Shown here: positions 1 through 64,000 of the stretch, piece after piece
How positions within the stretch are numbered: position 1 is the first letter of the stretch
Layout: the number at the start of each line of letters is the position of its first letter
DNA from: Eledone cirrhosa
Taxonomy: Eukaryota
Length of the DNA: 64,000 nucleotides
Reading direction: 5' to 3'
Assembly: GCA_964016885.1 (NCBI GenBank)
Contig: OZ024741.1
Coordinates: 23,188,001 to 23,252,000 of the forward strand
Translations under genes and position numbers: made by a program
The notes under the pieces: model-generated
Told to the model about the DNA's origin: nothing
Database searches by the model: none
What the model saw: the letters and a program-made list of their open reading frames with translations, nothing else

Positions 1-333
1 ATCTATCAATTTAGAGAAGGACCAGCTCTACCTGGCATGACTCCTGTGATTCTTTCCTGAGACATTCTAACCACATGTCCATAGTATTGGAGCTGTGATC
101 TCTCAATTTAGAGAAGGACCAGCTCTACCTGGCATGACTCCTGTGATTCTTTCCTGAGACATTCTAACCACATGTCCATAGTATTGGAGCTGTGATCTCT
201 CAATTTAGAGAAGGACCAGCTCTACCTGGCATGACTCCTGTGATTCTTTCCTGAGACATTCTAACCACATGTCCATAGTATTGGAGCTGTGATCTATCAA
301 TTTAGAGAAGGACCAGCTCTACCTGGCATGACT
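1..333. repeat. 97-bp tandem repeat (>=3.4 units, cut by the window edge) derived from an RTE LINE coding segment
   Basis: Unit period is 97 bp (starts at 1, 98, 195, 292). The unit matches 47860-47955; its minus strand translates ...IERSQLQYYGHVVRMSQERIT. Confidence 0.9.
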
Positions 334-644
334 CTCATCATAGTTTAACATCCATTTTCCACGCTAGCATGAGTAGGACTATCAATGTTTATAATCCTTA
401 TTATATCATTCTTTCTTAGAAAACTGATGCACTGCTAAGTTATAGAAAAGTCATTACTACTTTATATATATATAAGTTTCTGTAATTCTGTCACAACATG
501 TAAAGAGAGAGGAGTAGTTTGACTACCTCATACTACTACTCCTCTCTCTTTACATCTGCCTGCGTGAATGTATGTGTGTGTAAAAGGAAGGCAGTGGGTG
601 GTGAAAAAAATATAGCAAAATAGGGGCTGGCATTCCATTTTCTT

Positions 645-2010
645 ATGGTGTGCGCGTGTGCGCGCGCGTGCGTGTGCTTTTGTGCGAGTGTGTTTGTGTG
701 TGTGAGAATGTGTGTGTGTGAATGTGTTTGTGTGTGTGTGAATGTGTTTGTGTGTGTGAGTGCGTGTGTGTGAGTGCGTGAGTGCGTGAGTGCGTGTGTG
801 TGTGTGAGTGCGTGTGTGTGTGTGAGTGCGTGTGTGTGTGTGAGTGCGTGTGTGTGTGTGAGTGCGTGTGTGTGTGTGAGTGCGTGTGTGTGTGTGAGTG
901 CGTGTGTGTGTGAGTGCGTGTGTGTGTGAGTGCGTGTGTGTGTGAGTGCGTGTGTGTGTGAGTGCGTGTGTGTGTGAGTGCGTGTGTGTGTGAGTGCGTG
1001 TGTGTCTGTGTGCGTGTGTGTCTGTGTGCGTGTGTGTCTGTGTGCGTGTGTGTCTGTGTGCGTGTGTGTCTGTGTGCGTGTGTGTCTGTGCGTGTGTGTC
1101 TGTGTGCGTGTGTGTCTGTGTGCGTGTGTGTCTGTGTGCGTGTGTGTCTGTGTGCGTGTGTGTCTGTGTGCGTGTGTGTCTGTGTGCGTGTGTGTCTGTG
1201 TGCGTGTGTGTCTGTGTGCGTGTGTGTCTGTGTGCGTGTGTGTCTGTGTGAACGTGTCTGTGTGAACGTGTCTGTGTGAACGTGTTTGTGTGAACGTGTT
1301 TGTGTGAACGTGTTTGTGTGAACGTGTTTGTGTGAACGTGTTTGTGTGAACGTGTTTGTGTGAACGTGTGAACGTGTTTGTGTGTTTGTGTGAACGTGTT
1401 TGTGTGTTTGTGTGAACGTGTTTGTGTGTTTGTGTGAACGTGTTTGTGTGTTTGTGTGAACGTGTTTGTGTGTTTGTGTGAACGTGTTTGTGTGTTTGTG
1501 TGAACGTGTTTGTGTGTTTGTGTGAACGTGTTTGTGTGTTTGTGTGAACGTGTTTGTGTGTTTGTGTGAACGTGTTTGTGTGTTTGTGTGAACGTGTTTG
1601 TGTGTTTGTGTGAACGTGTTTGTGTGTTTGTGTGAATGTGTGTGTGTGAATGTGTGTGTGTGAATGTGTGTGTGAATGCGTGTGTGTGAATGCGTGTGTG
1701 TGAATGCGTGTGTGTGAATGCGTGTGTGTGAATGCGTGTGTGTGAATGCGTGTGTGTGAATGCGTGTGTGTGTGAATGCGTGTGTGTGTGAATGCGTGTG
1801 TGTGTGAATGCGTGTGTGTGTGAATGCGTGTGTGTGAATGCGTGTGTGTGAATGCTTGTGTGTGAATGCTTGTGTGTGAATGCTTGTGTGTGAATGCTTG
1901 TGTGTGAATGCTTGTGTGTGAATGCTTGTGTGTGAATGCTTGTGTGTGAATGTGTGTGTGTGAATGTATGTGTGTGAATGTATGTGTGTGTGTGAATGTA
2001 TGTATGTGTA
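645..2010. repeat. Compound (TG)n-based microsatellite/minisatellite
   Basis: Successive blocks of GAGTGCGTGT, TCTGTGTGCGTG, GAACGTGTTTGT and GAATGCGTGT variants. Confidence 0.97.
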
Positions 2011-2304
2011 TTTTTGTAAGTGTTTGCACATTTATATTTATATACTCAGATATAAATGCACACACACAAGTCAGCGTGTTGAAAAAAATCCTAGTTCTTC
2101 TAAGATAGAGAAGTTTTATCTCGTCCTCTACATCAGCTCTCTTATTCTTAACACCTTTCAATCAAAAATTCCTATAAAGTGTAGAGCCTCAATAGCTTTC
2201 TGTTCCAGAAAAGCTTCCAAATATAATACGAAGACTAAAATATTGATAAAATATCTATAATCTATAATAAAACAGGGTTCTTAGTAATCTATTACTTGAA
2301 CTAT

Positions 2305-2560
2305 CTAAGAGGCTCATCAGGATGATTATCTTGGTTTCATGGCATGTAGCAACAGAAAGTACAAGATTCTTGACAGGACACCAGTCCATTATAGGGTTAA
2401 ACCCCAACTATTACTGGTACTCATTTTCAGCTGAGTGTACTGGAGCAACGCGAAATGAAATATTTTGCTCAAGAACACAACACACAACCCAGCCTGGGAA
2501 CTGAACCCATGACATTATGATCATAAGTCCAACACCCTTACCACTAGACCACACACCTCT
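2305..2560 (-). mobile_element. tRNA-derived SINE with V-SINE-like body
   Basis: Minus strand shows an A box (TGGTCTAGTGG), a B box (GGGTTCAGTTCC), then GTGTTCTTGAGCAA and AACCCTATAATGGACTGGTGTCCTGTC. A related head lies at 29141-29240. Confidence 0.75.
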
Positions 2561-3669
2561 ACACCTATTACTTCATGGAAGAACCCATGACATTATGATC
2601 ATAAGTCCAACACCCTTACCACTAGACCACACACCTCTACACCTATTACTTGATGGAAGAACCCACAACATTATGATCATAAGTCCAACACCCTTACCAC
2701 TAGACCACACACCTCTACACCTATTACTTCATGGAAGAACCCACAACATTATGATCATAAGTCCAACACCCTTACCACTAGACCACACACCTCTACACCT
2801 ATTACTTGATGGAAGAACCCACAACATTATGATAATAAGTCCAACACCCTTACCACTAGACCACACACCTCTACACCTATTACTTGATGGAAGAACCCAC
2901 AACATTATGATCATAAGTCCAACACCCTTACCACTAGACCACACACCTCTACACCTATTACTTGATGGAAGAACCCATGACATTATGATCTTAAGTCCAA
3001 CACCCTTACCACTAGACCACACACCTCTACACCTATTACTTGATGGAAGAACCCACAACATTATGATCATAAGTCCAACACCCTTACCACTAGACCACAC
3101 ACCTCTACACCTATTACTTGATGGAAGAACCCACAACATTATGATCATAAGTCCAACACCCTTACCACTAGACCACACACCTCTACACCTATTACTTGAT
3201 GGAAGAACCCACAACATTATGATCATAAGTCCAACACCCTTACCACTAGACCACACACCTCTACACCTATTACTTGATGGAAGAACCCATGACATTATGA
3301 TCATAAGTCCAACACCCTTACCACTAGACCACACACCTCTACACCTATTACTTGATGGAAGGACCCACAACATTATGATCATAAGTCCAACACCCTTACC
3401 ACTAGACCACACACCTCTACACCTACTACTTGATGGAAGAACCCACAACATTATGATCATAAGTCCAACACCCTTACCACTAGACCACACACCTCTACAC
3501 CTATTACTTAATGGAAGAACCCATGACATTATGATCACAAGTCCAACACCCTTACCACTAGACCACACACCTCTACACCTATTACTTGATGGAAGAACCC
3601 ATGACATGATCATAAGTCCAACACCCTTACCACTAGACCACACACCTCTACACCTATTACTTGATGGAA
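2503..3669 (-). repeat. 78-bp tandem array (~15 units) of the SINE tRNA-like head plus 5' flank
   Basis: Period is 78 bp (2503, 2581, ...). Each unit carries TGGTCTAGTGG and GGGTTC on the minus strand and is continuous with the SINE body. Confidence 0.92.
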
Positions 3670-3767
3670 GTAAGTATTGGAATTTGGTCAGTTTAAAATA
3701 TCTTTAATTGCTAGTTGATAATGACATTTTAATTACATTCACAACTTTAAGTATACAGATGGATTCA

Positions 3768-3975
3768 CTCTTTAGTATTTACATTACTCTATATTTACTC
3801 TTGTATTATCACGGTAAAGGCTTTACCTCACATAATATCGAATCTATGAGATTTTGATGTTATTTATTTTGAGAACAATACCTTAACGTCAATATGAGCG
3901 GCCAGTTACAGCCAGTTTGAACAGAAAGAGGTGAGAGAATTCTGGCCGGTTACGGCCGGTTTAAATGCTGAAGGG
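3768..3975. mobile_element. piggyBac-like MITE (family 1), degenerate copy
   Basis: Ends read CTCTTTAGTATTTA...TAAATGCTGAAGGG|TTAA; homologous to 47438-47633. Confidence 0.75.
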
Positions 3976-4354
3976 TTAATATTGACAAATAAATTGTTCG
4001 TTATTACTTACTGTAAATAAGCAAATAGGTCTAACACCTAAATCTAAACAGACATACATTTAAAACAAACACAAAGTAATCACCGAGCGTCCCCAATACT
4101 TAATATTATATATATTGGAAATAATGTGAATTTAACATTTGTATTTTTAATTATTCTCTGAATTTTATATATTAAAGTTATTTTTTCACACATACTCATA
4201 TATTGTACAATAGGAATATAAAATATCAAGCTCACTAAAGCTTTAATAACTTCACAAAAATGTGTCTACTTGTAGGACATTAAATGGTTTCTAAGTTTGT
4301 TTAGACATGAATTTCATTTAATTTGTATGTTAAATAAAAACCTGTTTCATAAAA

Positions 4355-4508
4355 TAGGAGGCCAAGCTTATATTTGAATCAGCTTATACACAAGAATATT
4401 TGGATTGTCTTATAACGAGTATATACAGATCAACTTATACACGAGTATATACTGATCAACTTATACACGAGTGTATAGAGATTGACTTATACACAAGTAT
4501 ATACGGTA
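4355..4508. mobile_element. Tc1/mariner-superfamily (Tc2/pogo-like) transposon end with subterminal repeats
   Basis: Repeated CTTATACACGAGTATATAC motif ending in TATATACGG|TA. Similar motifs recur at 8510-8570. Confidence 0.5.
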
Positions 4509-4635
4509 GGTTTTGTGGAACAAATATTCTTGATTTTTAGAAATACTGTTAATAGTTAATCTGAAAAATCTCCAAAATATTTTTTTTTCAGTGAGAGGAT
4601 TTTTATAAATTTTTCATCTTATTTTTATATTCCAA

Positions 4636-5015
4636 CTAGCCGAATTACTTGTTCCTTGCTGCACTTCACACATTTTTTTTTGTAAGAAAATGATGATTGG
4701 TTTTAAATCAGAGATATAATTTATGGAGAAAAACTCCATTAGGGTGTCTTAATATCATTGAAATTTGCTGAAATTTTGTGAATAGGCATCATATCTTGTC
4801 ATTTACCTATGGTTTAAATTTCATATAAATCAAAGGGAAAACATTTTCAGCAGGGGTTTGTACCCCCAGGGAACCCTTTGATTAAAATGAAATATACTTA
4901 TCCAAGTACCCTGGGCAATGTAGTTTCAGAATATATATAGTTATGGGGGTCTATCTCTAAAATCATAGGAGGAGTTCGTGAACAAACAAACAGACAGGAA
5001 CTACAACTTTATATA
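4636..5015 (-). mobile_element. Non-autonomous Helitron-like element
   Basis: Minus strand ends CGGCTAG|T. The 5' region ATATATAAAG...GTCTGTTTGTTTGTT is typical of such elements. The extreme 5' end appears to be interrupted by the RTE at 5016. Confidence 0.55.
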
Positions 5016-8000
5016 TCATCATCATCACCGTTTTACGTCCGTTCTTCCACGCTAGCATGGGTTAGACGGGTTGTCCTGTTGTGGGTAGTGTCTGGTCGGC
5101 TGACCATGCCTTGCTCATACAGGAACTGATCTGGCTTGATTTCTACAGCTGGATGCCCTTCCTAACACCAACCTCATTTACAGTGAGTGCTGGGTGCTTT
5201 TTCGTGGCGCCTACACGTCCACTTTACAGTGTGGGCTGGGTGCTTTTTTGCTGTGGCGCCTCCACAACCACCTTGCGGTAGGGGGGGGGGGGCATATTGT
5301 TTATATGCTTCAGCATGTACCCATGGGAGGTCGGGTACCCTGTATTACTGCGTGACGCCAGAAGTCACGGTCGTGTGTCATTGACTTTGAGAGGTGTAGT
5401 TGGGTAAGGTCGGCTTTTATCACCTCATCCCAAGTCATCTTGGGTCTCCCCACTCCGCGGTTTCCATCAACTTCTAGTGCTCTGCACCTTTTTATGCAGC
5501 TGTCATCCTTCATACGCATCACATGTCCATACCAGCGTAACCGCCTCTCCTGGACGCAGCATTTGATTCCTCTTATGCTCAGTCTCTCTCTCAATTCCTT
5601 TATGCTTTGTCGTTCACGTATATTACTGTTGCACATCCATCGGAGCATGCAGGCTTCGTTTCTCCCTAATCTACGTAAGTCTTCCACCTTCAGCGCCCAG
5701 GTCTCACTACCATGCAACATCGCTGTTCGGATACACGCATCATACAGTCTGCCTTTCTTTCTGAGGGAAGCCTTTTGCAGCTAGCAGTGGTAGTAGTTCC
5801 CTAAACTTCTTCCATCCCGTTCTTACCCTAGTTATTGTACTTTCTGAGCACCCACCTCCGTTGCTAGTTCGGTCACCTAGGTAGCAGAAGCTGTTTACTG
5901 TTTCTACAGGGCCCTCCCAGAGATTGGTGGTACTTGTTTCCTGTGGCTGTTTGCTTGCTGTTTCAGCACAGCTGCTGCATGTGAATCCTACATTCTTAAT
6001 TAAGCTTCCTGAGATCCCGCTACATCTCTTGTGTACCCATTGTTTGCATTTGGGGCAGAGAATGGAGTTCCTACCTACACCTTTCCTACATACTGAGCAA
6101 GGCCATTTCCCTGAGCGGATCTGGGTTCTGTTTTCTCGTCTACTTATAAGGACCTTAGTCTTTGTCATGTTGACTTTGAGGCCCTTTCTCTCTAGTCCCT
6201 GCTTCCAGGTTTGGAATTTATTCTCTAGTTCTACCATAGATTCAGCTATGAGTGCGAGGTCATCAGCATACAGGAGTTCCCATGGGCATCCGGTCTTAAA
6301 CTCCTCCGTTATTGCCTGCAGGACTATGATGAACAGGGGAGGGCTAAGAACAGAGCCCTGGTGGACCCCAACCTGTACGCTAAATTCCTCGCTATACTCA
6401 TTGCCAATCCTAACTTTGCTGACTGCTCCCCTATACATGGCTTGTACTGCTTTCACAAGCCATTCATCTACTCCTAGTTTTCTAAGAGCCCACCAGATTA
6501 CTGCACGTAGAACTCTGTCAAAGGCTTTCTCAAGGTCGACAAATGCCAAGTAGAGTGGCTTACTTTTAGCTAGGTACTTTTCCTGTAATTGCCTCACAAG
6601 GAAGAGGGCATCAGTGGTGCCTTTCCCTGGTACAAACCCAAATTGCATCTCGTCTATATTCACCCGGTCCCTAATCAGCTGTGCTATAACTCTTTCTGTT
6701 ACTTTCATGACCTGGTCCATCAACTTTATACCTCTATAGTTTCCTCTATCTAGTGCATCGCCTTTACCTTTGTAGCAGTTGACAATGATGCTACTGCACC
6801 AATCTTTTGGTATGGCCCCCTCTAGTATTACCTGGTTAACGATACGTGTGGTTATAGTGTGACCTACAGACCCAGATGCCTTCAGCATCTCGGCAGCTAT
6901 ACCCGATGGACCGGTTGCCTTCCCTATCTTCATATCTCTGATTGCCTTACTTACTACGCTGCCGCTGACTTGTACTGCTGGTCCCTCTATAGGGTCTACG
7001 TGGGGTAGGGTCTCTTCTTCCCATGCATTCTCCTCATTTAGTAATCTATCATAATGACTCTTCCATGCATCTTTCTTCTCAGCACTTGTGAGGGCAAGCT
7101 CACCGTTATCATTCCGGATACACTTCTCTCCAATGACATCACAACTATCTCTGACACACTGCCTCGCAATCTTGAATACCTCCCGTTTCTGGTCCTCACA
7201 TTGTAAAACATGCTTGAATTTTCTATCCTCTGCTTCCCTCCTAGCTAAGTATACTTGTCGCCTAGCTTCCCTCTTGGTCTCTATGTAATGTACCCTGCTC
7301 CCCCCGTTCTTCCATTCTTTCCATGCCTGTCTCTTGGCCTTGACTGCTTCATCTACCTTATTGTTCCACCACCAAGTCACTCTCCTCCTGCTTGAGGTCT
7401 TACTCCAGCCACAAACCTCATCCGTCGCCTCTAGTAAGTTATTTTTTAGGAACTCCCAGTTCTCTTCTACGTTAAACGTCTCTATCTGTTCTTTACTGTC
7501 GTAGGCGTTGAGTAAAATATCTTTAAATCTGTTACTGGTTGAGGGGACTTTCAGCTTCCAGATCTTTCTTCTCCAGGTTGGCCTCTGTTTCAGGGCTCGT
7601 CTAGTTCTGACCGTGAGGTCGCTGACAACTAAGCTATGTTGGGATGTACATTCCTCACTAGGGAAGGCTTTTGTGTTTACGACCGTCCATCTGTCACGTC
7701 CTCTGATGAGGATAAAATCTAACTGACTAGAGTGCTCCCCTGATCTATAGGTGATCAGGTGGTTGTCGGGTTTTTTAAAGTTTGTGTTACATATCGACAT
7801 GTCATTGGCGTCGCAGAATTCTAGAAGTCTGAATCCATCCTCATTCCTTGTGCCAACTCCATGGCCTCCATGTACTCTATTGAAGCCGTCGCAGTGTTTA
7901 CCTACGTGTCCGTTAAAATCTCCTGCAATGATTAGGAAGTCCTTGTCTGTTAGAGCAGTAGTGTGTATTAGGGACTCGTAAAACCTATCCTTAAGTTCGT

Positions 8001-8497
8001 CTGGCAGCCCCGATTGGGGTGCGTAAGCTGATATTATTGTGGTAATTGTCTTATTCAGGACTAGTCTGAGTTTAATGATTCTTGCACTTACCCTGTTCAC
8101 TGAGATTACTTTATCTACCCACTTGTCAGCTAATAGTATACCTACACCACCCATCCCATCGTCATTTCCCACCCAGAAAAATTTGTAGCACTGGCTTTTT
8201 CCTACAAGGACTCTAGCAGACCCTCCTCTCCATCTAGTCTCTTGCACACAGCATACATCAACTTCCTTTCGCTCTAGCATTTCTACGATTTCTCCTGCTC
8301 TTCCTTTCATTGAGCCTACATTGATGGTACCAACTCGGAGTTTTGGGCATTTGTCGACACTCGTAGGGGAGGGTCTCTGGGTTGGCGCTTCACGTGGGTG
8401 CTTGGTAGCTCGCAGATTCATATTTCATCTATTGATTCAGAGTTGCTCGTGTATTCCCAGCTCATCCATCCATAACGGTGGGAAAATTGAGGGCTAG
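5016..8497 (-). mobile_element. RTE-clade LINE, near full length (family A, copy 1)
   Basis: APE endonuclease plus RT ORF, a 3' UTR with 40-bp repeats, and terminal CCCATGCTAGCGTGG...(GAT)n tail. Confidence 0.96.
5310..8421 (-). pseudogene. RTE ORF (APE + RT + PHD-like Cys/His finger), one frameshift near 5760
   Basis: Motifs GTINV, VQETRW, GDFNGH, QFGF, FVDLEKAFD, GVHQGS and YADD are present. A 2-bp deletion relative to copy 2 splits the ORF into 893 aa and 136 aa. Confidence 0.93.
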
Positions 8498-8942
8498 ATA
8501 TATATATCACTGATCTTGGAGTATACATAAGTATATACAGATTGGCTTATACACAAGTATATTTGGATTTTTATTAATTTTTCATCTTTTTATAAATATC
8601 TTACACTTATTTTTTGCTGATCTTGGCGTATAATATAGTTTTCTCATTCATAAACGTGGGTTTCAAGTGGATTTGTTTTTCTACAATGTAAAAATAACTT
8701 TCATTTCATCAATAGATTATACTTTCACTGCTCACAAAATTGTGTGCCTAGTTGAAAGAACAATCAGATGAAAATAAGATGACTGTTTGAAAATTGTAAA
8801 TAATTGTGCAGATGTGTTTTCTATGTTTTTCTGTTAATAACTGAACAGTTTAGAAAATACAGCTGCATGTGGTTCAGTAAATTTGTGTTTCAAGTTTACC
8901 TGATTAATATATACAAACAATTCTAATGCTTTCAAAACAAGT

Positions 8943-10152
8943 CATGTAGAATTAGTATCTTTATATCTTTAATGGAGACATGTAGAATTGTCTTTATATC
9001 TTTAATGGACACATGTAGCATTGTCTTTATATCTTTAATGGACACAACATGTAGCATTGTCTTTATATCTTTAATGGACACACAACATGTAGCATTGTCT
9101 TTATATCTTTAATGGACACACAACATGTAGCATTGTCTTTATATCTTTAATGGACACACAACATGTAGCATTGTCTTTATATCTTTAATGGACACACAAC
9201 ATGTAGCATTGTCTTTATATCTTTAATGGACACACAACATGTAGCATTGTCTTTATATCTTTAATGGACACACAACATGTAGCATTGTCTTTATATCTTT
9301 AATGGACACACAACATGTAGCATTGTCTTTATATCTTTAATGGACACACAACATGTAGCATTGTCTTTATATCTTTAATGGACACACAACATGTAGCATT
9401 GTCTTTATATCTTTAATGGACACACAACATGTAGCATTGTCTTTATATCTTTAATGGACACACAACATGTAGCATTGTCTTTATCTTAACTATAATAAAG
9501 AAAGGAATGAGGGCCTGTGTCCAGAATATATTTGTTTACCCCGTTTGTAAAAAAAGTTGGATTACTTTGAATAAATAATGAATGAATATTACATAATTTA
9601 TGTGCTAAATTTTGTGGTCGTTATAGATTATTTAAAGATTCACTTCTTTAAAATTTTCAAATGTCAACACTTCCGGTTAGCGGCCGTTATATTATAACAC
9701 TTATAAAAATATCGCATATATTTCCGTCACTAATTTTCTCCTAATGCAGTTTATATATAATATCGTCTGTTTTTAATGTATCATGGATTACGTTACTGAT
9801 TACATAAGACAGTAACAGACCTCGTTCAATTTCTGTGTATATTGTCAATTACAATTTTATTTGATGTATCATATCTACATGTATATATACTTGCGTATAA
9901 TATCAATATACACACTACACATGCTAGTAGAAAACTACCCAAGGGTGGTTTTTCTGCTAGTATCTTTAATGGAGACATGTAACATTGTCTTTATATTTCT
10001 AGCAACATGTAACATTGTCTTTATCTTTAATTGTGAGACAGCATGTAGCATTGTCTTTATATCTTTAATGGAAAGACAGCATGTAGCATTGTCTTTATAT
10101 CTTTAATGGAGAGACAACATGCAGCATTGTCTTTATATCTTTAATGGAGAGA
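8943..10152. repeat. 38-bp minisatellite (CAACATGTAGCATTGTCTTTATATCTTTAATGGACACA), split by a Helitron
   Basis: Period is 38 bp (9121, 9159, ...). The array resumes in phase at 9961. Confidence 0.93.
9484..9960 (+). mobile_element. Non-autonomous Helitron (477 bp)
   Basis: A|TC start, subterminal hairpin AGAAAACTACCC-AA-GGGTGGTTTTTCT, CTAG|T end and no TSD. Removing it restores the repeat unit. Confidence 0.9.
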
Positions 10153-13019
10153 CAGAAATTTATCAGAAATAATAGACTAAATGCTTTATTTAACCTGGAG
10201 TTTCAATGTACAAGTATTGCTAGCTTCAACTACCATTCATCCCTCAAACCCCTGTCAAGTGAAGCTTGGTCAAAGAACACAACAAAAAATGTGACTTATA
10301 AAATTTTAAATATTTAGCAACAAGAATAATTAACACAACAAAGAACCCAACATTTTAAACAAAGACTAATTAGTCTCTATAAATGTAAGAATGTTTAGAG
10401 TAATATTAAATAATAGAAGCCATTAAATATATATTTTTAGAATCTCATTATGTGTGATTTGCTCAGTCTTCAGGAATGTGTGTGTGTAAAACAAAAATGG
10501 TGTCAAAAATGTAATACTTAAATATAGAAATGTAGAGAAACATATATATATATATACACCCCCGCGTTTAAAAAAAATAAAAATATGTGAAACAACTTAG
10601 TTTTACAAGTTACAATTTGAAAAGAGGGGGGGGGGGCACTCGCAGATGTTTTTGTGATCCTTATTAGCTGCCAATTTGTATTTTCATGAAAAAAGAGAGA
10701 GCATGCCATGCTATCTTGTGATTTTTGTTAACTCCAGATTTGCATTTTCATGAAAAGAAAGAGGGTGCATCCCACACTGTGGTCCTTGTTAGCTCCAGAT
10801 CTGTATTTTCATGAACTATATATATTTACTGTTTGATAATTTTTCATGTAAATAGCCAATATCTGACAGGCATCTACTAGAAGTAATTAGACTAGTGTGG
10901 TTAGTTTTATTAGCCAAATGAGCTTATCAAAACATGAAGAATAAGATAAAGTTATTAGACATTACAAACACTAATTTGAGCCAGAAACAAATGCGTCAGT
11001 CCCATTGATGAGGTTTGAACCATGTATTTATAAACAGCAATATGATATCTAATATCATCTCCATTAAAATCTTAACATAAGATAAAGTTATACATGTTAT
11101 GTCAAAAAAGTTAAGTAGATGATAATTAAGATATTTACATATAATCACATAAAATTCATTAACAACCCTTATACCCAATTTATATTTTAAATCTTTGCAA
11201 AGATATTTTAAACCCAAACAAATGTATCACAGTTCAAGAGTGCCTCATTAACATTAAAAAAATATGTCAGAATTCAAAAGATAATAATCTCTGACTAACT
11301 TATTATCCCAGAGTAGTTTTCTAAGTAAATATTTATTAACTTATGTATTTTAAACATTTCTATCAGTATATTCTCTATACATTCAAGTGCAAAGCTTTTG
11401 GTACAGGAACTTTCAAGTCACTGACACCTTTTTCTTTGGAAAATACAAGGTACTGGGTGTTCATACAGTTATGTTCGAACATTCTATGTACACTTGTACA
11501 CAAACCCTTCAGTTTGTGTATAAATGTATACATACACACACACACACACATATATAAATGCATATAGATATATACACACACACACTGAATATACTTGTGC
11601 ATAAATACCATTGGAAGATTAAGTCACATAGGATTTTGCATGTATTTTCATGAAAAAGAGGTGTCTTTTACATTATTGTGTATGTGTGTGCCTGTGTGCA
11701 TACACATGCAAACACACACACATGTATATTCATGTTAAACAATGATGATGATGAAATACATACATATACCAAATTTGCATTTCCTGAATTCACAACCTTG
11801 ATTATAACTTAAAAAGGGTAAATTCTGTTAGACTGAGTGGGTGGTGGTAGTGGTTTGGGTGGTATGTGATATTCAAAATACTATTCTGGGGGAACTATGG
11901 GCATTGTATTAGGAGCAGAATAAGTAGAGATAAGAAACAGCATATATGTGGCCACTGGATATAGCATGCTGAGAGACTTTGAAAATAAAGCGCGCGCGAC
12001 ACACACACACACACACACACACAATCTAACCAGAAACAGTTCTATATAAGCACGGTCACCTGACCCTACTTGTCTCAAATGGGACAATCCATCCAGCCCA
12101 TGCTAGCATGGAAAGTGGATGTTAAACAATGATGATATATATCATCGTTTTTACATCAGCTTTTCTATGCTTTCATAGGTTGGACACACACACACACACA
12201 CACATATATACACACACGCACACGTGTGGGAGTGTGCATGTATGTGTGAGTGCGTGTGCGCGCGCATGTGTGTGTAACAGCAGTAACAACACAGTACCAG
12301 ATGTGTGAACAACAATGTTTCAATGTGAGCTGCATGCGAGTTTTGTAAAAGGTTAAGGATAAAGTATGTTGTGACCTTAACAATGAAGTTTAGTTTAGGA
12401 AGTGATGCTGGCAATGGTAAATATGGGATGGTGCATGGGAGATCGCCAAAGATTAGATGGTCTACCATTTCTAATGAATTTCATGGTTTTAGATGTGTTT
12501 TGTTCATGCTTTAGTTGCAATGTAGAATTATTTGATATTTGGAGATATCTCGTGATTGTATATGTCTGCTGCTAAAGGGGACTAGATTGTTATATACCGA
12601 TTAGATGAGCTTCTTGAAATCTCTGTTAATGGCACCAGTATGTGTTTAGCATGTGGTGTCTGTGTAGGGATGATGCCTGCAAATGGAAGGTTAAGGAGTA
12701 ATGAAGAGTGATATCTATATAGAAATGTCTGTGGCTAGAAATGATAATAGCCAATAGGTTTAGGTAAAAACACATGAAATAGGATAGGGAATTCATCAAG
12801 TGATACATAATCTATATTAAAACACACACCCACACACAGTGAAGTTTGTATGATGTGTTCTGACTATTCAAGAAATATCTAATCTCATCTCCCCACCTCT
12901 CTCTCTCATCCTTTTCCTCTCCCTCAAATTTGACAACTATTTATAGATTGAACATGTTAGTTTTTCACTTCTTAATCATTTAATTCTGTCCATACTATCC
13001 TGACATCTCCAAGTCTAAA

Positions 13020-14500
13020 CACATTTCACCTTGTGGTGTATTAGTTTCTATCTTAATAACTATCAAATCAATCACAGTACTCAATCAATCACATAATCCT
13101 TTCCTTTTCACCAACATGTCCATACTACTTTAGTCTTGTTTACAGTCATTCTTACTTGTATGGATGCAAATTTGTGGACACTATTTGTCGGTAACAAAAG
13201 CAATAACTTTCACTATGATGAGTTAGAAAATTTATAGTTTTCACAGTTGGTGACAGTGTGAAGCAGTGCAGGTGAGCTTAAGAAGATGAGTTCAAAGTAT
13301 GCATTATCCATTGCTTTCTACTAACTAATGCCTAACTAAATATTAATAGATATCTCACACACTTGTTTCCAGTTTGCCTTCAGATACTATTGCATATTCA
13401 ATATATCACACACTAACTGCTGCAGATATTCCTAAATTAACTGCCTGTATATTACTGGGTGGTGTGCCACAGCTTAAAATCGGTGTGGAAGTTGGACCTT
13501 CATAAAGACCTGAAGATCTATCTCTTTGTTGCTGTAGTGGAGTCTGTGCTGCTGTATGGGTCTGAGACTTGGACACTGACCAAGAAACTCACTCAGATGG
13601 TGGATGGGTGCTACACAAGAATGCTGAGGATGGCTGTGAACATTAATCAGTATACACTGAGGATGAAGAACTCAGAGCTGTACGGGAGCCTCCCAAAAGT
13701 CAGCTCGAGAGTAGCACAGAGGAGACTGAGGTTAGCTGGACATGCTCACCGACATCCAGAGTTGACACTGCACTCAGTGCTCCTGTGGGAACCCTTGCAT
13801 GGACACACTGGAAGAGGAAGACCAAGGTTAACATGTTGATGCCCTAAGGACAGACACTGGTCTCTTGGAGATGTAGGACATGGCAGCGATAATGAGGGAC
13901 AGAGACCGCTGGAGAGAACTCGTCCATAGATCTCGGGAATTTTACCCGCCCTAGAGATATTACTGTCATACAGCACCATATTCCTTACAGAAGCTTCATA
14001 TGAATAATACTCTCTCTCTTGATGGCATATTTTTGAAACTTCTTTCACGACCCTAACTCCTATTCTATCTCTGCGACACTACCAACACTATACCACCTAG
14101 ATAAGTGAATTTTACTAAGACATGTAAGCAGTTCTTGGTTTTCAATTCATGGCTGTTCACTTCAGGATATCTGATGCACCTAAGATTCAATTTTTCTGCC
14201 AATCTCTCAGTTTAATAGATTTCTATCACCTACATAATCTAATTCCTAAATCAGTGACTTAATTTCTTTAATAATCCTGTTATTCGAGTATCATTAACAT
14301 GTATGCATGGATTTTAGTTTTAAGTAGATGCTTAGAGATAACCTTTTTTCCCTTTTCAAAGTCCATCACATGTCAAGCAATGACACGCCATCTCTGTCCT
14401 GAATCATCAAATACTTCTTTAATCCATTCTTAGTGAATTATCTCTAATTCAACTTCTTTCACTTTTTCTACTACAAAATGGCTTCCACATTAAAGCTTCT
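13020..14500 (-). mobile_element. Old, heavily decayed RTE 3' half (interrupted)
   Basis: Remnant motifs SYEASVRNMVLYDS (compare YDACIRTAMLHGS) and RLK*YGHV. Confidence 0.6.
13458..13956 (+). mobile_element. 5'-truncated RTE-type LINE of a different family, nested insertion
   Basis: Translates VESVLLYGSETW...RRLRLAGH...GRGRP. 9-bp TSD ATATTACTG at 13449-13457 and 13957-13965. Confidence 0.85.
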
Positions 14501-14896
14501 ACATCTTTTAGCTAGATGTAAAGATGAAAGCAGGAGATTAAATATATCTGCAACTTCAATAAGAAGTCATAGTTTCCATTATATGATGCACAAAGGTATA
14601 TGATTAAAGAGAGAGAAACAAAAACGATCAATTCACCACCAAGTGCAACAACTGGCCACATCACATCACAAGAGTCAATGGAAATTTTTGAGACAAGCCA
14701 ACATGCTTGCAGCATTACAGTGGGTGATGGCGAGGCTAAGGCACTAAAATAATCAAGTACCCTCATGGGCAACACCTGACAACTCGGTAAAGCAAGCCAC
14801 TAATGATATATGCATGTGTATGTATGTAAGATGAAGCAACAAAGTTGAAATTTCAAAGTCATTGTCACTTTTCTCTTCAGAAAATAAAGTTTCCAT

Positions 14897-15315
14897 TCAT
14901 CATCCCCATTTAACGTCCATTTTTCCACACTAGCATGGGTTAAACACGTTGTCCTGTTTGAAGCAAGTTGGGTCAGGTGACCATGTCTTGCTCATACAGA
15001 ACTGATTTTGGCTTGGTTTCTACGGCTGGATGCCCTTCCTAACACCAACCACATTTACAGTGTGTGCTGGGTGCTTTTTGTCGTGACACCTATATGACCC
15101 CATTACAGTGTGTGCTGGGTGCTGTTTGTCATGACACCCACATGACCACTTTACAGTGTGGACTGGGTGCTTTTTGTTGTGACACCAACACGACCACATT
15201 ACAGTATGTGCTGGGTGCTTTTTATCATGACACCTACATGACCACATTACAGTGTGGGCTGGGTGCTTTTTACCATGTCGCCATTACAGCCACTTTACAG
15301 TGTGGGCTGGAGGCT
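14897..15315 (-). mobile_element. RTE family A 3' UTR fragment with ~6 copies of the 40-bp repeat
   Basis: Matches 5016-5270. Confidence 0.85.
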
Positions 15316-15467
15316 TCACTAGATCTAACAAAGAACCAAGCATCTTCATGTTTTCATCAATTAGTTTTCTGACTCAATCAATGAAGTAACAAAATTAAAA
15401 ATTACAATATACATCTGTATCAAGAAGCAGTATTTTTCATAACATTATTTAATATTTCCCCCAAGAA

Positions 15468-15820
15468 TCATCATCATTACTGGCTTTATGTCTGTTTTTC
15501 CATGCTTGCTTGGGTTGGATGTGTCATTTTCAACACAGTATCTCTCCACTTGCCACATTCCTTCGTCATCACCTCTGAGTCTCAGCGATTTGAGATCAGC
15601 TCTCACCACCTCTGCTCAGGTCTTTCTTGGTCTATCTCTACTACCGCTTCCTATCACTTGGAATTTCCTGGCATTTTTCACCCATCGATCATCATTCACA
15701 TACATCACATATCCATACCAAAGCAGACTTCTCTCTTGCACACCACCTCAGATTCCTCTTAAACCCAGCTTCTCCCTCAGTTCATCCAAGCTCTACCTTT
15801 CTCTCACATTGCACATCCAA
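15468..15820 (-). mobile_element. RTE family B 3' fragment
   Basis: Homologous to 61366-61838 and 54181-54385; (GAT)n tail. Confidence 0.8.
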
Positions 15821-15927
15821 GAATATGATAAAACTAAAAAGTGTTCTAGTTTTACAAAGTCAAGAAAAGCTGTGAAATTTTGTTTGCAACCACATGGTTT
15901 TAGGTATTATCCCACTACATGGCATGA

Positions 15928-18900
15928 ACAATGTCTTTATCTAGGGACATTTTATGGATCTTAACTCTAAAATAAATTGCAAAAATCATTATAAATCATT
16001 GTGAAGCGCCAATCCAGAAACAGGAAGCACACACACACCCCTGCAAAAATCGACCCTTCCCTATGAGTGTCGACAAATGCCCAAAACTCCGAGTTGGTAC
16101 CATCAATGTAAGCACAATGAAAGGAAGAGCAGGAGAAATCGTAGAAATGCTAGAGCGAAAGGAAGTTGATGTATGTTGTGTGCAAGAGACTAGATGGAGA
16201 GGAGAGTCTGCTAGAATCCTTGTAGGAAACAGTCAGTGCTACAAATTTTTCTGGGTGGGAAATGACGATGGGATGGGTGGTGTAGGTATACTATTAGCTG
16301 ACAAGTGGGTAGATAAAGTAATCTCAGTGTACAGGGTAAATGCAAGAATCATTAAACTCAGACTAGTCCTGAATAAAACAATTACCACAATAATATCAGC
16401 TTACGCACCCCAATCGGGGTTGCCAGACGAACTTAAGGATAGGTTTTACCAGTCCCTAATGCACACTACTGCTCTAACAAACGACAATGACTTCCTAATC
16501 ATCGCAGGAGATTTTAACGGACACATAGGTAAACACTGTAATGGCTTCAATAGAGTACATGGAGGCCATGGGGTTGGCACAAGAAATGAAGAAGGATTCA
16601 AACTTCTAGAATTCTGCGACGCCAATGACATGTCGATATGTAACACAAACTTCAAAAAACCCGACAACCACCTGATCACCTATAGATCAGGGGAGCATTC
16701 TAGTCAGATAGATTTTATCCTCATCAGAGGACGTGACAGAAGGACGGTCGTAAACACAAAAGCCTTCCCTAGTAAGGAATGTACCTCCCAACATAGCTTA
16801 GTTGTCAGCGACCTCACAGTCAGAACTAGACGAACCTGGAAACAGAGGCCAACCTGGAGAAGAAAGATCTGGAAGTTGAAAGACCCCTCAGCCAGTAACA
16901 GATTTAAAGATATTTTACTCAACGCCTACGACAGTAAAGAAGAACAGATAGAGACATTCAATGTAGAAGAGCACTGGGAGTTCCTAAAAAAATAACTTAC
17001 TAGAGGCAACAGATGAGGTCTGTGGCTGGAGTAAGACCACAAGCAGGAGGAGAGTGACTTGGTGGTGGAACAATAAGGTAGATGAGGCAGTTAAGGCCAA
17101 GAGACAGGCATGGAAAGAATGGAAGAACGGGGGGAGCAGGGTACATTACATAGAGACCAAGAGGGAAGCTAGGCGACAAGTATACTTAGCTAGGAGGGAA
17201 GCAGAGGATAAAAAATTCAAGCATGTTTTGCAACGTGAGGACCAGAAACAGGAAGTATTCAAGATTACGAGGCAGTGTGTCAGAGATAGTTGTGATGTCA
17301 TTGGAGAGAAGTGTATCCGGAATGATAAAGGTGAGCTTGCCCTCACAAGTGCTGAGAAGAAAGATACATGGAAGAGTCATTATAATAGATTACTAAATGA
17401 GGAGAATGCATGGGAAGAAGAGACCCTATAGAGGGGCCAGCAGTGCAAGTCAGCAGCAGCGTAGTAAGTAAGGCAATCAAAGATATGAAGATGGGGAAGG
17501 CAACCGGTCCATCGGGTATAGCTGCCGAGATGCTGAAGGCATCTGGGTCTGTAGGTCACACTATAACCACACGTATTGTTAACCAGGTAATACTAGAAGG
17601 TGTCATACCAAAAGATTGGTGCAGTAGCATCATTGTCAACTGCTACAAAGGTAAAGGTGATGCACTCGATAGAGGAAACTATAGAGGTATAAAGCTGATG
17701 GACCAGGTCATGAAAGTAACAGAAAGAGTTATAGCACAGTTGATTAGGGACCGGGTGGAACTAGATGAGATGCAATTTGGGTTTGTACCAGGAAGAGGCA
17801 CCACTGATGCCCTCTTCCTTGTGAGGCAGTTAAAGGAAAAGTACCTAGCTAAAAGTAAGCCACTCTACTTGGCATTCGTCGATCTCGAGAAAGCCTTTGA
17901 CAGAGTTCCAAGTGCTGTAATCTGGTGGGCTCTTAGAAAACTAGGAGTAGATGAATGGCTTGTGAAAGCTGTACAAGCCATGTATAGGGGAGCAGTCAGC
18001 AAAGTTAGGATTAGCAATGAGTATAGCGAAGAATTTAGCATACAGGTTGGGGTCCACCAGGGCTCTGTTCTTAGCCCTCTCCTGTTCATCATAGTCCTGC
18101 AGGCAATAACGGAGGAGTTTAAGACCGGATGCCCATGGGAACTCCTGTATGCTGATGACCTCGCACTCATAGCTGAATCTATGGTAGAACTAGAGAATAA
18201 ATTCCAAACCTGGAAGCAGGGACTAGAAAGAAAGGGTCTCAAAGTCAACATGACAAAGACTAAGGTCCTTGTAAGTAGACAAGAAAACAGAACCCAGATC
18301 CCCTCAGGGAAATGGCCTTGCTCAGTATGTAGAAAAGGTGTAGGTAGGAACTCCATTCTCTGCCCCAAATGCAAACAATGGGTACACAAGAGATGTAGCG
18401 GGATCTCAGGAAGCTTAATTAAGAATGTAGGCTTCACATGCAGCAGCTGTACTGGGACAGCAAGCAGCAAACAGCCACAGGAAACAAGTACCACCAATCT
18501 CTGGGAGGGCTCTGTAGAGACAGTAGGCAGCTTCTGCTACCTAGGTGACCGAATTAGCAGCGGAGGTGGGTGTTCAGAAAGTACAATAACTAGGGTAAGA
18601 ACGGGATGGAAGAAGTTTAGGGAACTACTACCACTGCTAGCTGCAAAAGGCTTCTCCCTCAGAATGAAAGGCAGACTGTATGATGCGTGTATTCGAACAG
18701 CAATGTTACATGGTAGTGAGACCTGGACGCTGAAGGTGGAAGACTTACGTAGATTAGAGAGAAATGAAGCCTGCATGCTCCGATGGATGTGTAATAGTAA
18801 TATACGCGAACGACAAAGCATAAATGAATTGAGAGAGAGACTGAGCATAAGAGGAATCAAATGCAGGAGAGGCGGATGCGTTGGTATGGACATGTGATGC

Positions 18901-19248
18901 GTATGAAGGATGACAGCTGCATAAAAAGGTGCAAAGCACTAGAAGTCGATGGAAACCGCGGAGTGGGGAGACCCAAGATGACCTGGGATGAGGTGATCAA
19001 AACCGACCTTACCCACTTACACCTCTCAAAGGCGATGACACACGACCGTGACCTCTGGCGTCACGCAGTAATACAGAGTACCCGACCTCCCATGCTAAAC
19101 TATTCATAATTTCATTTGTACACAACTAGTAGTTGAGAAAATAAACGGTTTTCAATATAATACTGATGGAAAACTTTAGGCTTATAATCATTTTTGCAAT
19201 TTATTTTAGTGTTTCGATCCATGAAATGTCCCTAGATAAAGACAATGT
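15928..19248. mobile_element. MITE/DNA-transposon-like 67-bp terminal inverted repeats enclosing RTE copy 2
   Basis: 15928-15994 is the reverse complement of 19182-19248 at 61/67 positions. No clear TSD. Confidence 0.7.
16001..19097 (+). mobile_element. RTE LINE family A copy 2 (APE + RT, frameshifted, 3' UTR missing)
   Basis: ORF pieces 16063-16995, 17054-17431, 17410-18897 and 18861-19109 are near-identical to copy 1. Confidence 0.96.
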
Positions 19249-20217
19249 GTTATCGTGATTTCCAAGTGACCTAATTGTTTTCTAGAAATTAAATGACCTA
19301 ATTGTATTATGTGGCATTAGTAGCTGATTGATTCAAATGTTGATCTACTGCAAATGTCATCTGTTCGAAGCTCAGCACTAGAATTGTATTGTGACCCAAA
19401 AAAGAGAAACTGTAGATTGTTTCACTTAACATGAACTGAAAATGCATTCCATTCACAAATAAAGCTAACAAAAGCTAACTAAAACACTAACAAAATGTAG
19501 TTTTCTTTACTGACTCCGACAAATATTAATTTGTTTGTTGAACCAAATATTGAACTTATGCAATCATGATCAACAATAAATACATTAGATATTACATTTA
19601 TAAAACAAAGAAATATTATAATGAAGAAAACAAACTGAATAGAAAACATGGTAAAAACAAATAATTGTACTATTAAATAATATTCTATTGCTAAATTTCA
19701 GAGCAATGAGAATGAGGATGAAAAGAGTGTGTTGGTATCTAGCAATGAAAGAGAAATCCAAGATCATATAAGTAAGATGTGTATGGAGAAATACTTCACA
19801 TTTTAACTATAAACTGTAGTAGTAGGTTTCATCATATAAACATATTTTCATAAGGAAATGGTGGATAAGTTCTTACTCAAGGGATACAATGTATGCCAGG
19901 AGTTAGCAGGCAGTCTCAACAGTGAGATAGTAAATGGGTTCTTTGGGAAAGAGAAAAACTGCTGAAAATAAGCAGTGTAGTACATATGTTAGGAGCATTG
20001 CCCTAATTTGGAATGAATCTAAAAGATTTCTAACAAAACAAGATGTAAATAGCATGGTATATGTACAATTGAAATAGTTTTCAGTGAGTTATGTTGAGTT
20101 CCAGAAACTAAAAAGTTACTGGCAATAGATAAGAGTGACAGAGTAACTGGAGATAATGGAGGTTTTAATGTAGGATTATTTGTGAACAACAACAGAAAAC
20201 ACTCTAAATTGGGTCCA

Positions 20218-20360
20218 TCATCTGTTTTACATCATTTTCCCCACGCTAGCATGGGTTAGACAGGTTGTCCTGTTGTGGGCAATGCTAGGTCAAAACAGAT
20301 TTTGGCTTGGTTTCTACAGTTGAATGCTCTTCCTAACATCTACCTCATTTAGAGTGAGTA
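20218..20360 (-). mobile_element. RTE family A 3' terminal fragment fused to a 5S copy
   Basis: CCACGCTAGCATGGGTTAGACAGGTTGTCCTGTTGTGGG matches 5048-5086. Confidence 0.85.
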
Positions 20361-20367
20361 CAAAAGG

Positions 20368-20487
20368 AAATGCCTACTACAGCTCCTAGGTTTCCCAAGT
20401 GGTCACCCATCCAAGTACTAACTAGGCTCGACATAGTTTAACTTCAGTGATCAGACGAGAACCAGTGTTTTCAGTGTGATATGGCCG
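20368..20487 (-). pseudogene. 5S rRNA retrocopy
   Basis: Minus strand reads CGGCCATATCACACTGAAAACACTGGTTCTCGTCTGATCACTGAAGTTAA...TTAGTACTTGGATGGGTGACC...GTAGGCATTT, with multiple CpG-decay changes. Confidence 0.93.
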
Positions 20488-20962
20488 GTCCAATAAAAAA
20501 TAAATTTAAATATCAAAAATACTAACGAAGGAGAAAATGTTGAAATGTTGGTAAATTTCTAGCACCCCTTCGTATATCACTTAATAATGATTTAAGAAGA
20601 GAGAATTTTGTTTTCACTAATTACAACTACAATTCATGTGTTCCAGAATGGCCTTCATTGTAAATTTGTCTTCAGAAAACAAGTTGTAAAATTCTTTAGG
20701 GTAAGATGAGTCGTTAATGTCTAAGTCAGTTCTTATTCATCAGAGCTACTCCCAAGATGAGTTGAGGGATCATGTCATGCTCATATGTTTCTCTGGCTGG
20801 ATGCCCTTCCTAATACCAACCACTGAACTAGAAGTGTTTTATCAGAGCACCAGCACTAAGGATGCTGATAAGTACTCAACGTGACTAAAGAGTCCTCTTT
20901 ACCTTACATTCTCGACCATTTTACAAAGTGTACGGAATTCAGTTTATAATTATGGCACTAGT

Positions 20963-21170
20963 GATTTGGCAGTATCAGTAGAATGTCAGACACCATGCTT
21001 CATGACAGAGTTACATCCCTTTACGCTCTGAGTTCAAATCCCGCGAAGGTTAGCTTTGCCTTTATCCTTATGAGGTCAATAAATATAGCACCAGTAATGC
21101 ACTGGGGTCAATTTAATCAATTTTCCCCCACTCCCCAAATTGTTGGCCTTGTGCCTAAATCAGAAACTTA
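20963..21170 (+). mobile_element. tRNA-derived SINE with Meta-like core
   Basis: B box GAGTTCAAATCCC and core CTTTGCCTTT(C)ATCCTT..GGTC(G)ATAAA; same family as 52649-52835. Confidence 0.85.
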
Positions 21171-21345
21171 TAGTACCAAAGCTAGAAAGGGTGTCTTGTA
21201 CTCTGTAGGGCTAAGGAGACCTTTCCATTCCATGAAGTCTCCATTTTTCTTCAAAGAAAATGTGACTGAAAGTGATTAGAAGGGAATTGATGAGAAAGGG
21301 TTGGAAGAAAGCGTATGATGTTAGTGTGAAGAGGGAAATAGAGTG

Positions 21346-23437
21346 GTATGATGGTGGTGGTGTGGTGATGGTGGTGGTGTGGTGATGGTGGTGGTGTGGT
21401 GATGGTGGTGGTGTGGTGATGGTGTGGTGATGGTGTGGTGATGGTGTGGTGATGGTGTGGTGATGGTGTGGTGATGGTGTGGTGATGGTGTGGTGATGGT
21501 GATGGTGTGGTGATGGTGATGGTGTGGTGATGGTGTGGTGATGGTGGTGGTGTGGTGATGGTGGTGGTGTGGTGATGGTGGTGGTGTGGTGATGGTGGTG
21601 GTGTGGTGATGGTGGTGGTGATGGTGGTGGTGTGGTGATGGTGGTGGTGTGGTGATGGTGTGGTGATGGTGGTGGTGTGGTGATGGTGGTGGTGTGGTGA
21701 TGGTGTGGTGATAGTGGTGGTGTGGTGATGGTGGTGGTGTGGTGATGGTGGTGGTGTGGTGATGGTGTGGTGATGGTGTGGTGATGGTGTGGTGATGGTG
21801 GTGGTGTGGTGATGGTGGTGGTGTGGTGATGGTGTGGTGATGGTGGTGGTGTGGTGATGGTGGTGGTGTGGTGATGGTGGTGGTGTGGTGGTGGTGTGGT
21901 GATGGTGGTGGTGTGGTGATGGTGGTGGTGTGGTGATGGTGGTGGTGGTGTGGTGATGGTGGTGGTGTGGTGATGGTGTGGTGGTGTGGTGATGGTGGTG
22001 GTGTGGTGATGGTGGTGGTGTGGTGGTGTGGTGGTGGTGGTGTGGTGATGGTGGTGGTGTGGTGATGGTGGTGGTGTGGTGGTGTGGTGGTGGTGGTGAT
22101 GGTGGTGGTGTGGTGATGGTGGTGGTGTGGTGGTGTGGTGGTGGTGGTGTGGTGGTGGTGGTGGTGGTGGTGGTGGTGGTGGTGGTGGTGGTGGTGGTGT
22201 GGTGATGGTGGTGTGGTGATGGTGGTGGTGTGGTGATGGTGGTGGTGTGGTGATGGTGGTGGTGTGGTGGTGGTGTGGTGATGGTGTGGTGATGGTGGTG
22301 GTGTGGTGATGGTGGTGGTGTGGTGATTGTGTGGTGATGGTGGTGGTGGTGGTGTGGTGATGGTGGTGGTGTGGTGATGGTGGTGGTGTGGTGATGGTGG
22401 TGGTGTGGTGATGGTGTGGTGATGGTGATGGTGTGGTGATGGTGGTGTGGTGATGGTGGTGTGGTGATGGTGGTGGTGGTGTGGTGATGGTGGTGGTGGT
22501 GTGGTGATGGTGGTGGTGTGGTGATGGTGATGGTGTGGTGATGGTGGTGTGGTGATGGTGGTGTGGTGATGGTGGTGTGGTGATGGTGGTGTGGTGATGG
22601 TGGTGGTGTGGTGATGGTGATGGTGTGGTGATGGTGATGGTGTGGTGATGGTGATGGTGTGGTGATGGTGGTGGTGTGGTGATGGTGGTGGTGTGGTGAT
22701 GGTGGTGGTGTGGTGATGGTGTGGTGCTTGTGGTGGTGTGGTGATTGTGTGGTGATGGTGGTGGTGTGGTGATGGTGGTGGTGTGGTGATGGTGGTGGTG
22801 TGGTGATGGTGGTGGTGTGGTGATGGTGGTGGTGTGGTGATGGTGGTGGTGTGGTGATGGTGGTGGTGTGGTGATGGTGGTGGTGTGGTGATGGTGGTGG
22901 TGTGGTGATGGTGGTGGTGTGGTGATGGTGGTGGTGTGGTGATGGTGGTGGTGTGGTGGTGGTGGTGGTGTGGTGGTGGTGTGGTGGTGGTGTGGTGATG
23001 GTGGTGGTGTGGTGATGGTGGTGGTGTGGTGATGGTGGTGGTGTGGTGATGGTGGTGGTGTGGTGATGGTGGTGGTGTGGTGATGGTGGTGGTGTGGTGA
23101 TGGTGATTGTGGTGGTGTGGTGATGGTGATTGTGGTGGTGTGGTGATGGTGATTGTGGTGGTGTGGTGATGGTGATGGTGGTGGTGTGGTGATGGTGATG
23201 GTGGTGGTGTGGTGGTGATGGTGATGGTGGTGGTGTGGTGGTGTGGTGATGGTGGTGGTGTGGTGGTGTGGTGATGGTGGTGGTGTGGTGGTGTGGTGAT
23301 GGTGGTGGTGTGGTGGTGTGGTGATGGTGGTGGTGTGGTGATGGTGGTGGTGTGGTGATGGTGGTGGTGTGGTGATGGTGGTGGTGTGGTGATGGTGGTG
23401 GTGTGGTGATGGTGGTGGTGTGGTGGTGATGGTGGTG
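21346..23437. repeat. (GGT/GAT/GT) compound microsatellite
   Basis: About 2.1 kb of GGTGGTGGTGTGGTGAT units. Confidence 0.97.
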
Positions 23438-23510
23438 AGTGATTGTATAGCAGCACGAGCAGCATGATGGGATATTAATAGGGGTCATTGTAGGAGAGAT
23501 TGAATGATTG

Positions 23511-24244
23511 ATACCACTGGGGAGTGGGGGTGGTACCACTGGAATGTGGGGGTGGTACCACTGGGGAGTGGGGGTGGTACCACTGGGATGTGGGGGGTGG
23601 TACCACTGGGATGTGGGGGGTGGTACCACTGGGATGTGGGGGTGGTACCACTGGGGAGTGGGGGTGGTACCACTGGGGAGTGAAGGTGGTACCACTGGGG
23701 AGTGGGTGGGGTACCACTGGGGAGTGGGTGGGGTACCACTGGGGAGTGGGTGGGGTACCACTGGGGAGTGGGTGGGGTACCACTGGGGAGTGGGTGGGGT
23801 GTCACTGGGGAGTGGGGGTGGTAACACTGGGGAGTGGGGGTGGTAACACTGGGGAGTGGGGGTGGTACCACTGGGGAGTGGGGGTGGTACCACTGGGGAG
23901 TGGGGGTGGTGCCACTGGGGAGTGGGTGGGGTGCCACTGGGGAGTGGGTGGGGTGCCACTGGGGAGTGGGTGGGGTGCCACTGGGGAGTGGGGGTGTGTC
24001 ACTGGGGAGTGGGGGTGGTACCACTGGGGAGTGGGTGGGGTGCCACTGGGGAGTGGGGGTGGTACCACTGGGGAGTGGGGGTGCCACTGGGGAGTGGGGG
24101 GTGCCACTGGGGAGTGGGGGTGGTGCCACTGGGGAGTGGGTGGGGTGCCACTGGGGAGTGGGTGGGGTGCCACTGGGGAGTGGGTGGGGTGCCACTGGGG
24201 AGTGGGTGGGGTGCCACTGGGGAGTAGGGGTGGTACCACTGGGA
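23511..24244. repeat. ~22-bp G-rich minisatellite (GGTACCACTGGGGAGTGGGTGG)
   Basis: Tandem units with G3-G6 runs. Confidence 0.95.
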
Positions 24245-24399
24245 TAAAGATGGCTGTAATAATATCAATATTTGAAATGTATTATAATTTCTTGTTTGAA
24301 AATCTGCAAATTTTTGTATCAAACTTGAAACAACTTTCAGTTTTATGATGAATAGAGATAAACACACAAAATATAGATACATATACACACACAATACAT

Positions 24400-24433
<34 letters not shown>

Positions 24434-24544
24434 GCCTCAATACCAATGTAGAGTCATGGTGTAATAAAACTCATCACTTAGCCATAAAGATTATACACAC
24501 ACGCACACATATATATATATACATCTACACAGATACATATATAT

Positions 24545-24579
<35 letters not shown>

Positions 24580-24612
24580 TATATATATACATCTACACAG
24601 ATACATATATAT

Positions 24613-24647
<35 letters not shown>

Positions 24648-24974
24648 TATATATATACACACACATACACCAAAGTTATATAACTGTAGAGCTTCTTTTG
24701 TTACTATCTTTTGAGATTTGGTTGTATACTTCCACTTTTGATTAGAGAGAGAGAGCTTGCTAAGCAAACAAAGGGTCCTCCTGACCCTTCAGTCATGCCA
24801 TGAACATGACAGCCTTCCTGTCCAACCCTTGCTAGCAGGAAAAGTGAAAGTTAAAATGATGATGATATATAAATAGCTGTCTAAACACACACACACACAC
24901 AGACACACACACACACACACATACATAGATGCTTTCCTCCTTTTCTTACTCTCAGCTAACTATTTCTTCTTCTG

Positions 24975-25010
24975 TCTCTGATGATGCACTAACATCCGAA
25001 ACATCAAGAT
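24975..25010 (+). ncRNA. Degenerate minimal hammerhead motif in a PLE-like tail
   Basis: CTGATGA-tgcactaacatcc-GAAAC-ATC; homologous to 35586-35620. Confidence 0.5.
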
Positions 25011-25839
25011 TCTTTTCCTACTATAGCCAGTGTTAAACTAATATATTTCATCATTGGACTGTATTGGTCTCCTATGTTGTTTTTTCTTGATGTTTTGCAT
25101 ACATCACACACACACAAACACATAAGCTGTGCCTTTTTCTACGAAAATAGGATGTAAAAATTAAGCATGACTTGTTTACTGAACATAAAACTCAAACAAG
25201 ATATATGGTACATTGTAAATAGCATCTATAAAATGTGGGTGTGACCCACACACACAGGGCATACACATGCAGATACACACACATACATTCATATACACAC
25301 ACAGTCCCTCTCTTGCTTTAAATATTTTTGTTCTTGATATTGCTGTAGCCCCCTCCTCCTCCAGCGAGAGATTATAAAAAAAAATTAAGAGGACATTGGC
25401 CAAATTATTTGAGAGAAAAAGTAAGTAAGAGCGTGCGTGCGTGCGTGTGCGTGCGTGCGTGTACATTATTTTATTGACCCTGTAAGGATGTTACTGCAAA
25501 GCATAGTTACTGGTGCTCTACCGATACTGCCAATCCACAAATATTGATCTATTTTAGATCACACCAATTTCGTTCGCAAACATTCACAGACATGCGTTTT
25601 CTTCTTCATTTCTTCAAACGCTATAACTTTTGCTCCTCTGAAGCAACAAGTGACATGACACTTTGATCAATGTACCAGTCAGAAAAAAAATTGGACGGAT
25701 TTAGTAAATTATAACTTATGATGGAAGGTTTGAGATGAGTATAAATACTTTAAAACAAAGAGACTTGTATCAGAACGAGGGGCAGATAAATTGAAATACT
25801 TATGTTCACATTTGGAGAATCGTACAGTGATAAGCTTAA

Positions 25840-26076
25840 CCCCTTCATGACCACATTTGAAATACACTTTATTTCAATTAATTAATGAAGAATTTTGAGG
25901 GATTTACTAAAATTATTAATTATTTCATTACTAAGATAGTAACTTTTATAAAAAAAAAAAAAGGCCCTTTTATAAAATTATGTTGGAAGATTATAATGTA
26001 AATTGGAAACCTTTAAAATGGGTGGTTTTATTTGATAGAACCATAGCTGGTTTGGGCCAGATTGGTAACTAAAGGG
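25840..26076. mobile_element. piggyBac-like MITE (family 2)
   Basis: TTAA|CCC...AAAGGG|TTAA; an inverted homologue lies at 31244-31472. Confidence 0.8.
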
Positions 26077-26714
26077 TTAAAATAATCAATAATGGTGAGA
26101 AAAAAAAGCACAGAATTAGAAATATTTATCTTAACGGAAGATACTTTTATTAAGGATGTCTAGGATTAATTAATATAAAACAAATAAATGAAATATATGT
26201 ACAAAATGAGGTCTCTCTGACCTTTCTAGTCTTGGACCAGGACAATGTGTCCAACCCATGCCAGTAAATGTTTGCTAATGTATTGATCTATAAAATAGAT
26301 CTATACTTGTTTTGAGATTATAACTATGATTCTCCAAATATGAACATCATAAACATTTCAATTTTTCTTTAACCTCTTTGATACCAGTTTAATTACGAAA
26401 ACCTTAGTTACATTGATAAATCACTCTGAAATCTTTCAAAATTTGAAAAATTATTTGAAAATCATTTGGAATGTTAATTAGAAACAGTAATGAAAGAGTT
26501 AAAAAAAATAGACAAATAAACAAATAAAATAACTTTTACTTCATAAAAAAAAGAAATGGTAAGTATAGTGTTGAATCATACAACTATGACAATGACCTTC
26601 TCCAAGGAATTTAGAAGAATCATCATCATCATAATCGCCGTTTATAACAAATATTAGTATCACATGTCTCAGAGACTAAACTAAAGTTATTCTAGGTCAA
26701 TTCCCGCCGCCGCC

Positions 26715-27295
26715 GCCCAGGTCTCACTGCCCAAGTCTCACTGCCATGTAACATTGCTGTTCGTATGCAATCATCATACAGCCTGCCTTTCATTTTTAGT
26801 GAGAACCCTTTAGCGGCCAATAGTGGTATAAGCTCTCTGAACTTTAGCGGCCAATAGTGGTATAAGCTCTCTGAACTTTTTCCATCCCGTTCTGACTCTA
26901 GCTACTGTACTTTTGGGGCACCCTCCACCACTGCTGATTTTGTCACCCAGGTAACGGAAGGTGTTCACTATTTCTATAGAACCATCTGGGCAATGGAATG
27001 AGCTAGTATTCTGTGGGCACTTGCTGCTACTTATTGCATCAGAACACTGGCCACATATAAAATCTATATTCTTAGTTAGCTTACCTGTGATCCCACTACA
27101 TCTTTTATGCACCCATACTTTGAATTTGGGACATAAAATGGAGTTTCTGCCTACTCCTTTCCTACACACTGAGCATGGCCATTTCCCAGATGGGACTGGT
27201 GCCATATTTTCCTTCCTACAAACTAGAACTTTAGTCTTAGACAGGTTAATTTTAAGGCCTTTTGGTTCTAGGCCATGCTTCCATGTTTGGAATTT
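26715..27295 (-). mobile_element. RTE internal fragment (Cys/His finger region)
   Basis: Translates WPCSVCRKGVGRNSILC...FRYLGD. Contains a 37-bp tandem duplication at ~26808-26880. Confidence 0.9.
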
Positions 27296-27416
27296 ACAAA
27301 TATATAAACTTAACTTTTTCATTGCCATATTACGAATGAAATATGACTTAAATTGATGAATGAAGAAGTTGGAGGGGTTTAATAAAATTATTATATCACC
27401 ATGCACCTTCCCCACT

Positions 27417-27692
27417 CAAGCACCCAGTCCACACTGTAAAGTGGTCATGTAGGTGTCCCAACAAAAAGTGTCCAGTCCACACTGTAAAGTGGTCGTGTAG
27501 GTGTCATGACCAAAAGTGTCCAGTCCACACTGTAAAGTAGTTGTGTAGGTGTCACGACAAAAAGTATTCAGGCCACACTGAATGTGGTTGACATTATGAG
27601 TGAGACAGTTATCTAACCTGGCTTGTCTCACAACAGGACAACTCATCTAACCCATGCTAGCATAGCAAATGGACATTAAACGGTGATGATGA
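27417..27692 (+). mobile_element. RTE 3' UTR fragment with ~4 40-bp repeats
   Basis: Ends AACCCATGCTAGCATAG...GATGATGAT. Confidence 0.85.
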
Positions 27693-28044
27693 TTTCATTA
27701 TAAGCTAGTATTTCTAATATAACATCAAAGGTTCCCTCTATATCAAATTATTTTGGAAGATTTTAACTTAAATAGAAAAATGATTTAAGAAAATGGGTTG
27801 TTTTGGTTCATAGAACTAGAGGCAGTTTTCATGGGTTGGTATCACAAGAATCAAATGATTGTTTTCTTTTTATGTCTTACACTAACTGTGTATGACTGTC
27901 TGTTTATTAACTGATAATGAACTAATGACAGAATTGTCAGGAATTTAATAGTTCCAGGCAATAAATTAATGAATCACTATTTTAGTGTTCTAAATAATTT
28001 AATCAATATGCATTTATATTGTACCAATGAAATAAAGCTAAATA

Positions 28045-28968
28045 CAGCCAGCTGTATTTCAGCTATAGAGCCAACTCTATTTCAGCTATAGAGCCAGCTA
28101 TAGAGCCAGCTATAGAGCCAGCTATAGAGCCAGCTCTAGAGCCAGCTCTATTCCAGCTATAGAACCAGCTCTATTCCAGCTATAGAACCAGCTCTATTCC
28201 AGCTATAGAGCCAGCTCTATTCCAGCTATAGAGCCAGCTCTATTCCAGCTATAGAGCCAGCTCTATTCCAGCTATAGAGCCAGCTCTATTCCAGCTATAG
28301 AGCCAGCTCTATTCCAGCTATAGAGCCAGCTCTATTTCAGCTATAGAGCCAGCTCTATTTCAGCTATAGAGCCAGCTCTATTTCAGCTATAGAGCCAGCT
28401 CTATTTCAGCTATAGAGCCAGCTCTATTTCAGCTATAGAGCCAGCTCTATTTCAGCTATAGAGCCAGCTCTATTTCAGCTATAGAGCCAGCTCTATTTCA
28501 GCTATAGAGCCAGCTCTATTTCAGCTATAGAGCCAGCTCTATTTCAGCTATAGAGCCAGCTCTATTTCAGCTATAGAGCCAGCTCTATTTCAGCTATAGA
28601 GCCAGCTCTATTTCAGCTATAGAGCCAGCTCTATTTCAGCTATAGAGCCAGCTCTATTTCAGCTATAGAGCCAGCTCTATTTCAGCTATAGAGCCAGCTC
28701 TATTTCAGCTATAGAGCCAGCTCTATTTCAGCTATAGAGCCAGCTCTATTTCAGCTATAGAGCCAGCTCTATTTCAGCTATAGAGCCAGCTCTATTTCAG
28801 CTATAGAGCCAGCTCTATTTCAGCTATAGAGCCAGCTCTATTTCAGCTATAGAGCCAGCTCTATTTCAGCTATAGAGCCAGCTCTATTTCAGTGAAAGAA
28901 CCTGCTCTATTTCAATGAAAGAACCTGCTCTATTTCAATGAAAGAACCTGCTCTATTTCAGCTATTTC
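28045..28968. repeat. 23-bp minisatellite with an internal hairpin (AGCTATAGAGCCAGCTCTATTTC)
   Basis: About 35 contiguous units with no spacers. ATAGAGC-CA-GCTCTAT is an inverted repeat. Confidence 0.95.
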
Positions 28969-29140
28969 ATGAGTCTAACATGTTCAGTATATGTTTTTTG
29001 AAATATTAATAAAGTTATTAGTTGATACTGTTGAGATGTTATACAGAAAACTGCTTTAGGAGAAATTATATTTCATAGTTTAAGTTGGATTCATAAAAAT
29101 GTTCTTACAAAAATGCTTCAAATTCTATATAATATAATTA

Positions 29141-29240
29141 AGGCGATGGTGTGTGGTCTGGTGGTTAGATCATGAGTTTGATTCCCAGATCGGGTGTCAC
29201 ATTGTGTTCTTGAGAAAGACACTTCATTTCATGTTGCTTT
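29141..29240 (+). mobile_element. SINE head fragment (family of 2305-2560)
   Basis: GGTGTGTGGTCTGGTGG...GTGTTCTTGAGAAAGACACTTCATTTC. Confidence 0.65.
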
Positions 29241-29329
29241 TCATTAAAACACCAAAGAAAGCTCCTACAACTAAACCTACATAGGTGTTAGCTGTAATTA
29301 ACTAAATATAATTAAGAACACCAAGATAG

Positions 29330-30135
29330 TGATTGTGTACTGCAGTATAACTATGTTTATGGATCAATAATTAAAGAGGGATCAAAGCTCATAGAATTCA
29401 GTGAAGCAAATGACATAACCATTTGGAACACTAAGTTCAGGAAACTGGTCAACCATTTGATCACCTACCAATCAGAGGAGCATGCAAGCCAGATTGACTT
29501 CATGCTTCTTAGAAAATGGAATAGAGAGATGGTTATGAAAACTAAGTCTTTTCCCAAAGAAGACTGCACCATACAACACAGAAATTAGTGACATCAGAAA
29601 CAGACAAAATCAGGAAGCCAGGACAACCTGGAGAAGGAGGGTGCAGAAGATAAAGGACTTCTCTGTTAAATATGAGTTTGGAAAAGCTTTACATGATATA
29701 TAAAATGAGAGGGAGGAAGAGATAGATACATATGACAGAGGCAAATGGGAAGTTTCTACAGGACAACCTACTTCAGGTTACTGTTGAGACCAGTAGTTGT
29801 AACAAGGCTCCAGCCAAATGAATGACTTAGAGGTGGAACAGTGTTGTAGTTAGAGCCATTGAAGCTAAGAAAAAGGCATAAAAAACTGGGAAGAACAAAG
29901 AGCAAGTTTACATCGCATGTAAAGGGAAAGAAGTTTGACACTGCTATGACATTAGATCAACAGCGTAAGGTTTTCTGCATTGCAAAGTAGTGTGTCAGTA
30001 TAAATCAGATTGTCGTTGAGGAGAAGTGGATTTAAAAGGACTCCAGCACTTTTAATCCCGTTTATGCTCAGAAGAGACCTGGGAATTCTACTATAAGAGG
30101 TTGATGAATATGAAGAATGAATGGAAGGCAGCAGG
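29330..30135 (+). mobile_element. Decayed RTE fragment (APE C-terminus/linker)
   Basis: Remnants of HLITYQSEEHASQIDF with many stops. Confidence 0.75.
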
Positions 30136-30578
30136 ACTACGCCATCTTGTCACCCAGGACCCAAAGGTGGAGGGTAAGTTAGTTGTAGGTGGAGGATACT
30201 TGTTCGGGCATCACTTTCTATTTCTTTAAAAATCACTTCAAAGGTCTAAGTAAGAATAAATACGACATCCATTTTGGCTCCTTTCCAATAAACATTTCGA
30301 AATTTCAAGTAATTACATAACTTGGTGTACATGTAGTCTATTCTTAAGATTGATATTAAATATCAAATGAATCATTCCCATCTACAGGGATGCAGCAGAA
30401 CACAAGACAACACTGTCTTGCACTAATTTATTGCCGTCAACATAAACATTATCTAAACTAGTGAAGAAACTAAACTTTATAAAGAATTTATTTTCCCAAT
30501 TGTTTTGTATATAAAGGTAATAAATATAGCTAAGCTATTTGAATCAGGCAAAAATGAACCTTGACAAGATTTCAATTT

Positions 30579-30933
30579 AGAAATATAAGGCAGATATGAT
30601 ACAGAAATGTAAGGCAGATACGATACAGAAATGTAAGGCAGATACGATACAGAAATGTAAGGCAGATACGATACAGAAATGTAAGGCAGATACGATACAG
30701 AAATGTAAGGCAGATACGATACAGAAATGTAAGGCAGATACGATACAGAAATGTAAGGCAGATACGATACAGAAATGTAAGGCAGATACGATACAGAAAT
30801 GTAAGGCAGATACGATACAGAAATGTAAGGCAGATATGATACAGAAATGTAAGGCAGATATGATACAGAAATGTAAGGCAGATATGATACAGAAATGTAA
30901 GGCAGATATGATACAGAAATGTAAGGCAGATAC
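30579..30933. repeat. 24-bp minisatellite (GATACAGAAATGTAAGGCAGATAY)
   Basis: About 14-15 tandem units. Confidence 0.95.
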
Positions 30934-31243
30934 AATGCAATAAAGAATCTATTCTGGTACAGCATTGTTGTACATACCAGACTTTAACATATTGCATACT
31001 AAAATGTCTGAAGAGAAAATTGTATTAGGTTACTGTTTGTTTGTAAAACACAAGAGACCACTGTCAAGGATGCTATTATATCGCTGATGATGATGGTATT
31101 GATGATAATTGGAAGGAAATCCAATACCATTAAATGCTCAGTGTTTTTGTTTCTATTAGATATATATATATATAACATCTGTAGACATAATTAAAATTAA
31201 AGTTTAGCAGGAATGTCATTAAAAAGAGCAGCTAATGTTTTAA

Positions 31244-31472
31244 CCCTTAGTTACCAACCCAGCCAAAACTAGCTCCAGTTCTATGAAATAAAACCACCCA
31301 TTTTAAAGGATTCCAATTTAAATTAAAATCTATTTTATAATAATTCTATATAAGAACCTTACATTAAGTTACTATCTTAGTAATAAAATAATCAATAATT
31401 TTAGTAAATGCCTCAAAATTCTTCATTAATTAAAATATAGTGTATTTCATTAGAAATGTGATCATGAAAGGG
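31244..31472. mobile_element. piggyBac-like MITE (family 2)
   Basis: TTAA|CCCTTAG...GAAAGGG|TTAA. Confidence 0.8.
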
Positions 31473-32428
31473 TTAAGGGAATTATTCCTTCTAAAGCAAG
31501 TATTAGTCTCACAGTAAAATTTCATAATCATTACGGGATCCTTTTTTGAGGTAATGTGAATGTCATTAAAAATAAGACTACTAAAATAGAATATTAATAT
31601 CATACAAGAGAAATATTAAAAGGATATTTATGTCCAAGTGCTTCCTGTAATCATTTGGCATCTAAAAACATAATATGAAGTCAAGCACAGCAAGTCAGCA
31701 TGTTAGAATTTATCTCTTTGCTAAAAACCAGGAAATCTGAATTCAACAACAGCAAGCTAATGAAGATCTGACAAGTTCCACAATATTGATTTGTACCTAC
31801 TTATAAGTACCTATTTATACTGAACAGGCTGAGTTGTCTAAGAATTAGGTGCTTGACCAAAAGACAGCTCATAGTGATGGTGAGTGAATTCAAACTACAG
31901 CCCCCTAAATTGATAGTTTGCAAATCTATCAACTCACCCCACCCCCTAAATTTGATAGTCTGAGAATCTATCATCTCCCCCACCCCATATTTGATTGTTT
32001 GAGAATCTATCAGCTCCCCCACCCCCATATTTGGTTGTCAGTGAATCTATCATCTTCCCAACCCCCATCCCTAGATTTGGTTGTCTGAGAATCTATCAGC
32101 TCAACCAGTTCTCTGGAATTTGACGTTTGATAAAAATGTTAAGAATTTAAACATTGTAGATTAAGGAGATTGGTTTAATCAGAGTTGTCACAAGCATTAT
32201 CATCTAAATAGATGGTAATATGAAGAAGCTCAGTTTTAAGTTTGGCAAACTGTAGAATTTGAGGAACCGAGTAATATTCTGTTTTGAGAAAAAAACAATT
32301 CAAATAATTATTGATATCATAATTGATTATATATTGAATCATGAAATCAGAATCCCATAAAATGTTTTTCAGATTAGGAGCTTACAAAGAAATTATGGAG
32401 CAACTAGTTGACCAGTGCCATCAATAAT

Positions 32429-32607
32429 TGTTTCTACTTTTGGCACAAGGCCAGCAATTACCCAGTGCATTACTGGTACTTTATTTTATCGACCCCGTAA
32501 GGATGAAAGGCAAAGTTAACCTCGGCGGGGTTTGAACTCAGATCATAAAGGGACGTAACTATGCTTCAAAGCATGGTGTCCGACTCTCTACCGATACTGC
32601 CAATCCC
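32429..32607 (-). mobile_element. Meta-like SINE with a 17-bp TSD
   Basis: CCAGTGCCATCAATAAT at 32412-32428 and 32608-32624. Confidence 0.92.
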
Positions 32608-32675
32608 CCAGTGCCATCAATAATGGCAGCAATAAATAACATGGAAACTATTTTATTTTTGGAATCCAGATAGAG

Positions 32676-33506
32676 TATATCATATATACCAGGATTACTA
32701 GATATATAGGGAGGGTATGTCATATATACCAGGATTACTAGATATATAGGGAGGGCATGTCATATATACCAGGATTACTAGATATATAGGGAGGGCATGT
32801 CATATATACCAGGATTACTAGATATATAGGTGAGGTATGTCATATATACCAGGATTACTAGATATATAGGGAGGGTATGTCATATATACCAGGATTACTA
32901 GATATATAGGGAGGGCATGTCATATATACCAGGATTACTAGATATATAGGGAGGGCATGTCATATATACCAGGATTACTAGATATATAGGTGAGGTATGT
33001 CATATATACCAGGATTACTAGATATATAGGGAGGGCATGTCATATATACCAGGGTTACTAGATATATAGGTGAGGTATGTCATATATACCAGGATTACTA
33101 GATATATAGGTGAGGCATGTCATATATACCAGGGTTACTAGATATATAGGTGAGGTATGTCATATATACCAGGTTTACTAGATATATAGGGAGGGCATGT
33201 CATATATCAGGATTACTAGATATATAGGTGAGGTATGTCATATATACCAGGATTACTAGATATATAGGGAGGGTATGTCATATATACCAGGATTACTAGA
33301 TATATAGGTGAGGTATGTCATATATACCAGGATTATTAGATATATAGGGAGGGTATGTCATATATACCAGGATTACTAGATATATAGGGAGATTATGTCA
33401 TATATACCAGGGTTACTAGATATATAGGTGAGGTATGCCATATATACCAGGATTACTTGATATATAGGGAGGGTATGTCATATATACCAGAGTTACTGGA
33501 TATATG
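32676..33506. repeat. 40-bp minisatellite (CATATATACCAGGATTACTAGATATATAGGGAGGGYATGT)
   Basis: Period is 40 bp; about 21 units. Confidence 0.95.
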
Positions 33507-33945
33507 AACAATCATACAAACTAGAAAATGTACCTCTTCAGGAATTAATGGTTTGCATAAGAGAATCCCTATAGAAATGATTATTATAGATATTTTAGTC
33601 ATTTATTTCTAGGATATAATTACATAAATGTTGAGTATATATACAAATCGCAGGATTAAGTATATAACATTGGAGAAATAGCTAATTACAAAGACAAATG
33701 TAAGGTTAGAACCCGGGACCTTGTGAGCGGAAAGTAAAGTTCTTGTAGCAACATGACTGAGATAGGAAATACATTTTATGTATGTTTATAGAGAGTTAAA
33801 GAGTTGCAGACAGAGATAGATATACAAACACACGTGGCATGTTATGATGGTAGATTGGACAAAAACAAAGAAGTTATCTATTGACTCACTCATCCATCCC
33901 ATGCAAAGATGGACAAATATAGATGTTACCTTTAAAATAATAATA

Positions 33946-34255
33946 CAGTGGAACCTTGGTTCACAAACAATGTTTCCAAACATAAAACATCTCAGATGAC
34001 AAAGAAGTGTCTTGAGTAACAAACATACAAACTGGCAACAACAGTTGGTGACAAGCTGAGAGTATTGGTGGGAAAGTATGGCTGTGTAGTTAGTTACTAT
34101 GGTGATATCCGTCTTTCACACACATTCTCTCTTTCTCTCTCTCACTGTACTTCTCTCTCAACGTTTCATGTAGGAAAAATAGTTTTGGTTTACAAACATT
34201 CAGATGACAAACAACTACCAGACATGAATTAAGTTTGTGAACTGAGGTTCCACTA
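33946..34255. mobile_element. Tigger/pogo-like MITE
   Basis: TA|CAGTGGAACCTTGGTTCACAAAC ... GTTTGTGAACTGAGGTTCCACT. Confidence 0.8.
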
Positions 34256-34512
34256 ATACCAAATTCATTTAAACTCTTTATCTCTTAAGATTCGACCAGT
34301 TCAGAATATATTTTTTAACTGATTATTATCCCAAAAGAATATAATTAATGATATATGTTTAAAATCTTAATATTGGTAACCATTACATTTTATAAGCTGA
34401 TATTGGTAAACAATTGTGTCTATTTTTATTATGAATTAATGTACTACATAAAGATTTGCTAAATTCTGAAAAATCTCTTTTTAATTCAGGCTAATATGTT
34501 CTGAGTTAACTT

Positions 34513-34890
34513 TTCTAGAACAGATGTCACAATAACACCAGATATCTCTAGAACAGATGGCACACCAGACTTCTCTAGAACAGATGTCACAATAACACAC
34601 CAGACTTCTCTAGAACAGAAGTCACAATAACACACCAGACTTCTCTAGAACAGAAGTCACAATAACACTAGATATCTCTAGAACAGAAGTCACAATAACA
34701 CTAGATATCTCTAGAACAGATGTCTCGCCAGACCTCTCTAGAAAGGATGTCACAATAACACACCAGACTTCTCTATAACAGAAGTCACAATAACACAGAC
34801 TTCTCTAGAACAGAAGTCACAATAACACACCAGATATCTCTAGAACAGATGCCACGCCAGACCTCTCTAGAGCTGGTGTCACAATAACAC
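34513..34890. repeat. ~34-bp degenerate minisatellite
   Basis: CTCTAGAACAGAWGTCACAATAACACACCAGACTT units. Confidence 0.85.
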
Positions 34891-35585
34891 TGAGTTCATT
34901 CCATTACAGTAGTTGGTGACAGGAAGAAAATAGTTTATAACAAGTTATGAGGACCTAAGTCTCATATGGCTTAACCATTTTCTTACCAGACTTCTAAAGA
35001 AATACTTTGTATCTTAATTAATTAATGAAGAATTTGGGAAGGATTTATGAAATTATTTGCCTTTCATTGATTTAATGTCAATAAAAAAAAGTACCAGTCT
35101 AGTCCTGGGGTCGATTCTCACTTCCAATCTCTCATTCTCAACCCTTGTCTGGAAGAAATCTATTGCAATCAGACCTGGAGAGGATTGGGCTCTGCCAGGT
35201 TTTAATATGGTGCCCCCAAGACTCCCCCAGGAGTTACAGGACCAAGCTTGCATACAATTTCATCAGGATGACATTTGTAATATGATTAAATGTTCTTGTA
35301 TAAAATTATATTGGAAAGTTATAATTTAAGTAGGAATCCTTTAAAATGGGTTTTGTTTCATAGAATCAGAAGCAGTTTTTGGCAAGTTGGCATTAAATAG
35401 TTAAAAACAGAAACTATATATACACACACTCACAGAGAGAGAGACAAACCACACACATATACAATCAGAGATATTTAGACACCATCACAATGTATAAACC
35501 ATTCCACCAACATATACACAGATATGTACAATAAATTTATAATAACACTCATGTCCCTCTATTTTCTAATCTCTGAACGTTTGTA

Positions 35586-35620
35586 TTCTTGATGAAGGAC
35601 TAACATCCGATATGTCAAAC
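35586..35620 (+). ncRNA. Degenerate minimal hammerhead motif in a PLE-like tail
   Basis: TTGATGA-a-GGA-ctaaca-TCC-GATAT-GTC. Confidence 0.4.
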
Positions 35621-36357
35621 TTTTTTTCTCTATATCATCCAAAAAGTGAAACTTAAGACATTGTTTTTCTATCTCTGTGTTTGTAATTTTTTTAATTATA
35701 TATATATGTGTGTGTTGAATAATGAAAATAAAACAAAAGTTGAAAATAGGTTTAATTAGTTCATTGTTTTACAATCATTTCAGAGGGTTGATTGATCATG
35801 GTAGATTGTTATATTGACTACTGGGTAGTTGTTATGCCACCACATATTTCTAGTTTCAATATCGTTAACCAATAATAATTACTAAAGTTACATATTCAAA
35901 CTATTCTTAGCTGCTCTCTATATGTTTAAATCCTTAAAGATATAGTTTCAGTTTACACGATGCCTTAGTTTTCAGCCAGTAGTATCTCAGGCTATGTCTA
36001 AATTCACTGGAATCGTGTCAACACAATGACATATATTGCTTCAGATAATTTTCTTAACAGTAATATTTTGAATCTTAGTAATGTTAAATAAAATTTATGT
36101 TATATGTAAAGTAAATATGAGTAAAATATATCTATAGGAATGTTACTTTGAAACTACTTTTAAACTTGATTAAATGATTTTAGAAAAAGAAAGCAAAACT
36201 ACATTTATTTATCATGAAAGGAGATTAAACAAATATTGTTATAAAGTTTGAAATATTCTGACAAGGTATAACAATCTCCTAAAATAAAATCTTTAAAAAT
36301 TGCTTAAATTTTTAAAGAGAGAGGGAAAAAAAAGGAAAAAAAAAAATCACTTCTTTA

Positions 36358-36814
<457 letters not shown>

Positions 36815-37374
36815 CTATGGAAAGAAAATAAACAAAGAGATATTTTTAAAAGCAAATATATAACAAAGAAGAAAAATATATTTTAAAATAGAAATGAATT
36901 TTTTTAATGAAAAATTAAATTAAAAGTTCATTATTGTGTATTATTCATTTTAATTCATTAAGATTTGTTAAACTAGAAAGAAAAATGCAAAATAAATTCA
37001 TTGCTACATTGTACAGTAATAAAAGTTATTAAAACAAGTATTCAAGAGTAATTAATAACTATCTTAATTGCTAATTATAATTAATGGGAAAGTAATATTT
37101 TGAAATAAAAGTTAATAATTGTTTCTACTTTTTGCACAAGGCCAGCAATTACTCAGTGCATTACTGGTACTTTATTTTATCGACCCCGTAAGGATGAAAG
37201 GCAAAGTTGAAACATAAAAATAGTAAAACAAATCATTTCAATTAACTCTTTTAATGATTGCAGGGCTTTTACCATTCTGAAGCATATATACAATTATATA
37301 TGCAACTATATAATGCATTCTGAAATATATACACAATTATACATACACAAATATATAATGCATTCTGAAATATA

Positions 37375-38912
<1,538 letters not shown>

Positions 38913-39108
38913 ATACCAAAGTAAAACAATTGTAAACAGTGTTTTGGTGTGACGCCAAGTTCGATCTTTAAAACTTATTTCCCGAAAGACATGTCTCAAC
39001 TTAAATCTCTGTCAATTAATGTAAATAAGTCGAATTAATTGTTTCGGGGTGAACATCAAAAACATTCTTTATTAATGCACTTGTTAAGGAATATTTGAGT
39101 AGATGAAA

Positions 39109-39178
<70 letters not shown>

Positions 39179-40575
39179 CATACACAGGGTGTATACCCAA
39201 AAATGTATACACGCTTTGATTACGTGTACAGGTAATATTTATTAGAATGCACAGCCTTTCCCAGAAATAAAATGATCTACAGACATAATTCAATTGTATG
39301 TAAACACCCCAAAATGTTTATATAATTTAAATAATGCATATAAAACAGATTTTATTTTAATGCATTTTTTAAAGATGTGTATACATATATATCTCAAACA
39401 AAGCCCTATCATTTATGAATAAGACGAAATAGTAGGAGCCTTCCATTGAGTGTTAAAAAATTAAGGCAAGTGAATTAGATACTGTTGGGAATTGAAACTG
39501 GAACCAAGACCAGGTTTATTGATTTTTATTCCTTAGATTCCTGGGAGGTGGTGAAAATGGAGCAGTAGCAGCTTAGATTTTTTAGGGACCCTAACTCCCA
39601 GAGGTTCTGAGAATCAAAATTAAGTGGAAATGAAATAAAGATTTTAAGACCACTGAAATATTTTGGAAGAAAAATGTATGGTCGTGATGTTTATGCCTTT
39701 CCTAAAGGTAAACAAAATATGTGTGTGAAATACAGGAAACCTGACTGAGTTTGGATTGCCATGAGTTTACCTTCGGCACTTATACAACCAGTAAACACTT
39801 AAAATATAGAGACATTTTCTTAAAAGTCTGAAGAATTTCAGTGTTGAAATAAAATCTGGGGGCTGATGAAGATTATTCACTCCCTCTTTGCTTTAACATT
39901 CAATAGATAAATGTTTGAGAAGTCATAACAATATTCAATTAGTTGAAATGTTTTGAGTATCTTGCAGACGTGTCATTGTAAAGATGAGAAAATTTGTAAA
40001 AATAAAGGAATAGAAATATATATTTATATTGAAAGAGAAAAAGCGTCGCCTGTCTAGACGACAGAATTAAGGAAGTTATAAAGATTCGTGTCAATAATCA
40101 GAGGAAGTGAGATAAGGAGGAAAAGTAAATAAAAAAAAAAGGTCTTGAATTACAAAGAATTCTCCGCCAAGTCGGAAAGACGGGTGTCAGTTTAAGGAGG
40201 GAACACCGTGAGGTGGGGGTGGTTGTTGTGGTGGGTGTCTCTGGTCATTCTCCATGGTAATACTGTTTTGTCCGCGGGGCACGGCTATGGAACAGCCCAG
40301 ACTGGGGTATTATATCTGTCCCTCCCCTCTCCCTTTCTTTCATTGCCTGATCCTTCTTTTTCTCCTTCCCTGTTCCCTTTAATACTGTGTTTTGTTTTTA
40401 TTAGATACTGCTCAATTATTTTATATAATATCAATAGCTTTTCATGACATTGTGAGATTTTGAATATTGAATAAATAAATCTATTCTGAAAATAAAAAAG
40501 GACATTCTTAAAGAGATTCTGAACTAATTGAACCCACAAAAAACAAAAAAAAAACAATCGCAGAGGAATAGCACA

Positions 40576-40623
<48 letters not shown>

Positions 40624-41164
40624 TATACTTACATAGATGTGTGCGTGTATAAAGCCGATGCTAGGGAGAGATGAAATTATAAAAATACGGGTATATCTAA
40701 AGAGGGCGGGTATGAAAGCCAACAGCTTAAAGGTTGTGAGTTTAATAGAATCATAACAAAGTTTACTCACTCTCCATGGTAGGTACACGTGAATGTGGCT
40801 TATATCATTCACATTAAAAGGGATTTTAGGGAGTTAGGTGTAATATTATGAAGGGAATTACAATATTTCGTATCTAAACTGTTCTACATCAGATCGAAAT
40901 AGAACAAAGACAAGTCGCTTATTCAGAGAAATAAAAAAAATTACTGAAGGGAGTAGACCAGCCCCACTTCACGAAACATTAACTGAATAACAACAAAAAT
41001 AATGATAATAACAATAGACACACGATATTTATATATTTTACGGCAGTTTCTTTTGTTTTGTCCAGTTTAAGGTATAAGCCTCTTATGCAAACTTAACTCA
41101 AAACATGAATCTATCATACAATCTAGTAGTTTACAAAATGTTTGTATCTGTCGCCCCAAAATGA

Positions 41165-41229
<65 letters not shown>

Positions 41230-41487
41230 ATATATATATATGTGTGGGTGTGTGTAGTTGATGACCGAGAGAAAAGAGTACTCAATACCGAAGTAGAGTT
41301 TAAATATTCATGTTATTATCAAGCAGGTGTAACTCCAGAGTAAACAAGACTCCCTATTGAGCCTTAATAAAATTTTATATATATATATATGTGTGTGTGT
41401 GTGTATGTATATATATATATTTGTGTGTGTGTGTATGTATATATATTTGTGTGTGTGTATCGTGAGAAATAAAAGTTTGTCAATTAC

Positions 41488-42400
41488 CCTCTGTTTGTAA
41501 CACGTATAGTTCAGCTTTAAATTAAAGTTTGCCTCCGTGTTGGCTGGTCAGAAAGTAAGAATAATGACAGCTGAATGTAAACCTTTCAACCATTTTTATC
41601 TTTTGGTTTAAGTGAACGTCATGAAATGAAAGATCAGAGACGAGTGTGGGGAGAATCAACGAATGACAGTAAGAACCATGATAAGTTTCACCAAGTCTAT
41701 CTACAATCTGGCCTCGTTTAAGGTAGAAGTGGGAGGTAGAGAAAGTACTGGAGTAGCAGGGGAGGAGTGGTAGTACCCGATTAGACGACTATATAGAGGG
41801 GGAGTGGTGGTACTTGATAAGACGACGATAGAGAGGAGGAAGGGGAGGAGTGGTACCCGATTAGACGACGTACTGGAGGAGGTGGAAGAGAGGAGTAGTA
41901 AGGTAATTAAAAAATATGAAAGATAAGAACTGCTATTATATGACGGGAGGAAAGTAGGTGTATCTGTGAAAGACGAGGAAAGAGAATGTGTGAGGGTGTT
42001 GCTATGTAATGATTTAAGTAAAGAGAAGACGACCGGCCTAGTCCTAACACTACATCTCAAGTCACTGTTAAAATACTGCAAAGACAATCATAAATGACAC
42101 AGATCGTAACATTTACTTACTCCCCTCCAACGTCTACCTTTACTAGTTATACCTGCTATACCACTTGGAATACTAACACCAATTACTACTGTCCAGAGAG
42201 CATCGTTCAACCTGCTAGAAATAGTAACCAAATCTCCCTCAAATTACACCCTATCGTTTTTTTTGTTTTTTTTTAAAGGAGACACCAGGTAATTTTATTC
42301 AGGGTTCCCTGCACATAAGAAATAGACGAATGATTACGGTTAGAATACGATTGGTTATTGGCCTGTTCGATTAGGGCTGATCAGGGACTAAACAACAACT
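41488..42400 (-). promoter_or_regulatory. Candidate par-3 non-coding first exon and promoter
   Basis: Donor-like GAGG|GTAATT at 41487, TE-poor CpG-retaining unique sequence, and tandem ATTGG (CCAAT) motifs near 42350. Confidence 0.3.
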
Positions 42401-43022
42401 AATTTCGCCATTATCAGAACAGTTTGATTTTTATTCATTTATCTCTGTTTCCTCTTTCTAACCAACCTTTTTTCATAATTTCTAAATCTCATTTTTAACA
42501 TTTAAAATCCGAATCATTTGTTTAATGTTTTCTGTCAAAAGTTTTCGGATTTCGTTAAAATATTTTAATTTGTTTTTATTTTAACTTTCAAACAATAATA
42601 TATAAATACGAAAACTTTAAAGTCGTTGTCAACAACGTTCATTTGGCATTTATTGGGAACAAAGGCTGTGTTTTAAAGAGAAGCAAAATACCTGTTGAAA
42701 GACACAAGATACTAATAAATAATTTCGTTAATAATGTCAAAGTAGATATTGAAATACACTAATCCCTAATTTAAAATGTCTCGTTTCATTGTCTCCGAGT
42801 TATACAAAACTTTGTGTTACCGAAGGATGATAGTAACCGAGTGAATGTGTGTGTGTGTGTGTATGTGCGTGTGTGTGTATATGTGCGCGCGTGTGTATAT
42901 GTATGTGTCTGGGGGTACGTGCTGGACCTCCGTCAATCCCGCCGTTGAGTATTCCAATTATTTAATCAAAGAACTACCTGCTCATAAAATTAACGTGTAA
43001 CTGATCCTTCCATAGGCACGTG

Positions 43023-43330
43023 CAAGGTCGGATTAAATGGGGTGAGCAAAGGGGACAATTGCCCCGGGCCCCCTGCAGTGGGGGTCCCACAAGCGACGGC
43101 TGTAGCAATTTATTTGTGCCCTCAGCTGGGATTTTTAGTTTTATGATGGTTCGATTTTTTAAATTCAATACCTGTATGTATAACTTTTCAATTTCAATTA
43201 CTTGCGCCAAGTTAACTTTGATATGTAACATTGGAGGTTTGCTATGTATTCTAATTTTTTGTGTATGAGCTCCCACCCCCCTCCCCCAAAAAAACCTGAA
43301 GTGCCCCGGGCCCTGAACACGAGTACCCTT
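43023..43330. mobile_element. hAT-like non-autonomous element remnant
   Basis: CAAGGTCGGATTAA start and repeated GCCCCGGGCCC subterminal motif. Confidence 0.45.
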
Positions 43331-43789
43331 AACGTAGTTTTCAAAGATATTCTACATGACACTGTATAACAAGGCTGGCCTGTTGAATTAGTTATATTTT
43401 TGCCAACTGATTGGACTGGAGATAACAATAGAAACTCACCGCTACTCATGAGACTTTTCCAAAATGAAATATATTTGTTGACAAATTTTAGAAATATGTC
43501 ATGAACCATGTTGTTTTATAGTTTTTGTAGCTTCACTTTATCTGTTTATTAACAAAAATGTGTTTGCTTTTCATTAAACGTTTTCAAAGTAAACGCGTTA
43601 TTGATTCAAAATGTCATATTCAAATGGATATATTTACAAACAAGAGAAGAGAAAAATGAATAACTGGAGGGAAAGAAAGAAAAAAATTAGAAAGGAGGTG
43701 GGAGGGAACTCTACACCCTTGGTTAGACGGTACCTCTTAGCTGTAATACCCCTGCTGAGAACAGCCAGAAATACCTGCTACATATATAA

Positions 43790-46476
43790 TATAATATAAT
43801 GAAATTATTGTGTACAGTGCTCAGGTGCACTACAACTCATCAAAGGTGCATGTACAGTACATAGAAAAATGTACAAATGTCAGGAAAATGAACAGTGTAT
43901 GAGTCATGATATAATAATAATAATGAAATATTGTGTACAGTGCCCAGGTGCACCACAACTCATCAAAAAGTGCATGTACAGTACATAGGGCAATGCACAA
44001 ACATCAGTAAAATGAACAGTGCACGAGTCATGATACACACGTGTGCATGTGTATGGAAGGGGTACATCAGGTGTAGTTTTGGCGTATTTCGGGAGTGTCT
44101 TAAAGGATGCAGTGTCTCGGCAGCTAACAACAGACGCAGGCAGTTTGTTCCATGCTTCAGCAACTCTGAGCGTGAAAAAATGTCTACGAAAGTCATGGGA
44201 GCTGTGCTGTTTTCTGATTTTGTAGGCATGTCCACGTGTGTTAGACACATGTAGATCAAAAAGGTGCTCAGGGTTGCAATTGGCGAGATGGTTAATAACT
44301 TTGTGGGTATTCACCAAGTCCATTGCCAGACGCCGGAGCTTCAATGAATCCATGCCCAGGGAAGCAAGGCATTCAGAGTATGGTAGGTGTCTGATGGAGG
44401 GTATGCGCTTGGTTGCACGTCTCTGAACAGTTTCCAGGAGGTCAATGTTCTGAGCAAGATAGGGGGTTCCAGACTGATGATGCGAATTCCAAGTGTGGTC
44501 GTACCATAGCTGTATACAGTTTTAAATAGATGGCTGGAGAGCGGCTAACAAAGGTCTTGCTGAGTGATGCCAAGACACCCTCGGCCTTCTTGACAATCTT
44601 AGAGACATGCTTTGTCCAACGCAAATCGCTGCTGACAGTAATGCCCAGGTCACGTTCACAAGAGGACTTCTTGATATCAGTGTTGTGGAGGGAGTATGTG
44701 GACGCTGGATTTTTCCTTCCAAAATGCATGGTGGTACACTTGTCCACAGCCAGCTTCAGTTGCCAGTCTGTGATCCATTGCTGCATTGTGTCCAGGTCTG
44801 ATTGTAGGAAAGAGTTGTAAATTTCAGGATCAGTCCTTTTGATTTCAAGGTACAGCTTGATGTCATCTGCATATTTCAGTACCATGGCATTCTTTAAGTT
44901 GGCATCTATGTCATTAATATATGTCACAAACAAAAGGGGACCAAGAACAGATCCCTGTGGTACACCAGATGACATCTCCTATGGTGAAAAATGCTGTCCT
45001 AGAATCGTGACTACTTCTTTTCGGCTGAGAATGAAGGATTTCAACCAGTCGAAAAGATCATCCCTCACACCCATTACAGAGAGTTTTGTGTGGCACAGAA
45101 TTAAAAGCCTTAGCAAAGTCAAGGTAAACAACATCCACCCATGAGCTGCTGTCAGTGGTTCGGGTGATGTCTTCAAGGAACTCAATAAGCTGATCACAGC
45201 AGCTGGAGTTAGGGATAAATCCAAACTGTGAGGGCCGGATGAGGCTGTGAGAGCTCCAGAAGTTCCAAAGTGTTTCTCTGACACAGGATTCCATCAGTTT
45301 GGCCATACAGCTAGTAAGACTGACTGGACGATAGTTGACAGGTGACATGCGGTTGCCCTTTTTGAACAGGGGAATGACACTGGCAGTTTTCCACTGCTCC
45401 CGAGTAGCACCATTGTTGAGACAGTATTGAAAGAAGAAAGAAAGCTGGCGCAAAAGGAAATACCCGCCACGTTTGAGAAGCAGGTATGTCACACCATCAA
45501 GACCAGGGGAGGCATAGTTGCGCTTATTCTTAAGGTGACGTTGCAATATTGCAGGTGTAAATTCCATAGTTGTTATGGAATTTGATGTTAGAGATGGTGG
45601 AGATGGTACATTCTGGTTTTCAACAGTAAAAATACTTGCATAGCACTCAGCAATGAGTTCTGCGCATTCTTTGGGATCGTCAGTGATCTGGCTTGTGTGG
45701 GGATTGCGAAGAGGACCAACTGGAGAGTGAGGTCTCTGCTTTGAATGAACATATTTCCAGAACACCTTACTGTCAGGATTGGTTGCGATGCACTGTTCAA
45801 ATTCAAGCACTGCCTTCTTTGTCACTTGCTTGAGATGGTTAGAAGATTTATTCCGCTTTTTTCTGTTGGCATCTGATTTATGCAGTTTATATTCCCGTTC
45901 AGCGTTCCGACGTTCTTTCCTGGCAAGTTGGACCGCTGAAGTTTCCCAAATTGCACTTTTGGGGTGGTTATTTTTCCGCTTATGTGGCACCGATGCTGTA
46001 CACGCTATCCATATTGAGTCCAGGATGCTCTGGAGTATAGAGTTCACATCTCCAGAGTTATACATCTCATGTCAGTTTGGGCGCTGTAGCTCAGTGCAGT
46101 ACAAGTTCCAATCCGCCCTCTTCCAATCAAAGCAAGCAGATTGGAGATGGCTCTGGTTTTTGTTGCTGCCCTCAAGTGCCAGATTGACAATGATCATAGC
46201 ATGATCAGAGTCGCCTAGAGGTTCCTCAGTAGTACAACTGATAACCACTTCAGGAGTAGTGGTGAAGATCAGGTCCAAAGTGTTGTCACCTCTTGTTGGA
46301 GAGGTGACTACTTGTGACCAGTTTGAGTCCAGCACTAGTTCAAGGAAATCGTTTGCACCTTGTGGCCAACGAAAGGTTTCCCAATCGATCTCAGGATGAT
46401 TGAAGTCACCTGCAATAAACACATAAGTGGCTGTTTTCTTGGCAGCAACTCTGAGGATATCGCAAAGCTGTATCAT
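43790..46476 (-). mobile_element. CR1-clade LINE, 5'-truncated and frameshifted (APE + RT)
   Basis: Motifs GDFNHPEIDW, NYRPVSLTS, YLDFAKAF, SGVPQGSVLGP, YADD and TRGH. (AT/ATT)n tail. Confidence 0.95.
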
Positions 46477-46547
46477 TCCAACTTAAGGGGCTCCTTATTT
46501 AGGTGATATGTACGCCTCTGGATTTTGCTGAGGAAAACAGTTTGAAG

Positions 46548-47028
46548 ACTAAGGTTTCTAGTGGTCTTGATGGTAACTGGTCAGTTACTGCCAGGTCATG
46601 TGACCAGGGACCTCAGTGGTCTTGTGGTCTTGATGGTCAGTTCATGTCATGTCAAGACACCAAGGACCTCAGTGATCTTAATGGTCAGTTAATGCCTGGT
46701 CAAGAGATCAAGGACCTCAGTGGTCTTGATGGTCAGTTAATGCCAGGTCAAGACACCAAGGCCCTCAATGATCTTAATGGTTAGTTAATATCAGATCAAG
46801 AGACCAGTGCCCTCAGTGGTTTTAATGGTTATTTAATGTTTTGTCAAGACACCAAGGACCTCAGTGGTCTTAATGGTCAGTTAATGTCTGGTCAAGATAC
46901 CAAGTAATTCTGTGGTCTTGGTGGCAACTGGTCATTTAATGTCTGGTCAAGACACCAAGGATCTCAGTGGTCTTAATGGTCAGTTAATGTCTGGTCAATA
47001 CACCAAGGACCTCAGTGGTCTAGATGGC
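46548..47028. repeat. 48-bp minisatellite
   Basis: TCAAGACACCAAGGACCTCAGTGGTCTTGA... at 46652, 46700, 46748 and onward. Confidence 0.9.
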
Positions 47029-47437
47029 CACCCCCACAGAAATGGAAACAGTTAATCAAAGTCTGAAACTATTTGCTAATTATAATAATAAATATAATCT
47101 AACCTACAATTCTTGTGCAATTTTGTTTTCTAATTATACCCCACCGCCCTACAGGACATAATTAAGAACTTAAACTCCATCTAATTATACCCCACCACCA
47201 CCCCTCACCAGCTACAGAACCTAACTATTTAAGAACTAAAACTCCAAGAAAATTAACATGTTATTTGATTCACATCTTGACAAACCTAAATAGAATGGAA
47301 TCTGATTCTATTGTTCAAGAAATATGTTTGTTCATCTCATATAAGTATGAAGTATTAGATATATATATATATATCTCCATAGATTGTAATTATTGAGAGA
47401 GAGAGAGAAAAAAAGACATTGATACAAAACTGTTTAA

Positions 47438-47633
47438 CCCTTTAGCATTTACATTACTCTATTGTATTTTCACGGTAAAGGCTTTATCTCACATAATATT
47501 GAATCTATGAGATTTTGATATTTATTTTGAGAACAGTACCATAATGTTAGTATGAGTGGCCAGTTACGGCCGTTTTGAGCAGACAGAGGTGAGAGAATTT
47601 TGACCAGATACGGCCGGTTTAAATGCTAAAGGG
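47438..47633. mobile_element. piggyBac-like MITE (family 1)
   Basis: TTAA|CCCTTTAGCATTTA ... TAAATGCTAAAGGG: perfect 14-bp TIR. Confidence 0.88.
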
Positions 47634-47647
47634 TTTAACAGATTACA

Positions 47648-47990
47648 TTCTTCTTCTTTGCCCACTTATTTCTGAGAAGGTCGTGGGAGCAGAGCTCTCA
47701 AACACTCCATCCAGTGGGTCCCGCCAGAAACAACTGTCTCCAACTGATCTGGCTGGATCCCCAAGCGAGACCAGCCAAGCTCATGGATGTTATCCATCCA
47801 TCTTGCTCGGGTCTACCCCTGGGTCTCCTGCTGGTTGGTTTTGCTCATAAAATCTGTCCAGTGATTCTTTCCTGAGACCTTCTAACCACATTCCACATAG
47901 TATCGAGGCTGTGATCTCTCAATTCGGAGAAGTAGCAGCTCTACCTGGAGTGGACTCTCTGATCTCCGAGCTACGTACTCTATCAAATTG
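47648..47990 (-). mobile_element. Rex3/Expander-like RTE 3' end
   Basis: Translates (with frameshifts) DRVRSSEIRES..VELLLLRIERSQ...RRPRGRP..WMD...LGIQP...LLPRP; (GAA)n tail. Confidence 0.8.
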
Positions 47991-48354
47991 GATATATAAT
48001 AATGTGAGAAAGCCACAAATTATTAGAATCTATCCATATTGACCAGATGGTCACCCATAATGAGTTTCAACTGTATGTAGGTTGTTCCAGAGTAGGAAGA
48101 CCCCACAAACTCTTCATATATGCTCCTAAAAACAAAGTTACAAACATTGTATATACTGAAGTCCTATAAATGTTTTATAATTTTCGTAGAATACATTTTT
48201 CTATTATTTTCTTTATTACTTTCTGTAGATATTTTGATATTCTAAATAAACTTTAAAAAGTATGTTATGCAATATTTAAATACCTTTTAATATCTTTTAT
48301 TTTAAGGAAAATTGGCATTACTATAGAAGCCAATAGAAGCCTTATGAATAGATT

Positions 48355-48658
48355 TGAGCAGAGTGCAGATCGAGGTGAAGGCCAGGTGGCCTCTACTATA
48401 TATATGTAGAAGTGGAGTGACCCAGGAAGACTTGGGATGAGGAGATAAAAGCTGACCTTGCTCAATTGCATCTCTCAAAGACGATGACACAGGACTGAGA
48501 TCTCTGGTGTTATGCAGTAATACAGAAGACCCGCCTCCCCATGGGCAAAGGCTGAATCTGAAGTATATATATAGTATTCACCACCCCCACCTCCACCCCA
48601 ACCATCCACCCATACATCTCCCATGAAGACAGACTGAAGCATATATCTAGTGAAGCCT
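48355..48658 (+). mobile_element. RTE family A 3' fragment leading into the 40-bp array
   Basis: Translates PRKTWDEEIKADLAQLHLSKTMT. Confidence 0.85.
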
Positions 48659-51400
48659 CCAGCCCACACTGTAAAGGGGTTGTGATGGTGACATGTCAAA
48701 AAGTACCCAGCCCACACTGTAAAGGGGTTGTGATGGTGACATGTCAAAAAGTACCCAGCCCACACTGTAACGGGGTTGTGATGGTGACATGACAAAAAGT
48801 ACCCAGCCCACACTGTAAAGGGGTTGTGATGGTGACATGACAAAAAATACCCAGCCCACACTGTAAAGGGGTTGTGATGGTGACATGACAAAAAATACCC
48901 AGCCCACACTGTAAAGGGGTTGTGATGGTGACATGTCAAAAAGTACCCAGCCCACACTGTAAAGGGGTTGTGATGGTGAGATGACAAAAAATACCCAGCC
49001 CACACTGTAAAGGGGTTGTGATGGTGACATGACAAAAAATACCCAGCCCACACTGTAAAGGGGTTGTGATGGTGACATGACAAAAAGTACCCAGCCCACA
49101 CTGTAAAGGGGTTGTGATGGTGAGATGACAAAAAATACCCAGCCCACACTGTAAAGGGGTTGTGATGGTGACATGTCAAAAAGTACCCAGCCCACACTGT
49201 AAAGGGGTTGTGATGGTGACATGTCAAAAAGTACCCAGCCCACACTGTAAAGGGGTTGTGATGGTGACATGTCAAAAAGTACCCAGCCCACACTGTAAAG
49301 GGGTTGTGATGGTGACATGACAAAAAATACCCAGCCCACACTGTAACGGGGTTGTGATGGTGACATGACAAAAAGTACCCAGCCCACACTGTAAAGGGGT
49401 TGTGATGGTGAGATGACAAAAAATACCCAGCCCACACTGTAACGGGGTTGTGATGGTGACATGACAAAAAATACCCAGCCCACACATAAAGGGGTTGTGA
49501 TGGTGACATGACAAAAAGTACCCAGCCCACACTGTAAAGGGGTTGTGATGGTGAGATGACAAAAAGTACCCAGCCCACACTGTAACGGGGTTGTGATGGT
49601 GAGATGACAAAAAGTACCCAGCCCACACTATAAAGTGGTTGTGATGGTGACATGACGAAAAGTACCCAGCTCACACTGTAAAGGGGTTGTGATGGTGACA
49701 TGACGAAAAGTACCCAGCCCACACTGTAAAGTGGTTGTGATGGTGACATGACAAAAAATACCCAGCCCACACTGTAAAGGGGTTGTGATGGTGACATTTC
49801 AAAAAGTACCCAGCCCACACTGTAAAGGGGTTGTGATGGTGACATGACAAAAAATACCCAGCCCACACTGTAAAGGGGTTGTGATGGTGACATGACAAAA
49901 AGTACCCAGCCCACACATAAAGGGGTTGTGATGGTGACATGACAAAAAGTACCCAGCCCACACTATAAAGTGGTTGTGATGGTGACATGACAAAAAGTAC
50001 CCAGCCCACACTATAAAGTGGTTGTGATGGTGACATGACAAAAAATACCCAGCCCACACTGTAAAGGGGTTGTGATGGTGACATGACAAAAAATACCCAG
50101 CCCACACTGTAAAGGGGGTTGTGATGGTGACATGACAAGAAGTACCCAGCCCACACATAAAGGGGTTGTGATGGTGACATGACAAAAAGTACCCAGCCCA
50201 CACTGTAAAGGGGTTGTGATGGTGACATGACAAAAAATACCCAGCCCACACTGTAAAGGGGTTGTGATGGTGACATGACAAAAAGTACCCAGCCCACACA
50301 TAAAGGGGTTGTGATGGTGACATGACAAAAAGTACCCAGCCCACACATAAAGGGGTTGTGATGGTGACATGACAAAAAGTACCCAGCCCACACTATAAAG
50401 TGGTTGTGATGATGACATGCAAAAAGTACCCAGCCCACACATAAAGGGGTTGTGATGGTGACATGACAAAAAGTACCCAGCCCACACTATAAAGTGGTTG
50501 TGATGATGACATGCAAAAAGTACCCAGCCCACACATAAAGGGGTTGTGATGGTGACATGACAAAAAGTACCCAGCCCACACATAAAGGGGTTGTGATGGT
50601 GACATGACAAAAAGTACCCAGCCCACACATAAAGGGGTTGTGATGGTGACATGACAAAAAGTACCCAGCCCACACTATAAAGTGGTTGTGATGGTGACAT
50701 GACAAAAAGTACCCAGCCCACACTGTAACGGGGTTGTGATGGTGAGATGACAAAAAGTACCCAGCCCACACTGTAACGGGGTTGTGATGGTGAGATGACA
50801 AAAAGTACCCAGCCCACACTATAAAGTGGTTGTGATGGTGACATGACGAAAAGTACCCAGCTCACACTGTAAAGGGGTTGTGATGGTGACATGACGAAAA
50901 GTACCCAGCCCACACTGTAAAGTGGTTGTGATGGTGACATGACAAAAAATACCCAGCCCACACTGTAAAGGGGTTGTGATGGTGACATGACAAAAAGTAC
51001 CCAGCCCACACTATAAAGTGGTTGTGATGGTGACATGACAAAAAGTACCCAGCCCACACTATAAAGTGGTTGTGATGGTGACATGACAAAAAATACCCAG
51101 CCCACACTGTAAAGGGGTTGTGATGGTGACATGACAAAAAATACCCAGCCCACACTGTAAAGGGGGTTGTGATGGTGACATGACAAGAAGTACCCAGCCC
51201 ACAATTAAAGGGGTTGTGATGGTGACATGACAAAAAGTACCCAGCCCACACTGTAAAGGGGTTGTGATGGTGACATGACAAAAAATACCCAGCCCACACT
51301 GTAAAGGGGTTGTGATGGTGACATGACAAAAGTACCCAGCCCACACATAAAGGGGTTGTGATAGTGACATGACAAAAAGTACCCAGCCCACACTATAAAG
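48659..51400 (+). repeat. 40-bp minisatellite (~68 units) expanded from the RTE 3' UTR repeat
   Basis: Unit CCAGCCCACACTGTAAAGGGGTTGTGATGGTGACATGACAAAAAGTAC matches the repeats at 15050-15310 and 27420-27590. Confidence 0.93.
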
Positions 51401-51852
51401 TTTTAATCTAGTTCCTACCCTTCCGCCCCTTCAAAAGAGCACATAAGCCACTCTAGCACAACAAGGTACTTAATCCTATATTTACAAGCATATATACACA
51501 CTATATATATATGGGATAACAAGTTATTGTTTTAGGTAATCCAGTTAGAAGTTGTGAGTACTATGAATAGTTTTAACGTACAGCGTTGTTTGACTCAGCA
51601 AGAGATTTCATTAGTTGGGTAGCGAGTATATATATACATATATACCAAATATATATATTATATATATATATACATATATACCTCCAGTTGGATTAAATAT
51701 TGAAATGAATGTTTTTACAGCTGGTTACTCCAGTCAACCCACTCAACCCTGAATTAGGAGTGAAAAGCACTTTTTGTTGCAAATTACAACAAATGGAGTT
51801 AGGTGCAAAATACACTCCCTGTTAGATCTTAATTTGTAGTCATACATGCTTC

Positions 51853-51915
<63 letters not shown>

Positions 51916-52648
51916 GGGAGAGTACATATGTATGTGTGTGTATCCATGTATGTGTGCATGTGTATACACAAAAAAGGACCACACACACTATGACATGTAT
52001 TCAGCCTGGTGTCCTCAATTTGTTATAATCACACATCTTTTCATCTCTGTACCCTTTAACCCTTTTGATATCAAACTCCTTGGAACTACCCCTAGTTCTA
52101 TTTTACTAAACCATTTATATTGATGTCTCTATATTTATCTAAAAAAACCTTCCATCATAATTCTATGTTAGAACTTCGTTAAGTTATGTTCCAAACATCA
52201 AATATGTATGTATGGATGCAGTAAACAAAATAAAGCACCAGTAATGCACTAGGGTAATGAATACAGCCACAAGGATATGGTCCGAATGTGGAAGAGTCAA
52301 ACTCCCACTGTCATCACTTCCATCTCTCTGTATTGTGAGCAAATGGGGTCCCACTTGCTGGCCTCCCCACATCCCCAGCAGACAGAAGGGAGAAGGTGTT
52401 TCCCCAGAGGATGGTAAGAGAGATGTGTTGAAACATAAAATTAATAAGTAAGTTAGTTATATCAGAAAATCATAGGCAGTAGCTTCTTAGGAGAAGAAGA
52501 TACTGCAGTATCTTTCATTAAAGATATAATAAAGAAAAGATTAACTTTCTTCAAATGTCTGACATTTTTTATATGTTTGAGGAATATCTGAACTGAATCC
52601 CTTATTGTAGTGCACCTGAGCACTCTACACAATAATTTCATTATTATA

Positions 52649-52835
52649 TGGCGGTGGATTGGCAGTATCGGTAGAGGGTCGGACGCCATGCTTTGAGTTA
52701 CAGCCCTTGCCATTCTGAGTTCAAATCCCGCCGAGGTTAACTTTGCCTTTCATCCTTACGGGGTCGATAAAATAAAATACCAGTAATGCACTGGGTAATT
52801 GCTGGCCTTGTGCCAAAAGTAGAAACAATTATTTT
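52649..52835 (+). mobile_element. Full-length Meta-like tRNA SINE (partial copies at 52994-53122, 53265-53345, 37112-37210, 25465-25540)
   Basis: GGCGGTGGATTGGCAGTATCGG head, B box GAGTTCAAATCCC, Meta-like core and ATT tail. Confidence 0.9.
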
Positions 52836-53740
52836 ATTTTATTTTATATTTTTTATATCTTCATTGTTAAATGAGTTTTGCCATTGTGCACTTTTATTCG
52901 AGCTTATTGTAAACTCCCACTGTCTGTGTATTTGTATTGTCCCCTTACATGTCGGCGCTTGTGGCCAATAAATGGAATCATTATTATTATTATATTCTGA
53001 GTTCAAATCCTGCCGAGGTTAACTTTGCCTTTCATCCATACGGGGGTCGATAAAATAAAGTACCAGTAATCTACTGGGTTATTGCTGGCCTTGTGCCAAT
53101 AGTAGAAACAATTATTATTATTATAAATACTGGGGGTAGATTAATCTCATTCCATTGTTCTGACAATGTGGGATATTCTAGTATTAGTTACTAACTGAAG
53201 TGACAAATTTGTTGAGTCAATAGGGTGTCACATTGAAAACACTTTGCTATTTTTTCCGGTTCACTGCACTCTGAGTTCAAATCCCACCCAGGTCAACTTT
53301 GCCTTTCATCCTTTCAAAAGATCAATAAATAAAGTACCAGTTTAGTAATGGGATTGGTTCTCTCTCTCTATATATATATGTATATACAGTGTGTATATAT
53401 ATATGTTTATATATATATGTATATACAGTGTGTATATAGATATGTTTATATATATATATATGTATATACACAGAGGTATCCACAGTAAGTTGTGGGGTCT
53501 ATTCTGCATTCAATATTCAACTATCAGTTTGACAATCCCTTTCCTCCTAATAGATTTTTATACCAATTCTACTATTAACACCATTCAACCATTCCTTTCA
53601 AAGGGTCATGACCTCAACTAAAGTGTATTACTTTTCATCTTAACACCATATGAAAAACACAATTTGATTGGTTAGTTCTTCAACCATCCCCTAATAAGGA
53701 CATGATACTAACATACTACTAATTCTGAATAAATTATTAT

Positions 53741-53876
53741 TGCTTTTGAAAACAACTGGTGATATGCATGTAAGTAAATATTCTCTTTATCTGATATTTT
53801 GTAACTAACCTTACATAGATCAATAACGGAGTATAGCTACAATGTATTATCATCACCTAGAAACGATCGTAAAGCA
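53741..53876 (+). ncRNA. Candidate type I hammerhead ribozyme, U3-A8 variant with long stem II
   Basis: TGCTT-TTGAAAA-[GGTGAT...ATCACC]-GAAAC-GATC-GTA-AAGCA. The base of stem II is imperfect. Confidence 0.55.
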
Positions 53877-54029
53877 TTGAAGTATATCTCTAATGACTTG
53901 ATTTTTTTATTTCATTGTTTTAACATATATATATATATATATGTTTATATATACATATATGTTTATATATATGTTTACATATATATATATATATTTATAT
54001 ATATATATGTTTATATATACATATATATA

Positions 54030-54148
54030 TATCATCATCATCATCATCATCAAGGTTTAGCGTCCGTGTTCCACGCTTGCATGGGTTTGGACGGGGGTTT
54101 TCCCACTTGAGGCAAGAGTGGTTGTCTTGCTCGCATAGGACTGTCTAT

Positions 54149-54184
<36 letters not shown>

Positions 54185-54385
54185 TCATCATTATTTCACG
54201 TTCGCTTTTCCCTGCTTGCAAGGGTGGGACGAGTCCTATTCAGCACAGTATCTCTCCACTTGTCACGGTCCTTCGTCATCTCCTCGGTGAGTTTCAACGA
54301 TCTGAGGTCTGCTCTCTCCACCCCCACCCATGTTTTTCGTGGTCTTCTTCTACTGCGTCTTCCCTCCACTGGCACTTCTTCACCC
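54030..54385 (-). mobile_element. Two RTE 3' fragments (A at 54030-54145, B at 54181-54385) in a (TA)n tract
   Basis: (ATC)n tails; translates RPRKTWVGV...[11 protein letters not shown]. Confidence 0.85.
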
Positions 54386-54518
54386 ATATATGTTTATATA
54401 TATGTTTATATATATATATGTTTACACATATATGTTTATTTATATATATGTTTATATATATATATGTTTATATATATATATGTTTATATATATATATGTT
54501 TATATATATATATATGTT

Positions 54519-54567
<49 letters not shown>

Positions 54568-54574
54568 GTTTATA

Positions 54575-57085
54575 TAGGCAGGAGGAGAGTAACATGGTAG
54601 TGGAACAGTAAGGTGGAGGAGTCGATTAAGGCCAAAAAGCAGGCTTGGAAAGTATGGCGGGATGGGGGAAGTAGAGAAGACTATCAAGTGGCCAGGAGGG
54701 AAGCCAGGAGACAAGTATACTTCGCAAGAAGGGAAGCAGAGGAAAGAAAGTTCAAGCATGTTCTACAACGCGAGGACCAAAAACGTGAGGTGTTCAGGAT
54801 TGCTAGGCAATGTGTCAAGGACGCTGATAAGAAGGTCGCTTGGAAGTGTCACTACGAGAGGCTACTAAATGAGGAGAATAAATGGGAGAAGGATAGTCTC
54901 CCCCAGATCGATCCAATAGAGGGACCAGCAGTGTTAGTTGAAGGTAGTATAATAAGTAAGGCAATCAAAGATATGAAGACGGGTAAGGCGGCTGGGCCTT
55001 CGGAAATAGTTGCTGAGATGCTGAAGGCCTCTGGAACGGTGGGACACACCATGGTCACCCGGATAGTAAACCAAGTCATACAGAATGGGGTTGTTCCGAA
55101 GGACTGGCGTAGCAGCATCAACATTAACTGTTACAAGGGTAAAGGAGACGCCCTAGATAGGAGTAACTATAGAGGGATTAAATTAATCGACCAGGTCATG
55201 AAGGTCACGGAAAAAGTAATAGTGCAACTAATCAGAGAGAGAATCGATCTAGATGAAATGCAGTTCGGGTTTGTGTCAGGCAAAAGTACCATAGACGCTC
55301 TTTTCATTGTACGACAACTAGAGGAGAAGTACCTAGCTAAAAGTAAACCCCTATACTTAGCCTTTGTCGACTTGGAGAAAGCCTTCGACAGAGTCCCCCG
55401 TTCCATTATCTGGTGGGCTCTTAGAAAACTAGGTGTTGACGAATGGCTTGTGAGAGCTATACAAGCCATGTATAAAGAAACAGTGAGCAAGGTTAGAATT
55501 AACAACGAATATAGTGAAGAGTTTAGCGTAAAAGTTGGTGTCCATCAGGGCTCTGTTCTTAGCCCCCTACTATTCATTATTGCTCTTCAGGCTATAACAG
55601 AGGAGTTCAAGACTGGCTGCCCATGGGAACTCTTATACGCAGATGACCTAACGCTCATAGCCGAATCAATGGCCGAGCTAGAGAAGAAATTCCAAACATG
55701 GAAGCACGGCCTAGAATCAAAAGGCCTTAAAATTAACCTGGCTAAGACTAAAATTCTAGTTTGTAGGAAAGAAAATAAGGCGCCGGTCCCTTCCGGGAAA
55801 TGGCCATGCTCAGTGTGTAGGAAAGGCGTAGGTAGAAACTCCATTTTATGTCCCAAATGCAAAGTATGGGTGCATAAAAGATGTAGTGGGATCACAGGTA
55901 AGCTAACTAAGAACACTGATTTTACATGTGGCGGTGCTCTGGTGCAATAAGTAGCAGCAAGTGCCCACAAAATACTAGCTCTTTCAACTGCGCAGAGGGT
56001 TCTATAGAAATAGTGGACAGCTTCCGTTACCTGGGTGACAAAATCAGCAGTGGGGGAGGGTGCTCTGAAAGTACAGTAGCTAGAGTCAGAACTGGATGGA
56101 AAAAGTTCAGAGAGCTTATACCACTATTAGCCGCTAAAGGGTTCTCCCTAAAAATGAAAGGCAGGTTGTATGATGCCTGCATACGAACAGCAATGTTGCA
56201 TGGCAGTGAGACCTGGGCATTGTGTGCAGAGGATATACGCAGACTAGAGAGGAACGAAGCTTGCATGCTCCGCTAGATGTGTAATAGTAATATACGCGAA
56301 CGGCAAAGCATAAACGAACTAAGGAAAAAATTAGAAATAAGAGAGATCAGATGTTGTTTACTCGAGAGAAGGCTACGTTGGTATGGTCACGTGATGCGCA
56401 TGAAAGACGACAGCTGTATAGCAAAGTGCAGGGCAATAAAGATAGACGGTAGCCACGGAGTAGGCAGACCCAGAAAAACCTGGGACGAGCTGATAAATTC
56501 CGACCTCACACACTTACACCTCTCCAAGACAATGTCACTGGACCGAGATCTTTGGCGGTACTCAGTAATAGAGAAGACCCGCCTTACCTAAATACAAAGT
56601 AAAAACCTACTACAGTCAGTAGGCATCTCTAACAAAATACACCCCCGTCCTACCAACCCCACCCCATCCACACCGCCCCTTTCAATGTAAAGTTATGTTG
56701 GTGCCACAAAATCCAGGCCGAAACAAATGAGATCGTGTAGGTGTCACGACAAAAAAAACACAGTCCACGCTGTAATGTGACCGTGTAGGCAACACGGTAA
56801 AAACCTCCCAGTCCCACACTGTAAATGTGGTTGGTGTTAGGAAGGGCATCCAGCTGTAGAAAACCCGCCAGACAGTCCACGCTGTAATGTGGCCGTGTAG
56901 GCAACACGGTAAAAACCTCCCAGCCCCACACTGTAAATGTGGTTGGTGTTAGGAAGAGCATCCAACTGTAGAAAACCCGCCAGACAGTCCTATGCGAGCA
57001 AGACAACCACTCTTGCCTCAAGTGGGAAAACTCCCGTCCAAACCCATGCAAGCGTGGAACATGGACGTTAAACGATGATGATGAT
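54575..57085 (+). mobile_element. RTE LINE subfamily A2, 5'-truncated and disabled
   Basis: RT with YADD and Cys/His finger. Internal deletion, frameshift at ~55935, stop at 56274, duplicated 3' UTR segment and (GAT)n tail. Confidence 0.95.
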
Positions 57086-57109
57086 ATATATATATGTTTA
57101 TATATATAT

Positions 57110-57727
57110 AGGCAAATCAGAGAGGCCAGTGAAATAGAACTTAGAAGGCCAAGACTAAACAGAAAGAATGAATGGAATAACAACAACTCCCAAACAAACA
57201 ACACTGACCTAAGAGAAGTATAAATAAATAAATAAATAGATAAATATATAAATAAATACATACACAAGCACAATAACAACAAACACATATAAACACACAC
57301 TAGTAAAGATAGAATACATTAACCGATACACAGTCACCCAATCACGAACACACATCAAACAAAACACTATACACACACTCAAACGCATGCGCAAAGAAGA
57401 CAAAATAAAATAAACAAACAAACAAATAAATAAATAAATATATAAACAGACTAAATAAAGATGGCGTAGACATACAATGTAACGGGAGGAAACAATAGCA
57501 CCACTGACGATGTTGCAGATGTGCAACGAAAGAACTTTGATAAACTATATATAATTGTTTGTGTCTATATTGTATCTGTATTATTTTTGACCGTTGGTCA
57601 GTCAATGGCAACATTGAGGACCGAATAAATTAGATTACCGATATAAAAGACACAGAAGCGAAAACCAACCAAACAGTGAGTGTGTTCTGTTATTAATTCT
57701 GGTAATATTACACAATATTAACCTTCA
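57110..57727 (+). mobile_element. Penelope-like element 3' fragment (GIY-YIG C-terminus + 3' tail)
   Basis: Translates RQIREASEIELRRPRLNRKNEW. Followed by CTGACGA-t-GTTGCA-gatg-TGCAAC-GAAA, an HHR-like core at 57504-57531. Confidence 0.75.
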
Positions 57728-57740
57728 TATCATGTCTCCC

Positions 57741-57808
57741 TATTTTATCTGACGAAAACGCAAATGTCATCGCATGATATTTGTTTTTGAAATGCGCATA
57801 ATAAAATA
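57741..57808 (+). ncRNA. Type I hammerhead ribozyme
   Basis: TATTTTAT-CTGACGA-(15-bp stem II)-GAAAT-GCGC-ATA-ATAAAATA: perfect 8-bp stem I and palindromic stem III. Confidence 0.85.
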
Positions 57809-57934
57809 CATGGAACTCTTTTAACCATCTTTTGATCTTATATTATTTATACTCCAGTCCTACAATCTGTAGAGTGCTACTTATCCGATATCTGCATTGC
57901 TTTATTGTACTACAATAAAACTCACCTCCTATAT

Positions 57935-58155
57935 ATCATCATCATCATCATCATCATCAGCGTTTTACGTCCGTTCTTCCACGCTAGCATGGGTTAGACG
58001 GGTTGTCCTGTTGTAGGCAGTGTCTGGTCGGCTCACCATGCCTTGCTCATACAGGAACTGATCTGGCTTGATTTCTACAGCTGGATGCCCTTCCTAACAC
58101 CAACCTCATTTACAGTGAGTGCTGGGTGCTTTTTCGTGGCGCCTACACGTCCACA
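57935..58155 (-). mobile_element. RTE family A 3' tail
   Basis: Nearly identical to 5016-5222. Confidence 0.92.
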
Positions 58156-58233
58156 TGTTTATATATATATATGTTTATATATATAAATCAGGAAAGAAGG
58201 TTTACATGGTTTGCTATACAAAAAAGTTTATAA

Positions 58234-58352
58234 TCACATAGCTTACATTTGTTTCACTGAACTGGTATGTCTAGAGATCGCTATTCGCTTAATTTTGCGT
58301 TACTCGATCGCCAATACAGAATTATAACCAGTCAGATCTTCGGAGCATGCGA
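58234..58352 (-). ncRNA. Degenerate type I hammerhead
   Basis: TCGCATGCT-CCGAAGA-[CTGACTGGT...ACCAGTTCAG]-GAAAC-AAAT-GTA-AGCTATGTGA; carries a U4C core change. Confidence 0.5.
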
Positions 58353-58737
58353 GAATGAAGAAAATACACAGGCAAGAAAAGAAAATACAGGCTACTATAT
58401 GAAGTAGTAATGGCATTCAATTAGAACAATAACAACAATTACAACAATGCTATCAATAAATTATTTAAGGAGACCCTGACATTACTTAGGTGTGGGGTAT
58501 ATAATGTATCTAATGTTACGGCGTGTAAAACTAGCTGTCATAAGGCAAAATGAAGCGTTGGCATGTACAAAGTATCGTAGTGTATATCAATTTTAAATTA
58601 TAAAGATAAGCTAGTTTTTACAGTCTTTCTCTTCATCTTCAACAGTATACATGAGTGGGACCACTGTCAAAGCTAAATAGTTGTAGAGTTAATACAGAGG
58701 TTAACGAATTAATATACGCATATATTTACGCACACAT

Positions 58738-58786
<49 letters not shown>

Positions 58787-59495
58787 TACACATGCATGTG
58801 TACATAGACACATACATACACATCAATATACACTCGTACAAAAATATACATACATGCAAAGAGAAAAGCGTGTTAATTGTAATTATGGCAAAAAGAAGGT
58901 AAAGTAACATTGTAGTAGTGAAATGAGAAAAACTAGGATTTAGGATCAAATGATGGCAGCAGCTGAGAAGGAGTAAGATTGTTGGTAGATGAGGTACTTA
59001 CAGACAATTGTGTGGTATAGACTTGTGAAGGATATAGTATACTTAATGAATATATTTCTGTGGGTAGTAGGTATCCTAATTTAAAGCTATGTTATGTTGG
59101 TTCGATTCACGGAGGTTTGAATCTTATGAATTTAGTGGCTATTCTATGTCTGCAGAAGATAGATCTTTCTAACTTATATATATATATTTATATATGTTTA
59201 TATATATATATTTATATATCATAAAACATGTCTATAGAATCACCAGATAAAATATATACCATTTCCTCTCCCAATTAGCATAATTAACCATATAAAAATT
59301 CGATTAGACCAAGCTATAAGAATAAAGGCTTCTATGAAGAAATCTCCGACAAATAACCGAAATCAGCCCTTCGTGCTGGCTGCGACGGAATATTTATCGA
59401 ATATTTCGACATCGTGTATGAATCGCCCAGATATAGAGTCAATTAAACAGAATTAGGTGTAAAATAAACTAGGAGAAAAGTGAACATATTTATTT

Positions 59496-59573
59496 ACCTC
59501 GACCATGGTTTCGTCCGCATTTTAAGATATCTGATGGCTTCGGACACCTAGAGCACCGGACTCTTCAGGAAGT
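59496..59573 (-). ncRNA. Type I hammerhead ribozyme
   Basis: ACTTC-CTGAAGA-GTCCG...CGGAC-GAAAC-CATG-GTC-GAGGT: canonical core. Confidence 0.88.
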
Positions 59574-59599
59574 TAGCTCAATGTAAACATATATATATA

Positions 59600-60988
<1,389 letters not shown>

Positions 60989-61003
60989 TATATATATATA
61001 TAT

Positions 61004-61148
<145 letters not shown>

Positions 61149-61238
61149 TATATATGACGAAGGAAATGCGGTAAGGAACCAGATGGACCATAACGCACCA
61201 AAGTACTCAATACTTAGGGTAGTAGAGTGGGTAATAGG

Positions 61239-61362
61239 AACGAGTAGGACCCGACGGCTGAGCTCAAGCCGTTTCGACGGCTAATTCTGGACTAAAAAAA
61301 TTTTTTTAGTCCAGAATTAGCCGTCGAAACGGCTTGAGCTCAGCCGTCGGGTCCTACTCGTT
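61239..61362. repeat. Perfect 124-bp spacerless palindrome containing a hammerhead 3' half
   Basis: Centre A7|T7 at 61300/61301; contains GTC-GAAAC-GGCTTGAGCTCAGCC-GTC. Confidence 0.9.
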
Positions 61363-61365
61363 ACT

Positions 61366-61838
61366 ATCATCATCATCATCATCATACGTCCGCTTTTCCC
61401 TGCTTACAAGGGTGGGACGGGTCTTATTCAGCACAGCATCTCTCCACTCGTCACGGTCCTTCGTCATTTCCACCGTGAGCTTCAATGATTTGAGGTCTGT
61501 TCTCACCACCTCCGCCCATGTTTTTCGTGGTCTACCTCTGCCACGTCTTCCTTCAACTGGCATTTCCTGGCACTTCTTCACCCATCGGTCATCCTCCATG
61601 CGCATCACGTGTCCATACCACCTCAGTCTCCTCTCCCGTACACTACATTCTATCTCTCTCAGACACAGTTTCTCTCTCAACACATTTATGCTGGGTCGTT
61701 CACGCACATTTACATTGCACATCCAACGGAGCATGCTTGCCTCATTTCTCTCCAGCCGTCGCATATCCTCTGCAGTTACTGCCCATGTCTCACTACCATG
61801 CAGCATCGCGCTCCTCACACAGGCATCATACAACCGGC
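61366..61838 (-). mobile_element. RTE family B 3' fragment
   Basis: Translates YDACVRSAMLHGSETW...RRLRWYGHV...GRGRPRKTW. Confidence 0.93.
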
Positions 61839-61968
61839 CTATTTTTATATATATATGATTATATATATATATATATGTTTATATATATATATATGTTTAC
61901 ATATATATGTTTACATATATATATAAATGTTTATATATATATATAAATGTTTATATATATATATAAAT

Positions 61969-62016
<48 letters not shown>

Positions 62017-62140
62017 GTTTATTTATATATATATATGTTTATATATATATATATATATATGTTTATATATATATATGTTTATATATATATATATATGTTT
62101 ATATATATATATATATGTTTATATATATATATATATATAT

Positions 62141-62600
62141 ATTAGAATTGGAGCTCTGAAATAGCAATATATATATGGATGTATATATAATGTATTTTGC
62201 AATACACTTTATGCTTAATTAAAAGCATTTTGAAGACCGTTTGCTATTGTTTTAGAGTAGTGACAAATTCACTTACTTTAATCTCAGCAAACAGGGGAGA
62301 TAAGCCGACAAGGCCTTGTTTCGCTTTTGTTGAAGCTTATCAAGGCTAACTACCCCTCCTGTCTACTGAGATTACTGATGTTATATTCTTATTGAATTCT
62401 AGTAAACATTCAGGAACTGATTATACAGAGCGATTGTTGGTCAGGCAGAAATTAAAAATTAGAATTGGAGCTCTGTTTGCTGAGATTAAAGTAAGTGAAT
62501 TTGTCACTACTCTAAAACAATAGCATACGGTCTTCAAAATGCTTTTAATTAAGCATAAAGTGTATTGCAAAATACATTATATATACATCCATATATATAT
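62141..62600 (-). mobile_element. Retrozyme-like ~317-nt HHR unit with terminal redundancy and inverted tail copy
   Basis: 18-bp direct repeat at 62141-62158 and 62458-62475. 128-bp inverted repeat at 62167-62294 and 62473-62600. Confidence 0.65.
62279..62374 (-). ncRNA. Type I hammerhead ribozyme, U3-A8 covariant, extended stem I
   Basis: AGCC-TTGATAA-GCTT-caacaa-AAGC-GAAAC-AAGGCCTT-GTC-GGCT, with an outer 17-bp helix containing two G-U pairs. Confidence 0.85.
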
Positions 62601-62760
62601 ATGTTTGTTAATATATCCATTTGTTAATATATCGTATTTTTACTCCAATAATTTGTTGAGTGCTTTATATCAGTTATAAAAATATTTGCTTGTTGTATCC
62701 CAACAATTTAAATGGAACTTCTACATATATATATATATATATATATATGTTTATATATAT

Positions 62761-63217
62761 CGACCTTACACACTTACATCTCTCTAAGACAATGTCTCTG
62801 GACCGAGATCTTTGGTACTACGCAGTAATACAGAAAACCCGCCTTGCCTATGTACAAAGCGAAACCTACAGTCAGTAGGCACCTCTTAACCAAATATACA
62901 CCCCAATCCACTACTCCTACCCTATCCTCCCACTCCCACCAACAGCACGAGATAATGAGATCGAGATCGTGTAGGTGTCACGACAAAAAACACACACAGT
63001 CCACACTGTAATGCAGCCGTGTAGTTAACACAGTAAAAAGTTCCCAGTTCCACACTGTAAATGTGGTTGGTGTTAGGAAGGGCATCCAGTCGTAGAAAAC
63101 CTGCCAGATAGTCCTATATGAGCGAGACACGGTCACCAGACCAACCTTGCCTCAAGTTGGACAACTCCCGTCTAACCCATGCTAGCGTGGAAAATGGACG
63201 TTAAACGAAGATGATGA
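62761..63217 (+). mobile_element. RTE A2 3' fragment
   Basis: Translates DLTHLHLSKTMSLDRDLW; 3' UTR and (GAT)n tail. Confidence 0.9.
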
Positions 63218-63250
63218 TATATATATATATATATGTGTTTATATATATAT

Positions 63251-63946
63251 ATCATCATCATCATCATCGTTTAACATCCATCTTCCACGCTTGCATGGGT
63301 TTGGACGGGAGTTTTCACACTTGAGGCAAGATTGGTTGTCTTGCTCGTTTTCTACGGCAGGATGCCCTTCCTAACACCAACCACGTTTACAGTGTGGACT
63401 GGGAGGTTTTTACCGTGTTACCTACACGGCCACATTACACCGTGGACTGTGTGTTTTTTTGTCGTCACACCTACACGACCTCATTTGTTTCGGGCTGGAT
63501 GTTGTGGTACCAACATAACTTTACATTGAAAGGGGTGGTGTGGATGGGGTGGGGGTAGTGGACCGGGGGTGTATTTTTGTTAGAGGTGCCTACTGACTAG
63601 TAGGTTTCACTTTGTACTTAGGCAAGGCGGGTCTTCTGTATTACTGTGTAGCGCCAAAGGTCTCGGTCCAGTGACATTGTCTTGGAGAGGTGTAAGTGTG
63701 TGAGGTCGGAATTTATCAAGTCGTCCCAGGTTTTTCTGGATCTGCCTACTCCGTGGCTACCGTCTATTTTTATTGCCCTGCACTTTGTTATACAGCTGTC
63801 GTCTTTCATGCGCATCACGTGACCATACCAACGTAGTCTTCTCTCGAGTAAACAACATCTGATCCCTCTTATTTCTAATTTTTTCCTTAGTTCGTTTATG
63901 CTTTGCCGTTCACGTATATTACTATTATACATCCAGCGGAGCATGC
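63251..63946 (-). mobile_element. RTE A2 3' fragment
   Basis: ORF 63618-63944 matches 56277-56591; tail-to-tail with the previous copy. Confidence 0.92.
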
Positions 63947-63965
63947 ATATATATATATATATATA

Positions 63966-64000
<35 letters not shown>

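Follow-up and report, generated by a model that had tools for sequence, protein, structure and literature searches.

A non-coding 317-nt hammerhead-bearing insertion in Eledone cirrhosa, probably made by a PLE enzyme from a circular RNA

The DNA studied here, referred to as the window, is a stretch of 64,000 nucleotides from contig OZ024741.1 of Eledone cirrhosa, and close to its end, between positions 62141 and 62600, a short repeat is embedded in TA-rich sequence. The question raised by this locus is what kind of element has been inserted there and from which template it was copied. In a preliminary description it was proposed to belong to a retrozyme family, copied slightly more than once around a circle of about 317 nt. 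The analysis of the genomic copies makes it likely that the window copy is a non-coding insertion of the non-LTR retrozyme kind, with a hammerhead-bearing unit of 317 nt, that it was made by the protein of an autonomous Penelope-like element (PLE), and that its template was a circular monomer RNA.

The window copy consists of two arms of opposite orientation. Arm 1 (62142..62475, minus strand) comprises one 317-nt unit plus 17 nt, has its 3' end at the start site referred to as S2, and differs from its subfamily by four substitutions (at 62409, 62407, 62393 and 62241). The 18-mer direct repeat of the preliminary description is found at a spacing of 317 nt: its first copy (62458..62475, minus strand) forms the 5' end of arm 1 and is a piece of the next unit, and its second copy (62141..62158, minus strand) forms the 3' terminus of this arm, the outermost base being common to the (TA)n tract. 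Arm 2 (62473..62600, plus strand) is inverted and 5'-truncated (unit 182-299), and its 3' end is at the site S1 (62590), followed by TA, such that the ends of the insertion pair S2 (62142) with S1 (62590). The match of 62473-62600 with 62167-62294, over 128 bp and with one mismatch (62526/62241), is as described previously, and so is the overlap of 3 nt (62473-62475), which is a microhomology at the head-to-head junction of the two arms (62473..62475). Arm 2 ends 35 nt short of the terminus, and its last 10 nt are TA common to the target. The corresponding 35-nt 'tail' (62142..62176, minus strand) lies between the inferred reverse-transcription start sites S1 (62177) and S2 (62142). The (TA)n setting is correct for the left side, where a TA-rich target tract covers 61846..62141, and overstated for the right side, where the short (TA)n (62591..62602) has only about six repeats. 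As stated before, there is no ORF: the longest stop-free frame on the circularised 317-nt unit is 34 aa in the sense and 52 aa in the antisense direction. A frame of 28 codons (62228-62142, minus strand) has a conserved AAAATG start and ends exactly at S2 in the family of the window copy, referred to as family A; the frame of the sister family C is different. The family A frame may be what is left of the start of an ancestral PLE.

Several other features are seen in the window. Beside a TA tract there is another repeat (61156-61367) with a perfect palindrome of 62-bp arms centred at 61300/61301, and this resembles a two-armed insertion of some other PLE-type element; related sequence is present in 18 of 152 family A loci. 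Further away, a 5S rRNA-like sequence (20374-20492, minus strand; Rfam 83.7 bits) and LINE ORFs (5743-8424, minus strand; 15976-18894 and 54601-55947, plus strand), with matches to an APE endonuclease, a reverse transcriptase and a PHD finger, are found.

The hammerhead is borne out as a predicted type I ribozyme on the minus strand (62347-62303; feature 62303..62347), and it is the only one in the window copy. It is complete, as had been claimed, having the core UUGAUAA (62343-62337), stem I (AGCC/GGCU), stem II (62336-62323, 4 bp), GAAA (62322-62319) and a palindromic helix III (62319-62308), all on the minus strand, with a predicted cut after C17 at 62307. Its core is the U3-A8 variant, not the canonical C3-G8. 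Both the U3-A8 core and the palindromic helix III have been described as variants that occur among PLE hammerheads (PMC4209133). No match for the hammerhead region is found at the Rfam gathering threshold (score 52), Hammerhead_HH9 being a hit below it with 23.9 bits (E 0.0019), and the scanner used for hammerheads is loose, giving three matches in the window versus zero to one in five shuffles. The hammerhead is located at the tip of a long stem (62280..62373, minus strand), whose pairs covary across three families. The circularised unit folds with -76.4 kcal/mol, compared with -49.5 +/- 5.1 kcal/mol for 100 shuffles; the antisense strand likewise folds well (z -3.6). For the active hammerhead fold, the predicted energy exceeds that of the minimum-energy fold by 4.8 kcal/mol, and the helices III of two unit copies are predicted to form a duplex of -19.5 kcal/mol. 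Across 12 representatives of families A, B and C, which stand for only three deep, related lineages, 88% of the cells pair and 11 of the 31 pairs change on both sides, including the pair 3-8 (U-A in eight and C-G in four representatives). When considering the hammerhead of family C, none of ten template-level changes is in the core, which is what a need for cutting during spread would predict. In family A, core-damaging alleles are fixed at three loci (A9G in L184 and L241, U16.1A in L221); dimeric cleavage could rescue A9G, and hardly U16.1A. Taken from these comparisons, the hammerhead structure appears to be conserved and under selection.

The unit is one of a group of related repeats. For family A, a 26-mer taken from the hammerhead has 1,075 exact matches in the 3.0-Gb genome (0 for the reversed control), and there are 1,457 candidates for the unit, of which 39 were scored. 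Family B (loci L082-L111) has a unit of about 315 nt, 70% identical to that of A, and 2,720 candidates, whereas family C (L148 and L282-L321) has a unit of 310 nt with 59% identity to A, 8,864 exact hammerhead matches and 1,030 exact 3' ends. Both sister families have canonical hammerhead cores. A motif common to the families has 22,129 exact genome matches, and in viral contigs it has none. Family A was sampled as 32 loci with a full unit, as 49 loci of contig C1 ascertained through their hammerhead pattern (after removal of one near-duplicate), and as 70 loci ascertained by the 3' end alone among the matches listed (of 360), where nine loci already sampled were left out and three duplicate the second sample. 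The family C sample has 40 loci, being 39 of the first 40 matches listed and one further locus.

Tandem copies exist, as the circle proposal had anticipated: at 50 of 148 family A loci one arm has at least two whole hammerheads, and among the tail-ascertained loci two hammerheads in one orientation are seen at 18 of 70. Arrays reach 6.5 units in family A, and one sampled arm of family C has 27 whole units; another observation is a family C arm that spans about 14 kb. The 18-mer of the window is an internal junction of tandem units, and it is itself incidental. Since the arms run from 45 to 1103 nt, the phrase 'slightly more than once round' only describes where the window arm happened to end. 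The median arm length is about 270-300 nt in family A, compared with about 1,200 nt in C; the short arms of family A may have collapsed since insertion, so the 1.05 rounds of the window copy need not be the original length. Of six sequencing runs from four organisms, none is on record as RNA. In three of the runs (X4, X5 and X6) a 340-nt contig (310 + 30, a closed cycle) is obtained for family C; tandem DNA gives the same contig, and it is not counted as evidence for a circle. Each of the four runs compared has coverage of family A.

It could be argued that the window copy is what remains of a long coding PLE, namely its truncated pseudo-LTR end, or that the 18-mer is a target-site duplication. 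The tail, the inverted arm and the TA target are indeed all PLE features (PMC8557442), and the 51 PLE loci examined are a small part of 10,596 GIY-YIG candidates. Against this, what precedes the unit on its 5' side is in every case further unit sequence or a truncation, and at none of 152 family A loci, compared with nine PLE proteins, is the element the colinear 3' end of a coding PLE. The 18-mer is not a target-site duplication, being internal to arrays, and any such duplication would be hidden by the (TA)n flanks. For the loci examined, this explanation is hardly credible. A PLE protein match is found near nine of the 152 loci, in eight cases well outside the element; at L006 it adjoins the family A element in the opposite orientation.

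Autonomous PLEs are nevertheless present in the same genome, with reverse transcriptase and GIY-YIG ORFs, one of 937 aa being located between two pLTR hammerheads. Seven of nine PLE proteins of the genome have a CX2-5CxxC motif, which has been linked to microsatellite targeting (PMC8557442). The coding PLEs at L067, L073, L077 and L081 have two end sites, TA targets and an S1/S2-like pairing; at L078 and L079, which are loci of the PLE family F1, a crude end finder gives the same end on both arms. In or near PLEs, at least eight further hammerhead sequence types are seen (L031-L081), several having U3-A8 cores. In the 51 PLE loci, BLAST and a five-unit profile give no pLTR match to the unit, which is a point against the PLE route. 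Two observations considered as links to a helper were discarded. A family B neighbour beside a GIY-YIG locus is judged to be accidental. At three loci (L006, L155 and L195) an arm and a PLE end meet head to head; the PLE ends come from three different families and two of the junctions are in the TA run of the unit, and therefore these cases are read as neighbours in one microsatellite. The L195/L330 junction, where a family A arm and the final ~90 nt of an L062-type PLE meet head to head with no TA between them, is the only candidate mixed insertion, from which the helper could be identified.

The usual insertion of family A has two arms that are joined at their 5' ends, with the 3' ends pointing outward into (TA)n. 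These 3' ends are at S1 (unit 299) or at S2 (unit 334, at times up to 341), and in family A as well as in family B S1 and S2 are 35 nt apart. Of the 49 loci in the hammerhead-ascertained set, 30 pair S1 with S2, none pairs S1 with S1 or S2 with S2, nine have one unclassified end and ten are single or other; the two-armed insertions with both ends classifiable thus have different sites in 30/30 cases. The tail-ascertained set has 46 S1+S2 and three S2+S2 loci, eight unclassified and 13 other (46/49 classifiable), and the full-unit set of 32 loci has 16 S1+S2, two S2+S2 and one S1+S1 (16/19 classifiable). For family C the pairing is S1+S2 at 38 of 40 loci, and the other two are a single-armed and an unresolved locus. 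At 52 simple arm junctions there are 30 overlaps, four blunt joins and 18 joins with extra bases. The S1/S2 two-arm pattern is typical of PLEs, which often have a tail of 30-40 nt at just one of their ends, occur as copies that are inverted and truncated, and insert into microsatellites (PMC8557442). The pattern is explained by the in vitro properties of a lizard PLE, which has two adjacent internal start sites, cuts and extends both strands, and cleaves AT-rich sequence (PMC11167929).

The template can be addressed by considering how the arms pass through the predicted cut site, at which copies of a cut linear monomer would end. This site is crossed by 55 of 70 S2 arms, 13 of them crossing it twice and five three times. 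The 116 5' ends of family A are spread evenly (0.34 per 100 nt), with one at the cut site compared with 2.0 expected. For family C, two of 67 distinct 5' ends are within 5 nt of the cut site compared with about 2.3 expected, a count that leaves out 16 repeated rows of L313. Indels at the cut site are seen once in 303 passes, with 1.9 expected, and in none of 321 family C units. It is conceivable that the template was the cut linear monomer, the reverse transcriptase reaching its 5' end and jumping to the 3' end of that monomer or of a different one, which would give equally uniform tandem arms and would be in agreement with a change of allele in the middle of an arm of L306. Such jumping is very unlikely, as neither 5' ends nor indels are in excess at the cut, and there remain a circle or an uncut multimer.

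These two templates differ with respect to the variants that the units of one insertion have in common. In family A the divergence is 1.7% between tandem units and 2.1% between arms, compared with 4.3% between loci; subfamily alleles agree in 526/546 tandem and 522/575 cross-arm comparisons, versus 19% between loci, and 19 rare alleles, at 18 of 128 loci, are fixed in all copies. Among 148 family A loci, no pair shares two unit-position-specific differences. The strongest evidence for clonality comes from the sister family C and not from the family of the window copy. Family C, the youngest, is nearly mutation-free, with 38 single-unit differences in 321 units, and in 32 loci it has 18 haplotypes, each being repeated through all units. 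Of its arms with at least four units, 33 of 34 are uniform, and both arms agree at 23 of 24 loci, compared with 48 of 552 (8.7%) cross-locus pairs. Twelve variants, including indels, are each fixed in one locus only, and nine are partly spread. A variant that is present in every unit of both inverted arms is most simply explained by one monomer being read many times.

At position 129 of family C, A>G recurs on several haplotypes and switches within an arm of L306, which may reflect editing, two templates or conversion. Among template-level alleles A>G accounts for 7/19, compared with 46/540 (4/16 distinct sites, P 0.04); editing or selection favouring G-U pairs could account for this excess, which is left out of the evidence.

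An insertion by a PLE from the uncut linear multimer of a tandem array, its uniformity being due to homogeneous sources, later expansion or gene conversion, is unlikely, albeit with several observations in its favour. The lizard PLE does not need hammerhead cleavage and works mainly on uncut RNA in vitro (PMC11167929); core-damaged templates were copied; an uncut multimer, too, would be read evenly through the cut site; and tandem amplification by unequal crossover has been proposed (bioRxiv 10.64898/2026.07.22.740005). The longest family C arrays (L295, L296 and L318) also have shared variants in scattered units, which points to turnover of the arrays or to an array as template, and one unit-level variant of L296 is present in both arms. 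Nevertheless, this explanation needs at least 18 separately homogenised sources despite only 38 single-unit differences in 321 units, and the nine partly spread variants are to be compared with 12 fixed in one locus alone. Moreover, haplotypes are common to both inverted arms, and no in-register inheritance is seen between the sampled loci of families A and C. The circle is probably the main route, and both routes may operate. The proposal of a circular-RNA template in the preliminary description is thereby supported by the genomic copies, the circle being read from DNA, and since every testable feature of non-LTR retrozymes is present, so is the assignment to a retrozyme family.

From the architecture of the insertions, the S1/S2 pairing, the finding that stops are not in excess at the cut site, the uniform haplotypes and the conserved hammerhead structure, which are observed directly, we infer a sequence of transcription, cleavage, ligation and copying of a circle by an enzyme. 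An arm with at least two units would be transcribed, the hammerheads would cut, probably as dimers formed via the palindromic helix III, and the monomer would be ligated to a circle. A PLE protein with reverse transcriptase and GIY-YIG domains would then nick both strands of a (TA)n tract, one cDNA being primed at S1 and the other at S2. Each reverse transcriptase would run round the circle and stop at a random point, after which the two cDNA ends would be united head to head, in many cases at a short run of bases common to both. With some reserve, we favour the view that these families are the DNA record of rolling-circle target-primed reverse transcription on ribozyme-made circles, where a dimeric PLE enzyme with two active sites primes on the same circle at two fixed positions, with one start per nicked strand, and proceeds for tens of rounds. 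Each insertion would then be a clonal snapshot of one circle, possibly with A-to-I edits.

The circle as a template for reverse transcription and the PLE as a helper have been put forward as a hypothesis (PMC7229834, PMC4209133, PMC7761336). A 2026 preprint derives non-LTR retrozymes from PLE pLTRs, calls the mechanism unresolved and ascribes the arrays mainly to unequal crossover, according to its available text (bioRxiv 10.64898/2026.07.22.740005). In the literature searched, no test of the circle route by insertion anatomy was found; supplementary insertion maps, such as Fig. S9 of PMC7229834, may bear on this claim. Taken singly, all of the features are known, and the value of the present data is in the combined genomic evidence and in a ready test. 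The insertions of the very young family C discriminate between the circle and crossover routes and carry the two-site signature of PLEs, and the genome thereby points to an RNA of 310-317 nt, a pair of start sites and candidate enzymes that could be tested directly in vitro.

When compared with the EN+ Neptune-type PLEs, the window element has in common the 30-40-nt tail at one end only, the inverted 5'-truncated arm, the partial tandems and the microsatellite targets (PMC8557442), the two internal start sites downstream of the hammerhead (PMC11167929), and the U3-A8 core with a palindromic helix III (PMC4209133). Unlike these PLEs, it is without an ORF, a reverse transcriptase and an endonuclease, it consists entirely of one repeating unit, and this unit has no sequence match to any pLTR of the 51 PLE loci. 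The non-autonomous Chlamys PLEs (MRC1) are likewise non-coding PLE dependants with multicopy head-to-tail insertions (PMC8557442). According to the available text of the same paper they generally resemble an autonomous family at the 3' end, and most are without hammerheads, whereas the window family has a conserved hammerhead and no matched partner in the 51 PLE loci. The closest correspondence is with the non-LTR retrozymes of animals, which are also non-coding tandem units of 150-450 bp with low GC, no LTR and one type I hammerhead per unit, in genomes that also have PLEs (PMC7229834; bioRxiv 10.64898/2026.07.22.740005). For retrozymes, inverted two-arm S1/S2 insertions in (TA)n are not described in the available parts of these two sources. 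Their circles were visualized by northern blot, with the copying step treated as hypothetical in the available text (PMC7229834), whereas here the circle is read from the genomic copies. The window family differs from those retrozymes in its strong genomic footprint of copying and in its U3-A8 core.
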